64,000 nt of DNA, taken from the IMG/VR virus record IMGVR_UViG_3300028805_000088, positions 25,029 to 89,028 of that record; one strand, given 5' to 3'. The notes beneath the pieces were generated by a model. That model was given only the letters and a program-made list of their open reading frames with translations. It was not told where the DNA came from and made no database searches. Source of the stretch: a virus (lineage: Duplodnaviria > Caudoviricetes). Below are positions 1-64,000 of this stretch, piece after piece; the first letter of the stretch is position 1, and each line of letters begins with the position of its first letter. The translations under genes were made by a program, and so were the position numbers.

Positions 1-15
1 TAATTTTTACCCTAA

Positions 16-1059
16 TTAAAATTCACCTGCTGTAAGTGTAATCTCTTCAGCCTCAGTTGCAACGATTGTAGAACCGCCACCAAGTGTAAGTGTAATTCCA
101 GCAGTTGCATCAACAGCCATGCTTACAACGTCAGCATTTTGTCTTGCGGTAGCCTCTGCTGTATCTGCGGCAGTTCTAGCAGAAATCTCTGCATCTAATG
201 CATCTTGTAACGCAGTCTCTGAACTAGTTGCACGAGTAGTTTCAACTGCTATTGCAGCATCAGTCTCAGCCTTTGTATAGTAATTGTCAGCATCGAACAA
301 GTCACCAATGTCGATTCTAGTTGTCTCCTTACCAGCGTCTGTGTTCCAAATGATTACAAGGTAAGTTGTACCTCCAGTGGTCTCAAGTGTAACACTGTCA
401 ATCATTCCATCCTTGATGAAATCAGTTGCATCAATTGAATCAATCTTTACATTGTTAGCGTTGTAGAAATCAATTGTCTTTCCGCTTGAATTATAATCAA
501 CACTAGCAACAGCATTTGCCTTACGTTCTGCAACCTCATCAGCCAAAGCGTCAACGATTGCTGTTTCTGCGCTCAATGCTCTAGTCTTTTCAGCCTCAAT
601 CTTTGCATCAAGTGCTGCTTCAGCAGCTTCTGCTCTAGTAATTTCTTCTTCAAGTGCTTGAGTAGAACCACTCTCAATTGCGCTAATTCTGTCGTTAAGT
701 GCTGTCTCTGCGCTAATTGCACGAGCCTCTTCTGCATCAACATCAGCAGCTCTATCAGCAATCTCCTGGTCTACCTTGCCATCAACAGCTTCAATCAAGT
801 TTCCAAGTGCGGTTTCAGCAGATGTTGCTCTTGCTACCTCATTAGTAATTGATTGAGTTACATCTGAAAGTAATGCTAAAATCTGTTCCTCAGTTGCAAC
901 AGCTACAACATCACCAGCTGAATTCTTGAAAAAAATCTTCTCTTGACCATCTGTGATAGCAAGTGCAATTTCAGCAGCGTTTAACTTTGCAGCAGCAGCT
1001 TGTATTGCTGCAACACCAACTTTAGTGGTGAATAAATGTGAATACCTAAAATTTGCCAT
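16..1059 (-). CDS. fibre-like virion protein with Ala/Glu-rich coiled-coil repeats (paralogue 1)
   Basis: RATSAE/RAEAAE heptad repeats; VASVDY...KDGMIDSV module shared with 3653..5662; ends AGEF like 1094..3493. Confidence 0.6.
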   Translation of the reverse strand: MANFRYSHLFTTKVGVAAIQAAAAKLNAAEIALAITDGQEKIFFKNSAGDVVAVATEEQILALLSDVTQSITNEVARATSAETALGNLIEAVDGKVDQEIADRAADVDAEEARAISAETALNDRISAIESGSTQALEEEITRAEAAEAALDAKIEAEKTRALSAETAIVDALADEVAERKANAVASVDYNSSGKTIDFYNANNVKIDSIDATDFIKDGMIDSVTLETTGGTTYLVIIWNTDAGKETTRIDIGDLFDADNYYTKAETDAAIAVETTRATSSETALQDALDAEISARTAADTAEATARQNADVVSMAVDATAGITLTLGGGSTIVATEAEEITLTAGEF

Positions 1060-1093
1060 ATTCTTTCTTTTTTGTTATTAATAAATTATTTTA

Positions 1094-3493
1094 TTAGAAT
1101 TCTCCAGCTCCAAGGTCAACTTGCTCTGCTGAAGCGAATGTTATTATATCTCCGTTATTTTTAGTAATTGAAATTGTTGCATCAGAAGCGATGTTTCCGC
1201 TAACAATGTCAGCACCCTCAAGTTCCTCTTCCTTTGCAGTTGCTCTATTAGTCTCAGCAGTAAGGTTTTGTCTTAATTGAGCAATCTTATCTTCTAAATC
1301 AGTTTTTATCTCTGTCTCAGCACTAGTTGCCCTTTCTCTTTCTGCGGCAATTTCCTCAGATACGCCACTAGTGATTGCTTCTATTTTAGCATCTATTCCA
1401 GATACCTTAACACCGTTTGAACTAACAGAAAGATAGTCTTCGCTAGTTGGGTCTTTCTTTACTGATACTTTTCCGTCAATAACTTGAAGACCGTCTTCAA
1501 ACATGTCCTCGTCAATAATCTGGCTTACATCAATTTCAACGATGTCACCGTTTGCAAACTCAATGTAGATAATTCCGTCAGAAACCCAAGTTCTTTCAAT
1601 AACTGCTGGAGTGAATTCAGATACATTTATTGAGCATATTTCACTGCCTTCTTGGTTCTTAAAACGTATTTTATTGTCATGCTTATAATATGTTGCATCG
1701 GCAAATAGTTTTGTTGCAGCATCTATATTTAATCTATGCAACTCACGATGCATTACATCAATAATACCATTTCCAATATCTGTATAGTCTGCACGGTCAT
1801 CACCATCCCAATCTGTTAAAGCCTTAACAATATTAGAGGTGTGCGCCAAGTTGTTTGATATGATATTCTCTTTGTTTACGGCACGAAGGGTTTCTTGTCT
1901 TAGCTCATTCGCAATACCAAGTTCTACGGTTTCGGCACGTTGTTTTTCAGTTGCTATCTTATCATCGACTGAAGCCTCTATTTCGCCCTTAATAGCATTA
2001 ACATAAGCCTTATCAGCTTTTGCGGTGATTTGTCTCTCCAAGTCAGCCTTGGTCTCGTCAATGTAATCTCTTACAGAACCGTCTTTAGCATCGGTATAAG
2101 AATTCGCATCGCTTAGTGCGTTGTTAGCAACTTTATCAGCATATTTCTTAGCACCGTAAATAGTATAATCCTCTTCTCTGTCACTTGCACTACCAATGAT
2201 TGCATTATCTGCTTCTACTCTGTCATTGATTTCTTTTGTGAGGTCTCTCTCAAGATTATTCAATCTCTGGTCTCTCTCAAGATTTTCCTCTCTCATGTCA
2301 TCAATTCTTACATTAGCTGCATCAATTCTCTGTCCAAGAGCGTTATCACCAGCAATACGGTCTCTCTTCTCTTCTTCCAAAGAACCTGCAAGGTCATCAA
2401 CAGCACCGCTTACGGCTCTAAGTTCTGTTCTGTCAGCCTTTCTATTATCTAAAGAATCTAACTGTACGCCAAATCTAGCCTTATCTCTCTCATAATCAGT
2501 TTTATCAACTTTATCATTAACAGTATTAGATAAGCTGTTAACTCTAGACTCCAATGCGTTTAAATCTGTCTTATCAGCCTTGCTAGGTAATGATACATTA
2601 TTAATCTCATTGATGTCGTTGGTATTATTTGCCACATTTTCCGTTAACTCAGCAATGTCTTCTTGAATATCAGCAATTTCATCATCATACCTTGTTTCTA
2701 GAGTATCTAGTTTGTCATTTATGGTATCAATTTTACCATTTGTTACAGTCTTATATTGAGTTAAATCACTATTAAGTTCATTATATTGGTTGTACAGTGT
2801 TGTTTGAATATTACCTACTCTGTCTTCAAGTGCGTTTAATCTCGCCTTGCTTGCATATTTACCATCGGCATCAACTTCTGTTATGAACCCTCTGCTCATT
2901 ACCCAGTCTTCAGTTGCATATGCATCACCGATTTCTTCAAGCTTCTCGTCTATATCTTGCTTTGTATATACATCAGATTTATTGGCAAATGTATTATAAG
3001 CTTCAGCTTTGTCAAGTTTTTTATCAACGTTTGTTTCTAACGAATTAAGTCTTTCTTTTGTTTCTTCCTCAAATGTAGATGTTTCTGCAAGGTGTTCATT
3101 GAGCCTATTATCAACATTATCAATGTGTGCAGATAAGATTCCCAATTCATCATATATTGGGTTAAAATCGTCAACAAGTTCATTAATCTTATTGGTGATT
3201 TCCTCGTCACGCTGTTCAAGACTATCAATTCTTTCTCTATTTTTGTTAATTCCCTTTGCTAACCACTTATTGATAATGTCTTGCTTGTCAACAAATGTGT
3301 CAACCTTACCGCTAAGTTCATTAACGGTAGCAAGGTCAGCTTTACCCTTAGTTGCACCAGATATTGCATTGATTTCCTTATCTTGTTCCTTATTTACCTC
3401 ACGAATATCACTTAAATCGGCATTAGGCAAACCAATATAGCTATTCTGGTCAGCATATCCATAGAATTCTAGGTGTCTTATTCTTTTTCCCAT
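1094..3493 (-). CDS. long coiled-coil fibre-like virion protein (paralogue 2)
   Basis: extended heptad coil, RATSAE repeats, NGD..IDV...FEDGL...NGVKVSG module shared with 3653..5662, C-terminal AGEF; TATTTATA motif upstream. Confidence 0.6.
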   Translation of the reverse strand: MGKRIRHLEFYGYADQNSYIGLPNADLSDIREVNKEQDKEINAISGATKGKADLATVNELSGKVDTFVDKQDIINKWLAKGINKNRERIDSLEQRDEEITNKINELVDDFNPIYDELGILSAHIDNVDNRLNEHLAETSTFEEETKERLNSLETNVDKKLDKAEAYNTFANKSDVYTKQDIDEKLEEIGDAYATEDWVMSRGFITEVDADGKYASKARLNALEDRVGNIQTTLYNQYNELNSDLTQYKTVTNGKIDTINDKLDTLETRYDDEIADIQEDIAELTENVANNTNDINEINNVSLPSKADKTDLNALESRVNSLSNTVNDKVDKTDYERDKARFGVQLDSLDNRKADRTELRAVSGAVDDLAGSLEEEKRDRIAGDNALGQRIDAANVRIDDMREENLERDQRLNNLERDLTKEINDRVEADNAIIGSASDREEDYTIYGAKKYADKVANNALSDANSYTDAKDGSVRDYIDETKADLERQITAKADKAYVNAIKGEIEASVDDKIATEKQRAETVELGIANELRQETLRAVNKENIISNNLAHTSNIVKALTDWDGDDRADYTDIGNGIIDVMHRELHRLNIDAATKLFADATYYKHDNKIRFKNQEGSEICSINVSEFTPAVIERTWVSDGIIYIEFANGDIVEIDVSQIIDEDMFEDGLQVIDGKVSVKKDPTSEDYLSVSSNGVKVSGIDAKIEAITSGVSEEIAAERERATSAETEIKTDLEDKIAQLRQNLTAETNRATAKEEELEGADIVSGNIASDATISITKNNGDIITFASAEQVDLGAGEF

Positions 3494-3606
3494 AATTTTA
3501 TGATTAATTTTATATATTACGTAATTATAACTTGTATGTTAGTACTAATTTACTATAAATAGTTTTTTTAAACTAAAAATATTTGTAATCTAGTACTAAG
3601 TTACAT

Positions 3607-3637
3607 AAAAAAGAGCAACCATCACTGATTGCTCTTT
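3607..3637 (-). terminator. intrinsic terminator
   Basis: AAAGAGCAA/TTGCTCTTT stem. Confidence 0.75.
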
Positions 3638-3652
3638 ATCTAATCTCTAAAA

Positions 3653-5662
3653 TTAATCCTTTTTAACTGTGTATACTGTACTGTCCCCATCTGTTGAAGT
3701 TTCAACATGATAGCCTTCTGGAACAAATGATGTGTGTTCACCCTCTGCCCTATTATCTGCTGGATTGAAGTCATAGAACTTACCGCCAGTTACAACAATC
3801 TTTGCAGTTCCTGCTCTGTAATTTGCATCATAGCAGTTCAATAAGAATGTCTTATCGTCACCAAGGTTCTTGAATACACCAGCACTGATGTTGATTGTAC
3901 CAAGATAGCAATAGATGAGTTCACCACCGCTTCTGTCTGTTACATAAGTAGGTTCAGCAGCGAAGAATCCACTTGTACCACTTAAGTTGATTACGGTATC
4001 AGCACCATTTGTCTCAACGGCAATACGCCCAGCAGCATCGAAAGTTCCATTGCCCATAATTGTGAGTTTTTGCTGTCCTCTTGTCATAATGCTAGGGTTA
4101 TTTGTTGTTGAGCCACTGAATGTAAGGTTCTTTCCATTGAGATTCAACGTGGTCTCGTTCTTAGATGTGATTCCACCAGTGTATGTTGATGTTGTGATGT
4201 CTTCTCCTAATTTAACAGTACCATTCTTCTTCATCATATTGTTGAAAGTACCGTCAGCAGGAACACCCCACTCAACATTTCCTCCAAGTTCACTTACTAT
4301 TTCCTTCAAGTTGTTATAGTCCTTCTTAACTTGAACAATCTCAGCTTCCTTCTCAGAAATCAAAGCATCCACCTCTTCCTTGGTATAGGTTGTTTCCCTA
4401 TCAGCCTTCAAGTCAATTGCAGACTGCAAATCAGTTTCAGCAGAAATAGCCCTCTGAGACTCATTCTCAACCTCAGTGAATAAATTGTCCACAGCACCAC
4501 TTATAATGCTGTCAACAGCCGCCAAATCGCCAACAAAACCATCAACTGAAGCTTTATCATAGTAATTGTTTGGGTTGAATATGTCTGTCAAAGGAATCTG
4601 AATATCTTGCTTTCCACTATCTGTATTGAAAGTAATAACAAGCTTATCGTTTTCTATTTTAACATCATCAACCATTCCATCCTTAATGAATTTAGACGCA
4701 TCGATTGAATCAATCTTCTCGTTATTAGCATTATAGAAGTCAATAGTCTTTCCACTCTCATCATATTCAACGCTAGCCACAGCTTCAGCCTTGCGGTCTG
4801 CAACTTCTTGGTCAATCTTAGCATCAAGTGCGGTTTCAGCAGATTTAGCCCTTGCCTCTTCATCATCAACATCAGCCTTTCTATCAGCAATCTCGTTAGT
4901 GAGTAATGTTCTAATCTCTTGTTCTGCTGATGTTGCACGACTTTCTTCGGAACTAAGTTCATCGTTTGTTGTATCAATTCTATGATTAAGTTGTCCCTCT
5001 GTTTGTGTTGCACGAGTTTTTTCAGCCTCTAATGCTGTTTCGATTTCATCTTCCCTAGCCTTTGCTCTAGTTTCCTCTGCATCAACATCAGCTATTCTAT
5101 CAGCAATTTCTTGGTCAAGTTTAGACTCTATTCTCTGTTCCTCTGCTGTTGCTCTTGCAATTTCTTGGTCAAGTTTAGACTCTATTCTCTGTTCCTCACC
5201 TTCTGCACGGTCTTTTTCCACCTCAATATCAGCCTTAACGCCAGCAACCTTGACACCATTTTCACTTACTGTTAAATAATCGTCAGAATCACCGTCAATA
5301 AGAACCTTTACTACATGGTCGTTAATGGTAAGTCCATCCTTGAACTCATTCTCATCGAGAAGGTCTGTAAGGTCAATTGTTATAACGTCACCATTTGTAA
5401 AGGTGATAGTTAAGATACCATCTTTATACTCAGTTTTTTCAATGATAGAATCAGACTTAACAAAGTCAGAAACATTTAATTCTCCGACTTTATTTCCATC
5501 TTTATTGTAAAAGTAGATTTTATTATCATCTTTTACGTATTTGGTATCAGCGAAAAAACTATCTAAATCGTTTTCGTGAATTATATCAGCACTCTGGTAA
5601 TTATTTTCGTCTTGATAGCCCCAAGGCTCATACATTCTAGTTTTTTTCTTTTGTAATGCCAT
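3653..5662 (-). CDS. mosaic fibre / receptor-binding protein (paralogue 3) with beta-rich C-terminal domain
   Basis: carries modules of both neighbouring fibre genes plus a unique Gly/Thr-rich beta-helix-like C-terminus; late motif at 5693..5700. Confidence 0.6.
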   Translation of the reverse strand: MALQKKKTRMYEPWGYQDENNYQSADIIHENDLDSFFADTKYVKDDNKIYFYNKDGNKVGELNVSDFVKSDSIIEKTEYKDGILTITFTNGDVITIDLTDLLDENEFKDGLTINDHVVKVLIDGDSDDYLTVSENGVKVAGVKADIEVEKDRAEGEEQRIESKLDQEIARATAEEQRIESKLDQEIADRIADVDAEETRAKAREDEIETALEAEKTRATQTEGQLNHRIDTTNDELSSEESRATSAEQEIRTLLTNEIADRKADVDDEEARAKSAETALDAKIDQEVADRKAEAVASVEYDESGKTIDFYNANNEKIDSIDASKFIKDGMVDDVKIENDKLVITFNTDSGKQDIQIPLTDIFNPNNYYDKASVDGFVGDLAAVDSIISGAVDNLFTEVENESQRAISAETDLQSAIDLKADRETTYTKEEVDALISEKEAEIVQVKKDYNNLKEIVSELGGNVEWGVPADGTFNNMMKKNGTVKLGEDITTSTYTGGITSKNETTLNLNGKNLTFSGSTTNNPSIMTRGQQKLTIMGNGTFDAAGRIAVETNGADTVINLSGTSGFFAAEPTYVTDRSGGELIYCYLGTINISAGVFKNLGDDKTFLLNCYDANYRAGTAKIVVTGGKFYDFNPADNRAEGEHTSFVPEGYHVETSTDGDSTVYTVKKD
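5103..5197. repeat. exact 41-bp direct repeat (54-bp period) inside fibre gene
   Basis: gcaatttcttggtcaagtttagactctattctctgttcctc at 5103..5143 and 5157..5197, encoding EEQRIESKLDQEIA twice. Confidence 0.9.
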
Positions 5663-5753
5663 CGTTATAATTATATTACTTTGTTATTTAAATATAAATA
5701 TTTTGATGATACAGATTATATTTTCCTAATTTAATATTTTTTAAGAAAAATAA

Positions 5754-5785
5754 TTTGGTTGTTTCAATTATTTTTCGTACATTTG
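5754..5785 (+). promoter_or_regulatory. Bacteroidota sigma-A promoter
   Basis: TTTG-N20-TACATTTG. Confidence 0.8.
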
Positions 5786-5801
5786 CAAAAAACAATAAAA
5801 T

Positions 5802-6017
5802 ATGAGAAACGGATATTGGAAATGCGAATTTGAAAACAAAAATGGCGAAATTATAGAGAAAACCATCTATGCGAAGACATCATACGGTGCATTCAAACAC
5901 ACTTTTGAAATGGGTGTGAGGGATGGTTTAGAGCCAAAGTATGAAACACTAAGAGAGGCAACTGACGAAGAAGCCAAAGAATTTAAAAAAACGATAAAGA
6001 ATAAAACAAAAAATTAA
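5802..6017 (+). CDS. small early hypothetical protein
   Basis: ORF directly behind a Bacteroidota-type promoter. Confidence 0.7.
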   Translation: MRNGYWKCEFENKNGEIIEKTIYAKTSYGAFKHTFEMGVRDGLEPKYETLREATDEEAKEFKKTIKNKTKN

Positions 6018-6022
6018 ACTAT

Positions 6023-6250
6023 ATGGAAGAAAATTTTGACAGAGAATATTACATCGCAGCAATATGTGATAAATTTGCTTGTGATGGCATTGATGTAGAC
6101 CTTTATTTTGAGACAGTAAACAAGGCAATCGACAAAACATTGGATGAATACACTGAAAATGGAAGTCTGTTAATCGAAGACTACGATATGTTTGACCAAG
6201 ACCTTTATACAAATGTATCAAATGGTTTGGAAGGGCTGTACGATGATTAA
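6023..6250 (+). CDS. small, very acidic hypothetical protein
   Basis: 75 aa, 21 D/E vs 4 K/R; co-oriented with 5802..6017; stop codon overlaps the convergent stop of the next gene. Confidence 0.7.
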   Translation: MEENFDREYYIAAICDKFACDGIDVDLYFETVNKAIDKTLDEYTENGSLLIEDYDMFDQDLYTNVSNGLEGLYDD

Positions 6251-8016
6251 AAGCCTGAATTAGAAAACGCATTAACCAAACATAACAGATTGCTAGAACT
6301 TTGTTCTGGCAATTTTTCTTCCAATGCATCAATTACAATCTTCAGTGTTGCTCCGCTGTTGATGTCCTCATCGAAAATCAAGAACTTGGCATTCTTGAAC
6401 CTATCCATCAACTCTCCATTTGTCATATAACCATCAGCAATTATATATAAGTTAGACAAAAAAGGACGGAACATTTTCTTGAAACTAGTTATTTTGAACT
6501 TTTTGATATTAAATCTAAGTTTATATCCGTTTTTTTTCAAAATATCTGAGTATTCCTGCACTAGATTCATAGTTTCCATCAATAACTGATTAAACGCTTT
6601 TATCCCTATTTTCGTTTTTATTCTAAGAGAAACCTCGTTAAATATCCTTCTTGAATCATATTGTTTAGTATATAGTTTATTCTTCTCCTTTAAAAAATTC
6701 TTAACCAGATGTGTTGACACATTATCACCATTAAGGTTTTCTATGATTGTGTTGTATGCATAAATCATAGTACAGTCAAAAACCTCTTCTAATGATATTT
6801 TCTCCCTACTGTGGCTTTCAATTGATATATTACCGAATATATCCCTATTGTCGTAAATAAAGTTACGGATTGGCTCGGATACAATATACCCAATTTCATT
6901 ATATGCTATGTTTTTGGCTTGACTTTCAAATTCCAACACATCCTTTGGTGAAAAACCTTTTGACAGCAAATCCTCACCATCGGCATACCTAACGTTAATT
7001 ACATTCCTCTTGAAAAAATCACTGATATATTTAATTCCTAGTTTATTGGATAAATTATGGCAATAATATTCATTGAATTTTGACGAAGATGGTGCTGAAA
7101 CTATAAAATCTGGACTAAACCCTTCTTTCCTTAAGGCATAGGCTGCATAATTAACCGATTTATCCAAAAATTGAGAAACACTTGAATATTCATTGCCTCC
7201 GTTTAAACCATATTGCTGCTTAAAATGTCCATCCTTAACTCCATTAAGGGAAAAATTTTGCGCAATATTTGGCGTTATGGAATTGTCATATCTTATATCC
7301 AACTGTTTCAAATTTCCATTTTGGTCTTTCTCCCTACTGTCTTTATCAATACCTAGTAACGAGTCAGTATTGCCATTTTGCCTTATACTTCCGTGTTTAA
7401 TCGCATCGCTGAAATTGAAATCAGTCATGGAAAACAACGATATATACTTGACATTGGTGTTTGGAACAATACCAGTTATATATCTCGCAATATTATTACT
7501 ATTATCGTCAGAATTAGATACCCTACCATAAGTCATTGACAACCTATTATAGTCAGATTCTATTCTATTAATTGATTTTTTACACAAATCTATTATTCTG
7601 TTATCAGAAAAAGATGAATTAAGCCATTTGTTTATTGATGTCTCAGTTATTTTGTCCAAACCATTAGGAAGAACACATTTACCCACACGACCATTGGTAA
7701 CATAATCAATAACTATCTTGTATGCATCAATAGCTGCCTTCTTTGACACATAATCTTGAGATAATGATTTTGAATTACCCATAGGCTTACCATTTTTTGA
7801 CAGCATCTTTCCATTTAAAATATCATCTTTTGTTCCGAACACACGAGTATCAACACTATTAGCACCCTTGTTGGAATTGTTGTCTTTCCTCTGATTTACG
7901 GACAAATTTAACATACCATTATCTAAACGAGTCCAATCAATGCCCTCCAATGCTAATAGCCTTGACTCGTTTATATAGATTTTTTTTGAACTATTGTCTT
8001 TCGTATATAATATCAT
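6247..8016 (-). CDS. large type I phosphoribosyltransferase (PRTase/ComF-like) domain protein
   Basis: PDFIVSAPSSS and C-terminal FLIFDEDINSGATL PRPP-binding loop. Confidence 0.7.
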   Translation of the reverse strand: MILYTKDNSSKKIYINESRLLALEGIDWTRLDNGMLNLSVNQRKDNNSNKGANSVDTRVFGTKDDILNGKMLSKNGKPMGNSKSLSQDYVSKKAAIDAYKIVIDYVTNGRVGKCVLPNGLDKITETSINKWLNSSFSDNRIIDLCKKSINRIESDYNRLSMTYGRVSNSDDNSNNIARYITGIVPNTNVKYISLFSMTDFNFSDAIKHGSIRQNGNTDSLLGIDKDSREKDQNGNLKQLDIRYDNSITPNIAQNFSLNGVKDGHFKQQYGLNGGNEYSSVSQFLDKSVNYAAYALRKEGFSPDFIVSAPSSSKFNEYYCHNLSNKLGIKYISDFFKRNVINVRYADGEDLLSKGFSPKDVLEFESQAKNIAYNEIGYIVSEPIRNFIYDNRDIFGNISIESHSREKISLEEVFDCTMIYAYNTIIENLNGDNVSTHLVKNFLKEKNKLYTKQYDSRRIFNEVSLRIKTKIGIKAFNQLLMETMNLVQEYSDILKKNGYKLRFNIKKFKITSFKKMFRPFLSNLYIIADGYMTNGELMDRFKNAKFLIFDEDINSGATLKIVIDALEEKLPEQSSSNLLCLVNAFSNSGF

Positions 8017-8396
8017 AAAACTTTTCTACCAAATACCTTGTTTATTGATTCAATAATCGCACGTTTGATTATTCCTTCATTTTTCTCCCATTCATAGTCA
8101 TTGTTATCCCTCTCACCGTTGTAAGTCTCATAGTTATCATCATTCCAAACAACCTCTCTAGGTCGTTTTTGAGCATTCTGAGGCGTTTTAACTATCTGTT
8201 GGCTATCGTAGTCCAACAACTCCTTTAAATGCCTTGTAAGTGCTGTGTATAAACTTTGGTCATAACCCTTCTTACCACCAATACGCTTCATATGGTATCC
8301 TAGTTTTTCAGCAAATACATGAATTGCCCTAGGAGAGATATTCTTTCCTAGAGAATTTCTAAATTTCTTACTTATTTCTTGTGCCGACCACAACAT
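8013..8396 (-). CDS. hypothetical protein with possible N-terminal HTH, translationally coupled to the PRTase
   Basis: ATGA overlap with PRTase; MLWSAQEISKKF... MerR/Xis-like start; late motif at 8413..8420. Confidence 0.55.
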   Translation of the reverse strand: MLWSAQEISKKFRNSLGKNISPRAIHVFAEKLGYHMKRIGGKKGYDQSLYTALTRHLKELLDYDSQQIVKTPQNAQKRPREVVWNDDNYETYNGERDNNDYEWEKNEGIIKRAIIESINKVFGRKVL

Positions 8397-8412
8397 ATTT
8401 TTCTATTTATTA

Positions 8413-8420
8413 TATAAATA
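8413..8420 (-). promoter_or_regulatory. putative late promoter (HTH-PRTase operon)
   Basis: TATTTATA 16 nt upstream of 8396. Confidence 0.65.
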
Positions 8421-8454
8421 GATTTTCAACTCAAATAATATTTATTCCAATTTA

Positions 8455-8486
8455 TTTGTTTTTTTAGATTTTTTAACATATATTTG
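8455..8486 (+). promoter_or_regulatory. Bacteroidota sigma-A promoter (DNA polymerase)
   Basis: TTTG-N20-TATATTTG. Confidence 0.8.
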
Positions 8487-8556
8487 CACAAAATTAAGAA
8501 GTGATGACATCTTGGTATGCCTATAGCTTCCAATAACGATATAAACAGTTCAAATA

Positions 8557-11500
8557 ATGAGAGAAATTACAAGCGAGGTCGTTAACACATTCCTCAACGG
8601 ACATGACCCAATGGAACATATTATTACCATTGAGTGCGCCTATGACGAAGACAAGGTTAGCATCGTCTACATTAACGACAAAGGACAAAAAAGAATCAAA
8701 CTAGATGACTTTAAACCATTTGTGTGGGTTAAAAACAGTGCTGCAATCCGATTATTCGGAGGTGACAGAAAGAAAATAATGTCAAGACTCAGACAGTATG
8801 GAATAAGTGTCAAAAAACTCATTACAACAGAAGAGGGCAAGGCAGAAGTAAGTGACCGACTTGAAAACGGCTATAAGTACATGTTCTATGCCACAAGGAG
8901 AATGAGCAACAAAACATTCCAACAGTTCTTTCAAGAAGCTGGAGTTCCAATTAATGAAAGAGCTAAAAAAGACCAACCAAACGAATCAAACAGAGAATTT
9001 CTAGCAGTAACACCAGTTGAACAATATATGATTCAAACTGGTAAACGTCTATTTAAAGGTTATAATAACTACGATGACCTTACACGTCTCACGTTTGACT
9101 TGGAAACACAAGGTCTTAACCCTAAAATACACAGAATTGAACAGATTGGTATTCACACCAATAAGGGTTATGACAAAATCATTGAAATAGAGGGTAAGAC
9201 AAAAGCTGAGTTAGATGCTGCTGAAATGGCTGGAATTGAACAAGCGATTTTTATTCTATCACAGATTCAGCCAGATGTAATCGCAGGTCATAACTCAGAA
9301 AACTTTGACTGGGATTTCTTCATGGTTCGTTATGATGAACTTGGTGGAGATTTCCAAGAAATGACACTGAGATACTTTAAACACCCAATATATAAGAAAG
9401 CAAAAGAATCTGTTCTAAAGTTAGGACAAGAGGTGGAATACTATCGCCCAACTGTAATGTGGGGCCACATTATCCTAGACTCATTACATGCAGCACGTAG
9501 AGCGCAAGCATTGGATTCAAGTATGAAGTCCTCAAACTTGAAATACGTCACCAAATACCTTAAATTAAAGAAGCCAAATAGGGTGTATGTTCCTGGTGAT
9601 AAGATTACATCAACTTGGAATGTTCAAGAAAAAGTATATGGTTTCTCAGATACAGATGGAGATTGGTACAGAATTACAGAAAAAAGACCATTGCTAGATG
9701 GTTATGAACTTGTGAGTGGACGTTACATTGTAGAACGTTATCTTCTCGATGACTTGTGGGAAACCGATAAGGTTGAAGAGAAACTTAATGAGTCTAACTT
9801 CTTGGTAGGTAAGATGTTACCAACAACATTTACTAGGGCTTGCACAATGGGTACAGCAGGTATTTGGAAACTTATCATGCTTGCATGGTGTTATGAAAAT
9901 GGTTTGGCAGTGCCAGCAGCAGCGCCTAGCAAACGTTTCACAGGTGGCCTCTCACGACTTCTTAAGACTGGTTTCGTTGACCGCATTGTTAAACTTGACT
10001 ATAACTCCTTGTATCCTTCAATAATTCTTACATGGCATGTGTCAACGCCAATTGATATTATGAATGTCATGCTTTCATTCCTTGAATACATTCTAACACA
10101 GCGTGAGAAATACAAAGATTTGAAGGGTGCAGCAGGTGATAGGGCAAAATCTCTCAAGAAAGAACTAGCAGCATACGATGGATTGGATGAATTGTTTAAG
10201 AGGAATCTAAAGACTGAAATTCAGAAATGGGAGATTGAGAAAACAGGTAACGATAAAAAACAGTTGCCTTTGAAAATTCTTGCTAACTCATTCTTCGGTT
10301 CTTATGGTGCTCCTAATATATTCCCATTCGGTGATGTTGATGCAGCAGAAAAAACAACTTGTATTGGTCGTATGTCTCTTAGACTTATGATTTATCATTT
10401 TACACAAATTGGCTATACTCCTATCGTGGGTGATAGTGTCACATACGACACTCCTATACTTGTTAAAGGTGAAGATAATAGAATTGACATTATCCCTATA
10501 TGTGATTTGTTCAATGAGAATGAAGCAGTTGAATTTAACAAAGAACAATACAGAGATTTCTCTAAAAAAAATTGTAAAGTTCTTACAAGGGATGGATGGA
10601 AATCTATTGAATATGTATACAAACACAAGACAAGCAAGCAACTCAAAAGAGTAGAAACAAAAAACGGACTTATTGACTGCACAGAAGACCATTCTTTGTT
10701 CGATAATAATGGTAATGAAGTAAAACCTTCTACACTTACTCGTGGTGACAAAATAGAAGTATACACCAAAGATATTGACTATTTCGTAAGTTCAACAGTA
10801 ACTGATAGAGAGGCTTGGCTATTTGGCTTCTTTATGGCTGATGGCAGCTCTGTATACTGTGACAGAACCCAAAAATATTACTCTAAACGAAAGGGTGAAT
10901 GGGTAATACATAATGGTAAAAGAGCTAATTGGAAAATCTCTAATAAATCTCTTGATAGACTTAATAAAGCAAAAGAAATATTAGAAGATAGCTTCTTACT
11001 TAAAGCATCAATTAAAGACCATAGAACATCATCAAACGTCTATAATTTGGTTGTAGAAAATGTTGAGAATGCTAAATTTTTCTCTAATAATTTCTACACA
11101 TCATACAGATATAAAAAGGTTCCAGAGTTTATATTGAATGCTAAGAAAGAAGTTAAAAAAGCATTCTTAGATGGATTCTGTTGTGGTGATGGACAAAACG
11201 ATACAATTGATGAATGTATAGAATTTGGTCAGAAATCAAAGGTAGCTATGGCTGGGCTTTATTTCTTGATGAAAGAACTTGGGTATAATTTCCGTTGTCA
11301 TAATAGAAACGATAAACAAGAATTCATTAGTTTCAGTCTTAGGAATCATCGTGGAAATCTATTGAACGAAAACTATTCAGATAGGAAAGAAGATGAGGTG
11401 TGGAATTGCGGAAGCATTACTAGCAAATCAGAATATGTATACGACATATCAGCTAATGGTACATTCGTAAATGCTCTTGGTATGATTGTATGCCACAATA

Positions 11501-12954
11501 CTGATGGCTTCAATTTCCAAATGCCAACAGAAGATAAATTCAGATACACAGAAGAGCATCCTTATATTGGTAAGGGCCTTGGACGTAATACGGAAAAAGG
11601 TAAAGCCTATACCAAAGTAGAAGCTGACGTTGCAGAGTTTGAAGATATGTATATGTCTCAAGCATATAATGGAGGTATTAACAAAATGGGTCTTGGTATT
11701 GATGAATATTGTGATGCAACTATTAACTTCGCAAGAAAGAACTATGCCGACTTAATGCCTGATGGTACAACTAAGAAGGTTGGTAACACAATTAAGTCAA
11801 GAAAGATGAGTGGATACCTTGAGAAATTCATTGACGAAGGCGTAGATTTGCTTCTTAGGGGAAATGGATATAAATTCTTGTCGAATTATTATGATTATAT
11901 AGAAAAAATTTACAATTATCAAATTCCAATTAAGGACATAGCTTCTAAGGGTAATATCAAGAAGACGATTAAAGATTATATTGCAGACTGTAAAACATTA
12001 ACAAAAGCTGGCTCAAAGAAATCTCGTCAAGCTTGGTATGAACTTGTGATAAGAGAAAATATGAATGTAAATGTAAGTGACACAATATATTACATTAATA
12101 CTGGTACCAAAAAAGGTCACTCTGATGTAAAACGTGTAACACACTATTATGCATATGATGAGAATGGCGATAAAATTGAAATAACAAAAGAGGTTGAAAA
12201 ATTATACAAAGAAAACTCAAAGGTTGCTGCTGATGCTGGTGTTGACTCAAAGAAAACTCGTCTTGAGTTTGCAAAACAGCAATATGGCTCATCTGCATTT
12301 GATGAAGATGAAATCATACTTAACTGTAAACTAGTTCCAAATGAAATCCTTGATAAAGAGGAAGACGTTCTTTGCAGCGAATATGAAGGATTGGAATACA
12401 ATGTGGAGAAATACATTGACCAATTCAATAAAAGAATAACACCATTGTTGGTTTGTTTCCACCCAGATATTAGGAATAAAATATTGATAAATAACCCAAA
12501 AGACAGACTTTTCTTTACAGAAGAGCAATCTAAATTAGTAAGCGGTTATCCTAATAAGGAAGAAGACCAAGATACGTTTGAGGCGTTGATGACCCCAGAA
12601 AGAAAAGAAATAGAATTTTGGGTTAAAATTAATGAAACTCCTCCTTTTATAAAAGAATGTAATATTGATTGGGATGCACTAGTGAAAAAATACTTGGAAG
12701 ATGTTGAAAACGAGAAAAACGAACTCTTTGAAACAGAAAACGCCAAATACCTTGAGGCATTGGATGCTATTACGAATAAAGACGTTGAGGAATTTGAAAG
12801 CGAAGGCAAAATACCAACCGTATTATCAACAATAGTTACATTAGGTTCTGATATGAGATTCTATTTCAAGAAAATACCAAATAAAACTCCATCTACTGGA
12901 GGCTTCATCTTTGATGACATACAATATGATTATATTGATAGAAATGAACAATAA
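8557..12954 (+). CDS. polB: family B DNA polymerase with 3'-5' exonuclease and intein
   Basis: ExoI FDLET, ExoII GHNSENFD, motif A DYNSLYPS, motif B KILANSFFG, motif C GD|TDG split by intein. Confidence 0.95.
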   Translation: MREITSEVVNTFLNGHDPMEHIITIECAYDEDKVSIVYINDKGQKRIKLDDFKPFVWVKNSAAIRLFGGDRKKIMSRLRQYGISVKKLITTEEGKAEVSDRLENGYKYMFYATRRMSNKTFQQFFQEAGVPINERAKKDQPNESNREFLAVTPVEQYMIQTGKRLFKGYNNYDDLTRLTFDLETQGLNPKIHRIEQIGIHTNKGYDKIIEIEGKTKAELDAAEMAGIEQAIFILSQIQPDVIAGHNSENFDWDFFMVRYDELGGDFQEMTLRYFKHPIYKKAKESVLKLGQEVEYYRPTVMWGHIILDSLHAARRAQALDSSMKSSNLKYVTKYLKLKKPNRVYVPGDKITSTWNVQEKVYGFSDTDGDWYRITEKRPLLDGYELVSGRYIVERYLLDDLWETDKVEEKLNESNFLVGKMLPTTFTRACTMGTAGIWKLIMLAWCYENGLAVPAAAPSKRFTGGLSRLLKTGFVDRIVKLDYNSLYPSIILTWHVSTPIDIMNVMLSFLEYILTQREKYKDLKGAAGDRAKSLKKELAAYDGLDELFKRNLKTEIQKWEIEKTGNDKKQLPLKILANSFFGSYGAPNIFPFGDVDAAEKTTCIGRMSLRLMIYHFTQIGYTPIVGDSVTYDTPILVKGEDNRIDIIPICDLFNENEAVEFNKEQYRDFSKKNCKVLTRDGWKSIEYVYKHKTSKQLKRVETKNGLIDCTEDHSLFDNNGNEVKPSTLTRGDKIEVYTKDIDYFVSSTVTDREAWLFGFFMADGSSVYCDRTQKYYSKRKGEWVIHNGKRANWKISNKSLDRLNKAKEILEDSFLLKASIKDHRTSSNVYNLVVENVENAKFFSNNFYTSYRYKKVPEFILNAKKEVKKAFLDGFCCGDGQNDTIDECIEFGQKSKVAMAGLYFLMKELGYNFRCHNRNDKQEFISFSLRNHRGNLLNENYSDRKEDEVWNCGSITSKSEYVYDISANGTFVNALGMIVCHNTDGFNFQMPTEDKFRYTEEHPYIGKGLGRNTEKGKAYTKVEADVAEFEDMYMSQAYNGGINKMGLGIDEYCDATINFARKNYADLMPDGTTKKVGNTIKSRKMSGYLEKFIDEGVDLLLRGNGYKFLSNYYDYIEKIYNYQIPIKDIASKGNIKKTIKDYIADCKTLTKAGSKKSRQAWYELVIRENMNVNVSDTIYYINTGTKKGHSDVKRVTHYYAYDENGDKIEITKEVEKLYKENSKVAADAGVDSKKTRLEFAKQQYGSSAFDEDEIILNCKLVPNEILDKEEDVLCSEYEGLEYNVEKYIDQFNKRITPLLVCFHPDIRNKILINNPKDRLFFTEEQSKLVSGYPNKEEDQDTFEALMTPERKEIEFWVKINETPPFIKECNIDWDALVKKYLEDVENEKNELFETENAKYLEALDAITNKDVEEFESEGKIPTVLSTIVTLGSDMRFYFKKIPNKTPSTGGFIFDDIQYDYIDRNEQ
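10435..11499 (+). mobile_element. intein (355 aa) with LAGLIDADG homing endonuclease
   Basis: starts SVTYDTP after GD, ends VCHN before TDG; block B CTEDHSL; LFGFFMADG and FLDGFCCGDG motifs. Confidence 0.93.
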
Positions 12955-12988
12955 AAAAAGAGGCTAGAACTAATCTAGCCTCCTTTTT
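12954..12988. terminator. bidirectional terminator (pol / fibre)
   Basis: AGGCTAGA/TCTAGCCT stem with A and T tracts. Confidence 0.85.
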
Positions 12989-12998
12989 ATTTTATTAG

Positions 12999-15900
12999 TT
13001 ATCTTACGTTGTTATTGTAATCATAACTACTTGGTTGGTCTTCTGATAAATAGTTGGTGTTATATCCAGCCGCATCAGCTTTATGCCTTGCCTCTATATC
13101 TTCTGCATTGTGCTCATCATAATACAAGCCGCAATCCCAAACATTACTCAAATATATACCATTCTGTGGGGTATCAACAGAAGGTACAACACCACCTCCA
13201 TCAGTCAAACATACTATTCTAAGAGCGTTGGTATCTGTGAACTCTGTGTTAGTTGGGTCAATATAATCGCCACTAAGATTATCGATAATGATTTCTTCAT
13301 CTTCCACATATTCACCACTAGAGCCATTACCACGTGACAACTTAACGTCAACTACCATCTTCTTATTAGCACCATCGTCAATCCATTCTGATTTTGTTGT
13401 GCATGTCTCACCGCTAACCCACATTTCCATGATTTCACAAAGCTGATATGCCATTAATTGGTCTGCATCTTGGAATGAAGTAGCTGCACTTATAATGCAA
13501 TTGTGTACATCTGGCTTGTATTCGATACCTTCACCACACCCACCAGGTGCTGCATCACCAAATAAAGTCTTGTAAATCGAATCAGTTTTTCCGCTTACAC
13601 ATTCAGCTATGGTTGCAGCACTTGCTACTATGTCACCAGGAACATATAACGCATCTCCATCAACCATAAGAAGGTTATCTGTATGAGCTGCTATTTTAAC
13701 ATCAGCTCTTAAAACATCAGTAACTCCAGAAGGGTCAAGTGTTTTTGTAAGTTTAATAGGGGTACCATCATTATCAACAGTCCACTCATTCACTAATTCT
13801 TCAGCTGGTATTGTGACAGTTCTTGTTTCACCAGCGGCTGTTTTATAAATAATTATGATGTTTTTATGAACTGAATCATATTCTATCCTATCAACAATAG
13901 AACCAGCATTGAGTTGTATCTCTTTATCTGGTAGATTATTTCTCTTTAATGTTAACTTATTTGTAACACCATTATATTCAAAATCAACAGTAGAATATAA
14001 ACCAGTCAAGTTATTGGTAATGGTATTAGCCGAGTCTGTAGCAACTTTAACAATTGCTGTTACGTCAGTACCAACTCTCTCAAAATCGATACTTGTGGTA
14101 TCTTTGAAGTTAAGAGTTTGAGCCGAAATTGCATTTCTAAGTTCTTCCTCAGTTCTTTCTGCTCTTGCAACCTCATCAGTAATATCTCTACTAAGTCCAC
14201 TTTCAGCGTTAATAGCTCTAGTTGCCTCTGCTACAATCTTTTCTTCGATACGCTGTTCCTCACCTTCTGCACGAGAAATTTCTGCTGCAAGAGCATTCTC
14301 AAGTGAATCAACTCCACCTTCTGCCTCATTCATTCTATCACTCAATGATGCAATATCAGCCTTGTTTTGTTCAATTTGGGCATTTGATACATAAAGAGCA
14401 CCGTTGTCATTTACTAAGATGTTATCCTCATGGTCTGAAATAACTGATTCTGCATAAAGGACATCTTGAGTTGCACCACTTTTTCTGAATTTGGAAAGTT
14501 TAATTGCACCATTTGTGTCTTCAGATACACGCCATTCATCAATCAAATCATGTACTGGAATAACAACATCTGGCATTCTCTGACCGTTAACTGTATATTC
14601 GATAATGATTGCTTCCCTTATTTGGTCATAATAAATCTTATCTATAACAGAATTTGTCTTCAAGTCAAATGTCTTAGTTCCATTTGTTGTCTTAAATACA
14701 AGTACATTCTTACTAGTACCAGACTCGAAGTGATAATCAAGGTCAACGCCTGCATATAAACCGTCACTGTTCAATTTAATGACATTAGGCATACCCCCAA
14801 TTTCCTCTTCACTTAGATTTACACTGATAACTGGTCTAACTTGGTCTGTCTTATCAACATCAATTGAATGGTCATTATTGATAACGTCAATCAATCTACC
14901 TTCAGTATTTGCACTAAGAACATCAATCTCAGCTTGAAGTCTTGCATCCTCACCAACACGTTCAGCCTTTTCTCTATTGAATTCGTCTCTTACGGTGTTG
15001 CGAATGTTAAATCCATCACCAAGTTCATCATCTAATTTCTTCTCAATTCTCTGCTCTTCACTATTTGCACGTACAATCTCAGCCTCTGTCTTTGCTGAAA
15101 GCAATCCAAGATTAGCATCAATTGTATCAGTCTTTGCAGATATTGTGTTTGTCTTTGCTGACAACTCATTAAACTTATAAGTTACGGTCTCATGACCATC
15201 AATTGTAAATCCGTCACCAATTGTTTGCTCAATTGTACTTATTTTTGAGTCATGTTCTGCGTCCTTTGCGGTTGAACGAGCAATTTCTGTATCAAGTTTA
15301 CCTTCAATACGCTGTTCCTCGCTAGTTGCACGGTTAACCTCTGCATCAAACTCCGTTCTCAAAGTATCAACCTTACCACTAGTCTCAGTAAGTTTAGCGT
15401 TAATGTCAGCATCGTTAGCATTAAGTTTGTCAAGTTCATCACTCACATTGCCGTTTCTACCATATCTAATATTATCGGCAGCACCCTTAACGAACAACTC
15501 ATGGTTCTTATCAACCAAAATGTTATCTGGGTCTTCATAAATTGCAACGTCAGCAGATACCTTGTCATTACCACCAACAACTCTCTGCTTATGAAGTTTA
15601 ACGTTATGTCCGTCATTTACAATATCCCACTCCCAATCTTGCATCATTTCGCCAATTGGAACGTCACATTCTTGAATGTCACCGTTTCCATCAACATACA
15701 TGATGATAAGTGTCTCTGTTAGAGGGTCATAAACAATCTTCTTAAATGCTTCAACAGAATTAAGCTTAATTTCTTCAACGCTTGTTCCACCAGTTACATT
15801 AGATGTTGTAAAAACAAGCTTATTCTCTTTGTTAAGATATTTCAAAGTTGCTGTAGAATAATAACCATCTGCTTTTTCATAAATGATATTTGTACTATCA

Positions 15901-16880
15901 TTTGATACACCCTTTGTTGCGTCAGTAAGTGCCTCTTGGACGGTCATTTCCTCTCCATCCTTGAAGAATATGATATTATTTGCCAAACCGTCAACATACA
16001 AATATCTACCATCAGTAGTCTTCTTCAATATGTTGTATCTTCTATCAGCAAGTCTAACATCAGCTTTCAATACATCTTGCCAAGGCTCAACGTGGTTATG
16101 AAGAGAATCATCACCATATCCAACCTCTTCTCTTGTAAGTACGATAGGAGTATTTGAAGCTTCTCCTTCTACACCCCATTCATCAATAAGGTTTTCAAGT
16201 GAAACCACAATTTCAGTTTCATCCTTACACTTCAAATGCAAAGACTCATCCTTCTTACTATACCAACCAGCAACAAGATAATTGTTGTTGATAAGCCACT
16301 CCTTAGTGTCACCATTAACAGTGAAAGTAAGTCTGTCATTCTCTTTATCATACTCCATGTTTACATAAGTAAACAAACCGTCATCAGTGCTAAGAATGAT
16401 GTTTGGTTTACGAGCATCGTCAAATATTTGTGATGTCGCAACAACAACATCACCACTAATGATTGTACCGTTTTCTGTTTTCTCAGAGTATAACTTCAAA
16501 GTATTGGTATCTCTTGTGAAGATAGTCAAACTCTTAATAGCCTTCTCCAACGCATCACCCAAGTCTTCAATTTCCTTCTCTGTCTTATCAATATCAATAA
16601 TACAGAATCTATTATCATTGTATTGTGTTCCATCGTTAGTTGCAGAACCAATCACAAAGATAAGGTGTGGGTCATTCTCGCCAGTTGGGTCAGCCTCTGT
16701 GACATTTTTATACAAAAGAACTGTTGGCTCTCCTAATAAAGAAAAGCCATAGCTCTTATCTTCAAATGCCAAACCTTCATCGGCAAATCTTATTTGGCTA
16801 TAAATATACTCAATAGCATCCTCCCTAGTTTCAAATACAGGAGTATGATGTCTTAATTGTAATCTATTGATTGTATTCAT
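12999..16880 (-). CDS. very large fibre-like virion protein (paralogue 4)
   Basis: repeated beta modules (LIDEW..., DVL.ADV.I...DNIL), RATSEEQRIE coils; 21-bp exact match (14253..14273) to 5189..5209. Confidence 0.6.
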   Translation of the reverse strand: MNTINRLQLRHHTPVFETREDAIEYIYSQIRFADEGLAFEDKSYGFSLLGEPTVLLYKNVTEADPTGENDPHLIFVIGSATNDGTQYNDNRFCIIDIDKTEKEIEDLGDALEKAIKSLTIFTRDTNTLKLYSEKTENGTIISGDVVVATSQIFDDARKPNIILSTDDGLFTYVNMEYDKENDRLTFTVNGDTKEWLINNNYLVAGWYSKKDESLHLKCKDETEIVVSLENLIDEWGVEGEASNTPIVLTREEVGYGDDSLHNHVEPWQDVLKADVRLADRRYNILKKTTDGRYLYVDGLANNIIFFKDGEEMTVQEALTDATKGVSNDSTNIIYEKADGYYSTATLKYLNKENKLVFTTSNVTGGTSVEEIKLNSVEAFKKIVYDPLTETLIIMYVDGNGDIQECDVPIGEMMQDWEWDIVNDGHNVKLHKQRVVGGNDKVSADVAIYEDPDNILVDKNHELFVKGAADNIRYGRNGNVSDELDKLNANDADINAKLTETSGKVDTLRTEFDAEVNRATSEEQRIEGKLDTEIARSTAKDAEHDSKISTIEQTIGDGFTIDGHETVTYKFNELSAKTNTISAKTDTIDANLGLLSAKTEAEIVRANSEEQRIEKKLDDELGDGFNIRNTVRDEFNREKAERVGEDARLQAEIDVLSANTEGRLIDVINNDHSIDVDKTDQVRPVISVNLSEEEIGGMPNVIKLNSDGLYAGVDLDYHFESGTSKNVLVFKTTNGTKTFDLKTNSVIDKIYYDQIREAIIIEYTVNGQRMPDVVIPVHDLIDEWRVSEDTNGAIKLSKFRKSGATQDVLYAESVISDHEDNILVNDNGALYVSNAQIEQNKADIASLSDRMNEAEGGVDSLENALAAEISRAEGEEQRIEEKIVAEATRAINAESGLSRDITDEVARAERTEEELRNAISAQTLNFKDTTSIDFERVGTDVTAIVKVATDSANTITNNLTGLYSTVDFEYNGVTNKLTLKRNNLPDKEIQLNAGSIVDRIEYDSVHKNIIIIYKTAAGETRTVTIPAEELVNEWTVDNDGTPIKLTKTLDPSGVTDVLRADVKIAAHTDNLLMVDGDALYVPGDIVASAATIAECVSGKTDSIYKTLFGDAAPGGCGEGIEYKPDVHNCIISAATSFQDADQLMAYQLCEIMEMWVSGETCTTKSEWIDDGANKKMVVDVKLSRGNGSSGEYVEDEEIIIDNLSGDYIDPTNTEFTDTNALRIVCLTDGGGVVPSVDTPQNGIYLSNVWDCGLYYDEHNAEDIEARHKADAAGYNTNYLSEDQPSSYDYNNNVR

Positions 16881-16906
16881 CGTTATTATATATTGTTATC
16901 AATTTA

Positions 16907-19282
16907 TTAGATTTCGCCAAAGTTACCATCAAACTTAATCTTGATGAAATGTTCATCTATTCCATCTTTAGATTTAAGTATTAAGTTATACTCTGATTCA
17001 GAAGGAAGTGTAGATACTTTAAATTTATAATCCTCACTAGTATCTATTGTTAGACCTGAAATCTCGTCCTCAGTAGCCTTTGCCCTTTCGATTTCCTCAT
17101 CAAGCTTTAGTTCGATTTCATCTTCTCTCTCTGTAGCTCTCTCGATTTCATCTTCTATCTTCTGGTCAAGTGCAGCTTCAGCTTCTTCTGCCCTAGCAAT
17201 CTCAGCATCAATCTTCTCGTCAAGTCTCTGCTCTTCTGCGATTGCTCTTGCAATTTCATTGTCCAAGTCAACTCTCAACTCTGTTTCTGCGCTAATTGCA
17301 CGTGAAATTTCGTTGTTAAGTCCTTCCCAAAGGTCAGCTTCTGCTTGTTTTGCTCTAGAAATCTCATCTTCAATCTTTCCATCAAGTCTAGCATCTTCCT
17401 CTTCTCTTGTTGCTGCTTCTTCAGCCAATGCTTCCCAAAGTTCAGTATCACCAGAAATACGAGCCTCAGTTTCAGCACTTAATGCCTCAATGATTTCTGT
17501 ATCAGCAGAAATTCTTTCCATCTTCTCGATGTAAATTTCTTGCCTAATCTCTGTATCAGCAGAGATTCTATCTTCTTTCTCTTTGATAATGACTGGAAGA
17601 ACAAGCTTTAACAATCTCTCAACTACAAGGTCATCTGTGTTATATAAGTCTTGGCTGCAACCATCCTCAGTATAAACACGATATTCCACATTGTTCTGTG
17701 CCTCACGTTCAATTGTGATTGTCTCACACTCTTGGTCGTTCAATGGCTCAACATCATCTACTGGAACTTCTCCATCACATTCTGACTCACTCTCTTCAAT
17801 GTTGAAATTAGTTCTCCAACAGTATGTGATTTCCTTAACGTCAACAGCTTCACAAGGATTTTCTACTACTACAGTATCACCCTCGTTCATCTGTTTCTTC
17901 TCCCAATAGTATCCATTCCATTCATTCAAGAACAATGCCTTTCTCTTTTCAAGAACCTCACCATTGTTTACTTCTGCAAGCTCTGCGCCCTCTTGGTGTC
18001 CATCAGCAGGAATAAATCCTTCCTTCTTAGCATAGTTTGTTGCAAGCCAAATCTGACTAGTCTTAGGGAACAATATTGTCTTGTAAAGTACACCATCGAT
18101 ATATTCTGAATCGAAATAGTTACATCCATCATAATCCTTGACAAGTCTTACACTATAGAATGGTGATGGACATTCTGCTTCTTGAATAACACCTGATTTC
18201 TTATATGAAAATTCCTTAACATATCTATCTTGTTCAGCATCGCCATGAACGTGTGTTGTTGTCCAGAAGAATGCTTGTGCTTGGAATGCATCTGCTTGTG
18301 GTCTGTCATAAGCATCAAGACCAACCATACCTGCTGGTAGGATTGCCATTCCGTACTTGTCAACTCCAAGTGGAGAAATCTTCTTATCTTCTGGGAATTC
18401 AGATGTTGGGTCACTGATATAATCCTCATCAACATCACACGCCTCTTGTTCGAATGAACAACCTGTGGTTGGCTTTGTTGGATAACACTCACATGGGTCT
18501 TGTCCTAACCATCCACACTCTGACTTGAGATATTTACCTGCTAACTTACCAAGTTCAACATGGCATCTTGCAGACTCGTGGTTTTGGAATTCTTTACATG
18601 GCTCGATTGAGTTCAAAAGCAAATCCCAATCTGCCTTAGATGGTACACGCCATCCATGTCCTTCTTCTGCAACATTTGCTGAAATCTTATCAAGACCAGC
18701 ACCGTTGTAAAGATAGCCGTAATCGCTTACATACTCAACAGTTACATATCTTGTACCAAGTTTTGCCACCTCTGGTAATTTACCTCCCTTTGTCAAGTCA
18801 ATCTTTGCCTTAACAGGAGCATACATACCAGTCTTCTCAACACCGTTGATTCCAAGTGGATGAGCCATTGTTCCGTCACCTCTAAGTGTACCGTCTGTGA
18901 TAACCCTTGTAAGAACGTTATCGCCCACAAGCTTCATCAACTTATCGGCTGTGACAATATCAGTGATTTTGAATTTCTTAAAACCATCCTTGCCATCATA
19001 TTCGATTGTAAGGGTAGTTCCACTTTCGCCACACTCAGTGTCAACGTTTAGATTGTATGTAACGTCAGTAAGGGGAACGATAAGCTTTTCACCATTGTTT
19101 CTTGTAAGTATAAGAGACTTGTTGTTTGCATCGCCATCGTCATAAATGAACTCTGCACTCTTAATGTCCTCATCCTTTAAACTTTTGAAGTTAGAATCTA
19201 TTTCATTGATTGTTAACTTGCAATTCTTAGTTACATCTTCAGGATACTCGCTTACCAACTTGTAATAGTATAGTCCTTTCAT
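16907..19282 (-). CDS. fibre protein with Fib_succ_major (C-type lectin-like) domain and coiled coil (paralogue 5)
   Basis: YGYLYN, GWRVPSKADW, GKYLKSECGW, LPAG, FFWTTT, YSVRLVKD; RISADTE/RAIAEE coils; ends FGEI. Confidence 0.7.
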   Translation of the reverse strand: MKGLYYYKLVSEYPEDVTKNCKLTINEIDSNFKSLKDEDIKSAEFIYDDGDANNKSLILTRNNGEKLIVPLTDVTYNLNVDTECGESGTTLTIEYDGKDGFKKFKITDIVTADKLMKLVGDNVLTRVITDGTLRGDGTMAHPLGINGVEKTGMYAPVKAKIDLTKGGKLPEVAKLGTRYVTVEYVSDYGYLYNGAGLDKISANVAEEGHGWRVPSKADWDLLLNSIEPCKEFQNHESARCHVELGKLAGKYLKSECGWLGQDPCECYPTKPTTGCSFEQEACDVDEDYISDPTSEFPEDKKISPLGVDKYGMAILPAGMVGLDAYDRPQADAFQAQAFFWTTTHVHGDAEQDRYVKEFSYKKSGVIQEAECPSPFYSVRLVKDYDGCNYFDSEYIDGVLYKTILFPKTSQIWLATNYAKKEGFIPADGHQEGAELAEVNNGEVLEKRKALFLNEWNGYYWEKKQMNEGDTVVVENPCEAVDVKEITYCWRTNFNIEESESECDGEVPVDDVEPLNDQECETITIEREAQNNVEYRVYTEDGCSQDLYNTDDLVVERLLKLVLPVIIKEKEDRISADTEIRQEIYIEKMERISADTEIIEALSAETEARISGDTELWEALAEEAATREEEDARLDGKIEDEISRAKQAEADLWEGLNNEISRAISAETELRVDLDNEIARAIAEEQRLDEKIDAEIARAEEAEAALDQKIEDEIERATEREDEIELKLDEEIERAKATEDEISGLTIDTSEDYKFKVSTLPSESEYNLILKSKDGIDEHFIKIKFDGNFGEI

Positions 19283-19375
19283 AATCTGTTACTTATTATT
19301 TTATAGTTTTATTTTAATAATAAATATAAAAAGTTTTTAACTTGTTTGTCTTTTTCTCCATATTTATATAGAGAA

Positions 19376-19723
19376 ATGTATATAAACCATACAATTTTTA
19401 TGAAACATCCAAAAAATTTCTGGAAAGATAAAGAAAATATTATGACAGAAGCAAGAAAGTACAAAACAAAAGAAGAATTCCAAAAAGGGAATTTAAGTGC
19501 CTTTCTTGCTGCCTATAGATATGGGTACATAGATGAAATGACGTGGCTTGTGAAGCAGAAGCAGCACAAGAAACATCACTGGAACTATGAAAACATAAAA
19601 AATGAGGCAATTAAATACAATACAAAAACAGACTTCTTTAAAGGAAACCAAACAGCATATAGGGCTGCACTTAAATTGGGGATAATTGATGATTTCTTCT
19701 TGAATGATTATATACAATACTAA
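19376..19723 (+). CDS. protein made of two homing-endonuclease-type DNA-binding repeats, no nuclease domain
   Basis: two W..ENI..EA.KY.TK..F.KGN..A..AA...G.ID repeats; start moved to the ATG behind TATTTATA. Confidence 0.6.
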   Translation: MYINHTIFMKHPKNFWKDKENIMTEARKYKTKEEFQKGNLSAFLAAYRYGYIDEMTWLVKQKQHKKHHWNYENIKNEAIKYNTKTDFFKGNQTAYRAALKLGIIDDFFLNDYIQY

Positions 19724-19752
19724 AAAAGAGCGTTAACCATTAACGCTCTTTC
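19724..19752. terminator. bidirectional terminator
   Basis: AAAGAGCGTTAA/TTAACGCTCTTT. Confidence 0.85.
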
Positions 19753-20437
19753 TTTTATCGTTTATATTGGCAACTCTTTTCATCTGGCATTCATATATAT
19801 TGCCTTTTGAGTCTAAGAACTTAAATGTCTTGCCTAAACTAATCGTATTTATTTCGTTAGACCCATTACCTTCATTGATAATCTTATTCTTCAATGAAAC
19901 AGCATACTTTCTAACTATTTCCTCTACGATGGTTCTAATCATAGGATAGTCAACTTGTGCCGACATTTGTACTTGAGGCGCATATTGTGGCTGCTGATAG
20001 CCCATTCCCTCATTAACCAACTGTCTAACATCTTGTGACTGCATATTAACACGTTGTGGTTGACGTGGAGTAGGAATATCCTCAGTTAAGAATGCTAAAT
20101 CATCGTTACCACCTTGAGCACCGCCAAATGCTGAATAAAGGCTAGACTCATCAATTGGATTAGTAGAGAAAGATTCTCTAATTGCTGCTGGAACATTCAT
20201 GGCATTTTCTCCCATTTGTGCTCCAATCATAGGTGCTTCTGTTCTTCTGTTTCTTGATGTTGTCATCAATTGTTCTGTGATAATATCACCACCTTCTAGA
20301 GAACTGTTAACACCGTCTCTAACACCAGCGGCAATCTTATCCAAAGTGCCGTTTGATTCTAATTGTATGAGCTTTTTAGCCCTAGACATCGCATTCTGCA
20401 ATTTTGCTTGTTTATCTGCTGGATTTGCGTTTGCCAT
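19733..20437 (-). CDS. hypothetical protein
   Basis: 234 aa ORF in a tight minus-strand operon. Confidence 0.7.
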   Translation of the reverse strand: MANANPADKQAKLQNAMSRAKKLIQLESNGTLDKIAAGVRDGVNSSLEGGDIITEQLMTTSRNRRTEAPMIGAQMGENAMNVPAAIRESFSTNPIDESSLYSAFGGAQGGNDDLAFLTEDIPTPRQPQRVNMQSQDVRQLVNEGMGYQQPQYAPQVQMSAQVDYPMIRTIVEEIVRKYAVSLKNKIINEGNGSNEINTISLGKTFKFLDSKGNIYECQMKRVANINDKRKSVNG

Positions 20438-20438
20438 T

Positions 20439-21212
20439 TTATCTTCTGTTTTTATTCTTTATAAAATTATTTTCATTGAAATCAACATCGTTGACATCAT
20501 AAAAATTTTCATCATAACTGTTGTCAACTGGACCAGATTCTCCTTGTGGTGGCCTTGGGGCTTGATTCTGTGCATTTGCTTGTTGCAAGGCTCTTTCATA
20601 ATCATCCCAATATTCATCAGCCTTCTCACTTGTTTTATCAACATTCCTAGCAAATTGAGCATATCTTTCACTATTTGGCTGTGATGTAAATACATTTTTC
20701 TTCCATTGCTGGTTTGCTGATATTGGTCCTTGAGCATTTTTAGTCGAAACCTTTGGCGCATTTGCGGCTTGTTGTCTTTCGGCTCTTGCTCTCTCCAATG
20801 GGTCATTCATATTGCCAAACTTGGCGTTGTCAACAAAAGTACCCATGCTTCTATCACCAACTCTGTTATATTCTCCATATGCATCGTCAGGTGTTGTAAA
20901 GAATTTTTTATTTCTCATAGGTTTCCAAGATGTGACCCTATCAAGCCTGAAGAACTTCCACTTTGGTGCTCCCCTTCTTGAATTACCGCTAACTTGGAAT
21001 GCTCTAACTACTGGGTATCCTTTCTTTGTTGTGCCAATTGCCATTGGCTGAATTACACGACTTCCTTTGGGATTCCCACCATTGTCTTGCATACCATCAT
21101 CATAAGTTATTCGTACATGATATTTGCTACGAATGGCATCTAGAACCTCATCACTAGAAACATCTTCCTTCAGAAGACTTTTAATTATGTCGCATAATTT
21201 AAGACTTATCAT
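20439..21212 (-). CDS. WYL-like domain protein with disordered tail
   Basis: VRITYDDG...RVIQPMAIG...VRAFQ...WKFFRLDRV. Confidence 0.7.
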   Translation of the reverse strand: MISLKLCDIIKSLLKEDVSSDEVLDAIRSKYHVRITYDDGMQDNGGNPKGSRVIQPMAIGTTKKGYPVVRAFQVSGNSRRGAPKWKFFRLDRVTSWKPMRNKKFFTTPDDAYGEYNRVGDRSMGTFVDNAKFGNMNDPLERARAERQQAANAPKVSTKNAQGPISANQQWKKNVFTSQPNSERYAQFARNVDKTSEKADEYWDDYERALQQANAQNQAPRPPQGESGPVDNSYDENFYDVNDVDFNENNFIKNKNRR

Positions 21213-21214
21213 TG

Positions 21215-21547
21215 TTATTCCTTCTCGCTATATGGGTTGTATGTGACTGCCATATTCATTTCGTTAAGCTGACTTTGTGGAGTTTCCTTGATACCCTTGT
21301 AAAGATTGTTAAATCTTTCTTGGTATTGGTTATCGACAATCAGTTTTTTCAATGCTTCCAACTTAGCTTGATTTCTTTTATTTGAGAAGAAATCACGTGT
21401 CTCTTTCATTGCTTCCAATTGTTCTTCTTCGTTAAGTTCTTTCTTAACCTTCTTACCACCAAGGGTGTCAACTCTCTTGTCAACCAACTCCATACCTATT
21501 AGTATATTCTTGGCAAGGTCATTCAATCTTTTATTTTCGTAATTCAT
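21215..21547 (-). CDS. hypothetical protein
   Basis: 110 aa ORF; start codon embedded in the 3' end of the endonuclease gene. Confidence 0.6.
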   Translation of the reverse strand: MNYENKRLNDLAKNILIGMELVDKRVDTLGGKKVKKELNEEEQLEAMKETRDFFSNKRNQAKLEALKKLIVDNQYQERFNNLYKGIKETPQSQLNEMNMAVTYNPYSEKE

Positions 21548-22505
21548 ATTTTTCTATCTCGTTTAACAATTTATTACGGTCTTTAAATGTAACATTATCT
21601 TCGTCAACATTATCATAATGAGTAAAATATAATAGTTTTACGCCATTTTCCTCACAAAGTTGTTTTTTACGTTGGTCACGTTCTTTTATGACTTCATAGT
21701 TTTTGCATTTGGACTCATCACTTTTGTCACCGCTAAAACTAATTGGCTCATAATGTTGTATTCCTTGACATTCAATACCAACGTTATATTTTGGCAGATA
21801 AAAATCTAAACTTTGTAAACCAAGCCAAACTGGGTGATAATATTGTTCGTATTCAATTTTTTCTTTATCCAAAAAATCTGATATTTCTGTTTCTAAATGG
21901 CTTGCGTTACATTTAGGGCATCCTTGCTTCTGATGGATATGTTTCGCTGGAGTTTGCAAAAACTCCCCATGAATAGGGCAAACTATTTTAAATGGGATTA
22001 GCATGTCATGGTATTCACATTTATTGTAAATATATTTATCTCCATGAGCCGCTTTACACATTTCAATAACTTCGTTTAATGAATATCTAAGCGAGTTTCC
22101 CCTTCTTTCATCATAGCATTTTTGGCATCCATGACCCAATAAAAATTTCCTAGCGTTTATCACAAATTTGCCATGTTTATTACAAATTGGCGTTACGTCA
22201 CTTGTTGAATTTTTATAATTGATTTCAGATAAATCATATCTATCGCCATGAACTGATTTTATAATACTAATATACTCATCTTGTGTCCTCTTCACACCAC
22301 CATTACATTTTGAACAACCCCTACCCTTATTTATGTGAGAATGTGGCGTTTGTTGAAATTCTCCATGAATTTTACAAAATATTTTCATTGGAGTCCTTGC
22401 ATTTACATACGAGTTTTCATCATATATGTACTTATCGCCATGCACTTTTCTAGCATCGTTAACCATTTGTTCAAATGGCTTTGCTTGCATTTTACTCTTG
22501 TCCAT
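21531..22505 (-). mobile_element. free-standing putative homing endonuclease (HG-KY / CxxHG / GCxxC repeats plus C-terminal PD-(D/E)xK/Vsr-like domain)
   Basis: repeats of HGDKY...C.IHGEF.QTP..H....GC.KC; LDFYLPKYNVGIECQGIQH. Confidence 0.8.
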
Positions 22506-22614
22506 TGTCTCGTTTAATTTTTATTCTCGTTTGTTATTAAATAAAACGTGGAAAGTTAAAACGAGAAAAACCTTGTCAGCGGGTAGCTACTCCACACCTA
22601 TCCACATTATATTG

Positions 22615-22646
22615 CAAATATATAAAAAATCTGGTTAAAAGCCAAA
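22615..22646 (-). promoter_or_regulatory. Bacteroidota sigma-A promoter (endonuclease)
   Basis: TTTG-N20-TATATTTG on the minus strand. Confidence 0.75.
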
Positions 22647-22667
22647 TGCATTAAGGACAACCTTGCA

Positions 22668-23081
22668 TTAGTTTTTTTGCCCAACATAATACTGTCCATC
22701 GTTAATGTTTGCTTCTGTGTTGACCAAATTTGCGCCATACATATTCAAATGGCTATATATAGAACGAGCCATTTGGACTTTACGTCCTGGAATATCGCCC
22801 CTACCATCTATATCGTACTTACCGCCAATCTGCATTTCTGGGCTTGTATCAAAGTTAGAATAATCAATTGTTCCAGTAGGTTTATTACAGTCGGGAAGAT
22901 AATGCGTATGGCCTCCACTCCCGCTGCCTTTACCTTGGACATCGCCATCGCTCAATGCATCTTTATGGGTTGCTCCATATTGGTTTTCTATGTTATAATC
23001 ACTACGAGTAATCTCTTCGTGTCTTTCTTCCATACCCCTTTTCTCAAGGCATGTCTGACCGTTTTGAACTGTTGTTGCCAT
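22668..23081 (-). CDS. late hypothetical protein, paralogue of 23140..23649
   Basis: GQTCLE..GME.R motif; late motif at 23116..23123. Confidence 0.65.
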   Translation of the reverse strand: MATTVQNGQTCLEKRGMEERHEEITRSDYNIENQYGATHKDALSDGDVQGKGSGSGGHTHYLPDCNKPTGTIDYSNFDTSPEMQIGGKYDIDGRGDIPGRKVQMARSIYSHLNMYGANLVNTEANINDGQYYVGQKN

Positions 23082-23139
23082 ATTTCTCTATAAATTTTAA
23101 ATATTTTATTTTAATAATAAATAGTTATTTAGCTGTTTT

Positions 23140-23649
23140 TTAATTTGATTTACCATAAATACCATAAGTTCTATATGTGGTAAATGTTTGATTTCCAATC
23201 TTAGTTACAGTAAAATCACCAATATTTTCTTTTGGTTCTGCTGGTCTATCCTCTGGTATACCACCTTGCACGCTAGCAGCATTTTCAGCCTTTTCAGCGT
23301 CCTTTGCTGCTTTCTTAGCTTTTTTCTCCGCTTGTTTCTCTGCTTTTCTTGCGTCTCTCTCAGCTTTTGCCTCTGCTTGCTCTTTCAATTTATCCTCATA
23401 AGAAGAAACCTTAAACTCAGTTTGGATAAGATACTCAGCATCCACAAGTGTCTTGGTGTACTGCAAGTCTCTCTTCCACTCATTTCTTAAAAGATGGGTA
23501 TTCCTAGCTTCCATACCAAATCGCTCAAGACAAGTTTGACCTGTATACACACGGTTTGGGTCATTATGTGGTGCGGTTTTCTTAGTACCTAATACAGATT
23601 CAATCGCATCACCTATTTTATTTAATGTATTGTTTAACGTATTTGCCAT
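23140..23649 (-). CDS. hypothetical protein with AEK-rich helix
   Basis: GQTCLERFGMEAR motif shared with neighbour. Confidence 0.6.
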   Translation of the reverse strand: MANTLNNTLNKIGDAIESVLGTKKTAPHNDPNRVYTGQTCLERFGMEARNTHLLRNEWKRDLQYTKTLVDAEYLIQTEFKVSSYEDKLKEQAEAKAERDARKAEKQAEKKAKKAAKDAEKAENAASVQGGIPEDRPAEPKENIGDFTVTKIGNQTFTTYRTYGIYGKSN

Positions 23650-25084
23650 GTCTTAATTTAACGATTTGTTTTTCTGTTATGTAAACTTTTTTCTTTGATT
23701 TCTGAGCGTGTTCTGCAATTCTACTCAATGCACGACTACCTCCAGTAACAAATATTGAAGCCATATCGCCTCTCTGATGATAAACATCCAATGCCTTATT
23801 TACAATCACCAATACTTTCTCTGGTGGTAACTCTTCATCATACTCAGATAGAATTTTCTCCAATGGGTCGATACCAAAATCTGAAAATGCGTCACTTCCG
23901 TCAGGCATCATCATCCAATCATAAAATCCGATGAGGTCAAGGAAATTCATTTGGTCAACTACCCAATATAGTTTATTTGTATTATAGTCAACCTCTATTT
24001 CACCCTTATATCTAGAATTTTGATTGAACTCAGCAATGTATTCGCCTATATCGCCATACATCTGACTAAATTTATTTTTCTGTCTTTCAAGGTCTTGCTG
24101 CGCCACCATTCTATCTGCGTCACCTTGTGAAACCCAAGGAAAATATGTTTGTCCATATTTATCAACAGCCTCATTTAGCGAACTAAACTCATCGTTAGAC
24201 AATTTCAATATGTCTTTATGGAATACCTCAATTTTAACACTGTCTTTATCAATATTAATCTCTCTATTATTTCCGAAATAAGAAATAACAAAATCCTCAA
24301 AATCTTCAGTTGGAAACCATTGACTGTGACCAGCGATACTTGTGTTGGCTTTAAGAATTGCTGTATTCTTCATAATAATTCCCATCCATTGATAGACATA
24401 TCTAGTTGGGAAACTTGTGAGTCTTCCAAACCTAGTGAACTCCTTCAATGCTTTCGCATACATATCTGGGTTAATCAATACGCCCCAACTTTGTTTTCCC
24501 TTCGGATTAGATAGAAATTCATTGAAAACATATCTTGCATCATAGTCATTAAGATAATCATAATAAGGATGGTCTTCATCAAATCCTTCCTTAATTATCC
24601 TATTTTCAGCAGTAACGGTATATGTAATCTTACCACTTGGTGTTTTGATTGTTTCAGATTTTGTATCAGCTGGTTTCAAGTCTGCATTTGTGGTTGGTTT
24701 TGGCGGCTTAACAGCTTCTACCTCTTTAGTTCCCCTTGCACGTTCAATACCCTTTCTGTATATATTAGCAGCCAATTCTCCACCATTTAATTGATATTGA
24801 ATACTGTTCTTGGGCAGTTTATTCATTCTGTGCAATCTCACCTTTGCATCGTTAACATTAACAGAATCTTGTTTAATTTCTTTTCCATTTGTTTGTGCAT
24901 TTGCACCTTTTCTATTATATTTTTTATCACTGCCCAAAGACTTTAAGATTTTACTTCCAGGAATATTCTTATCCAAGTATGGTTCATAGATTTTCTTCAT
25001 TGCTTTGAACACATTCTTGGCATTCTGTGGAATTGGTATTTGTTTTTTAGTTACCTTTGCTGAGTCTTCAAATATAATAGCCAT
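23618..25084 (-). CDS. hypothetical protein, possible internal head protein
   Basis: 488 aa; IIKE|G and VYITEKQ motifs. Confidence 0.6.
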   Translation of the reverse strand: MAIIFEDSAKVTKKQIPIPQNAKNVFKAMKKIYEPYLDKNIPGSKILKSLGSDKKYNRKGANAQTNGKEIKQDSVNVNDAKVRLHRMNKLPKNSIQYQLNGGELAANIYRKGIERARGTKEVEAVKPPKPTTNADLKPADTKSETIKTPSGKITYTVTAENRIIKEGFDEDHPYYDYLNDYDARYVFNEFLSNPKGKQSWGVLINPDMYAKALKEFTRFGRLTSFPTRYVYQWMGIIMKNTAILKANTSIAGHSQWFPTEDFEDFVISYFGNNREINIDKDSVKIEVFHKDILKLSNDEFSSLNEAVDKYGQTYFPWVSQGDADRMVAQQDLERQKNKFSQMYGDIGEYIAEFNQNSRYKGEIEVDYNTNKLYWVVDQMNFLDLIGFYDWMMMPDGSDAFSDFGIDPLEKILSEYDEELPPEKVLVIVNKALDVYHQRGDMASIFVTGGSRALSRIAEHAQKSKKKVYITEKQIVKLRHGKYVKQYIK

Positions 25085-25089
25085 TTCGA

Positions 25090-25338
25090 TTAAATTGTAT
25101 TTGATGATTTTCTACCACCGACACTACCCCATTGCTGTGGAGTTTGTTGTCTTGAGAACTTATCGGTGTTAATTGGTTTAGACATCTTCTCTTCTCCATC
25201 TTGGTTTGTTACAACAGCTTGGTTTGTAACCTCAGAACCAAATCTAGAAGTTGTATCATTTCCATCTAAAAAGATTGAATCCCCAGCACTTTCGAATAGT
25301 CTGCCAAACTGTGATTCATTCAAATTTATTATTTTCAT
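25090..25338 (-). CDS. small late protein with INLNESQF tag
   Basis: MKIINLNESQFGRLFES; late motif at 25361..25368. Confidence 0.65.
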   Translation of the reverse strand: MKIINLNESQFGRLFESAGDSIFLDGNDTTSRFGSEVTNQAVVTNQDGEEKMSKPINTDKFSRQQTPQQWGSVGGRKSSNTI

Positions 25339-25360
25339 AATCTATCTGTTTTTATTATTA

Positions 25361-25374
25361 AATAAATATTTATA
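25361..25374. promoter_or_regulatory. back-to-back late promoters AATAAATATTTATA
   Basis: between divergent genes starting at 25338 and 25397. Confidence 0.65.
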
Positions 25375-25396
25375 ATTAGTAAAATAATGCGTTACA

Positions 25397-27364
25397 ATGG
25401 CAAATTTAAAGGTAAATAACTATCATAGATTGAGATTAAGGATTAATAAAGATGAATATTGGGATTTCTTTGTTAATAAAGACAGTTATGGGTATCATGG
25501 AAATAATGCCGATAACTGCTTAATTTCATACATAGACTTGGCACATGCTGATTGTGATGACAGTGGTTGGATTAAAAGTGAAAATGAGTATAGTTGGGAT
25601 GATGCATTGTCCATCGGCTATACATTATATAATATAACATATACTGGAGTTGATAACGGATTATTCACATTTAGAAAAGATAGAATAACAAACAAGGATT
25701 TCTTAGAGATATTTCAATCAAATAAATTGGAAATCACTGAAAATGACACAAGATTAAAGCTACATGCTGTTAGCGGTAATACATTACAATATGAATATCC
25801 ATTACATGCTGAAAACGGTTATGTTATGTTCAATGGAGGTTTCTATCAAGGGTTCTTTAAAACAGAGTGTGATAAATACCAAGTATTACCAACTAAATTC
25901 GATGATGGTGACACATATAACCTAGAGTTTACATTGAAAAAATGCGATTTAGAAGCTGAGTCAACAAATACACTTAACGATAAGTATCCAGATAATAAGG
26001 GTATTTTTTTCTATATCGGAACTAGAGCAGAGAATAAATGGATATATGTTTACGATAAAGAAGATATAGATAACTTGGAAAACTGCTATCAATTGGGTAT
26101 GGATGATTTCGTTGAAGATGGTGATATTGATAAGAAAGACCACATCATTGGTAATTTCTATGACCTTGACCCAGAATTCTATGAAGACCCACCACTAGAC
26201 ATAGAAGATTATACAAACTTCAATTACTACGATGAAGAACTATATGCTAAAGATTATTGTGATTGGGACGAAATGTTCGACTATGTTGAGGTACAGCCAG
26301 TAGAAAAGCCAAAAATTATTGATGAAAACGAAGACCATATCAATATGTCTTCTTGGTGCTGTAATATTCCAAAAGGTGAAGAAACCATACTTAGTCCATA
26401 CTTTGTTGGATGCGGATGCCCTGTTAAGTATAAAAAGAAAAAAGTAATACAAGAAGAGGAAGAGTTTCTAGATGGTAGTGCTGCATTTGGTGAAGGTGAT
26501 TATATAGGTGGTTGGGACGGTATGGGTGACTTGGAAGATTGCACAACATATGTTGAGACAGAGTTAAATATAACTGATTTCCAATATTATACAGATAATG
26601 GATTTAATCTTTCCGAAGCGCATTGGTACTATTTCTATACTGATAACAAGTATATGATGTTCGATAGGACAAAAAGTGGTAAAACAATTAAAAATTGGGT
26701 AGAAGGCACACAATATATGTATTGTGGAAGGAAGAGCAATTTCAAGGGAAATCTATTCATTTTAATGAACCGAACAAAAACAGGATATACCGTCAACACA
26801 ATTGACACTTTAAGAGATAAAGATGCTAACTATTATAATCCTTATAAGGATATATATAATAATGCATTGGCACTCAGGATTACAGATAAAGGAGAAATTG
26901 GATATAGACTATTAACTGTTGACTGTGATAAGGAAGAAAGAGATAAAATATTAATGGTTGAAGGCTATTCATTTGAGGGAGTTATTCCAGATTGTGAATG
27001 GGTAACAGTTAACATCAGAATGTCTTTCTTGAGTGGAGATAAAATGAAACTTATGTTTTATGTGAACGGTAAATTAAGATATGTTTCAAAAGAACTACCA
27101 AGAATAGAATTGAGGGCATTAAATGAGATATACGAAAAGCAAGAAGGCGTTCCTTATAATATATCAATAGGTGGTGGAACTCAAGGATTGGCTGAAACAA
27201 TACAGTATAACTATATGTTAAATCCTACTAGAGTTTATCCAATAGAAAAATATTTCGCAGGAACATTCATTGGCTATATGAGTTCATTTAAAATTTATAA
27301 CTGTTTCATGGAACAAATGACAATTGAAAATAACTTCATAAATGAAAGTAATAAACTGATATGA
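25397..27364 (+). CDS. large late protein, probably a virion component
   Basis: 655 aa, aromatic/beta-rich, preceded by TATTTATA. Confidence 0.55.
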   Translation: MANLKVNNYHRLRLRINKDEYWDFFVNKDSYGYHGNNADNCLISYIDLAHADCDDSGWIKSENEYSWDDALSIGYTLYNITYTGVDNGLFTFRKDRITNKDFLEIFQSNKLEITENDTRLKLHAVSGNTLQYEYPLHAENGYVMFNGGFYQGFFKTECDKYQVLPTKFDDGDTYNLEFTLKKCDLEAESTNTLNDKYPDNKGIFFYIGTRAENKWIYVYDKEDIDNLENCYQLGMDDFVEDGDIDKKDHIIGNFYDLDPEFYEDPPLDIEDYTNFNYYDEELYAKDYCDWDEMFDYVEVQPVEKPKIIDENEDHINMSSWCCNIPKGEETILSPYFVGCGCPVKYKKKKVIQEEEEFLDGSAAFGEGDYIGGWDGMGDLEDCTTYVETELNITDFQYYTDNGFNLSEAHWYYFYTDNKYMMFDRTKSGKTIKNWVEGTQYMYCGRKSNFKGNLFILMNRTKTGYTVNTIDTLRDKDANYYNPYKDIYNNALALRITDKGEIGYRLLTVDCDKEERDKILMVEGYSFEGVIPDCEWVTVNIRMSFLSGDKMKLMFYVNGKLRYVSKELPRIELRALNEIYEKQEGVPYNISIGGGTQGLAETIQYNYMLNPTRVYPIEKYFAGTFIGYMSSFKIYNCFMEQMTIENNFINESNKLI

Positions 27365-27582
27365 AAATATTATTGATAGTTTTATCATTACTATTGTTTA
27401 TTTCTTGTGGAACTATTGATACTATAACTATTGCAAATAAACAATTGTATTATGACGAAAAAGCTATAATAGCATATGAATTTTACAATGAATTATATAA
27501 AAACAATGCCATAAACACAAAACCAATTATTTTTAAAAGAGAGTGCCAAAAATTGGTGCTCTTTTTTTTATTTTACTATTGA
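27361..27582 (+). CDS. small putative lipoprotein
   Basis: MKILLIVLSLLLFISC lipobox-like signal; 3' end runs into a terminator. Confidence 0.45.
   Translation: MKILLIVLSLLLFISCGTIDTITIANKQLYYDEKAIIAYEFYNELYKNNAINTKPIIFKRECQKLVLFFLFYY
27535..27569 (+). terminator. intrinsic terminator
   Basis: AGAGTGCCA/TGGTGCTCT + T tract. Confidence 0.7.
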
Positions 27583-27608
27583 TAATATAAAATTTTTTTC
27601 TATATTTG
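27578..27608 (+). promoter_or_regulatory. host-type promoter (endonuclease/GT)
   Basis: ATTG-N19-TATATTTG. Confidence 0.65.
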
Positions 27609-27667
27609 TGATAGAACTGGCGTTGGTTTTAAATTTAATATATATTTATATATAAAATAACAATATT

Positions 27668-28924
27668 ATGAGTAGTGGAAAACGTTTAACAAATGAGGAA
27701 GCATTAGAAAAAATAAATGAAAAATGCTTAGAAAAAAACTATGCTTTTATTGGATTCAATAATAATGAAAATGTTTATAAAAATAATAAAACATATTTAA
27801 CATTAAAATGCAATAAATGTGGAAATATTTGGAGTACGACATCTTATGAAAAATTTATTTATGGAAACAGGGGTTGTCCAAATTGCTCACCAACCAAAAA
27901 AATAACTGAAGACAAATTAATAAAAAACATTGAAAAATTATGTAAAGAAAAGAATTTTACATTTTTAGGGTTTAACGGAAATTTTTGCGGCATTAATACA
28001 AAACTATTACTTAAATGTAACAAATGTGGGGAAGAATGGAAAACAACGTCATATAATAATTTAAAAAAAACAGATAGAAAAACACATACTTGTGGAAGAA
28101 AAAATCCGTCATCAATGCCAATTGTATATAATGAAGAAAAAATCATAAAAAACATTGAAAACAAATTAAAACACTCTTCACTAGAATTTGTGTCATTTGA
28201 TGAATTTGGATATATTGACACTAAAAAAACACATATATTATTAAAATGTAAAAAATGTGGTAAAACGAATGTTTATTCATTAAAATACTTATACCAAAAT
28301 ACATTTTCATGTAAAAGCTGCGAATCTAGAAACAAATTTTCAAACGAATATGCAATAGCCAAAATAATAGAAAAATGCAAAAAATTAAATTATACGTTTC
28401 TTGGATTTGATAACAATGAAAATAAATATGATGGTAAAAAAACATATTTAATATTAAAATGTAATAAATGTGGGCATATATGGAAAAGCACAACATTTGG
28501 TAGCTTTACACAAAACACCATTAAATGTTTAGGGTGTATAAATTCTTGGAAAATGGAAAAGGAAATTGAATCTTGTCTAAATGAACACTCTATAAACTAC
28601 ATCCACGATTGCAGGTGTCATATCCTACCTTGGTTAAAGCATAAAATATCTTTATCCCTAGATTTTTATCTGCCAGATTATAAAATTGCAATTGAATGTC
28701 AAGGAAGGCAACACTTTGAGCCAGTTTTAGATTTTGGTGGCGAAAAAAGTTTTAAAGAAACTATTGAAAGAGATAAGAAAAAACTTATTCTTTGTAAAGA
28801 AAATGGTATTAAATTGCTATATTATGATAGTGAACATAACCATACAGAATTTTTAGGGGAGAAAGTATATAACAACGAAAATAATATTATAAAAGAAATA
28901 ACTAGTTATGAGCAAAAAAATTAA
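27668..28924 (+). mobile_element. free-standing putative homing endonuclease (LKC.KCG..W repeats plus PD-(D/E)xK-like domain)
   Basis: four F.GF...LKC.KCG repeats; LDFYLPDYKIAIECQGRQH; markedly AT-rich. Confidence 0.8.
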
Positions 28925-30125
28925 AATGCTAGTAATACCCAGTGACACCACAGGGGTAGGAAAGTTCAGGTCTGTTGACCCTCACGTATATATTGCAGAG
29001 CACTATGGTGATGAATTCGACATTGACATTGTTTATAATATGCCTAATGGTGATTTGGAGACTTTCTTAAAGCAATATGACTTAGTTCATATCCATAAAC
29101 AGCTAGATAAAGAATGCAAGATTATTGATATGATTAAGTTCCTAGGTATACCAGTAATTATAGATGTTGATGACCATTTCAATCTTGGAGAAGACCACCC
29201 AATGTCTCTCACTGCAAAGAAAGAAAGATGGCACGAACCAATAATTAACCACCTAAAGAGGGCTGACTATGTTACTACAACAACACCTATTTTTGCTAAA
29301 GTCCTTAGAAAGATAAACAAGAATGTAAAGGTTTTTCCTAATGCAATTAATCCAGAAGAGCCACAATATGCAGTTCCTAAGAATCCAAGAGTAGATAGAT
29401 TAAGGGTTGGTATTATATGCGGTTCTTCACACTTGAAGGATTTACAACTTCTTAGTGGTGTTGCAGGCAAAGTTAATTTGGATAAGATACAGTTTGTGTT
29501 ATGTGGATTTGATACAAGAGGTAATAAGACAATCTATAACAGCCAAACTGGAGAAAAAACAACTCGTCCAATAGAACCACAAGAAAGTGTTTGGTGTGAT
29601 TATGAAAGGATTTTCACTGATAATTATAAGACAATCTCACCAGAGCATAAGGAATTCTTAATGAAATACGCAGCTGGCGTTGATGACCCATTCACAAATG
29701 AACCATATCGTAGAATGTGGACTAGAAACATCAATGACTATGCAACACACTACCAAAACGTTGATGTGCTCATTGCACCATTGAAAGAAAATGAATTTAA
29801 CAGTGTTAAATCAGAACTTAAAGAAATTGAATGTGGATTCACTCACACCGCATTTATCGGACAAAATTTTGGTGCTTACACAATTAACCTAGTTCCTATG
29901 ATTGAAAAAGGTGGTAAGATTAATGAGGAAGGTACTGCATTACTTGTTGATTCATCAAAGAATCATAAACAATGGGCAAAATACATAAATAAGCTTGCTG
30001 ACGATGCAGATATGTTGAAGAAGCTTCAAGATAATCTATATAACTTTGTTAAAGATAGATATTCACTCGCTGAGATTTGTAGACAGAGAGTTGAATTCTA
30101 TAAGAGCCTTGTAAATAAAGAATAA
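28908..30125 (+). CDS. glycosyltransferase (GT-B, family 4-like)
   Basis: DVDDH, DYVTTTTP, VFPNAI, DVLIAPLKENEFN..KSELK. Confidence 0.75.
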   Translation: MSKKIKMLVIPSDTTGVGKFRSVDPHVYIAEHYGDEFDIDIVYNMPNGDLETFLKQYDLVHIHKQLDKECKIIDMIKFLGIPVIIDVDDHFNLGEDHPMSLTAKKERWHEPIINHLKRADYVTTTTPIFAKVLRKINKNVKVFPNAINPEEPQYAVPKNPRVDRLRVGIICGSSHLKDLQLLSGVAGKVNLDKIQFVLCGFDTRGNKTIYNSQTGEKTTRPIEPQESVWCDYERIFTDNYKTISPEHKEFLMKYAAGVDDPFTNEPYRRMWTRNINDYATHYQNVDVLIAPLKENEFNSVKSELKEIECGFTHTAFIGQNFGAYTINLVPMIEKGGKINEEGTALLVDSSKNHKQWAKYINKLADDADMLKKLQDNLYNFVKDRYSLAEICRQRVEFYKSLVNKE

Positions 30126-30127
30126 TT

Positions 30128-30164
30128 AAAAAATGGAGGTAGAAACTAATCTATCTCCATTTTT
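30128..30164. terminator. bidirectional terminator
   Basis: AAAAATGGAGGTAGA/TCTATCTCCATTTTT. Confidence 0.85.
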
Positions 30165-30166
30165 CT

Positions 30167-31330
30167 TTATTGTACTTCCAAAGGTGAATATTTACCCAAA
30201 TTCATATCTGGTGTTATTTCTATGGAATCATTGTTATTGTTTGCTCCCCTAAATTCATTCTCCATAAATTCATCAATAACACCCTCAATAATTGTCTTTA
30301 CATTAACTCTATTCTCTTCCATTCTATAATTCGCTGGGTTTTGTATTATTTTTTCAAGCGCTTCATCACTCATCTTAGGAAATCTTTCTCTCAAAGCTTT
30401 TTTAAGTCCGAAATAAGAACTTCCATCATGTTCAAATGTTCCAGTGCTAGTTCTAATTGAAAATACTCTAGTTGGTTGCTTTGGCTCTTGCTGTTGGACT
30501 TGAGGCTGTTGTGGTCTCTTAACCCCAAGAACTTCTCCACTAGTTTCTGGCAACATGTTTTTAAACTCATTAATCCAAGGTTTATCTTCAAGACTCCAAT
30601 ACCTCCAAGTTCTCATATTTTTTCTATAACCTTTATTGAACAAATAATCTATAACACTAGAATCATTAGTTGTAACAACATTTTCATTCCTTTCATTTCT
30701 CTCAGTGTTGGTTATTAAATTAATTAAATTTTGATTAGATGTAATAGTAAGTTTGACTTTTCCTTCTTGTGTCATTACAATAATTGCAGTAACAGAAGCT
30801 TTCTTATTGTTAAGCCTTTTTTCACGTTTAGCTTTCATTTCATCATTAAGTTCAAGTTGGCTCATGTCTTCGGCACTCGCCAATCTCTGAATAGTAAATA
30901 AACCATTAGACCTACTAGATACTATGCTTCCTATTTGTCTAAATTCTAGACCATGCCCTTGTTTTGGGCAATATCCATTCATGTATGTATAATAATGGCA
31001 CATTTCATGTACTAAAGTTGCTAAAAAACCGTGCTCAGTACCACTATAATTTCCGTTAAGCTCTATGGTTGGATGACACATTTCAACAAAATTTTTCCTA
31101 TCTACATATACTCTATCCCAACCTTGTTTAAACATTTTTCTACTATACCTATCAACCCTAATGCCTCTAGCAGCAATTTTAAACCAACCCAATGTTCCAC
31201 CTTGAGAACCACGACCAGTTGTAAATACATTAAAGTCGCATTCTCCCAAAGCGTCATTAAAAAGCTGAGAATTCATTTCATAGTATTTCTCAGCCATCCA
31301 TTGCGTATTTGGTATAAAAGTTTTATCCAT
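30167..31330 (-). CDS. SprT-like zinc metalloprotease domain protein
   Basis: YYEMNSQLF...IELN...TLVHEMCHYY (HExxH), HGLEF. Confidence 0.8.
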   Translation of the reverse strand: MDKTFIPNTQWMAEKYYEMNSQLFNDALGECDFNVFTTGRGSQGGTLGWFKIAARGIRVDRYSRKMFKQGWDRVYVDRKNFVEMCHPTIELNGNYSGTEHGFLATLVHEMCHYYTYMNGYCPKQGHGLEFRQIGSIVSSRSNGLFTIQRLASAEDMSQLELNDEMKAKREKRLNNKKASVTAIIVMTQEGKVKLTITSNQNLINLITNTERNERNENVVTTNDSSVIDYLFNKGYRKNMRTWRYWSLEDKPWINEFKNMLPETSGEVLGVKRPQQPQVQQQEPKQPTRVFSIRTSTGTFEHDGSSYFGLKKALRERFPKMSDEALEKIIQNPANYRMEENRVNVKTIIEGVIDEFMENEFRGANNNNDSIEITPDMNLGKYSPLEVQ

Positions 31331-31366
31331 TACAAAAAACATTATTTATAATAAATAGTTTTTATT

Positions 31367-32170
31367 TTACCATTTTTCAAAAATTTTTGTAATAAACGTA
31401 TTTCTAACTATATCTTGGTTTGTAAATTCATCAACTGAAACTCCTTCTACATCATTAAGACTTTCTTTTGCGTGAATAAGCCCACTATCGTTAAAATCTC
31501 TTATTCCCTTGCGGTCACATTGTGCTCTATCGCCTAAAATCGCAATTTTAGTATTACCTTCACCCATTCTGCCGATTAAAAGTAATGTTTCTCTTTTTGA
31601 TAAATTTTCAGCTTCATCAATAATAATAAAAGCATCATCAAATGTTTTTCCTCTTGCATAACTTAACAATTCGAATTCAATTAATCCACTGTTTATCAGT
31701 TGTTGTGCAATTTCTCTATAAGGTACATTACCACTAATCTTTAATATTTTCTCCAATGTATTAATGGTTGCCATTTGAAATGGCTTTATTTTTTCTTCAA
31801 CGCTTCCAGGTAGCAGACCAATTTTTGTTGCTTCAGATGCTTCTACTGTTGGAACTATGACTATTATTTTTGACACGCTTCCATTCTTAAGTAAAAATAA
31901 TCCAGCGGTTAAAGCCAATAAAGATTTCCCAACTCCAGCTGGTGCATCACATATGTTCAATTTTAAATTTAAATCTTCAAGGTTTCTTATAAATTGTTTT
32001 TGTTTTTCATTTTTGCATTTTACGTTTAACTTATAACTAAGTGCCTTTAATTTGGTACATAGACCTTCAGATGTAAGATAATTGAGAGCACTGTCTCCTT
32101 TCATCTTTTGCTCAATGAATTCCATTTCTATTTCACTGAGGCTTTCTTTTAGATTTTTCTTTTTTCCCAT
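31367..32170 (-). CDS. phoH: PhoH-family ATPase
   Basis: APAGVGKS Walker A, RGKTFDDAFIIIDEAENL, LGDRAQCD. Confidence 0.9.
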   Translation of the reverse strand: MGKKKNLKESLSEIEMEFIEQKMKGDSALNYLTSEGLCTKLKALSYKLNVKCKNEKQKQFIRNLEDLNLKLNICDAPAGVGKSLLALTAGLFLLKNGSVSKIIVIVPTVEASEATKIGLLPGSVEEKIKPFQMATINTLEKILKISGNVPYREIAQQLINSGLIEFELLSYARGKTFDDAFIIIDEAENLSKRETLLLIGRMGEGNTKIAILGDRAQCDRKGIRDFNDSGLIHAKESLNDVEGVSVDEFTNQDIVRNTFITKIFEKW

Positions 32171-32183
32171 AAAGTTTTAGTTT

Positions 32184-32222
32184 AAAAAAAAGCGCATAAA
32201 CCCTTTCAAGGAATATGCGCTT
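32184..32222 (-). terminator. intrinsic terminator immediately upstream of phoH
   Basis: AAGCGCATA-15 nt-TATGCGCTT, 3' arm running into a U8 tract on the minus strand. Confidence 0.75.
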
Positions 32223-32259
32223 CGCTCTTATTATTAAAAAATGTAGTTTTATCCATCAT
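32206..32259 (-). CDS. 17-aa leader peptide candidate upstream of phoH (MMDKTTFFNNKSEAHIP)
   Basis: read by hand; stop codon lies in the terminator loop. Confidence 0.4.
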   Translation of the reverse strand: MMDKTTFFNNKSEAHIP

Positions 32260-32324
32260 TCACCAATCACTTTAGTATAAATATCTGAATATTTGTTAAT
32301 GAATCTAAAATGTTATCATAAAAA

Positions 32325-32356
32325 ATTGATTTTTTCAAAAAAATTCTATATCTTTG
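32325..32356 (+). promoter_or_regulatory. Bacteroidota sigma-A promoter
   Basis: ATTG-N20-TATCTTTG. Confidence 0.75.
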
Positions 32357-32382
32357 CAGCATAACATATAAAAATTGCTAAT

Positions 32383-32706
32383 ATGATTTTTGGAATGACT
32401 ATTTTTGGGACCACTTGGATTGCTGTCAGTATAATTCTAGGGGCTATTTTTTTATTCTTGTTAGGTGTCTTCTATGAAGATGGCATAGATGATGAAGGAT
32501 TTATCGCATTAAAAGCAACTGCTGCTATTGCTGTGGCAATCTTCTGGCCTTTTGTGATTTTCTTTGGCGCTTGTGTAGGAATTGTTTCAGCCCCTATTTT
32601 CCTAGGTAAAATGATTAGAAACATCATTAAAAAAAGAAAAGAAGAAAAAGAAGAAAAAGAAAAGTTCTTCAAACAGCTTGAAGGGTCAAAGAAAAAAGGT
32701 GGGTAA
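32383..32706 (+). CDS. small membrane protein
   Basis: two hydrophobic segments and a basic tail; host-type promoter. Confidence 0.7.
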   Translation: MIFGMTIFGTTWIAVSIILGAIFLFLLGVFYEDGIDDEGFIALKATAAIAVAIFWPFVIFFGACVGIVSAPIFLGKMIRNIIKKRKEEKEEKEKFFKQLEGSKKKGG

Positions 32707-32719
32707 CTCCCACCTTTTA
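32692..32719. terminator. bidirectional terminator
   Basis: AAGGTGGG/CCCACCTT. Confidence 0.85.
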
Positions 32720-34216
32720 TTATGCATATTTATTATTTAAATCGTCCACAATGTCGAAACTAAGCACGTCATGGTGAACAATACAATTCATACCATATTT
32801 AATTCTTACATCTACATAATATCTGTTAGGAATTAAAATGCTAGTATCTATCATATAATAATTTTCTGAGAAGGCTTTATTTACTCTATCCCAAGAAATC
32901 ACATCTATTTCTGATTCTCCGTCTTTAACATATAATCTTATGTAGATGGTGTCAAGTAGTTGAACAGTATTTGTTGTATAATTTGGCTTGACTGATATTA
33001 TTAATTTCCTTATATCGTTTCTTAAAATATCTTCATTTTCCCTTATTCCAGAAATAGAAGGTGTAAATCTAACATTGTTAGCTTCCATAGAGTTTCCTAT
33101 ATTAAAGAAATTAGGGGTGTCTTTAAGCGTAAAATCAAGCTCTACAGCGTCTAATTCTACTCCTTTGTATACCAACCCATTCCATGTGTCATAAAGCATC
33201 GTATCAGCCTCAAAATCACCCTTAGATAGTAATACATCAATATAGTAGATACCCTTTGCAAACTTCTTTGCTTCTATTTCTTCCATAAGTATACCGCCAT
33301 TACCACGAATAACCTCATCTTCGCCATTTGTAATGGTAACAGTTGGTAACTTATCCAAATCCTCTAAGCTCTCTCCGATTGTACAATATAGGTATAATCT
33401 ATTCCTCTTGTTAAGAACAAAATTAGACCTATCATCAGAAACAACATCATCATATCTAGTTTCTACAAATGGTTCAAAGAATGTATTTGTCTTATGACCC
33501 AATAACCCCAAATAATTCTCGTACTCACTATCGCTAGCTTCAAGCATTGGTGAGAACGCTATACCAATACCATAATTCTCCAAATCACCGTCAAGGAATT
33601 TGTTAAATACTTCTGTTATATCCAAGTTTATACACTCATTACCATAATCAAAATGCTGTCTGCCAATGACAACGGATGTTTCATCACCAGCAGCCCACTT
33701 ATCATATTCTTGAGATAGTCTGTCGTTTGTATAAACACCTTCCTCTTCCCATTTAAGTCCATTCTGACGTTGGAACCAGTTACACCCATCTTCAGATACT
33801 AACCTTTTTGGGTCAATTGGTGCTGGAGAATAATATCCGACATTTAGGTGTGTTTTAGTATAATTGAATCCTTTTCCTTCATCCCAAGGTTTTGGAATCA
33901 AGAAAAAAATAAGGTCAAAAGATGCTGCACGAATCTTCTTATTATCATTTATAGAACTTGTTTCACAATGATGCAGTTGAGTCATATCAATAGAGCCAGC
34001 ATTCGTAATGTGTAATGTGTGCTTCATTTTTGTTTTATCCACCATAATTCCATCTTCAATAAGTTTTTTTACTTCTGAATGGTCGAAATATATTAAGACT
34101 CTAGAAACAATAGTATCTTTACCATAGCACAATTCTAAAATTGGATTTAATCCAGTATTAATTTTAGAATTTGAAATTATAGAACAATCTTTTTTTATAT
34201 ACGTTTTATAAATCAT
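32720..34216 (-). CDS. late hypothetical protein, probably structural
   Basis: 498 aa, in a late-motif transcription unit. Confidence 0.55.
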   Translation of the reverse strand: MIYKTYIKKDCSIISNSKINTGLNPILELCYGKDTIVSRVLIYFDHSEVKKLIEDGIMVDKTKMKHTLHITNAGSIDMTQLHHCETSSINDNKKIRAASFDLIFFLIPKPWDEGKGFNYTKTHLNVGYYSPAPIDPKRLVSEDGCNWFQRQNGLKWEEEGVYTNDRLSQEYDKWAAGDETSVVIGRQHFDYGNECINLDITEVFNKFLDGDLENYGIGIAFSPMLEASDSEYENYLGLLGHKTNTFFEPFVETRYDDVVSDDRSNFVLNKRNRLYLYCTIGESLEDLDKLPTVTITNGEDEVIRGNGGILMEEIEAKKFAKGIYYIDVLLSKGDFEADTMLYDTWNGLVYKGVELDAVELDFTLKDTPNFFNIGNSMEANNVRFTPSISGIRENEDILRNDIRKLIISVKPNYTTNTVQLLDTIYIRLYVKDGESEIDVISWDRVNKAFSENYYMIDTSILIPNRYYVDVRIKYGMNCIVHHDVLSFDIVDDLNNKYA

Positions 34217-34221
34217 AATTT

Positions 34222-34359
34222 TTAATTTTCAACAAGTTTATTTATGATGTCTTTGTCAGAACCACTAGAAATTGCATCACAAATCATTAAAGATTCACTT
34301 GTGAATTTATTTTGCTCTCTGTACCCATAAGGTTGTTGCATTCTGTTATTTTTATTCAT
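34222..34359 (-). CDS. 45-aa ORF missing from the track (MNKNNRMQQPYGYREQN...)
   Basis: translated by hand; follows late motif 34403..34410; shares YGY..QN motif with fibre N-termini. Confidence 0.55.
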   Translation of the reverse strand: MNKNNRMQQPYGYREQNKFTSESLMICDAISSGSDKDIINKLVEN

Positions 34360-34477
34360 TTTTTCAAATATTATATAGTTAATTATTATTATTTTTTTAT
34401 TATATAAATATTATTTAAAAGTTAATAGTATAAGAAAAGAAATATAATAAAGAAAAGAAAAATATTTTATTATTAAA

Positions 34478-34509
34478 TTTGATTTTTTAACATTTTTTAT
34501 ATATCTTTG
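34478..34509 (+). promoter_or_regulatory. Bacteroidota sigma-A promoter (HD-dut-GMPR operon)
   Basis: TTTG-N20-TATCTTTG. Confidence 0.8.
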
Positions 34510-34535
34510 CATTGGAATTAAAAAATCTTAAAATT

Positions 34536-35102
34536 ATGATTACAACAGAAACTAAAGAAAAAAATTTAAAATTATTCTTCAAAAAGCTTTCTCAGTTAGG
34601 ACTTGAAACCGCTTTACTTGAAGACAATTATGGAAACGAAATCATGAATGGCAGCTTTACCAATTCTAATGAGTTTGGTAATGCATATGAGGGTTCATTG
34701 CTTGAGATTGTGTTAAAGACGTTAACCCCATACGCAGTTAAATTGAATGAACTTTTACCAGAAGAAAAGAGAGTTGACAAAAACACATTGATAAAAATTT
34801 GCTTGCTTCACCAAATAGCAAAGGCAGTAAGACTTATACCAAACGACAACTCTTGGGAAGTTGAGAAAAGGGGTCTTGTCTACAAGTACAACAGTGACCT
34901 TCCATCAATCAGAACTGGTCTTCATTCACTAATCATTTGTCAAAATTGTGGCATACAATTCACGTCGGCAGAGGCAGAGGCAATGACTGTTAATGATAGG
35001 GATTTAACGGATGACCAAGCAAGATGGCATTCAAGTATTATGGCATCAATTATTAGACAAGCAAGTGAATTAACCTATTTAACCTTAAATGATAGAAAGT
35101 AA
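34536..35102 (+). CDS. HD-domain-like protein with degenerate active site
   Basis: YEGSLL...ICLLHQIAKA pattern (HD replaced by HQ). Confidence 0.55.
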   Translation: MITTETKEKNLKLFFKKLSQLGLETALLEDNYGNEIMNGSFTNSNEFGNAYEGSLLEIVLKTLTPYAVKLNELLPEEKRVDKNTLIKICLLHQIAKAVRLIPNDNSWEVEKRGLVYKYNSDLPSIRTGLHSLIICQNCGIQFTSAEAEAMTVNDRDLTDDQARWHSSIMASIIRQASELTYLTLNDRK

Positions 35103-35767
35103 TGGATAATGATTTTTTTGAAAATCTAGACAAAAAAGATTTTATAGCATATGCAAAGGAAGCAATTGGTCAAATTCCATTGGAAATTAAACTTAAAAAG
35201 TTGGATAAAAACGCTGTAATTCCAGAGTATGCACATGATGGTGATGTTGGTATGGACTTAACGGCAATTTCAGTGGAATACGACAAAGAACATGATATGT
35301 ATATCTACCATACTGGTCTTGCATTTGAAACTGACAAACATTATGGAATATTCTTATTTCCAAGAAGTTCAAATAGAAAAACTGATGCTTATTTATGCAA
35401 TCATGTTGGAATTGCTGACTCAGCAATCTATAGGGGTGAGATAATGCTTTGTTTCAAAAACAGAACATCACTTGAAGTTAGGGCAGAGATTGAGAAAAGC
35501 AGATGTTTTATGTCTCGGTTATCTTATGAACCATTCATAACTAGTAGTGGCGATAGTGTAGTATTTAACTGGTCTCACATAGCAAAGGAAACAGAAAACT
35601 ATGAAAATTGGGTTTATGATAACCCAATGCAGTTTGCCCCATATCAAGTTGGAGAAAGAATTGCTCAAATGGTTGTTCTACCTTACCCCAATGTAAAAAT
35701 AAGTGTGCGAGAGGAACTTTCAGAAACTGAACGTGGCTCTGGTGCTTTTGGTTCAACTGGTAATTAA
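35102..35767 (+). CDS. dut: trimeric dUTPase with about 50-aa insertion
   Basis: GDVGMDL, PRSS, IADSAIYRGEI, GERIAQ, ERGSGAFGSTG. Confidence 0.9.
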   Translation: MDNDFFENLDKKDFIAYAKEAIGQIPLEIKLKKLDKNAVIPEYAHDGDVGMDLTAISVEYDKEHDMYIYHTGLAFETDKHYGIFLFPRSSNRKTDAYLCNHVGIADSAIYRGEIMLCFKNRTSLEVRAEIEKSRCFMSRLSYEPFITSSGDSVVFNWSHIAKETENYENWVYDNPMQFAPYQVGERIAQMVVLPYPNVKISVREELSETERGSGAFGSTGN

Positions 35768-36304
35768 ATGAGTATATTTGAAGTATTTTTTTGGTTTTGC
35801 AAAGAACAAAAAATAATGGACATAATGTTCAAGATGTATAATGAAAAAAACCTTGGAACATGGAAATATGATGGTGCTTATGGTACATACTTTCAGCCAA
35901 TGTCGCTGAAGGAATTTTTGACAAACAGAATGCTAGCATTTGGATTCCATGATATATTTTGGGATTTACAAGTTAGGGATAGGTCTCTTACTGAAAATCC
36001 AAGATACAAAAAAGCAAGAAGCAAATGGAACGCTTTTTCAAAAAACAATATTAAGTTTTCTGATAACTTTATTAAAATTGGGGATACAATAGAAGCAACT
36101 AGTTCATGGGGTACAATATATAGAGGAACTGTAGTTGGTTTTCCAAAAGAATTTTCTGGAGCATTTCTAATTAGAAAAAATAATGGAGAAGAATCTACTG
36201 CTAGTATCTTAGGTTGTTCAACAATAAAAATTAATGGTGTAGAAAAGAAACCTGAATTTTATATTAAACGAAGAAGAAAAATTTATGGGATTAATAAAAG
36301 ATAA
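35768..36304 (+). CDS. hypothetical protein
   Basis: 178 aa ORF in operon. Confidence 0.6.
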   Translation: MSIFEVFFWFCKEQKIMDIMFKMYNEKNLGTWKYDGAYGTYFQPMSLKEFLTNRMLAFGFHDIFWDLQVRDRSLTENPRYKKARSKWNAFSKNNIKFSDNFIKIGDTIEATSSWGTIYRGTVVGFPKEFSGAFLIRKNNGEESTASILGCSTIKINGVEKKPEFYIKRRRKIYGINKR

Positions 36305-37409
36305 AATATATTATACGTATGAAGATGTCACTATAATGCCAAATGTGATAAGCAATATAGAACATAGGGCAGAATGCATACCATTGGATGAAGAGGGTAT
36401 GTTACCATTGTTTACTGCACCAATGGATACGGTGGTCAATAGCAAAAATTTTGGAATGTTTGAGGATGAAATGATTCATGCCATCTTGCCTAGAACTGAA
36501 TCACTGACTGTTAGGGTTGAAAATTCAATTAAAGGTAGATGGTCTGCTTATTCTCTTAATGAATTCGAAAAAATATTTTGTGACGAAAAGAAAATATTAG
36601 AATATAATGGTAAAATTAAAGCACTTATTGATGTAGCCAACGGACATATGAAAAAAATAATTGATTTAGTTAGAGCTACTAGGAATATTTACGGAAATGA
36701 TGTTATTATCATGGCTGGTAATATTGCAAATCCATCAACCTATGAAGAATATGCTAAAGTTGGAATAGATTATGTAAGATGTTCAATTGGTACTGGAAAA
36801 TGCTGTATATCATCTAGCCAATTGGGTGTTCACGTACCAATGGCAACATTAATAGACGATATTGTTACTGTTAAGAAAACAATCGAAAATAAATATGAAA
36901 AACTGCCTAAAATCATTGCTGATGGTGGTATAAGAAACTATCGTGACATTATAAAGGCTTTGGCACTAGGTGCTGATTACGTAATGATAGGCAGTGTATT
37001 TGCCAAGATGCTTGAGTCGGCAGCACCTAAAACTGCTAATAGTGATGAGTGGTTAAAATTACCATTATATACAGAATTAGAAGACTTAACTGATTTTAGA
37101 CTTGAAAATACTGGATGGAGAGCCAAATATAATGGAAAGGAAATATATCTAGGTGACATTAAAGCTACTTTCTATGGCATGGCATCAAGAGAAGGACAGA
37201 TTGCACTTAATGGTGCAAAAACTAAGACTAGTGAGGGAATAAAGAAAACATTACCAGTATTATACACAATGCATGGCTGGTCAACAAATTTCATGGATTA
37301 TCTTCGTTCTGCAATGTCATATGTTGGGGTTAAAACGTTGGGTGACTTTAAAAAATATTCAACAGTGATAATAAACTCACAAAATGCTGTTTCTGCTGTT
37401 AATAAATAA
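36285..37409 (+). CDS. GMP reductase / IMP dehydrogenase family protein (no CBS domain)
   Basis: TAPMDTV, IDVANGH, IGTGKCC, IIADGGI, ALGADYVMIG, YGMAS, LRSAMSYVG. Confidence 0.85.
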   Translation: MGLIKDKIYYTYEDVTIMPNVISNIEHRAECIPLDEEGMLPLFTAPMDTVVNSKNFGMFEDEMIHAILPRTESLTVRVENSIKGRWSAYSLNEFEKIFCDEKKILEYNGKIKALIDVANGHMKKIIDLVRATRNIYGNDVIIMAGNIANPSTYEEYAKVGIDYVRCSIGTGKCCISSSQLGVHVPMATLIDDIVTVKKTIENKYEKLPKIIADGGIRNYRDIIKALALGADYVMIGSVFAKMLESAAPKTANSDEWLKLPLYTELEDLTDFRLENTGWRAKYNGKEIYLGDIKATFYGMASREGQIALNGAKTKTSEGIKKTLPVLYTMHGWSTNFMDYLRSAMSYVGVKTLGDFKKYSTVIINSQNAVSAVNK

Positions 37410-37414
37410 ATTTT

Positions 37415-37457
37415 AAAAAAGGGTGTCTAAGACTTGATTCTTAGGCACTTTTTTTTT
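37415..37457 (+). terminator. intrinsic terminator after GMPR/IMPDH
   Basis: GTGTCTAAGA/TCTTAGGCAC + T tract. Confidence 0.8.
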
Positions 37458-37474
37458 ATTTTTTATAAAAAAGT

Positions 37475-38167
37475 ATGGAAGATAAAATAACAGTCATTTT
37501 TTGCTCCAAAAAGAAGGGTGAAGAAAATAAGGGTTTCATTGACCACATAAAGGAAACTTGTGGATGTGATTTGAACGTTATTTGCGTTCATAACCCAGAT
37601 GGCATATCTCTTTCTAAAATATATGCCGATATGACAGTAAACGAGGAAATCGAAACAAATATCATTATATATATTCATGATGATGTTGAATTCTTAAGGA
37701 AGGGTTGGGGCAGTGAAATATTGAGGCTATTCAACGAACATGAAGATTACGGAATCATCGGAGTTGCTGGTTCTGCACAATTTGACGAAAATGGTGCTTG
37801 GTGGAACTATGAGAAAAAATTTGGACAAGTTTTACATAGATGGGAAGGTAAATCATGGCTTACTGCTTTCTCCCCTCTTCTTGATAAGGATTTACAAGAA
37901 GTTGCTGTAATTGATGGTTTGTTCATTGCAATACACAAAAAAAGAATATCAGAGAACTTTAGTAGAGAATTACAATCTTTTGATTTTTATGACATTTATT
38001 TCTGTCTAGCAAATTATTTTAAGAAAAAATGTAAAATTGGAGTTACGACAAATATAAGAATTGCCCATAATTCAATTGGCAAATTAAAAGATTCTTGGTA
38101 TGAAAATAGAAAAATAATAAATGAAAAATTTGGTAATAAATTTCCAATAGATGTTGATAAAAAATGA
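37475..38167 (+). CDS. glycosyltransferase-like family 2 protein
   Basis: IYIHDDVEF (DxD), IIGVAG, VIDGLFIA, FDFYD. Confidence 0.8.
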   Translation: MEDKITVIFCSKKKGEENKGFIDHIKETCGCDLNVICVHNPDGISLSKIYADMTVNEEIETNIIIYIHDDVEFLRKGWGSEILRLFNEHEDYGIIGVAGSAQFDENGAWWNYEKKFGQVLHRWEGKSWLTAFSPLLDKDLQEVAVIDGLFIAIHKKRISENFSRELQSFDFYDIYFCLANYFKKKCKIGVTTNIRIAHNSIGKLKDSWYENRKIINEKFGNKFPIDVDKK

Positions 38168-38409
38168 AATTAGAAAATTTATCATTAGAAAAAGTATATG
38201 AATTATATAGTATCGTCAAAGAATTTTGTGGAGAATATTCTAAAATGACTGATAATTATGCTTTAACAACTGGAGACAAAACTTTTGAAAATATTCCAGA
38301 AGAATTTAGGTCTTTAATTGAAACTAGGCAAAAACTAATTAGTTATAAACTTAAATTAAATGACTTGATTATAAATAAAATAATAAAAACTATGGAAAAT
38401 AATGAATAA
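38164..38409 (+). CDS. hypothetical protein
   Basis: coupled ORF. Confidence 0.6.
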   Translation: MKLENLSLEKVYELYSIVKEFCGEYSKMTDNYALTTGDKTFENIPEEFRSLIETRQKLISYKLKLNDLIINKIIKTMENNE

Positions 38410-39382
38410 AATTAAAAAATATTTTTTAAATCTCTGGTATGGTCTCCCATTCGGCATGAAAGCTGCTGACACAGAAATTATGGGTAACAAGTCAGTAGAT
38501 GATAATGGAGTTACGATACAGCAAGAGGTTTCAGACCAGAGAGTTGCAAAACATTTGTTGAAAGGTGAGGTTACTCAAGAGGTAGAGGAACTAAGATACA
38601 GAACATACAAGGTTGCTGATGAGTCAGAGAACTACAAATATCTAGGTAATGGTGTTGCAGTAAAAGAAGAAAAGGAAAAAAGACCATTAGATAGAAAAAA
38701 ACATAAATTCACACAAGATAATGAAAATATATGTCAATCAGTATTGGATAGTTTGAAGCAAGTAGGAAACTATGGTGTGGAGAAATATAGGTTTGAAATT
38801 GATTATGACTCACTCGTTAGATTTAAGGTGGAGAAATTTGCAACAAAGGTAGATGTTAATATCAATGACGAAACTGGCTTAATTGAGACAACGCTACACT
38901 TTAATACAGAACCAGACCCATATGACGGAACATCAAAGCCATTCATCAATGAAATTGCTAAGTTGCTTGAAGTAAAGAGTGAATATGAGATTAAGAGAAA
39001 TGAAATTGCTTCATCAATTAAGAATTTCTCTTTCGTTACATACAAGGCAACTAATGAGGATGACTTAGTAACATACAGCTTCATAAATGGTGGTAAGTTC
39101 AAGAGTTTCGAGCAGAAGGGTTATGAATACCTTATGACACTGACTTGGAATGAATATATGAGAGTTCCGCTTAATTTAGAGGCTAAGTATTATTCTAAGA
39201 CTATGGCTGAGAAATATGATAGGAAGGAGAGAAAGGATAATCCAGTTTCATTAGCTGATGTTGAAAGAAAAAGATATTGTTCAGTATGTGGCAAGGAAAT
39301 GTCAGTATATGACGCAGACATACAAGAGGCAAGTGGTCAAGAACCAGTTTGTAAAGAATGTATGGAAAAAGCATTGAAATAA
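38402..39382 (+). CDS. hypothetical protein with C-terminal zinc ribbon
   Basis: CSVC...CKEC. Confidence 0.65.
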   Translation: MNKIKKYFLNLWYGLPFGMKAADTEIMGNKSVDDNGVTIQQEVSDQRVAKHLLKGEVTQEVEELRYRTYKVADESENYKYLGNGVAVKEEKEKRPLDRKKHKFTQDNENICQSVLDSLKQVGNYGVEKYRFEIDYDSLVRFKVEKFATKVDVNINDETGLIETTLHFNTEPDPYDGTSKPFINEIAKLLEVKSEYEIKRNEIASSIKNFSFVTYKATNEDDLVTYSFINGGKFKSFEQKGYEYLMTLTWNEYMRVPLNLEAKYYSKTMAEKYDRKERKDNPVSLADVERKRYCSVCGKEMSVYDADIQEASGQEPVCKECMEKALK

Positions 39383-39403
39383 TAACATAATTAATTATAT
39401 TTT
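39373..39403 (+). promoter_or_regulatory. variant (middle?) promoter
   Basis: ATTG-N19-TATATTTT; only 2 nt from the next ATG, so the start or TSS is uncertain. Confidence 0.4.
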
Positions 39404-39405
39404 AT

Positions 39406-40002
39406 ATGATAACAATTGGTGTAGAGTTAAATCATGTGGTCAGAAACATCAACAAGCAAATTGTAAAATATTATGCAAAGGAATATGCACCTGATGTTGA
39501 CCTAGACGATATAGATGATAGAGAGGATGTGTTGAAAACATTTGCTAAGTTCGATAGCAAATATGAGAGGAATAATTTCTTATTTATAGATTATCCTTAT
39601 GAGATATTTGGATGCGCTAGTACAATGGAAAAGAAATTAGCAGTAAAGATTACAAATTGGCTTACTGACATTTCAAACATCGAAGACGAAGATATTAGAA
39701 TCATTTTCTACAGTTTGAATGAAGAAGCATTAACAATTCAGTCAACATTCTTTTTCTTGAGCAAGATTGGTACTAGAGTAAGAAAGGTTATTTTTCCTAA
39801 GACAATAGAAGAGGTTTGGGATGAATGCGATGTTGTGATTACTGCTAGAGACGAATTCTTTGAAAAGGAGATTCCAGAAGGTAAGAAAGTTGTATTAATT
39901 AATAGACCATTCAATAAAGACTGCAAAGATAAGGCATTCTTAAATTATGATAATTTGAGTGAAATAATCACTGATGAAGAATTTTTTAGCAAATTGAAGT
40001 AA
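39406..40002 (+). CDS. HAD/5'-nucleotidase-like protein with degenerate motif I
   Basis: ITIGVELNHVVRN resembles IGIDxDGVL; CDVVI. Confidence 0.45.
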   Translation: MITIGVELNHVVRNINKQIVKYYAKEYAPDVDLDDIDDREDVLKTFAKFDSKYERNNFLFIDYPYEIFGCASTMEKKLAVKITNWLTDISNIEDEDIRIIFYSLNEEALTIQSTFFFLSKIGTRVRKVIFPKTIEEVWDECDVVITARDEFFEKEIPEGKKVVLINRPFNKDCKDKAFLNYDNLSEIITDEEFFSKLK

Positions 40003-40337
40003 TGAAGAATAATACATTTATTTTCGACATCAATAAGATAACTGATTTCGTGTTCGGTAATCCAAATGATAGAACAAGCGATGTAGAAATTACAGAGAAC
40101 TACATTTACGATTCTGATAAAGATAAGATGATACCAAACACAAGAGAGGTTAAAGAGGTAAAGGTTAATGATTATACTGGACAAAACACAATTCGTTACG
40201 ACCTTATTAAAACCTTTATTGACATCCTAGATGCGGTTGAAGACCCAAAGGTTATGTCTCTAGGACAACAGATAACATATAATACGATGCAAGCGTATGA
40301 ATTAATAAAAGATATAAAAGACAGCGACAATGAGTGA
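40002..40337 (+). CDS. hypothetical protein
   Basis: coupled ORF. Confidence 0.6.
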   Translation: MKNNTFIFDINKITDFVFGNPNDRTSDVEITENYIYDSDKDKMIPNTREVKEVKVNDYTGQNTIRYDLIKTFIDILDAVEDPKVMSLGQQITYNTMQAYELIKDIKDSDNE

Positions 40338-41418
40338 TAAGGATTTAAAAGTTATTGAGAATATTGAAAAAGAAATATCAAAAATTGATAAGAAGGAAAA
40401 CAGAATTTATTTCTTCGTTATCGACAGTAAAGGACATCCATCTGGTTCTCTTGAGTATATCTACAACCTCGCATTGATTCTAAAGGAAGAGGGATACAAT
40501 GTTAGTATGCTTCATACTGAGGAAGAGTTTGTAGGAGTTGGCGCATGGTTAGATGAGAGATATGCAAATCTCCCACACTACAACGTAAACAAGGGAGAGG
40601 TTGGAACATCACCATCTGACTTGCTGTTTATACCTGAGATTTATTCACAAGTTATGAACCAGACAAAGCAGCTTCCTTGTAAGAGAGTTGCAATTCTTCA
40701 GAACTACAACTACTTGGTTGAACAGATGCCTTACGTAGCACAGTGGGGTGATTTCGGTATCATGGAAGGTATTACCAACTCTGATTACCAAGCAGCAGAG
40801 CTTAATGAGTCTTTCCCATATGTAAAACTTAGAAAGGTTACACCATTTATCTCTAAACTTTTCGGTAAGACAAATGAACCAAGAAAAATGGTTGTAAATA
40901 TAGTATCTAAAGACCAGTCTAACATCAAGAAGATTGTTAAGCCATTCTATTGGAAATATCCAATGTTTAAGTGGGTTTCATTTAAAGAACTCAGGAATCT
41001 ATCAAAAGAAGACTTTGCAAAAGCATTGCGTGATGGTGCTATAACTGTCATTGTTGACGAGGATGCAAGTTTCTGTTATTCTGCACTTGAGTCGGTTAAA
41101 AGCGGTTCAATTACAATGTGTAAAGTTCCTGAAACGGAATGGGATTGGGCTTCTAATGAAGATGGTACATTACCAAATTGCTGCGTCTGGTTTAACGACT
41201 ATGATACATTGCATAAACAGTTGGCAAGTGTTGTCCGTTCATGGATTACAGATAAAGTTCCTACAGTTCTTGAGGAAGAAGGTAAGAAGGTTCTTGAAAA
41301 GTACTCTTACGATAAGACTAAGGGTGAGTTGCTTACATACGTTAACGACACCCTTGGAAAAAGAAAAAAGGAAATGGAAGAATTAATAATCCAAATTAAG
41401 GCTAAAAAGGAGGAATAG
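40330..41418 (+). CDS. glycosyltransferase-like protein (GT-B)
   Basis: SGSLEYIYNLA..L.EEGY, FIPEI, NSDY, SFCYSALES..SG. Confidence 0.65.
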   Translation: MSDKDLKVIENIEKEISKIDKKENRIYFFVIDSKGHPSGSLEYIYNLALILKEEGYNVSMLHTEEEFVGVGAWLDERYANLPHYNVNKGEVGTSPSDLLFIPEIYSQVMNQTKQLPCKRVAILQNYNYLVEQMPYVAQWGDFGIMEGITNSDYQAAELNESFPYVKLRKVTPFISKLFGKTNEPRKMVVNIVSKDQSNIKKIVKPFYWKYPMFKWVSFKELRNLSKEDFAKALRDGAITVIVDEDASFCYSALESVKSGSITMCKVPETEWDWASNEDGTLPNCCVWFNDYDTLHKQLASVVRSWITDKVPTVLEEEGKKVLEKYSYDKTKGELLTYVNDTLGKRKKEMEELIIQIKAKKEE

Positions 41419-41420
41419 TA

Positions 41421-42032
41421 ATGAAAGAATTCCTAAAAAGCGATACAATAGTTGGGAATATTAATCCAGATGTGTCGATTTGTGTCCATAAATACGAAGA
41501 TGCTAAAAAAAGTAATAAAATGGGTGACAAACTCAAGAACTATCTTGACAGATGGGATAGGCTAGGCTTTTTACAAAATTTTCCAGATGATAGAAAAGAA
41601 GAATTAGCATTTGCTTATGAACAACTTGCAATATTTTTGATTTACTGTGAAAGTGACCAAACTGACAAATTGTTCGATAAAGATGAATATGGCAATCGCC
41701 CATTTGAAACAATTGGTTTTCCAATGGTAAGAAGGGTTCTTGGGAACTTAGAATCAAATGTGTTCGATTTTCAGAAGTTCTTGAAATATTGCAAAGTATT
41801 CAATGTAAACGACATCATTAAATTGTTAACGTACAATGAACTATGTTATCAACGTATTGATTATGAAGCAGAAGGTGTGGCTATATGCTGTGAAATGATT
41901 GAAAAGAAATTCAAAAATCCTAACAAAAATGATGAAGAAATCAAAAATGAAAGTCTTGATAGGCTTTATAAAATAATTGAAGATAAAAAGAAAAAGAATG
42001 AAGGAACTAGTAGTGATAATACCAATGAATGA
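41421..42032 (+). CDS. stand-alone paralogue of the major capsid protein N-terminal domain
   Basis: MKEFL.S..VGNI, RWD.LGF, KE..A..YE..A..LIY and FET..FP..RRV match 54936..56981. Confidence 0.8.
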   Translation: MKEFLKSDTIVGNINPDVSICVHKYEDAKKSNKMGDKLKNYLDRWDRLGFLQNFPDDRKEELAFAYEQLAIFLIYCESDQTDKLFDKDEYGNRPFETIGFPMVRRVLGNLESNVFDFQKFLKYCKVFNVNDIIKLLTYNELCYQRIDYEAEGVAICCEMIEKKFKNPNKNDEEIKNESLDRLYKIIEDKKKKNEGTSSDNTNE

Positions 42033-42786
42033 ATTTGGTAAAGAAAATATTGAGTTGTTAAACAAGGCTGTTGAGTCAGTACCAAGCGAACTCAATGTCT
42101 TGCTTTCAGTACCAAGTGGTACTGATGGAAAGAAGTTGAAGGGTATAAGCGATAGGCTTGGTGTTGTGTCAGAGTCAGAAGGTAGCTCTTTCGCAGAACT
42201 TGTCAACGCAGCCGTTAACACAATCGAAGAGAAATGGTTCTCAATTCTTGAGTTTGATGATACATATACACCAATCTGGTATGACAACGCTAAGAAGTAC
42301 ATCGAGTTTATGCCAAGTACAAGCGTATTCATGTATCTTGAGGACATCACAGATTTCAATGACGGTAAGTACATCGGATTCGGAAATTCAGAGGCTTGGG
42401 CGAGTTCTTTTTCAAATGAGATTGGCTTCATTGACAATGATTGTTTGCAAAACTATTTTGATTTCTATCTAACTGGTAGCATATTTAATACTGCTGACTG
42501 GCGTGAAATTGGAGGGCTGAAGCCACAAATTAAACTAACGTTTTGGTACGAATGGCTTCTACGTGCAACTAATAAGAGTAAAAAAGTTTATGTAATTCCA
42601 AAAGTGGGATACAATCATAAACTTAATAGAAAGGGGTCACTAGTAGAAGTATATAGAAACGTGATGTCAAAAGAGGAAATCGAGTTTAGTTTTGACCTTG
42701 CGAAGAAAGAATATTTTTATCATCCATCAGTTGAAAGAGATTTATCTAAATTTATTTTTAAACCTAATGAAGAAACTAACAACTAA
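41998..42786 (+). CDS. glycosyltransferase family 2-like protein
   Basis: LVVIIP, WFSILEFDD, GSIFN, YVIPKVGY.H. Confidence 0.65.
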   Translation: MKELVVIIPMNEFGKENIELLNKAVESVPSELNVLLSVPSGTDGKKLKGISDRLGVVSESEGSSFAELVNAAVNTIEEKWFSILEFDDTYTPIWYDNAKKYIEFMPSTSVFMYLEDITDFNDGKYIGFGNSEAWASSFSNEIGFIDNDCLQNYFDFYLTGSIFNTADWREIGGLKPQIKLTFWYEWLLRATNKSKKVYVIPKVGYNHKLNRKGSLVEVYRNVMSKEEIEFSFDLAKKEYFYHPSVERDLSKFIFKPNEETNN

Positions 42787-43711
42787 AGAATTCAAAGATA
42801 GGATTTTATTAGTCCATAAAAATAAATTTATTTATGACAAAACAGATTTAGAAAATCGTGATGAAAAGGGGCGAGTAATTATTACTTGCCCTATACATGG
42901 AGATTTTTTGCAAACACCTAAAAATCATCTACATGGGCAAGGTTGCCCAAAATGTAGTCATAAATCCACTAAATATACAGTTGAAGAAATTAAAGAAAAA
43001 ATAAGAAAAAAATATAACGGTAAATATGATGTTTCACTAATTACTGAATATAGTAATAATACACAAAAACTACCATTAATTTGTGATGAACATGGATATT
43101 TTGAAGCAACCTGGAATGATTTAGACAACAATCATGGATGCCAAAAATGTGGAAAAATAAAAAATTATGAATCACTTAGAAAAACATCAAAAACGTTTAT
43201 AGAAGAAGCAATAAAAATTCATGGTAGTAACTATGATTATTCTCTTGTAGACTATAAAAGAGCGCATAGTTATATTAATTTAAAATGCAATAAATGTGGT
43301 CATTTATTTAAAATAATGCCAAATGAGCATCTAAAAGGTAAAGGATGCCCAAGATGTAATGAAAGTCATTTAGAAAATGAAATAAGGTTATTCTTAGAAA
43401 TGAACAATATTGATTTCTATGACAAAAAACATTTTAATTGGTTAGGACTCCAACATTTAGATTTTTATTTACCAAAATATAATATGGGAATAGAATGCCA
43501 AGGGAAACAACATTTTGAAGCCGTTAAACATTTTGGTGGATTACAAGGCTATAAAACTCGTTTTTTATTAGATAAAAATAAAAAAGAACTCTGTAAAGAA
43601 CATAATGTTAGAATATTGTATTATACTCACGAAGATTATGATTCATTTTTAGGTGAACAATTAATTAAAAACACTGATAAACTTTTAGAAGAGATAAAAA
43701 AATATGATTAA
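42767..43711 (+). mobile_element. free-standing putative homing endonuclease
   Basis: CPIHGDF.QTP.NHL.GQGCPKC repeats; LDFYLPKYNMGIECQGKQH; probable start MKKLTT overlaps the GT gene. Confidence 0.8.
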
Positions 43712-43847
43712 ATTAAGGTGTTATAATACCCCAAATAGTTGGTGGTATATTGGGTGTGATTGGATAAGAAATCATTGGTTTTCATTTCATTTTCTCACTA
43801 AAACGTTTGTATTATATTATGGAAAGAATGTGGTATATATACCATAG
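43704..43847 (+). CDS. small Trp/aromatic-rich ORF (47 aa)
   Basis: ATG embedded in the endonuclease 3' end; followed by a terminator. Confidence 0.35.
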   Translation: MIKLRCYNTPNSWWYIGCDWIRNHWFSFHFLTKTFVLYYGKNVVYIP

Positions 43848-43893
43848 AAAGAAGGAAGAGCCAGAAAAAGAGGAAGAACAATAAACTTAGAAT

Positions 43894-43930
43894 AAATGGC
43901 ATTAATTATGATGGTTAATGCCATTTTTTT
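43894..43930 (+). terminator. intrinsic terminator
   Basis: AAATGGCATTAA/TTAATGCCATTT. Confidence 0.8.
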
Positions 43931-44078
43931 ATTACATCAAAACGGCAACACGAAGATTTTCCAATTAGAAAATGTGAAAGAAAGTGTGTTGAAATTACGC
44001 AGATTTGCCTTTGATAAGATATTTAGTATTAAATTAATCATTATGAGGAATAATCCCTAATTATAAATATCACTTGAA

Positions 44079-44852
44079 ATGTCAGAAATTTGCGTAACAG
44101 AAGAAAAAGTCAAAAAGAAGAGAGGTAGAAAACCATCTAAAGAAAGAAAAGGTTATTTCTATGAAGAACAAGAACAAGCGGTTGTAGATTATATTTCCAC
44201 TGACGATGAAAAGGAAAAAAATAGAATTTTCAACACGACCCTCAAACCAGCATTTACGAAGATGATTGAATCAATCATAAGGAGATATAATTTGTATCCA
44301 CCAGATGAAGAATTCCAAGAAACATTTGACGATACTATATCATTCCTTATGACTAAGCTATCATGTTTCGACCCTAGTACAAATTATAAAGCATATTCTT
44401 ATTGTGGCACAATTTGTAAAAACTATTTGATTTATAAAATCAATCAATTCTCAAAGAATCAGAAGAGAAATATTTCTTACGATAATCCATTTGAAACGGT
44501 TCAAAATGATATAAATGATAATATCACATATTCATATGATGAAACTGACCCAAGAAAGACATTCTTGACTGAACTAACAGGACATACCGTTGAAAACATT
44601 GAAAGAATCCTTGCAGACAAGGAAAAAATGAAACTCAATGAAAACGAAATTAAAGTAGGCCAAGCATTGATAAACCTTATGAGGAATTGGGATGAACTAT
44701 TTGCCCAAATGGGTAGTAATAAGTTTAACAAAAGTTCAATTCTATTATTCTTGAAGGAAACCACAATGTTGAACACTAAAGAGATAAGGGATGCCATTAG
44801 AGTATATAAGAAAAGATATTATGACGTTAAATGGAAACTTATCAATGAATAA
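44079..44852 (+). CDS. phage sigma factor, T4 gp55-like (late transcription)
   Basis: KMIESIIRRYNL...FDDTISFL..K...FDP....KAYSYCGTICKNYL region-2-like pattern. Confidence 0.7.
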   Translation: MSEICVTEEKVKKKRGRKPSKERKGYFYEEQEQAVVDYISTDDEKEKNRIFNTTLKPAFTKMIESIIRRYNLYPPDEEFQETFDDTISFLMTKLSCFDPSTNYKAYSYCGTICKNYLIYKINQFSKNQKRNISYDNPFETVQNDINDNITYSYDETDPRKTFLTELTGHTVENIERILADKEKMKLNENEIKVGQALINLMRNWDELFAQMGSNKFNKSSILLFLKETTMLNTKEIRDAIRVYKKRYYDVKWKLINE

Positions 44853-44865
44853 ATCCAAACGGCAA

Positions 44866-44873
44866 TATTTATA
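44866..44873 (+). promoter_or_regulatory. putative late promoter (baseplate operon)
   Basis: TATTTATA directly after the sigma gene. Confidence 0.65.
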
Positions 44874-44883
44874 ACAAAAAACA

Positions 44884-45279
44884 ATGGGAAAACTTAAAAT
44901 TGAATTAAATGATACCCAAAATATAAGGGACCTATTGCAAGAAGCTTATAGACTAGCTGATGAGCAGATTGTACAAGCTCAGAACGAGATTAACAAGCTC
45001 TCTGTTGCAACACAGCTACAAGAAGAACCAATGGATGCTAGAAGCAAATATGCAAAGGCCATAAACGATTACCTTGGGTTAAAGGATAAAGCTATCTCAA
45101 AAAAGATAGAAATTGCTAAGATTCTAACAGACATCTATCACCATAATGGTGATGTTCAAGGTGCTCTAGAAGGAAGCGAGGCAATTAAAGACATGTCATT
45201 TAACTTTGATGACATTAAGAAAATAGTAGACGATTCTCTACAAGAAAAAACTAAGAAAATTGAATTGAATAAGAAATAA
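44884..45279 (+). CDS. late hypothetical helical protein
   Basis: TATTTATA 10 nt upstream. Confidence 0.65.
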   Translation: MGKLKIELNDTQNIRDLLQEAYRLADEQIVQAQNEINKLSVATQLQEEPMDARSKYAKAINDYLGLKDKAISKKIEIAKILTDIYHHNGDVQGALEGSEAIKDMSFNFDDIKKIVDDSLQEKTKKIELNKK

Positions 45280-47501
45280 TGGCAAGTGTAAAGAAAATGC
45301 AAGAGGAAGCTATGGCTTCTATCGATACAGCGAAAGCATTGGTTGACAAGGTACTGACCATCATGGAAATTATGGTTGTTGACCCATCTGTTGCTTTAAC
45401 GTTTTCTACCAATCCAATTGGATACCTAATCCAATTGTTAAAGCATTTGGGTGTTACACGTGAAGAGATTGAGCTATGGCTTACAAACTTCTTGGTTTAC
45501 ATTATACCTGTTCTTGAGGTTTCAGTAAAAGCTATATTGCTTACAAATCTCAAGAATATGATTTCTTGTTCAGTTGACCCTAGAATTCCTGAGAAATATA
45601 GAAAAAGGCATAAAGCACCAACAGATTATAATACATCACAAGAATATGGAATAGACATTAACATTGAATCTATCGATTTTATGGATAAATTGTCTATAAA
45701 TCCGTTAGGTGAATTTGGCTCTAATTGGTATTTTGGTCTTGAAGGTGTGGAAGACTCATACAAATTTGCAAGGGCTGATGATATGGATGCCTTTTTATGG
45801 TTTGCTATTCACAAAGGTAAATTCCCTAATTCGGCAATTTTAAGTGGCGAGACAACCAACGAAATAGCATCTTCATTAAACAGCTTATATCATAATAGCC
45901 CAAGTGTATTACCTTCAGATGGAACACTTTTATCAACATTAGAAGCGATGTACGACACAGGTAATCCATCTTCTATTTTATTGGGTAATACATTTGCATA
46001 TAAAGATGGTCACATAGTTTCTATGTGTATCGACAATAAAACTGATGAAGCTGAAAATATTGTACATAATACAATTGTACCAGTATCAGATGATTGGGCA
46101 TCAGTCAATTGGTATGCTAGACGTGCTGACCAACTTGGAAAGAATCTTGGATTTGGATGGGGTGTTAATCAAAAAAATGGTAATACAAAATATAAAGGGA
46201 AAAATAGAGATTTTAGCAAAGAAAGGGCAATTTGTAATATACAATATATAGACCAAGCATCAAGTGATGCACCATTGACTGGTTTGGTTAATAACAAGTT
46301 ACGTTTTACTATTCTTCCTAAACCATATATACATATCCCTATTTTATCTGAAGGAGAAGCACCTTGGCAGTTTAAAAAAATGCTATTCGATGATAAAGGT
46401 AATTTTGACGCTAACGGAAAATATACATTTGCCGAAGGTGTTGTAGTAACTGAAGCCGAAAAAACTGAAAGTAAAGATAAATTTATCACATTTACTACAC
46501 CACATGCTGTAGTAAAACTAAACATAAGAAGTCGTGAAGTTACAGTTGATAATCCTGCAGAGCTAGCCAAAGACTTGATGGAGTGCTATCCTGGTCTTAC
46601 TGTTTTCGAATTTAACTATGATTATGTAATGAGTATAAAGCTTTTCGATGCAAAAGTGTTAGCTCATTCACTAATGGAATCTGTTCTCAATACAAGTTTG
46701 GGTCTCAGTGTTGGTGTCGGAATGAGACACCAAGAAACCACCGAAACCATTAAGGAAATAATTAAAAACATTCTTGAGACTGATGATTCTGAAGTAAGCG
46801 ATTGTTATTATACTTTTGATAATAGTAAATACGACTCCCTTCTAAGAAGGGCAGAAGAAAAAAGAGCTAGACAGCAAAGATTTGGTAATGTAACACATGA
46901 AGCTGGCTTATTTGATAGTGTTAGCAACATTCTTAACGAATATGACGCTAATTCTGAGTTACATGAGCAAGTAGATATTCTACACAGAGCTTTTACACAA
47001 GCTGCCATGACTGTAAGTGAAGGTGTGCCAGAGACTGATAAATTTGATGTCGAATTCAATTTTATATTCGATTTAATTGAATCTTTAACAACAGCTATTG
47101 TAAATGGTATTCTAAGTCCAAAAGTATTAATGCTTTTGGAAGTTAACCAAAAAATAATGGGTGGAACTTGGGAGAAATTTACAATGAAAGACTTAATACA
47201 AGCATTGAGAAGTATTATTGTTGCTATTGTTAAAGAAATACGTGACATGGTTATACAAGAGCTTCTAAAACTCGTTCTAAAGGCTCTAGAACCAATTATA
47301 CAGATGCTTGGTAGTATCTTGCATAGGGAACAACTTGAGAACTATGCAGACTCTATATTGGAGATTATACGTAATTGTCCATTTATATGGTTCAGCTTTG
47401 GTAACAAACAAGAAGACACTAAACTAGATACGGTTGATTATGCTGATATTGATGTTAGTCATAATAAAGAGGGCGAACAACCTTCAACTAATAAATGCTA
47501 A
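45279..47501 (+). CDS. large late protein in baseplate cluster
   Basis: 740 aa, in operon with the spike-like gene. Confidence 0.55.
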   Translation: MASVKKMQEEAMASIDTAKALVDKVLTIMEIMVVDPSVALTFSTNPIGYLIQLLKHLGVTREEIELWLTNFLVYIIPVLEVSVKAILLTNLKNMISCSVDPRIPEKYRKRHKAPTDYNTSQEYGIDINIESIDFMDKLSINPLGEFGSNWYFGLEGVEDSYKFARADDMDAFLWFAIHKGKFPNSAILSGETTNEIASSLNSLYHNSPSVLPSDGTLLSTLEAMYDTGNPSSILLGNTFAYKDGHIVSMCIDNKTDEAENIVHNTIVPVSDDWASVNWYARRADQLGKNLGFGWGVNQKNGNTKYKGKNRDFSKERAICNIQYIDQASSDAPLTGLVNNKLRFTILPKPYIHIPILSEGEAPWQFKKMLFDDKGNFDANGKYTFAEGVVVTEAEKTESKDKFITFTTPHAVVKLNIRSREVTVDNPAELAKDLMECYPGLTVFEFNYDYVMSIKLFDAKVLAHSLMESVLNTSLGLSVGVGMRHQETTETIKEIIKNILETDDSEVSDCYYTFDNSKYDSLLRRAEEKRARQQRFGNVTHEAGLFDSVSNILNEYDANSELHEQVDILHRAFTQAAMTVSEGVPETDKFDVEFNFIFDLIESLTTAIVNGILSPKVLMLLEVNQKIMGGTWEKFTMKDLIQALRSIIVAIVKEIRDMVIQELLKLVLKALEPIIQMLGSILHREQLENYADSILEIIRNCPFIWFSFGNKQEDTKLDTVDYADIDVSHNKEGEQPSTNKC

Positions 47502-47513
47502 AATTTAACGAAA

Positions 47514-47906
47514 ATGGGTATACAACAAATCTGTCAAACCATAAAAAATTATTTTAACAATGTGAGACCGCCATTTCCGCAATTACCTAGATTACTCTTG
47601 GTCTGCTCAATGATACGCAGACCAGGACTGTCTGTCATCCAGTCAGTGGCAAACATCACAAAAGACTTAAATAAGCTAGGTATTCCTACAGGTGCAATGC
47701 CAGATGGTAGTGCAAATCTAACAGTTGCATTTACATTTGCAAATACTAAAGAAATATATAGAGGCGTTAAAAAAGATGCCTCAGTACAAGTGGGATTTCA
47801 GCCAGGTTCTATGATGCTTACTGCATTTGGAAGTAATGGTGGAGGCCCTATAACAGTACAAGGATTAAACACATCACCAGGACAAGCATTTGGAGACATA
47901 AATTAA
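47514..47906 (+). CDS. baseplate-region protein, tandem copy A
   Basis: 96/130 aa identical to the next gene. Confidence 0.75.
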   Translation: MGIQQICQTIKNYFNNVRPPFPQLPRLLLVCSMIRRPGLSVIQSVANITKDLNKLGIPTGAMPDGSANLTVAFTFANTKEIYRGVKKDASVQVGFQPGSMMLTAFGSNGGGPITVQGLNTSPGQAFGDIN

Positions 47907-47912
47907 ACAATT

Positions 47913-48305
47913 ATGGGTATAGAACAAATTTGTAAAACAATAAGTAATTTCTTTAACAATGTGAGGCCACCGTTCCCACAATTGTCTAGATTGCTCTTGG
48001 TGTGCTCTATGATACGCAGACCAGGACTATCTGTAATTCAATCTGTGGCAAACATCACAAAAGACCTAAACAAAATAGGTATTCCAACAGGTAAAAATCC
48101 TGCTGGGTGTGAAAATATGAGTCTTGGCTATTCTTATGCTTATGTTAATGAAATATATAGAGCATTAAAAAAAGACACATCATTACAAGTTGGTGTGGCT
48201 CCAGGAAGTTTAATGATTACTGCATTTGGAAGTAACGGTGGAGGTCCTATAGTTGTTCAAGGAATGAATACATCGCCAGCGGTTGGATTTGGTGATATAA
48301 ATTAA
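47913..48305 (+). CDS. baseplate-region protein, tandem copy B
   Basis: 96/130 aa identical to the previous gene. Confidence 0.75.
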   Translation: MGIEQICKTISNFFNNVRPPFPQLSRLLLVCSMIRRPGLSVIQSVANITKDLNKIGIPTGKNPAGCENMSLGYSYAYVNEIYRALKKDTSLQVGVAPGSLMITAFGSNGGGPIVVQGMNTSPAVGFGDIN

Positions 48306-48316
48306 ATGGAAAGGTT

Positions 48317-48508
48317 ATGGATAGAAATGTAGATTTTTCAAAAATGTCTAACTCAGAAATTAATTTAAAAATTATGAGTTATGATAATGAATACGACATT
48401 CGTAAAAGTAAAATAATAGAATTGGTACATGAGTTGGAAGACTTGGATTTTTTATACAGAAAAGCTACCAATGAACTTAAAAAAAGAGGTGTTTTAAGTA
48501 ATGAGTGA
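48317..48508 (+). CDS. small coiled-coil protein
   Basis: coupled ORF. Confidence 0.6.
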   Translation: MDRNVDFSKMSNSEINLKIMSYDNEYDIRKSKIIELVHELEDLDFLYRKATNELKKRGVLSNE

Positions 48509-49451
48509 ATTTAGAGTTGTTGTCGCAAAAGTAAGGGAAGTTGAAAACATAAACTCTTCATACATTGATGATGGATTACATGAATTGGATAAACCTTACG
48601 ATGGTCTTAGAATAAGAGCAGAAATTGAAGGCAAAGACTACCCAAAGAACAATGAACCAAAATATCTTCCTTGGGCATTTCCTCTATTGCCAAAAACTTT
48701 TCAAAGTATTCCAAAAGTGGGGGAGTCTGTTCTTCTAATATATGATGCATCATCGAATGGACAAAGATATTATATCGGCCCTATAATTTCGCAGCCACAA
48801 TTTAATGCATATTGTGAGCCAAAAAATGCCACATCGTTATTAATGGAACCAGCGCATAATAAACCATTGGAAAGGGTATCCAATAATGATGATACGAAGG
48901 GTGCATACCCAAAATCATCAGATGTTGCTGTTATTGGTAGAGGTGCTGAAGATGTTATTTTAAGATATAATAAAACCACAAAAGAAAGTGAAGTTCAACT
49001 TAGAGCTGGTGTTCGTGGAGAACCCACAAACGACCCAAATCCTAATATGGTTGGAAATATTATATTTAATGGGACTGACCCAGCTTATATACAATTAAAA
49101 TATAAGAGTGGATTAACAAAAAAACAAAATCAACAAGGAAATAGTATCATCAATATGGTCGCCAATAGAATCAATATCATGAGTAATAAAGATGATAATA
49201 TTGCTCATAATCTAAAGGATAAAAACCATATGATTTTGGATGAGAAAATGGATGAAATTATGGACAGTCTGCACCAAGTCCCAATGGGAGATAAACTTGT
49301 TGAATTGTTAAAAATAATGAAAGGTTGCATTATGCACCACGTTCATCCTTGGGCTGGCATGGAACAATGCGGTGACTGGGGAGGATATATCAATAAACTT
49401 GACGGATACGATATTGATTCAATTCTTTCAAAATATGTTAGAATATCATAA
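48501..49451 (+). CDS. baseplate central spike / gp5-gpV-like protein
   Basis: RIRAEI...WAFPLLP....IPKVGESV...RYYIG OB-fold pattern; C-terminal HHVH. Confidence 0.6.
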   Translation: MSEFRVVVAKVREVENINSSYIDDGLHELDKPYDGLRIRAEIEGKDYPKNNEPKYLPWAFPLLPKTFQSIPKVGESVLLIYDASSNGQRYYIGPIISQPQFNAYCEPKNATSLLMEPAHNKPLERVSNNDDTKGAYPKSSDVAVIGRGAEDVILRYNKTTKESEVQLRAGVRGEPTNDPNPNMVGNIIFNGTDPAYIQLKYKSGLTKKQNQQGNSIINMVANRINIMSNKDDNIAHNLKDKNHMILDEKMDEIMDSLHQVPMGDKLVELLKIMKGCIMHHVHPWAGMEQCGDWGGYINKLDGYDIDSILSKYVRIS

Positions 49452-49454
49452 AAC

Positions 49455-49486
49455 AAAAAAAGGATAGACTGTTCTATCCTTTTTTT
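49455..49486. terminator. bidirectional terminator
   Basis: AAAGGATAGA/TCTATCCTTT. Confidence 0.85.
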
Positions 49487-50027
49487 ATGCTTTAAACTCT
49501 GATGAATCAACTGGGCTGCACTGCACAGTTCTGTATAGTGGAACTGTACCCCAAAGTGTGTGTGTATTGCCGTAGTTATTTCTACCATCGTTATTAACAA
49601 CGAAAAACTCCATGTGTTCAGGTGAAATCTGTACACCTATGTAATCGCCTTTCTTAATGTCCGCATTAAGTTCATCTAATGTCTCTTGATACACCCCAAC
49701 AGTGAGCTTACCTGTCTTCATATAAGTTCCCAACTGTTTCTCCTTATCATAGGATTTTAACTCTGGTTCTTCAATCTTATATACACAAGGTATTTCAATT
49801 GGTGTCTTGTATGTTACATCATCTGGGTCTGTCTCACCGTATACAGCATCCACTTGTGTCTTGGATGCGTCAACTTGGTATAACACAACTGTTTGACCCA
49901 TATCTTGCTCGATATAGTTTTTACCTATTTCTCTTTCCAATGCAAATGACTCTGCATCGTAGAATAAACTGTTTCTATTAATCGGAACACGTCTTATGTT
50001 TTTTGTGTTAAATTGTATTTTTGTCAT
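49485..50027 (-). CDS. neck / head-closure protein (gp14-like)
   Basis: GQTVVLYQVD...VYGE...IKKGDYI pattern; late motif at 50045..50052. Confidence 0.5.
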   Translation of the reverse strand: MTKIQFNTKNIRRVPINRNSLFYDAESFALEREIGKNYIEQDMGQTVVLYQVDASKTQVDAVYGETDPDDVTYKTPIEIPCVYKIEEPELKSYDKEKQLGTYMKTGKLTVGVYQETLDELNADIKKGDYIGVQISPEHMEFFVVNNDGRNNYGNTHTLWGTVPLYRTVQCSPVDSSEFKA

Positions 50028-50076
50028 AATATTACAATATATTATATAAATATATGAAAAAAACTAATTGGTAGGT

Positions 50077-50107
50077 ATTGATTTTTACAAATTTTATATT
50101 ATATTTT
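50077..50107 (+). promoter_or_regulatory. variant (middle?) promoter (SNF2 helicase)
   Basis: ATTG-N19-TATATTTT. Confidence 0.55.
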
Positions 50108-50130
50108 AACTACAGTTAAAATATAATATA

Positions 50131-52095
50131 ATGGCACTTTCATTAGAAAAGATTGATAATGCACACAAACTATTGAAAGAGTATAGTGGAACTAACTCTT
50201 ACATAATTCGTCTCAAAAATTCTGTTTTCGTCTATAAAACAAAGACAATGAATGATTTTGAGGCTGAGTATGTATTGTATAATCACGATAAAGAGCCAAA
50301 GCTGATTAATAAGATTGTGAGAATTCCAGATTGGTATGGAAAGAAACGTCAAGAGGAATGGGAGACTGAATTTGTACCAGATAGATTTAAGATAACTTGG
50401 TACATGGGAGAGACAAACCAATTCTACCATTTCTATTGTATCTATAGAAGGTCACAAGAAAAAGCAGTTGAAGTATTTGCTCCCAAAAGAGCAATATTGA
50501 CTGATTTTTTATCTGAGGATTGGAATTTGAAAGAAATCGATTTTAAGCCCTACAACGACCGAAGTGGGCGCACCCTTTATCCTTATCAAGAAGAGGCTGT
50601 AAAGTTCCTTACAAGCCGTAAAAAGGGCATTCTAGCTAGCGAAATGGGTAGTGGCAAGACATTAGCAGCAATCATAGCGGCATTGGAAGACAAATATCAG
50701 AAAATATTAATAATATGTCCTGCTTCTGTAAAGATGACATGGAAAAAGGAATTGGAGTTATTAGTACCAAGTGATGACATAACAATTGTAGAAGGAAGTA
50801 AATGGAAAGAGAATAAATTCACAATTATTAATTATGACATACTGAAGAATTTCTATGAAGTTCCAACTGAGGTCGTTAAGAAAAAAGAACTTAACTTAAA
50901 TGATGAAGGAAAAGTTGTAAAGGTTGTTAAGGAGAAAACTGTTGTGTCTAGAAAGAAAGCTGTGATAAGTGAAGCTATGGGTAACAGTCAATTATACCAA
51001 TCAAAGTTTGACCTAATAATAATTGATGAAGCGCATAGGTTATCTAATACAACAAGTGGCATATTCAAAATTGTGTCTGACCTTCTTAATAGAAGTAATC
51101 CAAAAGGTATATACGCAATCACAGGTACACCAATTACAAATCGCCCAATAAATTTCTTTAACATATTGAAAATAATAGATGCTCCATTGGCAAATGATTG
51201 GAAGCATTATGTTGAAAGGTATTGTGATGGACGTTGGTTCTATAATAAGAAAGAGCGTGATGCATATTGTGCAATTTTCTGTAGGAAGAAAAAGAAAGAA
51301 AATTGGTATGCGTTGACAGATGAAGAGAAAGAAGAACTTGATAAAATACTCGATAAAAATTGTAAGAAGATTTGGGTAACAGATGGTTCTTCAAATCTCG
51401 ATGAATTACAAGAGGTTGTTAAACCGTATTATCTAAGAAGATTGAAAAGTGATTTTGGTAAAATCGTAAAGAAAACAGTAAAAGTTTTGAATTATAAATT
51501 AACTAAAAAAGAAAGAGAAGAATATGATGGAGTCTGGGATGAATATCTTCAAGCTCAAGAAGGAAAGGGTAAAGAGGACATTGAGAAATATAAAAAGATT
51601 ACTGAGGGCATTATGCTGCGACAATGGCTAGCTAAGTCAATGACTAATAAGACAATTAAGCTTGCAGAAAAATGTATTAACTTAGGACATAAGGTTGTTA
51701 TATTCTGTTCATTTGATGAGGAACTAAATACAATAAAAGAACATTTTGGAAAACTATGTGTGGTACATAATGGTAAACTCACAATGAAAAAGAAAAACGA
51801 TTCTGTAGAGAAATTCCAAAATGACCCAAGCATCAAGGTATTCATAGGTAATATACAAAGCGCAGGAGTGGGACTGACACTTGTAGCAAGTCGTGTTGCA
51901 ATCTTCAATAGTTTTAGTTGGGTTAGTGGAGATAATCTACAAGCAGAGGACAGAATACACAGACTTAATCAAAAAAATGATGTAACTATTTACTATCAAG
52001 TTTATTCTGATACATTTTATAAGGAAATGCTTGAGAAGGTAAGGGGAAAACAAGAAATAATCGACAATATAATTGTTAGCGAAAATGAAAAGTAG
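50131..52095 (+). CDS. SNF2/SMARCAL1-like helicase
   Basis: LYPYQ, EMGSGKT, ICPAS, IIIDEAH, TGTP, GVGLTL, QAEDRIHR. Confidence 0.92.
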   Translation: MALSLEKIDNAHKLLKEYSGTNSYIIRLKNSVFVYKTKTMNDFEAEYVLYNHDKEPKLINKIVRIPDWYGKKRQEEWETEFVPDRFKITWYMGETNQFYHFYCIYRRSQEKAVEVFAPKRAILTDFLSEDWNLKEIDFKPYNDRSGRTLYPYQEEAVKFLTSRKKGILASEMGSGKTLAAIIAALEDKYQKILIICPASVKMTWKKELELLVPSDDITIVEGSKWKENKFTIINYDILKNFYEVPTEVVKKKELNLNDEGKVVKVVKEKTVVSRKKAVISEAMGNSQLYQSKFDLIIIDEAHRLSNTTSGIFKIVSDLLNRSNPKGIYAITGTPITNRPINFFNILKIIDAPLANDWKHYVERYCDGRWFYNKKERDAYCAIFCRKKKKENWYALTDEEKEELDKILDKNCKKIWVTDGSSNLDELQEVVKPYYLRRLKSDFGKIVKKTVKVLNYKLTKKEREEYDGVWDEYLQAQEGKGKEDIEKYKKITEGIMLRQWLAKSMTNKTIKLAEKCINLGHKVVIFCSFDEELNTIKEHFGKLCVVHNGKLTMKKKNDSVEKFQNDPSIKVFIGNIQSAGVGLTLVASRVAIFNSFSWVSGDNLQAEDRIHRLNQKNDVTIYYQVYSDTFYKEMLEKVRGKQEIIDNIIVSENEK

Positions 52096-52252
52096 TTACA
52101 TGGAATATTTGGGTGGCATTGTAAAAACAACTTGCCCTCATTGCCAAAAAGAGTTTACATTCACGCTTAAAGAAATTACATATGGATTCCTATATCCAGA
52201 ATCTATTAAATGCAAATTTTGTGGTAATTTTATTGAATTAAAAGATAAATAA
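52085..52252 (+). CDS. 55-aa zinc-ribbon protein missing from the track
   Basis: CPHC...CKFC; translated by hand. Confidence 0.65.
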   Translation: MKSSYMEYLGGIVKTTCPHCQKEFTFTLKEITYGFLYPESIKCKFCGNFIELKDK

Positions 52253-52272
52253 TAAAGTTAAAATAGATTGTT

Positions 52273-52794
52273 ATGGAGTTTAAAATTGAACTTAAAGACA
52301 TTGAAAAACTATCCATTGAAAAAGGTAGGATTATCACCAATAAAAAAGGTAAAAAAATTGAGTACATTATCAATAATGATGTGATTACTGAAGTTAATCC
52401 ATACGATGAGGCTAGAATTGCAGAGGAAAAAATTAACAAGCTTTTGGGTAGTAACGATGGCGTAAAGAAAATTAACACTCTTATGAGAATGACAGATAGA
52501 GTTAATCCTAACGACCCATGTTACTGTGCTGAAGATACATTGAATTACAAGTATGCAATTTCAAAAGAACCAGCTAGTCCAACAAAGAACACAGACGTTG
52601 GAAAAGCAAATATTATAATCAATTTAGATAAAGCAGGAGTTCTAGATGAGATAGCAGAAAAAAACAAGGAAAAAATTGCGGCAGAATTAGAAAAAGATAA
52701 AGAATACGAAAACGATTATTATGACGATAGGGCTGAAAAAATAGCAAAACTCAAAAAAGCAATTGAAAAATTAGAATCAGAAAATAATAAGTAA
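52273..52794 (+). CDS. hypothetical protein
   Basis: ORF in operon. Confidence 0.65.
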   Translation: MEFKIELKDIEKLSIEKGRIITNKKGKKIEYIINNDVITEVNPYDEARIAEEKINKLLGSNDGVKKINTLMRMTDRVNPNDPCYCAEDTLNYKYAISKEPASPTKNTDVGKANIIINLDKAGVLDEIAEKNKEKIAAELEKDKEYENDYYDDRAEKIAKLKKAIEKLESENNK

Positions 52795-52795
52795 T

Positions 52796-53197
52796 ATGGA
52801 AGAGGAAGAGGTTGTAAGACTTGGATTTATCCATCTGATTGGTGAGGAAACTGATGGATATTATAGGTATCAATTCATATTTACAAATAACATTGATGAG
52901 TTCTGGGGTGATGACTTTGAACAGAAGCCTTGTTGTCTTGTAAATGGGTTGATGCCAAGTGATGAATATATCTATGAGGTTCACATTGTAAAGATGAAAA
53001 TTAAGTTAGACCTCATACAAGATAATTGCTGCTTTGGATTCCAAGACTGTACCGATGGCGTTATTGCATTGGCATGGGAAAACATGGATGACTATGACGA
53101 ATATCCAGAGGAAGGTAGAATATTCTTCAGATTTGGAGAGACTTTGGAAGAAGTAGAAAATAAATTGGCAATTAAAAATGTTTTAATGTTAAATTAA
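52796..53197 (+). CDS. acidic hypothetical protein
   Basis: ORF in operon. Confidence 0.65.
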   Translation: MEEEEVVRLGFIHLIGEETDGYYRYQFIFTNNIDEFWGDDFEQKPCCLVNGLMPSDEYIYEVHIVKMKIKLDLIQDNCCFGFQDCTDGVIALAWENMDDYDEYPEEGRIFFRFGETLEEVENKLAIKNVLMLN

Positions 53198-53198
53198 T

Positions 53199-53453
53199 AT
53201 GGTTGAGCCAAAATTTAAAAAAGGAGATTATATCATTAACAGAACATCTGGCGATATGGCAATAGTTGATAGTGTTACTGCAAAAAACTATTACCATTTC
53301 AAGGCATATTATGGTTCAATGTTTAATGACCTTAAAGACGTAAAAAACAAACTATATGATTTGCAAGTTGACTACCAAAAATTTTATGAGCTTTGCAATG
53401 AAAAAGAGAAAAAGAAATTAGATGAAATTATAAAAGAAAAAGGAGGGAAATAA
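53199..53453 (+). CDS. hypothetical protein
   Basis: ORF ending in a terminator. Confidence 0.65.
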   Translation: MVEPKFKKGDYIINRTSGDMAIVDSVTAKNYYHFKAYYGSMFNDLKDVKNKLYDLQVDYQKFYELCNEKEKKKLDEIIKEKGGK

Positions 53454-53467
53454 AATTCTCTCCTTTT
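53438..53467. terminator. bidirectional terminator
   Basis: AAGGAGGGAA/TTCTCTCCTT. Confidence 0.7.
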
Positions 53468-53855
53468 ATTTTGTTGGCTGTATGATTATATAAAGCGACT
53501 CTCTTATTGGCATATTTAACACACCACTAGGATATGTATATGAATCATTCTTTACAGAAGCATCAAAGGTAATCTCGAATGTACCCTTAAACGTTCCTGC
53601 TTCCTTTGTATCGTGTTTTTTCCAATCATAGCATATAACATACTGTTCAGTGCAATCATCATTCTCACGAAGCTTTATATAGGCTTTGCTCTTTGCCACT
53701 TTAGTGACATTGGTATCTACATTAACCATTGTGAATGTTATCTCAGCACCTTGTATGCATTCATGGAATTTCCCAAATGTGTGACGGCCATCTTCTATTA
53801 ACTCCATACGTAACGTTGGAAGGGTCGAATTTTGTGTTATGTAAAAATACTGCAT
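53466..53855 (-). CDS. BppU N-terminal-like baseplate protein
   Basis: YFYITQNSTLPTLRMEL...ITFTM...YDW...DT..AG.F.G.FEITF. Confidence 0.6.
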   Translation of the reverse strand: MQYFYITQNSTLPTLRMELIEDGRHTFGKFHECIQGAEITFTMVNVDTNVTKVAKSKAYIKLRENDDCTEQYVICYDWKKHDTKEAGTFKGTFEITFDASVKNDSYTYPSGVLNMPIRESLYIIIQPTK

Positions 53856-53870
53856 TTTTATAAAAAATAT

Positions 53871-53901
53871 ATTGATAAATAGCAAAAAATAATTATATTT
53901 T
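53871..53901 (+). promoter_or_regulatory. variant (middle?) promoter (endonuclease)
   Basis: ATTG-N19-TATATTTT. Confidence 0.5.
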
Positions 53902-53940
53902 AATGGTAGACGTGATATTTATTATTAATAAAATATAATT

Positions 53941-54885
53941 ATGGAAAAGAAAACAACTAAACAATTTGTTGAAGAAGCTAAAAAAATTCATGGAGATAAA
54001 TATGATTATTCTAAAGTAGAATACATAAATAAAAGAACTAAAGTATGTATAATATGTCCCATTCATGGTGAATTCTGGCAAAGACCTAATGACCATTTAA
54101 AAGGGTGTGGCTGTTATGAATGCGGAAGAAAAAATTGTACTGGTAAAAAAGTTGATACAAATAGCTTTATAAATGAAGCTAAAAAAATTCATGGAGATAA
54201 ATATGATTATTCTAAAGTTAATTATATTAATTCTCATACTAAAGTGTGCATAATATGTCCAATTCATGGTGAATTCTGGCAAATACCATCTGCTCACACT
54301 AGTGGTCAAGGATGTCCTAAATGTAAAACTTATAAAATTGGAAAAAATAAATATAATACAGAAATTTTTGTAAATCTTTCAAAAAAAATTCATGGAGATA
54401 AATATGATTATTCCAAAACAAAATATATCAATTCAAAAACCAAAGTATGTATAATATGCCCAGAACATGGGGAGTTTTGGCAAGAAGCTAGCAGACATTT
54501 AATGGGTGATAATTGTCCAAAATGTAAAAATAGCAGTTTAGAAAATAGTATAATAAAGCTATTATCTTCAAACAATATAAAATTTATTAATGGGTGCAAT
54601 AAAACCGTTTTACCTTGGATTGAAAGGCAGCATTTAGATTTTTATTTACCAGATTATAATGTAGCAATTGAATGTCAAGGATTACAACATTTTAAAAAAA
54701 TAGATTTTTTTGGTGGCGAGTCTAATTTTATTGAATTAAGAAAAAGAGATATAAATAAATTAAATAAATGTAAAAAAAATAATATAAAACTATTATATTT
54801 TTCAAAAGAAAATTATAACGAATTTTTAGGTGAAAAAATTTATAAAACAACAAATGATTTATTAGAAGAAATAAAAAAAGGATGA
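53941..54885 (+). mobile_element. free-standing putative homing endonuclease
   Basis: three IHGDKYDYSK..Y.N..TKVCIICP.HGEFWQ repeats; LDFYLPDYNVAIECQGLQH. Confidence 0.85.
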
Positions 54886-54905
54886 CAGATTTGTCATCCT
54901 TTTTT
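54874..54905. terminator. bidirectional terminator (endonuclease / MCP)
   Basis: AAAAAAGGATGACA/TGTCATCCTTTTTT. Confidence 0.9.
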
Positions 54906-54935
54906 ATTATAGTATTAAACTGTTTTGTCAGCGAT

Positions 54936-56981
54936 TTATCTGAACTCATTGATTGACCAATGTACAAGACCGTCAACACGAACGTGGCCATAATAGCGGT
55001 TGTTAACCATCTTCTTAGCGTAACGAGTCATGATACCCTTTACTGGTGCGAAGTTGAATGGATTGTACATAGTAGGAGTCAACTGCATTGGTACGTATGG
55101 AGCATAGATGTAACCTGTGTCAAGTAAGCTCTTACCCTTGTGACCGATGATAATTGACCAGTGTGGGCTATATGGGTCACGATATACAGTGTAACGTCCG
55201 CTTAATGAACCAATCTTCTCAATACCCATGTTGTACTGGTCGCTCTCTGCGCTAGCGTCAGATACGTGGAAGTACTCAAGGTTATCGAACAATGCGCTGA
55301 TTTCTGAAGATACTACGATGAAGTTTGCACCACCACGAAGTGTTGACTTGTGAATTTGTGCAGAAATCTGGTTAATCTTAGTCATCAACTCTTGGTTCCA
55401 GTCTTTCTGAGTATAGTTAGTTGAGAATGCAGCCATTCTTCTCCAACCATTAACATCCCAACGAGCCTGCCAAGGTGCGCCCTTACGCAAGTCACGAAGA
55501 ATCTCACGGTCAATTTCTGCTGCAATCTGCTCTGAAAGGATTGCAGTCAACTCAGCCTCTGCGTCAATGTTGTGGAATGCAGAAACGTCTTGTGCCAACT
55601 CTGGAGACCATGTAGCACGAAGCTTTCTTTCCTCAACTGAAACAGTTACTGAATCAAGCTTGAAGCTAACCTCACCGATTTCAGTCTCAAGCTCAAGAGA
55701 ATCGTACTGTGCCCAAGCTACCTTGAACAACTTAGCCATATTCTCCTTAGTTGCATCGAAATCAATTGTACCGCCAGTTGTCTTAACGATTTCAGCGTTC
55801 AACTGCTCTGCATCAACACCGATGTAACCATCGATTGTACCTGCTTGCTGAACAACTGGTTTAGCCAAGTCAAGCTCAATATACATCTTGCCATCAGCAT
55901 CGCAAATTGCACCGTACTCAACGATACCCTTACCATACTTCTGAGTTACAACTCTGAATGGAACAGACTCGAACTTACGGAAAGCTGCTGTCATAACTGC
56001 ATCTGAACCAGGAGCAGTAGCTGCGCTGAACTGAGTCTGAGTGATAACTTTCAATGAAGCAAGGAATCCTTCAGTGTCCATTTCGTTTCCATCAGGACCA
56101 GTTAACTTGCTAGCGTTGAAGCTAGAGAAACCATCAATCTCAAGGATTACGTTACGAACTGTGCCATCGAAACCACTCTTGAAGTATTGGTTAAGATTGT
56201 CAGCACCGAAAGGACGAACGCCACCAGGAGTTAGGAATACTGGAACAGCACCACCAACCTTAATAGTTACCTTACCCTTTGAGTTATCATACAAGAAGTC
56301 GTTGTAGAACAAGTCATACAAACTCTTCTGGAAGTACTGAGTTACCTCTGGACCTGCTTGACGAAGAGCAGTTACATGAAGACCCTCAGCCTCTGCACGT
56401 GCCTTAGCCTCATCGAAGCTAGTTGCATCAGCGATTTCCTCACCAAGTTGTGGAACATACCATGAGTTCTTGTCAAGCTCATTAATTGTCTCGTCTGGGA
56501 GATAGTATCTTGGCTCAACACGACCTTCCTTGTTACGGTTAACTCTGTCATAGCCCATAAGACCCTTATGACGACCTGTAGTTCCATCATAGATGTCACC
56601 AGGCTGAGTGCCACCTGTCAAGTCTGCTGGAAGCTCCCACTCTCTCTCTGAAGTAACAGGAAGAATGAAGAACAACTTACCAACTGGAAGGTTCATTGCT
56701 TGAACTGATACAATGTCATTAGCAAGAAGCTTGCTAAATACCCTACGAATGATAGGGAATACAACGGTCTCGAATGAACCGCTATTATCTGAAGCAGTAG
56801 CCTCGTAAATCAAGTGCTTTGCCTCATTCTCATACAATGTAGCAACATTCTCCTTAATGCCCTCTGGAAGGCCCTCTGTGAATCCAAGCTGGTCCCAACG
56901 GTTCTGAATGTCCTCACGTATCTGTTTTTGTGCGTTGTACTCGATATTACCAACTACACCACTTGATAAAAATTCTTTCAT
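54936..56981 (-). CDS. major capsid protein, T4 gp23-like
   Basis: VQAMNLPVG, RKLRATWSPELAQDV...DAEAELT.ILSEQIAAEIDREIL, YAPYVP, GIMTRY. Confidence 0.93.
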   Translation of the reverse strand: MKEFLSSGVVGNIEYNAQKQIREDIQNRWDQLGFTEGLPEGIKENVATLYENEAKHLIYEATASDNSGSFETVVFPIIRRVFSKLLANDIVSVQAMNLPVGKLFFILPVTSEREWELPADLTGGTQPGDIYDGTTGRHKGLMGYDRVNRNKEGRVEPRYYLPDETINELDKNSWYVPQLGEEIADATSFDEAKARAEAEGLHVTALRQAGPEVTQYFQKSLYDLFYNDFLYDNSKGKVTIKVGGAVPVFLTPGGVRPFGADNLNQYFKSGFDGTVRNVILEIDGFSSFNASKLTGPDGNEMDTEGFLASLKVITQTQFSAATAPGSDAVMTAAFRKFESVPFRVVTQKYGKGIVEYGAICDADGKMYIELDLAKPVVQQAGTIDGYIGVDAEQLNAEIVKTTGGTIDFDATKENMAKLFKVAWAQYDSLELETEIGEVSFKLDSVTVSVEERKLRATWSPELAQDVSAFHNIDAEAELTAILSEQIAAEIDREILRDLRKGAPWQARWDVNGWRRMAAFSTNYTQKDWNQELMTKINQISAQIHKSTLRGGANFIVVSSEISALFDNLEYFHVSDASAESDQYNMGIEKIGSLSGRYTVYRDPYSPHWSIIIGHKGKSLLDTGYIYAPYVPMQLTPTMYNPFNFAPVKGIMTRYAKKMVNNRYYGHVRVDGLVHWSINEFR

Positions 56982-57021
56982 ATAGATAAATGAAGTTTAT
57001 TTAACTTATTATTATTTTTTA

Positions 57022-57029
57022 TATAAATA
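57022..57029 (-). promoter_or_regulatory. putative late promoter TATTTATA (major capsid)
   Basis: 40 nt upstream of the MCP start. Confidence 0.7.
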
Positions 57030-57050
57030 TACACAAATTCAGAAAAATTA

Positions 57051-58577
57051 TTATTTCATCATTCTGTGCATCAAATCAAGAGAATCTAATACGTCTGGTG
57101 ACTGATAGATTTTTGTCTCATTGATTTTCTTTGAACCCTCTACTGTAAGAGAAGCCTCTTCAGTGATGTTCATCTTCTTTGACTTCTGAAGGTCTCTGCT
57201 GATTGACTCATAAAGGTTCTTAGAAGCCTCTACAGTCTTTGCCTCATTTGAGAATCTTGAGATAATCTCTTTCTTCTCGTCTTGAGTTGTTGAGTTCTCA
57301 GAAATCAACTTGATAATCATACCAAGATTGTGATTTGTTACAGCAGCCTCTTTCAATGATGTCATAACATCAGTCAAGGTAGCCTTCAACTCTTTGTTCT
57401 CAGCAAGAACTTTATTTGCTCTCTTCATAAAGCTCTCTGAAACTGTATCTTCTTCACCACCGCTATAACGTGGAGTTACAGTACCCTTAACTCTCTTTCC
57501 GCCTTTACTCATAGAACGAGCGTTACGACCATTTGAGTTAGGAACGTGAGACTTAGATGTGCTGTTCTGTTGTACGAATCCACCAACGTTTGTTGCTTCC
57601 TCTACAGGAGCCTCAACATTGCCACACTCTTCAACTGCACCTTCTACAGCTTCCTCTTCTTCAAGTTGTTTACCCTTCTTGTCATTGAATGGCTTGTCTG
57701 CTTTATTTTTCTTGCCTGGGTATCCTGACCAAGGTTTCTCAGTTCCATGAGGAACACCTGCGTCCCAGTCGTTTACATTTTTGCCTGGCTCTGACATGCC
57801 TGGATTTGTCATTACATCCTTTTTCTGATAATTGTCAGTGTATCCTACGTTTGAATCATACTCTAATACTAATTCAAACATTCTCTCTGTTGATTCATTC
57901 ATATCGTTATTCTCATTTTCAAAATCATCTTCTGCACCGAAATCATCAGCACCTTCATCATCAGTAATTACATCATCACTTGGTTCAGATGCTGCAACAC
58001 CAGTTGCTTCACCATTGTCTCCAAGATTGATTAGGTACTCAGCTCCAGTTTCGTTGTCTTGAATGTTTACGTTACCATTATCGTCCTTATGAACGAGTAT
58101 CTGGTCATCGTTCTTCATTAGCTTGTAAACCTTTACGATTTCCTCGTCTTCCGCATTAGAAAAGTCATACTCATCGTCTGATATTTTATATTTGTCAAAC
58201 TCTGCCCATTCGTCACCTTCATCGCTTGGCTCGCCACCTTCCTTTGCACCATCTACAACAGTGTCATCACCGCCCTCAACAGCAGCATCGTCAATTGGCT
58301 CGTCAGCTTCCATACCAGTGTCAGTACCCTCTACATCATCTGTAGCAGCATCTACTGATTCAGCATTATTTGTAATATCAGAACTAGTATCTTCCACTTC
58401 CTCTTCTTCGTAGTCCTTGTCATCGTCCTCAGACAATAACTTGGCATATGTATCACGTACAGCCTCATCTAAAAGAGTTTTGACCGCACTCTCAGTATTT
58501 TCCTTCAAAGAATTAGCGAGTGCATTGTAATCCAATAAAGATTCTTTCACTACTTTGCTTCTAATATTTTTATTCAT
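57051..58577 (-). CDS. prohead core / scaffold protein
   Basis: acidic disordered middle, C-terminal coil, many L/I-x-E sites; lies between protease and MCP. Confidence 0.7.
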   Translation of the reverse strand: MNKNIRSKVVKESLLDYNALANSLKENTESAVKTLLDEAVRDTYAKLLSEDDDKDYEEEEVEDTSSDITNNAESVDAATDDVEGTDTGMEADEPIDDAAVEGGDDTVVDGAKEGGEPSDEGDEWAEFDKYKISDDEYDFSNAEDEEIVKVYKLMKNDDQILVHKDDNGNVNIQDNETGAEYLINLGDNGEATGVAASEPSDDVITDDEGADDFGAEDDFENENNDMNESTERMFELVLEYDSNVGYTDNYQKKDVMTNPGMSEPGKNVNDWDAGVPHGTEKPWSGYPGKKNKADKPFNDKKGKQLEEEEAVEGAVEECGNVEAPVEEATNVGGFVQQNSTSKSHVPNSNGRNARSMSKGGKRVKGTVTPRYSGGEEDTVSESFMKRANKVLAENKELKATLTDVMTSLKEAAVTNHNLGMIIKLISENSTTQDEKKEIISRFSNEAKTVEASKNLYESISRDLQKSKKMNITEEASLTVEGSKKINETKIYQSPDVLDSLDLMHRMMK

Positions 58578-58608
58578 TTAGAAAATAAATTTAATACATT
58601 ATTTTAAT

Positions 58609-58616
58609 TATAAATA
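58609..58616 (-). promoter_or_regulatory. putative late promoter TATTTATA (scaffold)
   Basis: 31 nt upstream of the start. Confidence 0.7.
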
Positions 58617-58705
58617 TTACATAATTACAAAAAAATTACGTCAATTCCACTAAAATAATAATGTTTCAGTACTTTTTATGTACTTGTAAATATGCATTGG
58701 TATTA

Positions 58706-58719
58706 TATAAATATTTATA
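58706..58719. promoter_or_regulatory. back-to-back late promoters forming palindrome TATAAATATTTATA
   Basis: perfect 14-bp palindrome between divergent scaffold and protease genes; another copy at 58730..58737. Confidence 0.65.
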
Positions 58720-58743
58720 TTGTACCAAATATTTATATTAAAA

Positions 58744-59499
58744 ATGTTAAACATGAAAAAAAATGAATTAGATATATACCTTTTAGAGCATGGCTATAAA
58801 AGCCGTGAACTAGAAATAATAAAAGAAGGTAAAACAGGACATGGTATCCTAATCGAGAATGATGGCTTTATGTATTTGAAGAATACAAAGGAAAACAAGA
58901 TGATTAGGGAAAGTATAGAAAATGGTGAATGGAATATACCACATCCATTTGTTGTTGATGCAGTATTTCAGAAGTTTGGTATAAAGAATGCAAACGGTAG
59001 AATATACCCAGAAGAGGTATTGAAGAAGCAAGTTGAAATATACCAACAGAAGATTGATGAGAGAAGAGCATTAGGTGAATTAAACCACCCAGCAGAATCA
59101 ACAATTGACCTTGATAGGATTGCAATCAATATCATAGAGCTTCATTGGGAAGGTAGAACATTGGTTGGCAAACTTGAGATTAACACATCATACGGATTTA
59201 GAAAATATGGTATTGTTTCAACTCGTGGAGACCAGATGGCTAACTTATTGCTCAATGGATATAAGATTGGTGTATCATCAAGAGGTGTTGGCTCAGTTGA
59301 ACAGAAACTTGGACAATACATTGTAGGTGATGACTTCGAACTTATATGTTGGGATGTTGTTAGTGACCCATCAACTCCAGGCGCATACATCGGAACTCAA
59401 GAAGAACTAACACAATATCTAGAGACTGATACAACAAAAGAAGAAAAGCCTAAACTTAATGAAAAAATAGATAGGATAAAGAGCATTCTTAATTCATAA
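58744..59499 (+). CDS. prohead core protease, T4 gp21-like
   Basis: KNANGRIYP, LGELNHP, GVSSRGVGS, WDVVSDPSTPGA. Confidence 0.92.
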   Translation: MLNMKKNELDIYLLEHGYKSRELEIIKEGKTGHGILIENDGFMYLKNTKENKMIRESIENGEWNIPHPFVVDAVFQKFGIKNANGRIYPEEVLKKQVEIYQQKIDERRALGELNHPAESTIDLDRIAINIIELHWEGRTLVGKLEINTSYGFRKYGIVSTRGDQMANLLLNGYKIGVSSRGVGSVEQKLGQYIVGDDFELICWDVVSDPSTPGAYIGTQEELTQYLETDTTKEEKPKLNEKIDRIKSILNS

Positions 59500-59500
59500 C

Positions 59501-59532
59501 AAAAAAGCGAGACCAATTTAAGTCTCGCTTTT
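59501..59532. terminator. terminator after protease
   Basis: AAAAGCGAGAC/GTCTCGCTTTT. Confidence 0.85.
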
Positions 59533-59628
59533 ATTTTGGTAATAATATAGCAATTTACATAAAGGAGGGTCTTCTCGCTAAACTTTCAATAAAAAAGGAG
59601 ACTGTGATACAATCTCCGTTAATTTTTG

Positions 59629-59916
59629 TTAAACTACTTGAACTTCTGTGATGTGAATGTAATTCAGAATTGTTCTTCCATCACGAAGTTCTTGTGCTGA
59701 CAGGATTTTTGTGTTTCCTTCATAATTTGGTATTATCTGATAATCAGTGTATTGTTTCACTGTATATCGCTTTTCCTTACCATATTCAGTTACAACTGCA
59801 ATGTCACCGTCAACACCCTCAAACCGCTTAGTGTTGTTGTTGTAGAGTTTACCATCTTTGACTTTCATATAAACAGGGACATCACAGATTTCATCTTTGA
59901 TTTTTATTTGTGCCAT
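59629..59916 (-). CDS. hypothetical protein
   Basis: ORF followed by a terminator. Confidence 0.6.
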   Translation of the reverse strand: MAQIKIKDEICDVPVYMKVKDGKLYNNNTKRFEGVDGDIAVVTEYGKEKRYTVKQYTDYQIIPNYEGNTKILSAQELRDGRTILNYIHITEVQVV

Positions 59917-59939
59917 CTTCTATATTATTACTTTTATTT

Positions 59940-60314
59940 TTACCACATACCACGATATAAGTCACCGTCTGATGGACTATCATTAATAGGATTCACATCA
60001 TCCCTATACCAATCAGGGTCTTCCTCATATCCTTCTGGTTCATCATCGTTCCAACCAATCACATCACTATGTTGGTCATAATGCGTTGGGTCAATGTTCT
60101 CTTCACCTTTAGCACCCCAGTCATGTTGATTTCTGAATTCGTTTTCAGCTTCATATCTATCAATCTGGTCTTCAAATGGCTCATAGTTATTCAACACATC
60201 GTCTTCGTCTTGATGCCAATCGTTTCCCAATACGCCTTCTTTCAATATCTTGCTAACTGACCTTTCTATTATTCTATGTAAGTCAGATTCTGTCAATCTT
60301 ATAATCTTTTTCAT
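59940..60314 (-). CDS. tagged acidic late protein (IRLTESDLHRI...ILKE)
   Basis: N-terminal tag shared with 60948..61295; very acidic body. Confidence 0.75.
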   Translation of the reverse strand: MKKIIRLTESDLHRIIERSVSKILKEGVLGNDWHQDEDDVLNNYEPFEDQIDRYEAENEFRNQHDWGAKGEENIDPTHYDQHSDVIGWNDDEPEGYEEDPDWYRDDVNPINDSPSDGDLYRGMW

Positions 60315-60348
60315 ATTATTATAGTTTTATAATAAATATCAAGATGAC

Positions 60349-60783
60349 TTACTTTCGTTTCTCAATAGTAAAATCATTTTCCTTAAAAAGATATACTAGG
60401 TTGTTAACAACAGTACTTATCCTTCCATTGAGTATATTCTTTAGGTCTTTAAGAGACTTTTTGTTGGCTTCGTTCTGCCTCAGATAAAAGTCAAATGATA
60501 GAAACTTTTTATCGCCAATCCCAAAATTATCTGTATTGAGGTCAAAATCCAATATAAACTTTTTATCAAAATTTATTCCATCCATGAGAAATATCTTTAT
60601 ATTTTTCCTCATTTCTTTTTCAATATTTGATATTACATTATCATAATCCATTTTAATCTGTGGAGATACCCAACACCTTCCACTGACGTAAACCACTTGT
60701 GGGTTATCTTTGTTTACACTACCATATTTAACTACAATATGATTGCACACATCTAATTTATATTCCTTATTTAAACGCTTCAT
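60349..60783 (-). CDS. hypothetical protein
   Basis: own promoter 60807..60837. Confidence 0.65.
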   Translation of the reverse strand: MKRLNKEYKLDVCNHIVVKYGSVNKDNPQVVYVSGRCWVSPQIKMDYDNVISNIEKEMRKNIKIFLMDGINFDKKFILDFDLNTDNFGIGDKKFLSFDFYLRQNEANKKSLKDLKNILNGRISTVVNNLVYLFKENDFTIEKRK

Positions 60784-60806
60784 TTGTTATATTGTTTAGT
60801 ACATAT

Positions 60807-60837
60807 AAAATATAACAATTTTTTGTTAAAAATCAAT
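60807..60837 (-). promoter_or_regulatory. variant (middle?) promoter
   Basis: ATTG-N19-TATATTTT on the minus strand. Confidence 0.55.
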
Positions 60838-60852
60838 AGGCGGTATAAAAAT

Positions 60853-60882
60853 AAAATGGGCGAATCGGAGAGATTCGCCCAT
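60853..60882 (-). terminator. intrinsic terminator
   Basis: ATGGGCGAATC/GATTCGCCCAT. Confidence 0.8.
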
Positions 60883-60947
60883 ATGTTTGACAAGTCCATT
60901 GGCTTAGTTCGTAAATGGAGTGAGATTAGAGTAGGTTTGATGGCTGC

Positions 60948-61295
60948 TTAATAGGTTTTACCTTTTTCAAATATTGTTTTTAGAGATGTAAAGCCATTAT
61001 CATCATAAATACCTGAATATTTTTCAACTTTTATACCACATATCCCACCTTTAGAATGTGCTTCTTTGATAGCTGCATCTATTGCCTCTTCATCAGAAGA
61101 GAAGATTGCTGGACTCGAAACATCTCCACCACTCGCATAAAACAAATTAATTCGATGTGTAGGTTCTTTTGAAAAGTCTTCATCAGGGAAGAAGTTAAAT
61201 GGGTCTTTATATGCTTCTTTCAAAATTTTATTTACAGACTCTTTTACTATTCTATGTAAATCAGATTCTGTTAATCTAATTAATTTCTTATTCAT
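60948..61295 (-). CDS. tagged late protein (IRLTESDLHRIVKESV...ILKE)
   Basis: N-terminal tag; late motif at 61327..61334. Confidence 0.75.
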   Translation of the reverse strand: MNKKLIRLTESDLHRIVKESVNKILKEAYKDPFNFFPDEDFSKEPTHRINLFYASGGDVSSPAIFSSDEEAIDAAIKEAHSKGGICGIKVEKYSGIYDDNGFTSLKTIFEKGKTY

Positions 61296-61334
61296 ATTAT
61301 AATACATATTATTTCGTTATTTTAATAATAAATA

Positions 61335-62660
61335 TCATTCATTTTCATTTTCTTCACTAGGGTTAATTAAAATATGCTCCTCATCAATTGGCTCATCAAT
61401 TGCCACCTCTGGCAGTGCGCTATCAATTGCTACCTCTGGGTCGTATCCAACCAACGTCACCTCAGATGTTTTTTCAATGTCATCCCTACTGATTCTAACC
61501 ATTATATTATCACCATTAATGAATTTTATATCATTTTCCAAATTCATTAACTCACCATTCACCAACAGTTTGAAATCGAATACATTTTTTGTTTCTACTG
61601 ATTCAAGAACCATATCTTTGTCTATTTCAAATTCAAGTTCTGTCACACAATCGAAATTCATTATAACCTTCATTATTTTATTATAATATCTGTCGGGTTT
61701 CTTTTCGCAGCAATCGTCAGCGTCACTCGTTTCCTCAAATATTTCTGAAGGTTTGTCTGTTGGTATCATATCTGGAACTGGGCAATTCACATCATCATTC
61801 ACCAATGACTCAATTTTGAATTTCTGTTCCTCATCTGGTTTGAACGTCATAAATGTAACTTTATCTTCATCCCTTCTGTTCTTACCTCTGCGATGAACAA
61901 TACCAGTAGCATCTGAATCACGCCAAGGCAATAAAAACCTTGACGGAATTCTTTCTACCTTGTAGTCTTCTTTTCTTATAATGTATCCCCTTACTTTGAC
62001 CTTATATGTCTGCGAATAGTATTTACGGTCATCTATTGCATACTCAGAATTATCGGAAACGTCCTCAAGCGTCATTGACATTGGATGCCCATTAGGGGAA
62101 ATATAACAATCAATTGCGCTAAATTCATAGTGCATAAGTTCGTTCATTTCATTTATTATCTCCATTTTGTTGGCAACAATGGAAATCGAATAAATGAAAT
62201 TTACTTGAAACGGCTGTTTCATTGTGTATTTGTCATAAGCCTCTGTTCCATTTTCTTGTAACACTGGAACATAAAACATCGCAAAATCCTTATGTCCAGG
62301 AATATTGAAATAGTTTCCTTGGCTTTCGCCTTTCTGAGGGTTATTCTCACGTGTAACAGTTTTGAAATTTATAATTGGATTACCAGTTTCATCTTGTTTA
62401 TCCCATTCTTGAATGTATTCACTAAGTCTTTGTGTGCTGTATAGTTTATATGTAGGAAGCCTTTTTCCGTCATACGTTATCTGTATGTGTTCTTCCACCC
62501 ACTTAAACATAGCATTGTCTATGTCAGAATATTCTATCGGTTTTGGGAATGGAGTTCCTTTTTCCAATATCATTTTTGACATATTACGTCTGCGCTCAGT
62601 TCCAAATGCAGAATGTCTGAGTTTAATAGCGTCCATATATGGTTTTGGTTGTATTAGCAT
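61335..62660 (-). CDS. tail completion / sheath terminator-like protein (gp15-like)
   Basis: DIDNAMF.WV, QPFQVNFIYSISI..NK..IINE pattern; late motif. Confidence 0.5.
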   Translation of the reverse strand: MLIQPKPYMDAIKLRHSAFGTERRRNMSKMILEKGTPFPKPIEYSDIDNAMFKWVEEHIQITYDGKRLPTYKLYSTQRLSEYIQEWDKQDETGNPIINFKTVTRENNPQKGESQGNYFNIPGHKDFAMFYVPVLQENGTEAYDKYTMKQPFQVNFIYSISIVANKMEIINEMNELMHYEFSAIDCYISPNGHPMSMTLEDVSDNSEYAIDDRKYYSQTYKVKVRGYIIRKEDYKVERIPSRFLLPWRDSDATGIVHRRGKNRRDEDKVTFMTFKPDEEQKFKIESLVNDDVNCPVPDMIPTDKPSEIFEETSDADDCCEKKPDRYYNKIMKVIMNFDCVTELEFEIDKDMVLESVETKNVFDFKLLVNGELMNLENDIKFINGDNIMVRISRDDIEKTSEVTLVGYDPEVAIDSALPEVAIDEPIDEEHILINPSEENENE

Positions 62661-62704
62661 AACTTATATTTTATCAATAAATAGTGTTAAAAGCATTTAA
62701 AATA

Positions 62705-62736
62705 TTTGGTCAAATGAATTATTTTTAGTATATTTG
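62705..62736 (+). promoter_or_regulatory. Bacteroidota sigma-A promoter with no substantial downstream gene
   Basis: TTTG-N20-TATATTTG. Confidence 0.65.
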
Positions 62737-62765
62737 CACAACCGAATAATATATTATTATAAAAA

Positions 62766-62800
62766 CAAAATGGCTGAGATTTACTTCTCAGCCATTTTTT
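62766..62800. terminator. bidirectional terminator
   Basis: AAAATGGCTGAGA/TCTCAGCCATTTT. Confidence 0.85.
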
Positions 62801-63024
62801 CATCTTGATAATTTATCAAGTCTGTTTATTATATCCCCAAGCTGTTGAACGACAAACACGTTTTTAGTTAAGCCGTTTTTAAGCATTCTATCATAAATTT
62901 CGGAAAGTGTTTTCTTACAGTTTCTCATTGCTATCAAATCACCTTCCCCCCAATAAAAATTTTCATTAATCATACACTTACTTTTTAGATAATCATTTAT
63001 TACTTCCGTTATAATATTTTTCAT
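62800..63024 (-). CDS. small hypothetical protein
   Basis: MKNIITEVINDYL...MINE. Confidence 0.6.
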   Translation of the reverse strand: MKNIITEVINDYLKSKCMINENFYWGEGDLIAMRNCKKTLSEIYDRMLKNGLTKNVFVVQQLGDIINRLDKLSR

Positions 63025-63029
63025 AACAA

Positions 63030-63965
63030 TTAATCATCCATTAATATATCTCTTATTTCCAATAGTTTCGCAATATCTTTCACGATGTTGTTCTTATCAA
63101 ATACCATTTCGTTAAGTTGGCTGCTCAAACCTTTAAGTTCTTCATTGTTTGAATCTTCTTTAAGCATTGATGTGATAGCTGTTAGACACTCCTCTTTAAG
63201 TTTATTAAACAGTTTCTTTTTTCTCTGTTCTGCAATTGGGCTTCTAAAATCTGTAATTTGCTGCACAAATGACATTTCAGATTCATTAAGGTTTGTTTTC
63301 ATCTTGTCCTCAAACTCACTTATCAAATCGTCAATATTTTTGCTTTCTTTAATCACATCGTTTTTATGATTTTCCATATATTGGCAAACCGTATGATAAC
63401 TTTCGATGAGTGGTATCATATTTGCAGTTGTTTTCTTATGTGTTAGAATAATATGACCTGATTCATATAGTTTTCTACTTTCATCATCAATGAAATCACT
63501 AGGAATTATATTGTTTTCAAGCATCACTTTTCTCAGTTTTTTATTTGACTCCCTAACTGTTTTCTGGTCTATTCCCTTAACAGAAATATCAGCCAATTTC
63601 TCTAGTACTTCTTTTGCTTCGGAAATAGTTGCAGCCTTGCCCTTATATTGCGTTTTAATCGCATTGTAGAAGGCGAATTCGTTCTTTAGGTTACTATCTT
63701 CCTTTATTAATTTTACAACGTCTCTGACAGCCTTTTTGTTCGTCTTAAATAACGTAGGCAATTGCTGTTCAAATATATGATTTAAGATACCGAAATTATT
63801 AGTTTTCATTTCAGACAACAATTCATTCTCATGTTTATTATCTTCAATTGTCTCATCTAGCATACGTTTTGCTGCATTATAAGCACCGAAATCATTTCTT
63901 TTAAGTGCCTCATTCATTATTTCAATATAATTTGAAAACTCTTTTTGATATTTATTCTCTTTCAT
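63030..63965 (-). CDS. helical head-assembly-region protein
   Basis: 311 aa helical ORF in the head module. Confidence 0.55.
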   Translation of the reverse strand: MKENKYQKEFSNYIEIMNEALKRNDFGAYNAAKRMLDETIEDNKHENELLSEMKTNNFGILNHIFEQQLPTLFKTNKKAVRDVVKLIKEDSNLKNEFAFYNAIKTQYKGKAATISEAKEVLEKLADISVKGIDQKTVRESNKKLRKVMLENNIIPSDFIDDESRKLYESGHIILTHKKTTANMIPLIESYHTVCQYMENHKNDVIKESKNIDDLISEFEDKMKTNLNESEMSFVQQITDFRSPIAEQRKKKLFNKLKEECLTAITSMLKEDSNNEELKGLSSQLNEMVFDKNNIVKDIAKLLEIRDILMDD

Positions 63966-64000
63966 ATCGTTTTCTTTTATTGTATTTTTAGGTTCTTTTT

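Follow-up and report, generated by a model that had tools for sequence, protein, structure and literature searches.

The window analysed here is a stretch of 64,000 nucleotides. It belongs to an 89-kb genome fragment, with a completeness estimated at about 30%, of an uncultured, giant T4-like phage. In it, an open reading frame (ORF) of 203 amino acid residues, which we call mini-MCP for its relation to the major capsid protein (MCP) of the same virus, lies between two genes of glycosyltransferase type. The features that bear on it are listed below with their coordinates in the window.

37415..37456, plus strand: terminator-like hairpin upstream of the putative transcription unit, with an 18-bp stem and a T run (consensus scan only)
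37475..38167, plus strand: first gene of the putative transcription unit, a glycosyltransferase (Pfam Glyco_tranf_2_5, E 1.3e-27)
40330..41418, plus strand: upstream neighbour, a GT-B-type glycosyltransferase of 362 aa (Atlas Glycos_transf_1 clusters; profile against PDB 8xsg, E 7e-14)
41407..41413, plus strand: Shine-Dalgarno sequence AAGGAGG, read from the sequence, 7 nt before the mini-MCP ATG and within the last codons at the 3' end of the GT-B gene
41421..42032, plus strand: mini-MCP gene, an open ORF of 203 aa (75 full-length homologues; AF2 model; dN/dS about 0.2)
41421..41750, plus strand: segment 1 of mini-MCP (aa 1-110), homologous to MCP 1-85, with the propeptide helices and the N-arm helix FETxxFPxxRRV
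41637..41654, plus strand: L73-I-Y-C76-E-S, aligned with the MCP maturation site L-I-Y-E60/A; no L/I-x-E, with Cys76 at P1
41820..41924, plus strand: segment 2 of mini-MCP (aa 134-168), homologous to MCP 461-494, with the IDAEAE spine-helix motif (hhalign)
41998..42032, plus strand: overlap of 35 nt between the mini-MCP 3' end and the GT-A start, encoding the tail NEGTSSDNTNE
41998..42786, plus strand: downstream neighbour, a GT-A-type glycosyltransferase of 262 aa (Atlas Glycos_transf_2 clusters; weak matches to PDB glycosyltransferases, E 0.002)
43894..43926, plus strand: terminator-like hairpin downstream of the unit, with a 15-bp stem and a T run (consensus scan only)
54936..56981, minus strand: parent gene, a gp23-type MCP of 681 aa (Pfam Gp23, E 5e-73, 247 bits; aligns to the T4 gp23 structures 8t9r and 5vf3)
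57051..58577, minus strand: acidic protein of 508 aa adjoining the MCP gene, likely the scaffold (net charge -62; assigned from position only)
58744..59499, plus strand: prohead protease of the T4 gp21 type (Peptidase_S77, E 9e-25)

The mini-MCP gene is held in a tight plus-strand run (37475..43711) between the two terminator-like hairpins, in which the glycosyltransferase recognised by Pfam is followed by four genes without family match, the GT-B gene, mini-MCP, the GT-A gene and a zinc-finger-rich gene. A first interpretation made from the letters of the window (hereafter the sequence-only reading) had placed the ORF inside a glycosyltransferase cluster. Both flanking genes are supported as GT-B and GT-A types, the profile match of the former being to a bacterial glucoside glucosyltransferase (8xsg; PMC12159676), while Pfam itself recognises a glycosyltransferase only at 37475..38167. 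The ORF is a real gene and has a strong ribosome-binding site. It begins 2 nt, not 3 nt as read at first, after the stop codon (TAG, 41416-41418) of the GT-B gene, and the overlap with the next gene, which had been noticed correctly, covers 35 nt from the ATG at 41998. The conserved C-terminal tail (NEGTSSDNTNA) was considered as a docking peptide and rejected. It is coded by these 35 nt, which overlap the conserved GT-A start, and it represents the other reading frame of MKELVVIIPMNEF; moreover, it is missing wherever the mini-MCP and GT-A genes do not overlap. The conservation of the tail is thus due to the gene overlap. Promoter scans of the window (TATAAATA and sigma-70) were uninformative, the DNA being AT-rich.

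BLASTP analysis aligned residues 1-113 of the ORF with MCP 1-88 at 36% identity (E 5e-13), and comparison of the family profile with an alignment of 69 MCPs using hhalign gave a probability of 99.5% (E 4.8e-23) for ORF 1-110 against MCP 1-85, scores at which the N-terminal resemblance of the two sequences is evidently real and far beyond chance. The ORF had been described in the sequence-only reading as a free-standing copy of the MCP N-terminal domain, and both comparisons bear this out; all of the motifs quoted there were found, and the family profile matches gp23-type N-termini significantly, the lack of such a match having been named as an argument against the idea. The same reading let the ORF diverge after its N-terminal part. 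This does not hold throughout, since residues 134-168 are homologous to MCP 461-494 (probability 87.5%, E 3.6e-6, hhalign). For this second segment, the controls gave E 0.33 with a reversed MCP alignment, 0.14–0.58 with two glycosyltransferase alignments and at least 0.077 in 20 column shuffles. The two matches are collinear with the MCP in the profile-profile comparison, and the same two places were matched by the family profile in every MCP gene searched in six frames (more than 20). MCP 461-494 aligns to 'ELAQDLRAVHGMDADAELSGILATEIMLEINREV' of T4 gp23, which we take, from the gp24 and gp23 structures, to be the long P-domain spine helix. The T4 gp23 stretch PAVMGMVRRAIPNLIAFDICGVQPMNSPTG, presumably the Gol region, is the aligned counterpart of MCP 72-109; of the equivalent stretch, mini-MCP has only the start (FPxxRRV), without LLANDIVSVQAM. 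The first 14 MCP residues are also present in the mini-MCP of this lineage. Taken together, the alignments point to a two-piece mini-MCP that consists of the propeptide, the N-arm helix and a remnant of the spine helix. At an E cut-off of 0.01 the ORF matched no Pfam family, Gp23 included, and the acidic 508-aa protein beside the MCP gene has no family match either. As for the parent protein itself, only residues 72-109 and 383-655 of its 681 aa align to T4 gp23, and residues ~110-380 form a large insertion of ~270 residues between N-arm and core. A weak match to MCP 255-394 lies inside another protein of ~510-520 aa in relatives.

The ORF belongs to a large family. Sequence search recovered 75 full-length homologues of 190-215 aa with identity down to 37%, on metagenomic contigs of up to ~412 kb, and a profile built from 28 of them, when run against 1.8 billion representative proteins, found 565 clusters at the 50% identity level (E 0.001 or better). 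The matches fall into two groups, small proteins (120-210 aa) that cover profile positions ~35-165, and long proteins (584-783 aa) matched only at profile positions 38-100. The latter correspond to residues 23-85 of the long proteins, which are MCP N-termini and score E 1e-10 to 1e-13 in the same library. The pattern of the family, at ~120-215 aa, is the MCP N-module (RW..LGF..GL, FP..RR) followed by the D.EAE spine-helix motif without any beta core, and the ORF fits it. W45, F100, P101, R104, D147, E149 and A150 show no or almost no variation, and the family is acidic (median pI 4.8). Searches of Pfam and PHROG returned no family for 51 diverse small members, the comparison with the T4 prohead core proteins gp67 and gp68 being confined to these family profiles, and the ORF itself has one marginal PHROG match of unknown function. 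No tblastn match to the ORF or to three diverse family members was found in 50,697 GenBank phage records, and Microcystis phage Mel-JY01, the closest cultured relative by its MCP, has no family member. A literature search for such a mini-MCP family or for a capsid-protein mimic found no description. Mini-MCP is not a Gp23 family member by profile or fold; it is a derived fragment paralogue. This analysis adds the loss of the protease site across the family, the explanation of the tail by gene overlap and the exact cassette borders, together with the dN/dS estimates, the variable gene order, a second glycosyltransferase-linked context and the fusion and intermediate forms described below.

Prediction with AF2 using the family alignment gave one compact, all-helical domain of ten helices and no strands (pLDDT 85.9, pTM 0.83). 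By DSSP, helices 32-47, 56-75, 95-109 and 148-165 of mini-MCP correspond to helices 8-32, 40-63, 69-87 and 472-499 of the MCP model, which is of low confidence (pLDDT 60) and fit only for this comparison of secondary structure. None of the HK97 core (E-loop, P-domain sheet, A-domain) is present in the all-helical model, and only two MCP segments align. The claim of the sequence-only reading that the rest of the HK97 fold is missing was therefore nearly right, except for the surviving remnant of the spine helix. Compared with T4 gp23 (PF07068; HK97 fold with a 65-residue propeptide, an N-arm including the Gol stretch and a P-domain spine helix), mini-MCP has two collinear homologous segments with the same helix order; it lacks the E-loop, the A-domain, the P-domain sheets, the Pfam Gp23 match and the L/I-x-E site, and it is a 203-aa, predicted soluble globular protein that is optional rather than essential. 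The T4 vertex protein gp24 is likewise an MCP paralogue coded elsewhere in the same genome, but it keeps the whole HK97 fold as a structural component of the shell, whereas mini-MCP, with only helical fragments, is predicted to be unable to tile. The model thus depicts a soluble compact protein from which the beta-rich, shell-tiling parts are gone, and the fold-defining residues (W, G..G, FP..RR and D.EAE) are retained. Foldseek against PDB found nothing at E 0.001 or better for the model, a search of BFVD gave a single match to an uncharacterised relative, and the family profile had no match among PDB sequences. A known fold was also sought with VIA-align wide, the best hit of which (Z 6.0 over a 65-residue helical piece) is within the noise of helical proteins and was rejected. 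Neither a Pfam match nor Rossmann-like strands mark mini-MCP itself as a glycosyltransferase, its predicted fold being all-alpha.

The maturation site was treated separately. It had been pointed out that the MCP reads IYE/A where the ORF reads IYCES, and the alignment of L-I-Y-E60/A with L73-I-Y-C76-E-S confirms this. A gp21-type L/I-x-E was said to be absent from the aligned position of the ORF, and indeed Cys76 stands there, while 96 of 96 MCPs keep L/I-x-E in this column. Among the small proteins it is found in 68 of 188 (36%), or in 26 of 115 representatives of the 50% clusters (23%), so that 77% of the family representatives have lost the site. In contrast, W29, G33, G37, F75, P76 and R79, which are common to the MCP, are kept in 85–100% of the representatives. 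No other L/I-x-E could be read in the first 180 residues of the ORF, the only match being I-I-E near residue 187. These counts indicate that mini-MCP keeps the fold and drops the protease site.

Comparison of relatives showed how the gene behaves. At the 13 IMG/VR loci found via the mini-MCP gene synteny is complete, and the flanking proteins are 66–98% identical while mini-MCP is 35–63% identical; in the same genomes the MCP is 92–94% identical, with its first 110 residues almost invariant. Of 31 loci found via the GT-B gene, about 15 have the GT-A gene directly after GT-B and no mini-MCP, among them L167, the GT-B of which is 94% identical to that in the window. No family member exists anywhere in the complete genomes G022 (409.5 kb) and G023 (312 kb), nor was any found in G009 (280 kb, 80% complete). 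The gene order also varies, mini-MCP standing either between GT-B and GT-A or, as in G006 and G007, after GT-A. In a sliding comparison with L164, the window has a nucleotide identity of 95–98% in the flanks and of 36–63% exactly over 41428-41988, and L167 lacks exactly 41430-41970 of the window. In pairs with dS <1 (Nei-Gojobori), dN/dS is 0.17-0.22 for mini-MCP and 0.03-0.09 for GT-B, and mini-MCP is accordingly under purifying but relaxed selection. From the synteny, the absences, the borders and the dN/dS values it follows that the mini-MCP gene is functional, optional and several times faster-evolving than its neighbours, and that its alleles are exchanged as a cassette. The divergence of the scaffold and that of mini-MCP both roughly track overall distance, which is uninformative on co-variation. 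Scans of viral and metagenome collections for distant members were dominated by MCP N-termini and yielded L050, L130 and two contigs of less than 2 kb. In L130 the distant member follows a GT92/GT2/DUF4422 protein and an NAD-dependent sugar epimerase, and the canonical GT-B/GT-A site on the same contig is without mini-MCP; in L050 the member precedes a T4-type baseplate gene, with no detectable glycosyltransferase adjoining.

In several family members, two mini-MCP domains are fused in tandem. One protein of 389 aa (P0176) has two such domains and in addition a stretch like MCP ~523-565 (TQxDWNQ..INQ.S.QI), by which it can be recognised as a less reduced intermediate between MCP and mini-MCP. 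The complete genome G001 (295 kb) contains a dead 45-codon ORF (L047:3388-3492, equal to G001:C1:250388-250492, minus strand), the first 35 codons of which repeat without change the start of the G001 MCP gene, at a distance of 176 kb; unrelated sequence and a stop come next. The ORF is an ectopic, partial copy of the 5' end of the MCP gene. The family is thus an example of a structural gene whittled down to a new soluble domain, with the dead 5' fragment, the tandem fusions and the 389-aa form as intermediates.

As to function, we tentatively favour the explanation that mini-MCP is a soluble mimic of unassembled MCP which acts as a decoy on the host side. Such a protein would be unable to polymerise and would probably not be matured by the prohead protease; since it neither polymerises nor matures, it would persist as a look-alike of unassembled, uncleaved MCP and compete with newly made MCP for whatever recognises the N-terminal module. 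Because the module is almost invariant in the MCP while the mimic is dispensable and diversifying, the likeliest partner would lie outside the core assembly line. Our first guess would be a host factor by which new capsid protein is sensed or handled, for instance an immune sensor resembling Lit/Gol or CapRel, or the chaperonin; after this would come docking on the scaffold core, either to be packaged along with it or to modulate assembly. In T4, the N-terminal module of gp23 is in contact with the scaffold core, and the Gol stretch, which sets off the Lit defence, is part of this module. The more specific form of the idea, an anti-defence decoy of the invariant MCP N-module that blinds Lit/Gol-like or CapRel-like immune sensors, we regard, taken by itself, as somewhat doubtful. 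The N-terminus of gp23 has been found to target fusion proteins to GroEL in T4 (PMC3012670). Anti-defence decoys of the protein-mimic class, such as Ocr, a DNA mimic, resemble mini-MCP in concept only, as small acidic accessory proteins that imitate a molecule recognised by the host; they have no sequence or fold relation to mini-MCP, for which decoy activity is putative.

Several facts count against the favoured explanation. Relaxed constraint alone could account for the fast divergence, with no need of an arms race; the part of the Gol-equivalent stretch beyond FPxxRRV is not common to the mimic; and the location in a glycosyltransferase unit is left unexplained by a decoy. As L/I-x-E is kept in a minority of members, some of these may be processed and packaged. 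Bacterial immune systems sense capsid proteins among other phage molecules, and it is through the gp23-type N-module that the chaperonin and the Lit/Gol abortive-infection pathway are known to be engaged. A copy of this module in which the protease site is dropped, and which is optional and exchanged as a cassette, is a candidate for a new manipulation of capsid sensing or head assembly. If the decoy explanation is true, the family of 565 clusters would be a new and widespread class of phage counter-defence, made by cutting down a structural gene; if mini-MCP is only an assembly accessory, it would still be of use as a marker and for probing the gp23 propeptide, the structure of which is unsolved.

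Another possibility, which we regard as somewhat doubtful, is that mini-MCP docks on the prohead, its MCP-like module binding the scaffold core as the propeptide does. Once taken up into proheads, it would be an accessory protein, internal or ejected, in analogy to the T4 internal proteins, or it would influence how the head assembles or how large it becomes. The whole inward-facing module is shared with the MCP, in this lineage down to the first 14 residues, the phage encodes both a gp21-type protease and an acidic scaffold-like protein, L/I-x-E is kept in 23–36% of the members, and one distant member (in L050) lies among structural genes, those of the baseplate. Besides, mini-MCP is accessory, hypervariable and cassette-like, as has been described for the T4 internal protein (IP) loci (PMC3012670). 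IPI, IPII and IPIII are likewise small, accessory and variable between relatives, and have an N-terminal element in common with the head-assembly machinery (PMC3012670). However, the CTS of the T4 internal proteins has ~10 residues and is removed at L/I-x-E, whereas the corresponding element of mini-MCP has ~110 residues plus the spine-helix piece and lies within a folded domain; a cut at the aligned site would, according to the model, split a single globular domain. The site itself is lost in the window copy and in most of the family, unlike in the internal proteins, and there is no CTS-type site in the first 180 residues of the ORF. The acidity of the family, the position of the gene in a non-structural unit and the fact that complete relatives assemble without it also speak against docking.

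Besides a modulator of assembly and a decoy, both of which are candidates here too, the sequence-only reading had put forward, as its leading idea, an adaptor, in which the mimic binds MCP or proheads and recruits GT-B and GT-A to glycosylate the capsid. The neighbourhood on which this was founded is real: mini-MCP is flanked by the GT-B and GT-A genes and translationally coupled to or overlapping with them, the unit begins with a third glycosyltransferase, and the linkage is kept, despite changed gene order, in relatives whose flanking proteins are only 41–60% identical. When the linkage of homologues to glycosyltransferases was checked, as that reading had proposed, the result was divided, the member in L130 lying beside a different glycosyltransferase and a sugar epimerase and that in L050 among baseplate genes without any detectable one. 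What does not stand is the dependence, since the same GT pair is kept without mini-MCP at about half of the GT-B loci and in G022 and G023; because the glycosyltransferase neighbours persist without it, an obligatory adaptor role is unlikely. Moreover, glycosyltransferase genes are frequent in these genomes, so that the chance of mere adjacency is not small, and there is no evident reason for a copy of the MCP's own module to bind a glycosyltransferase. Shortly before the unit, in the same plus-strand series of genes, come a dUTPase gene and one that is IMPDH/GMP-reductase-like, and thymidylate-synthase-family genes are present in four of five complete relatives, so DNA or other targets of the glycosyltransferases are equally possible. 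On balance, the adaptor appears improbable.

Finally, that mini-MCP is an evolutionary leftover, a partial MCP duplicate without specific role that drifts towards loss, would agree with its dispensability and fast evolution and with the partial duplication seen in G001, but it is very improbable, being largely refuted by the selection and conservation data, namely intact frames and conserved length across 565 clusters, dN/dS of ~0.2 and conservation of the fold-defining positions at 85–100%, besides the strong Shine-Dalgarno sequence, the compact fold predicted with confidence and the existence of tandem-domain fusions.

Some further observations concern the surroundings of the gene. The thymidylate-synthase-family genes of the relatives are unusually long (364-418 aa; for example G002:C1:281484-282701 and G022:C1:374382-375602), and in two genomes the thymidylate-synthase match in Pfam is split by an insertion; what the glycosyltransferases modify would depend in part on whether these genes encode a synthase or a base hydroxymethylase. 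The genes at 42767-43711 and 53941-54885 (both plus strand) encode paralogous zinc-finger-repeat proteins, each of 314 aa, with DUF4379 treble-clef matches, and copies of them come and go between relatives at several sites, like homing-endonuclease-like mobile genes. Two adjacent genes for 130-aa paralogues with a weak NTF2-like match (47514-47906 and 47913-48305, plus strand) have a single counterpart at this place in relatives and are thus a recent tandem duplication in this lineage. Directly after the glycosyltransferase unit, a gene at 44079-44852 (plus strand) encodes a protein of 257 aa, which is 73–99% identical across relatives and, with a marginal match to sigma-70 region 2, could be a late sigma factor.
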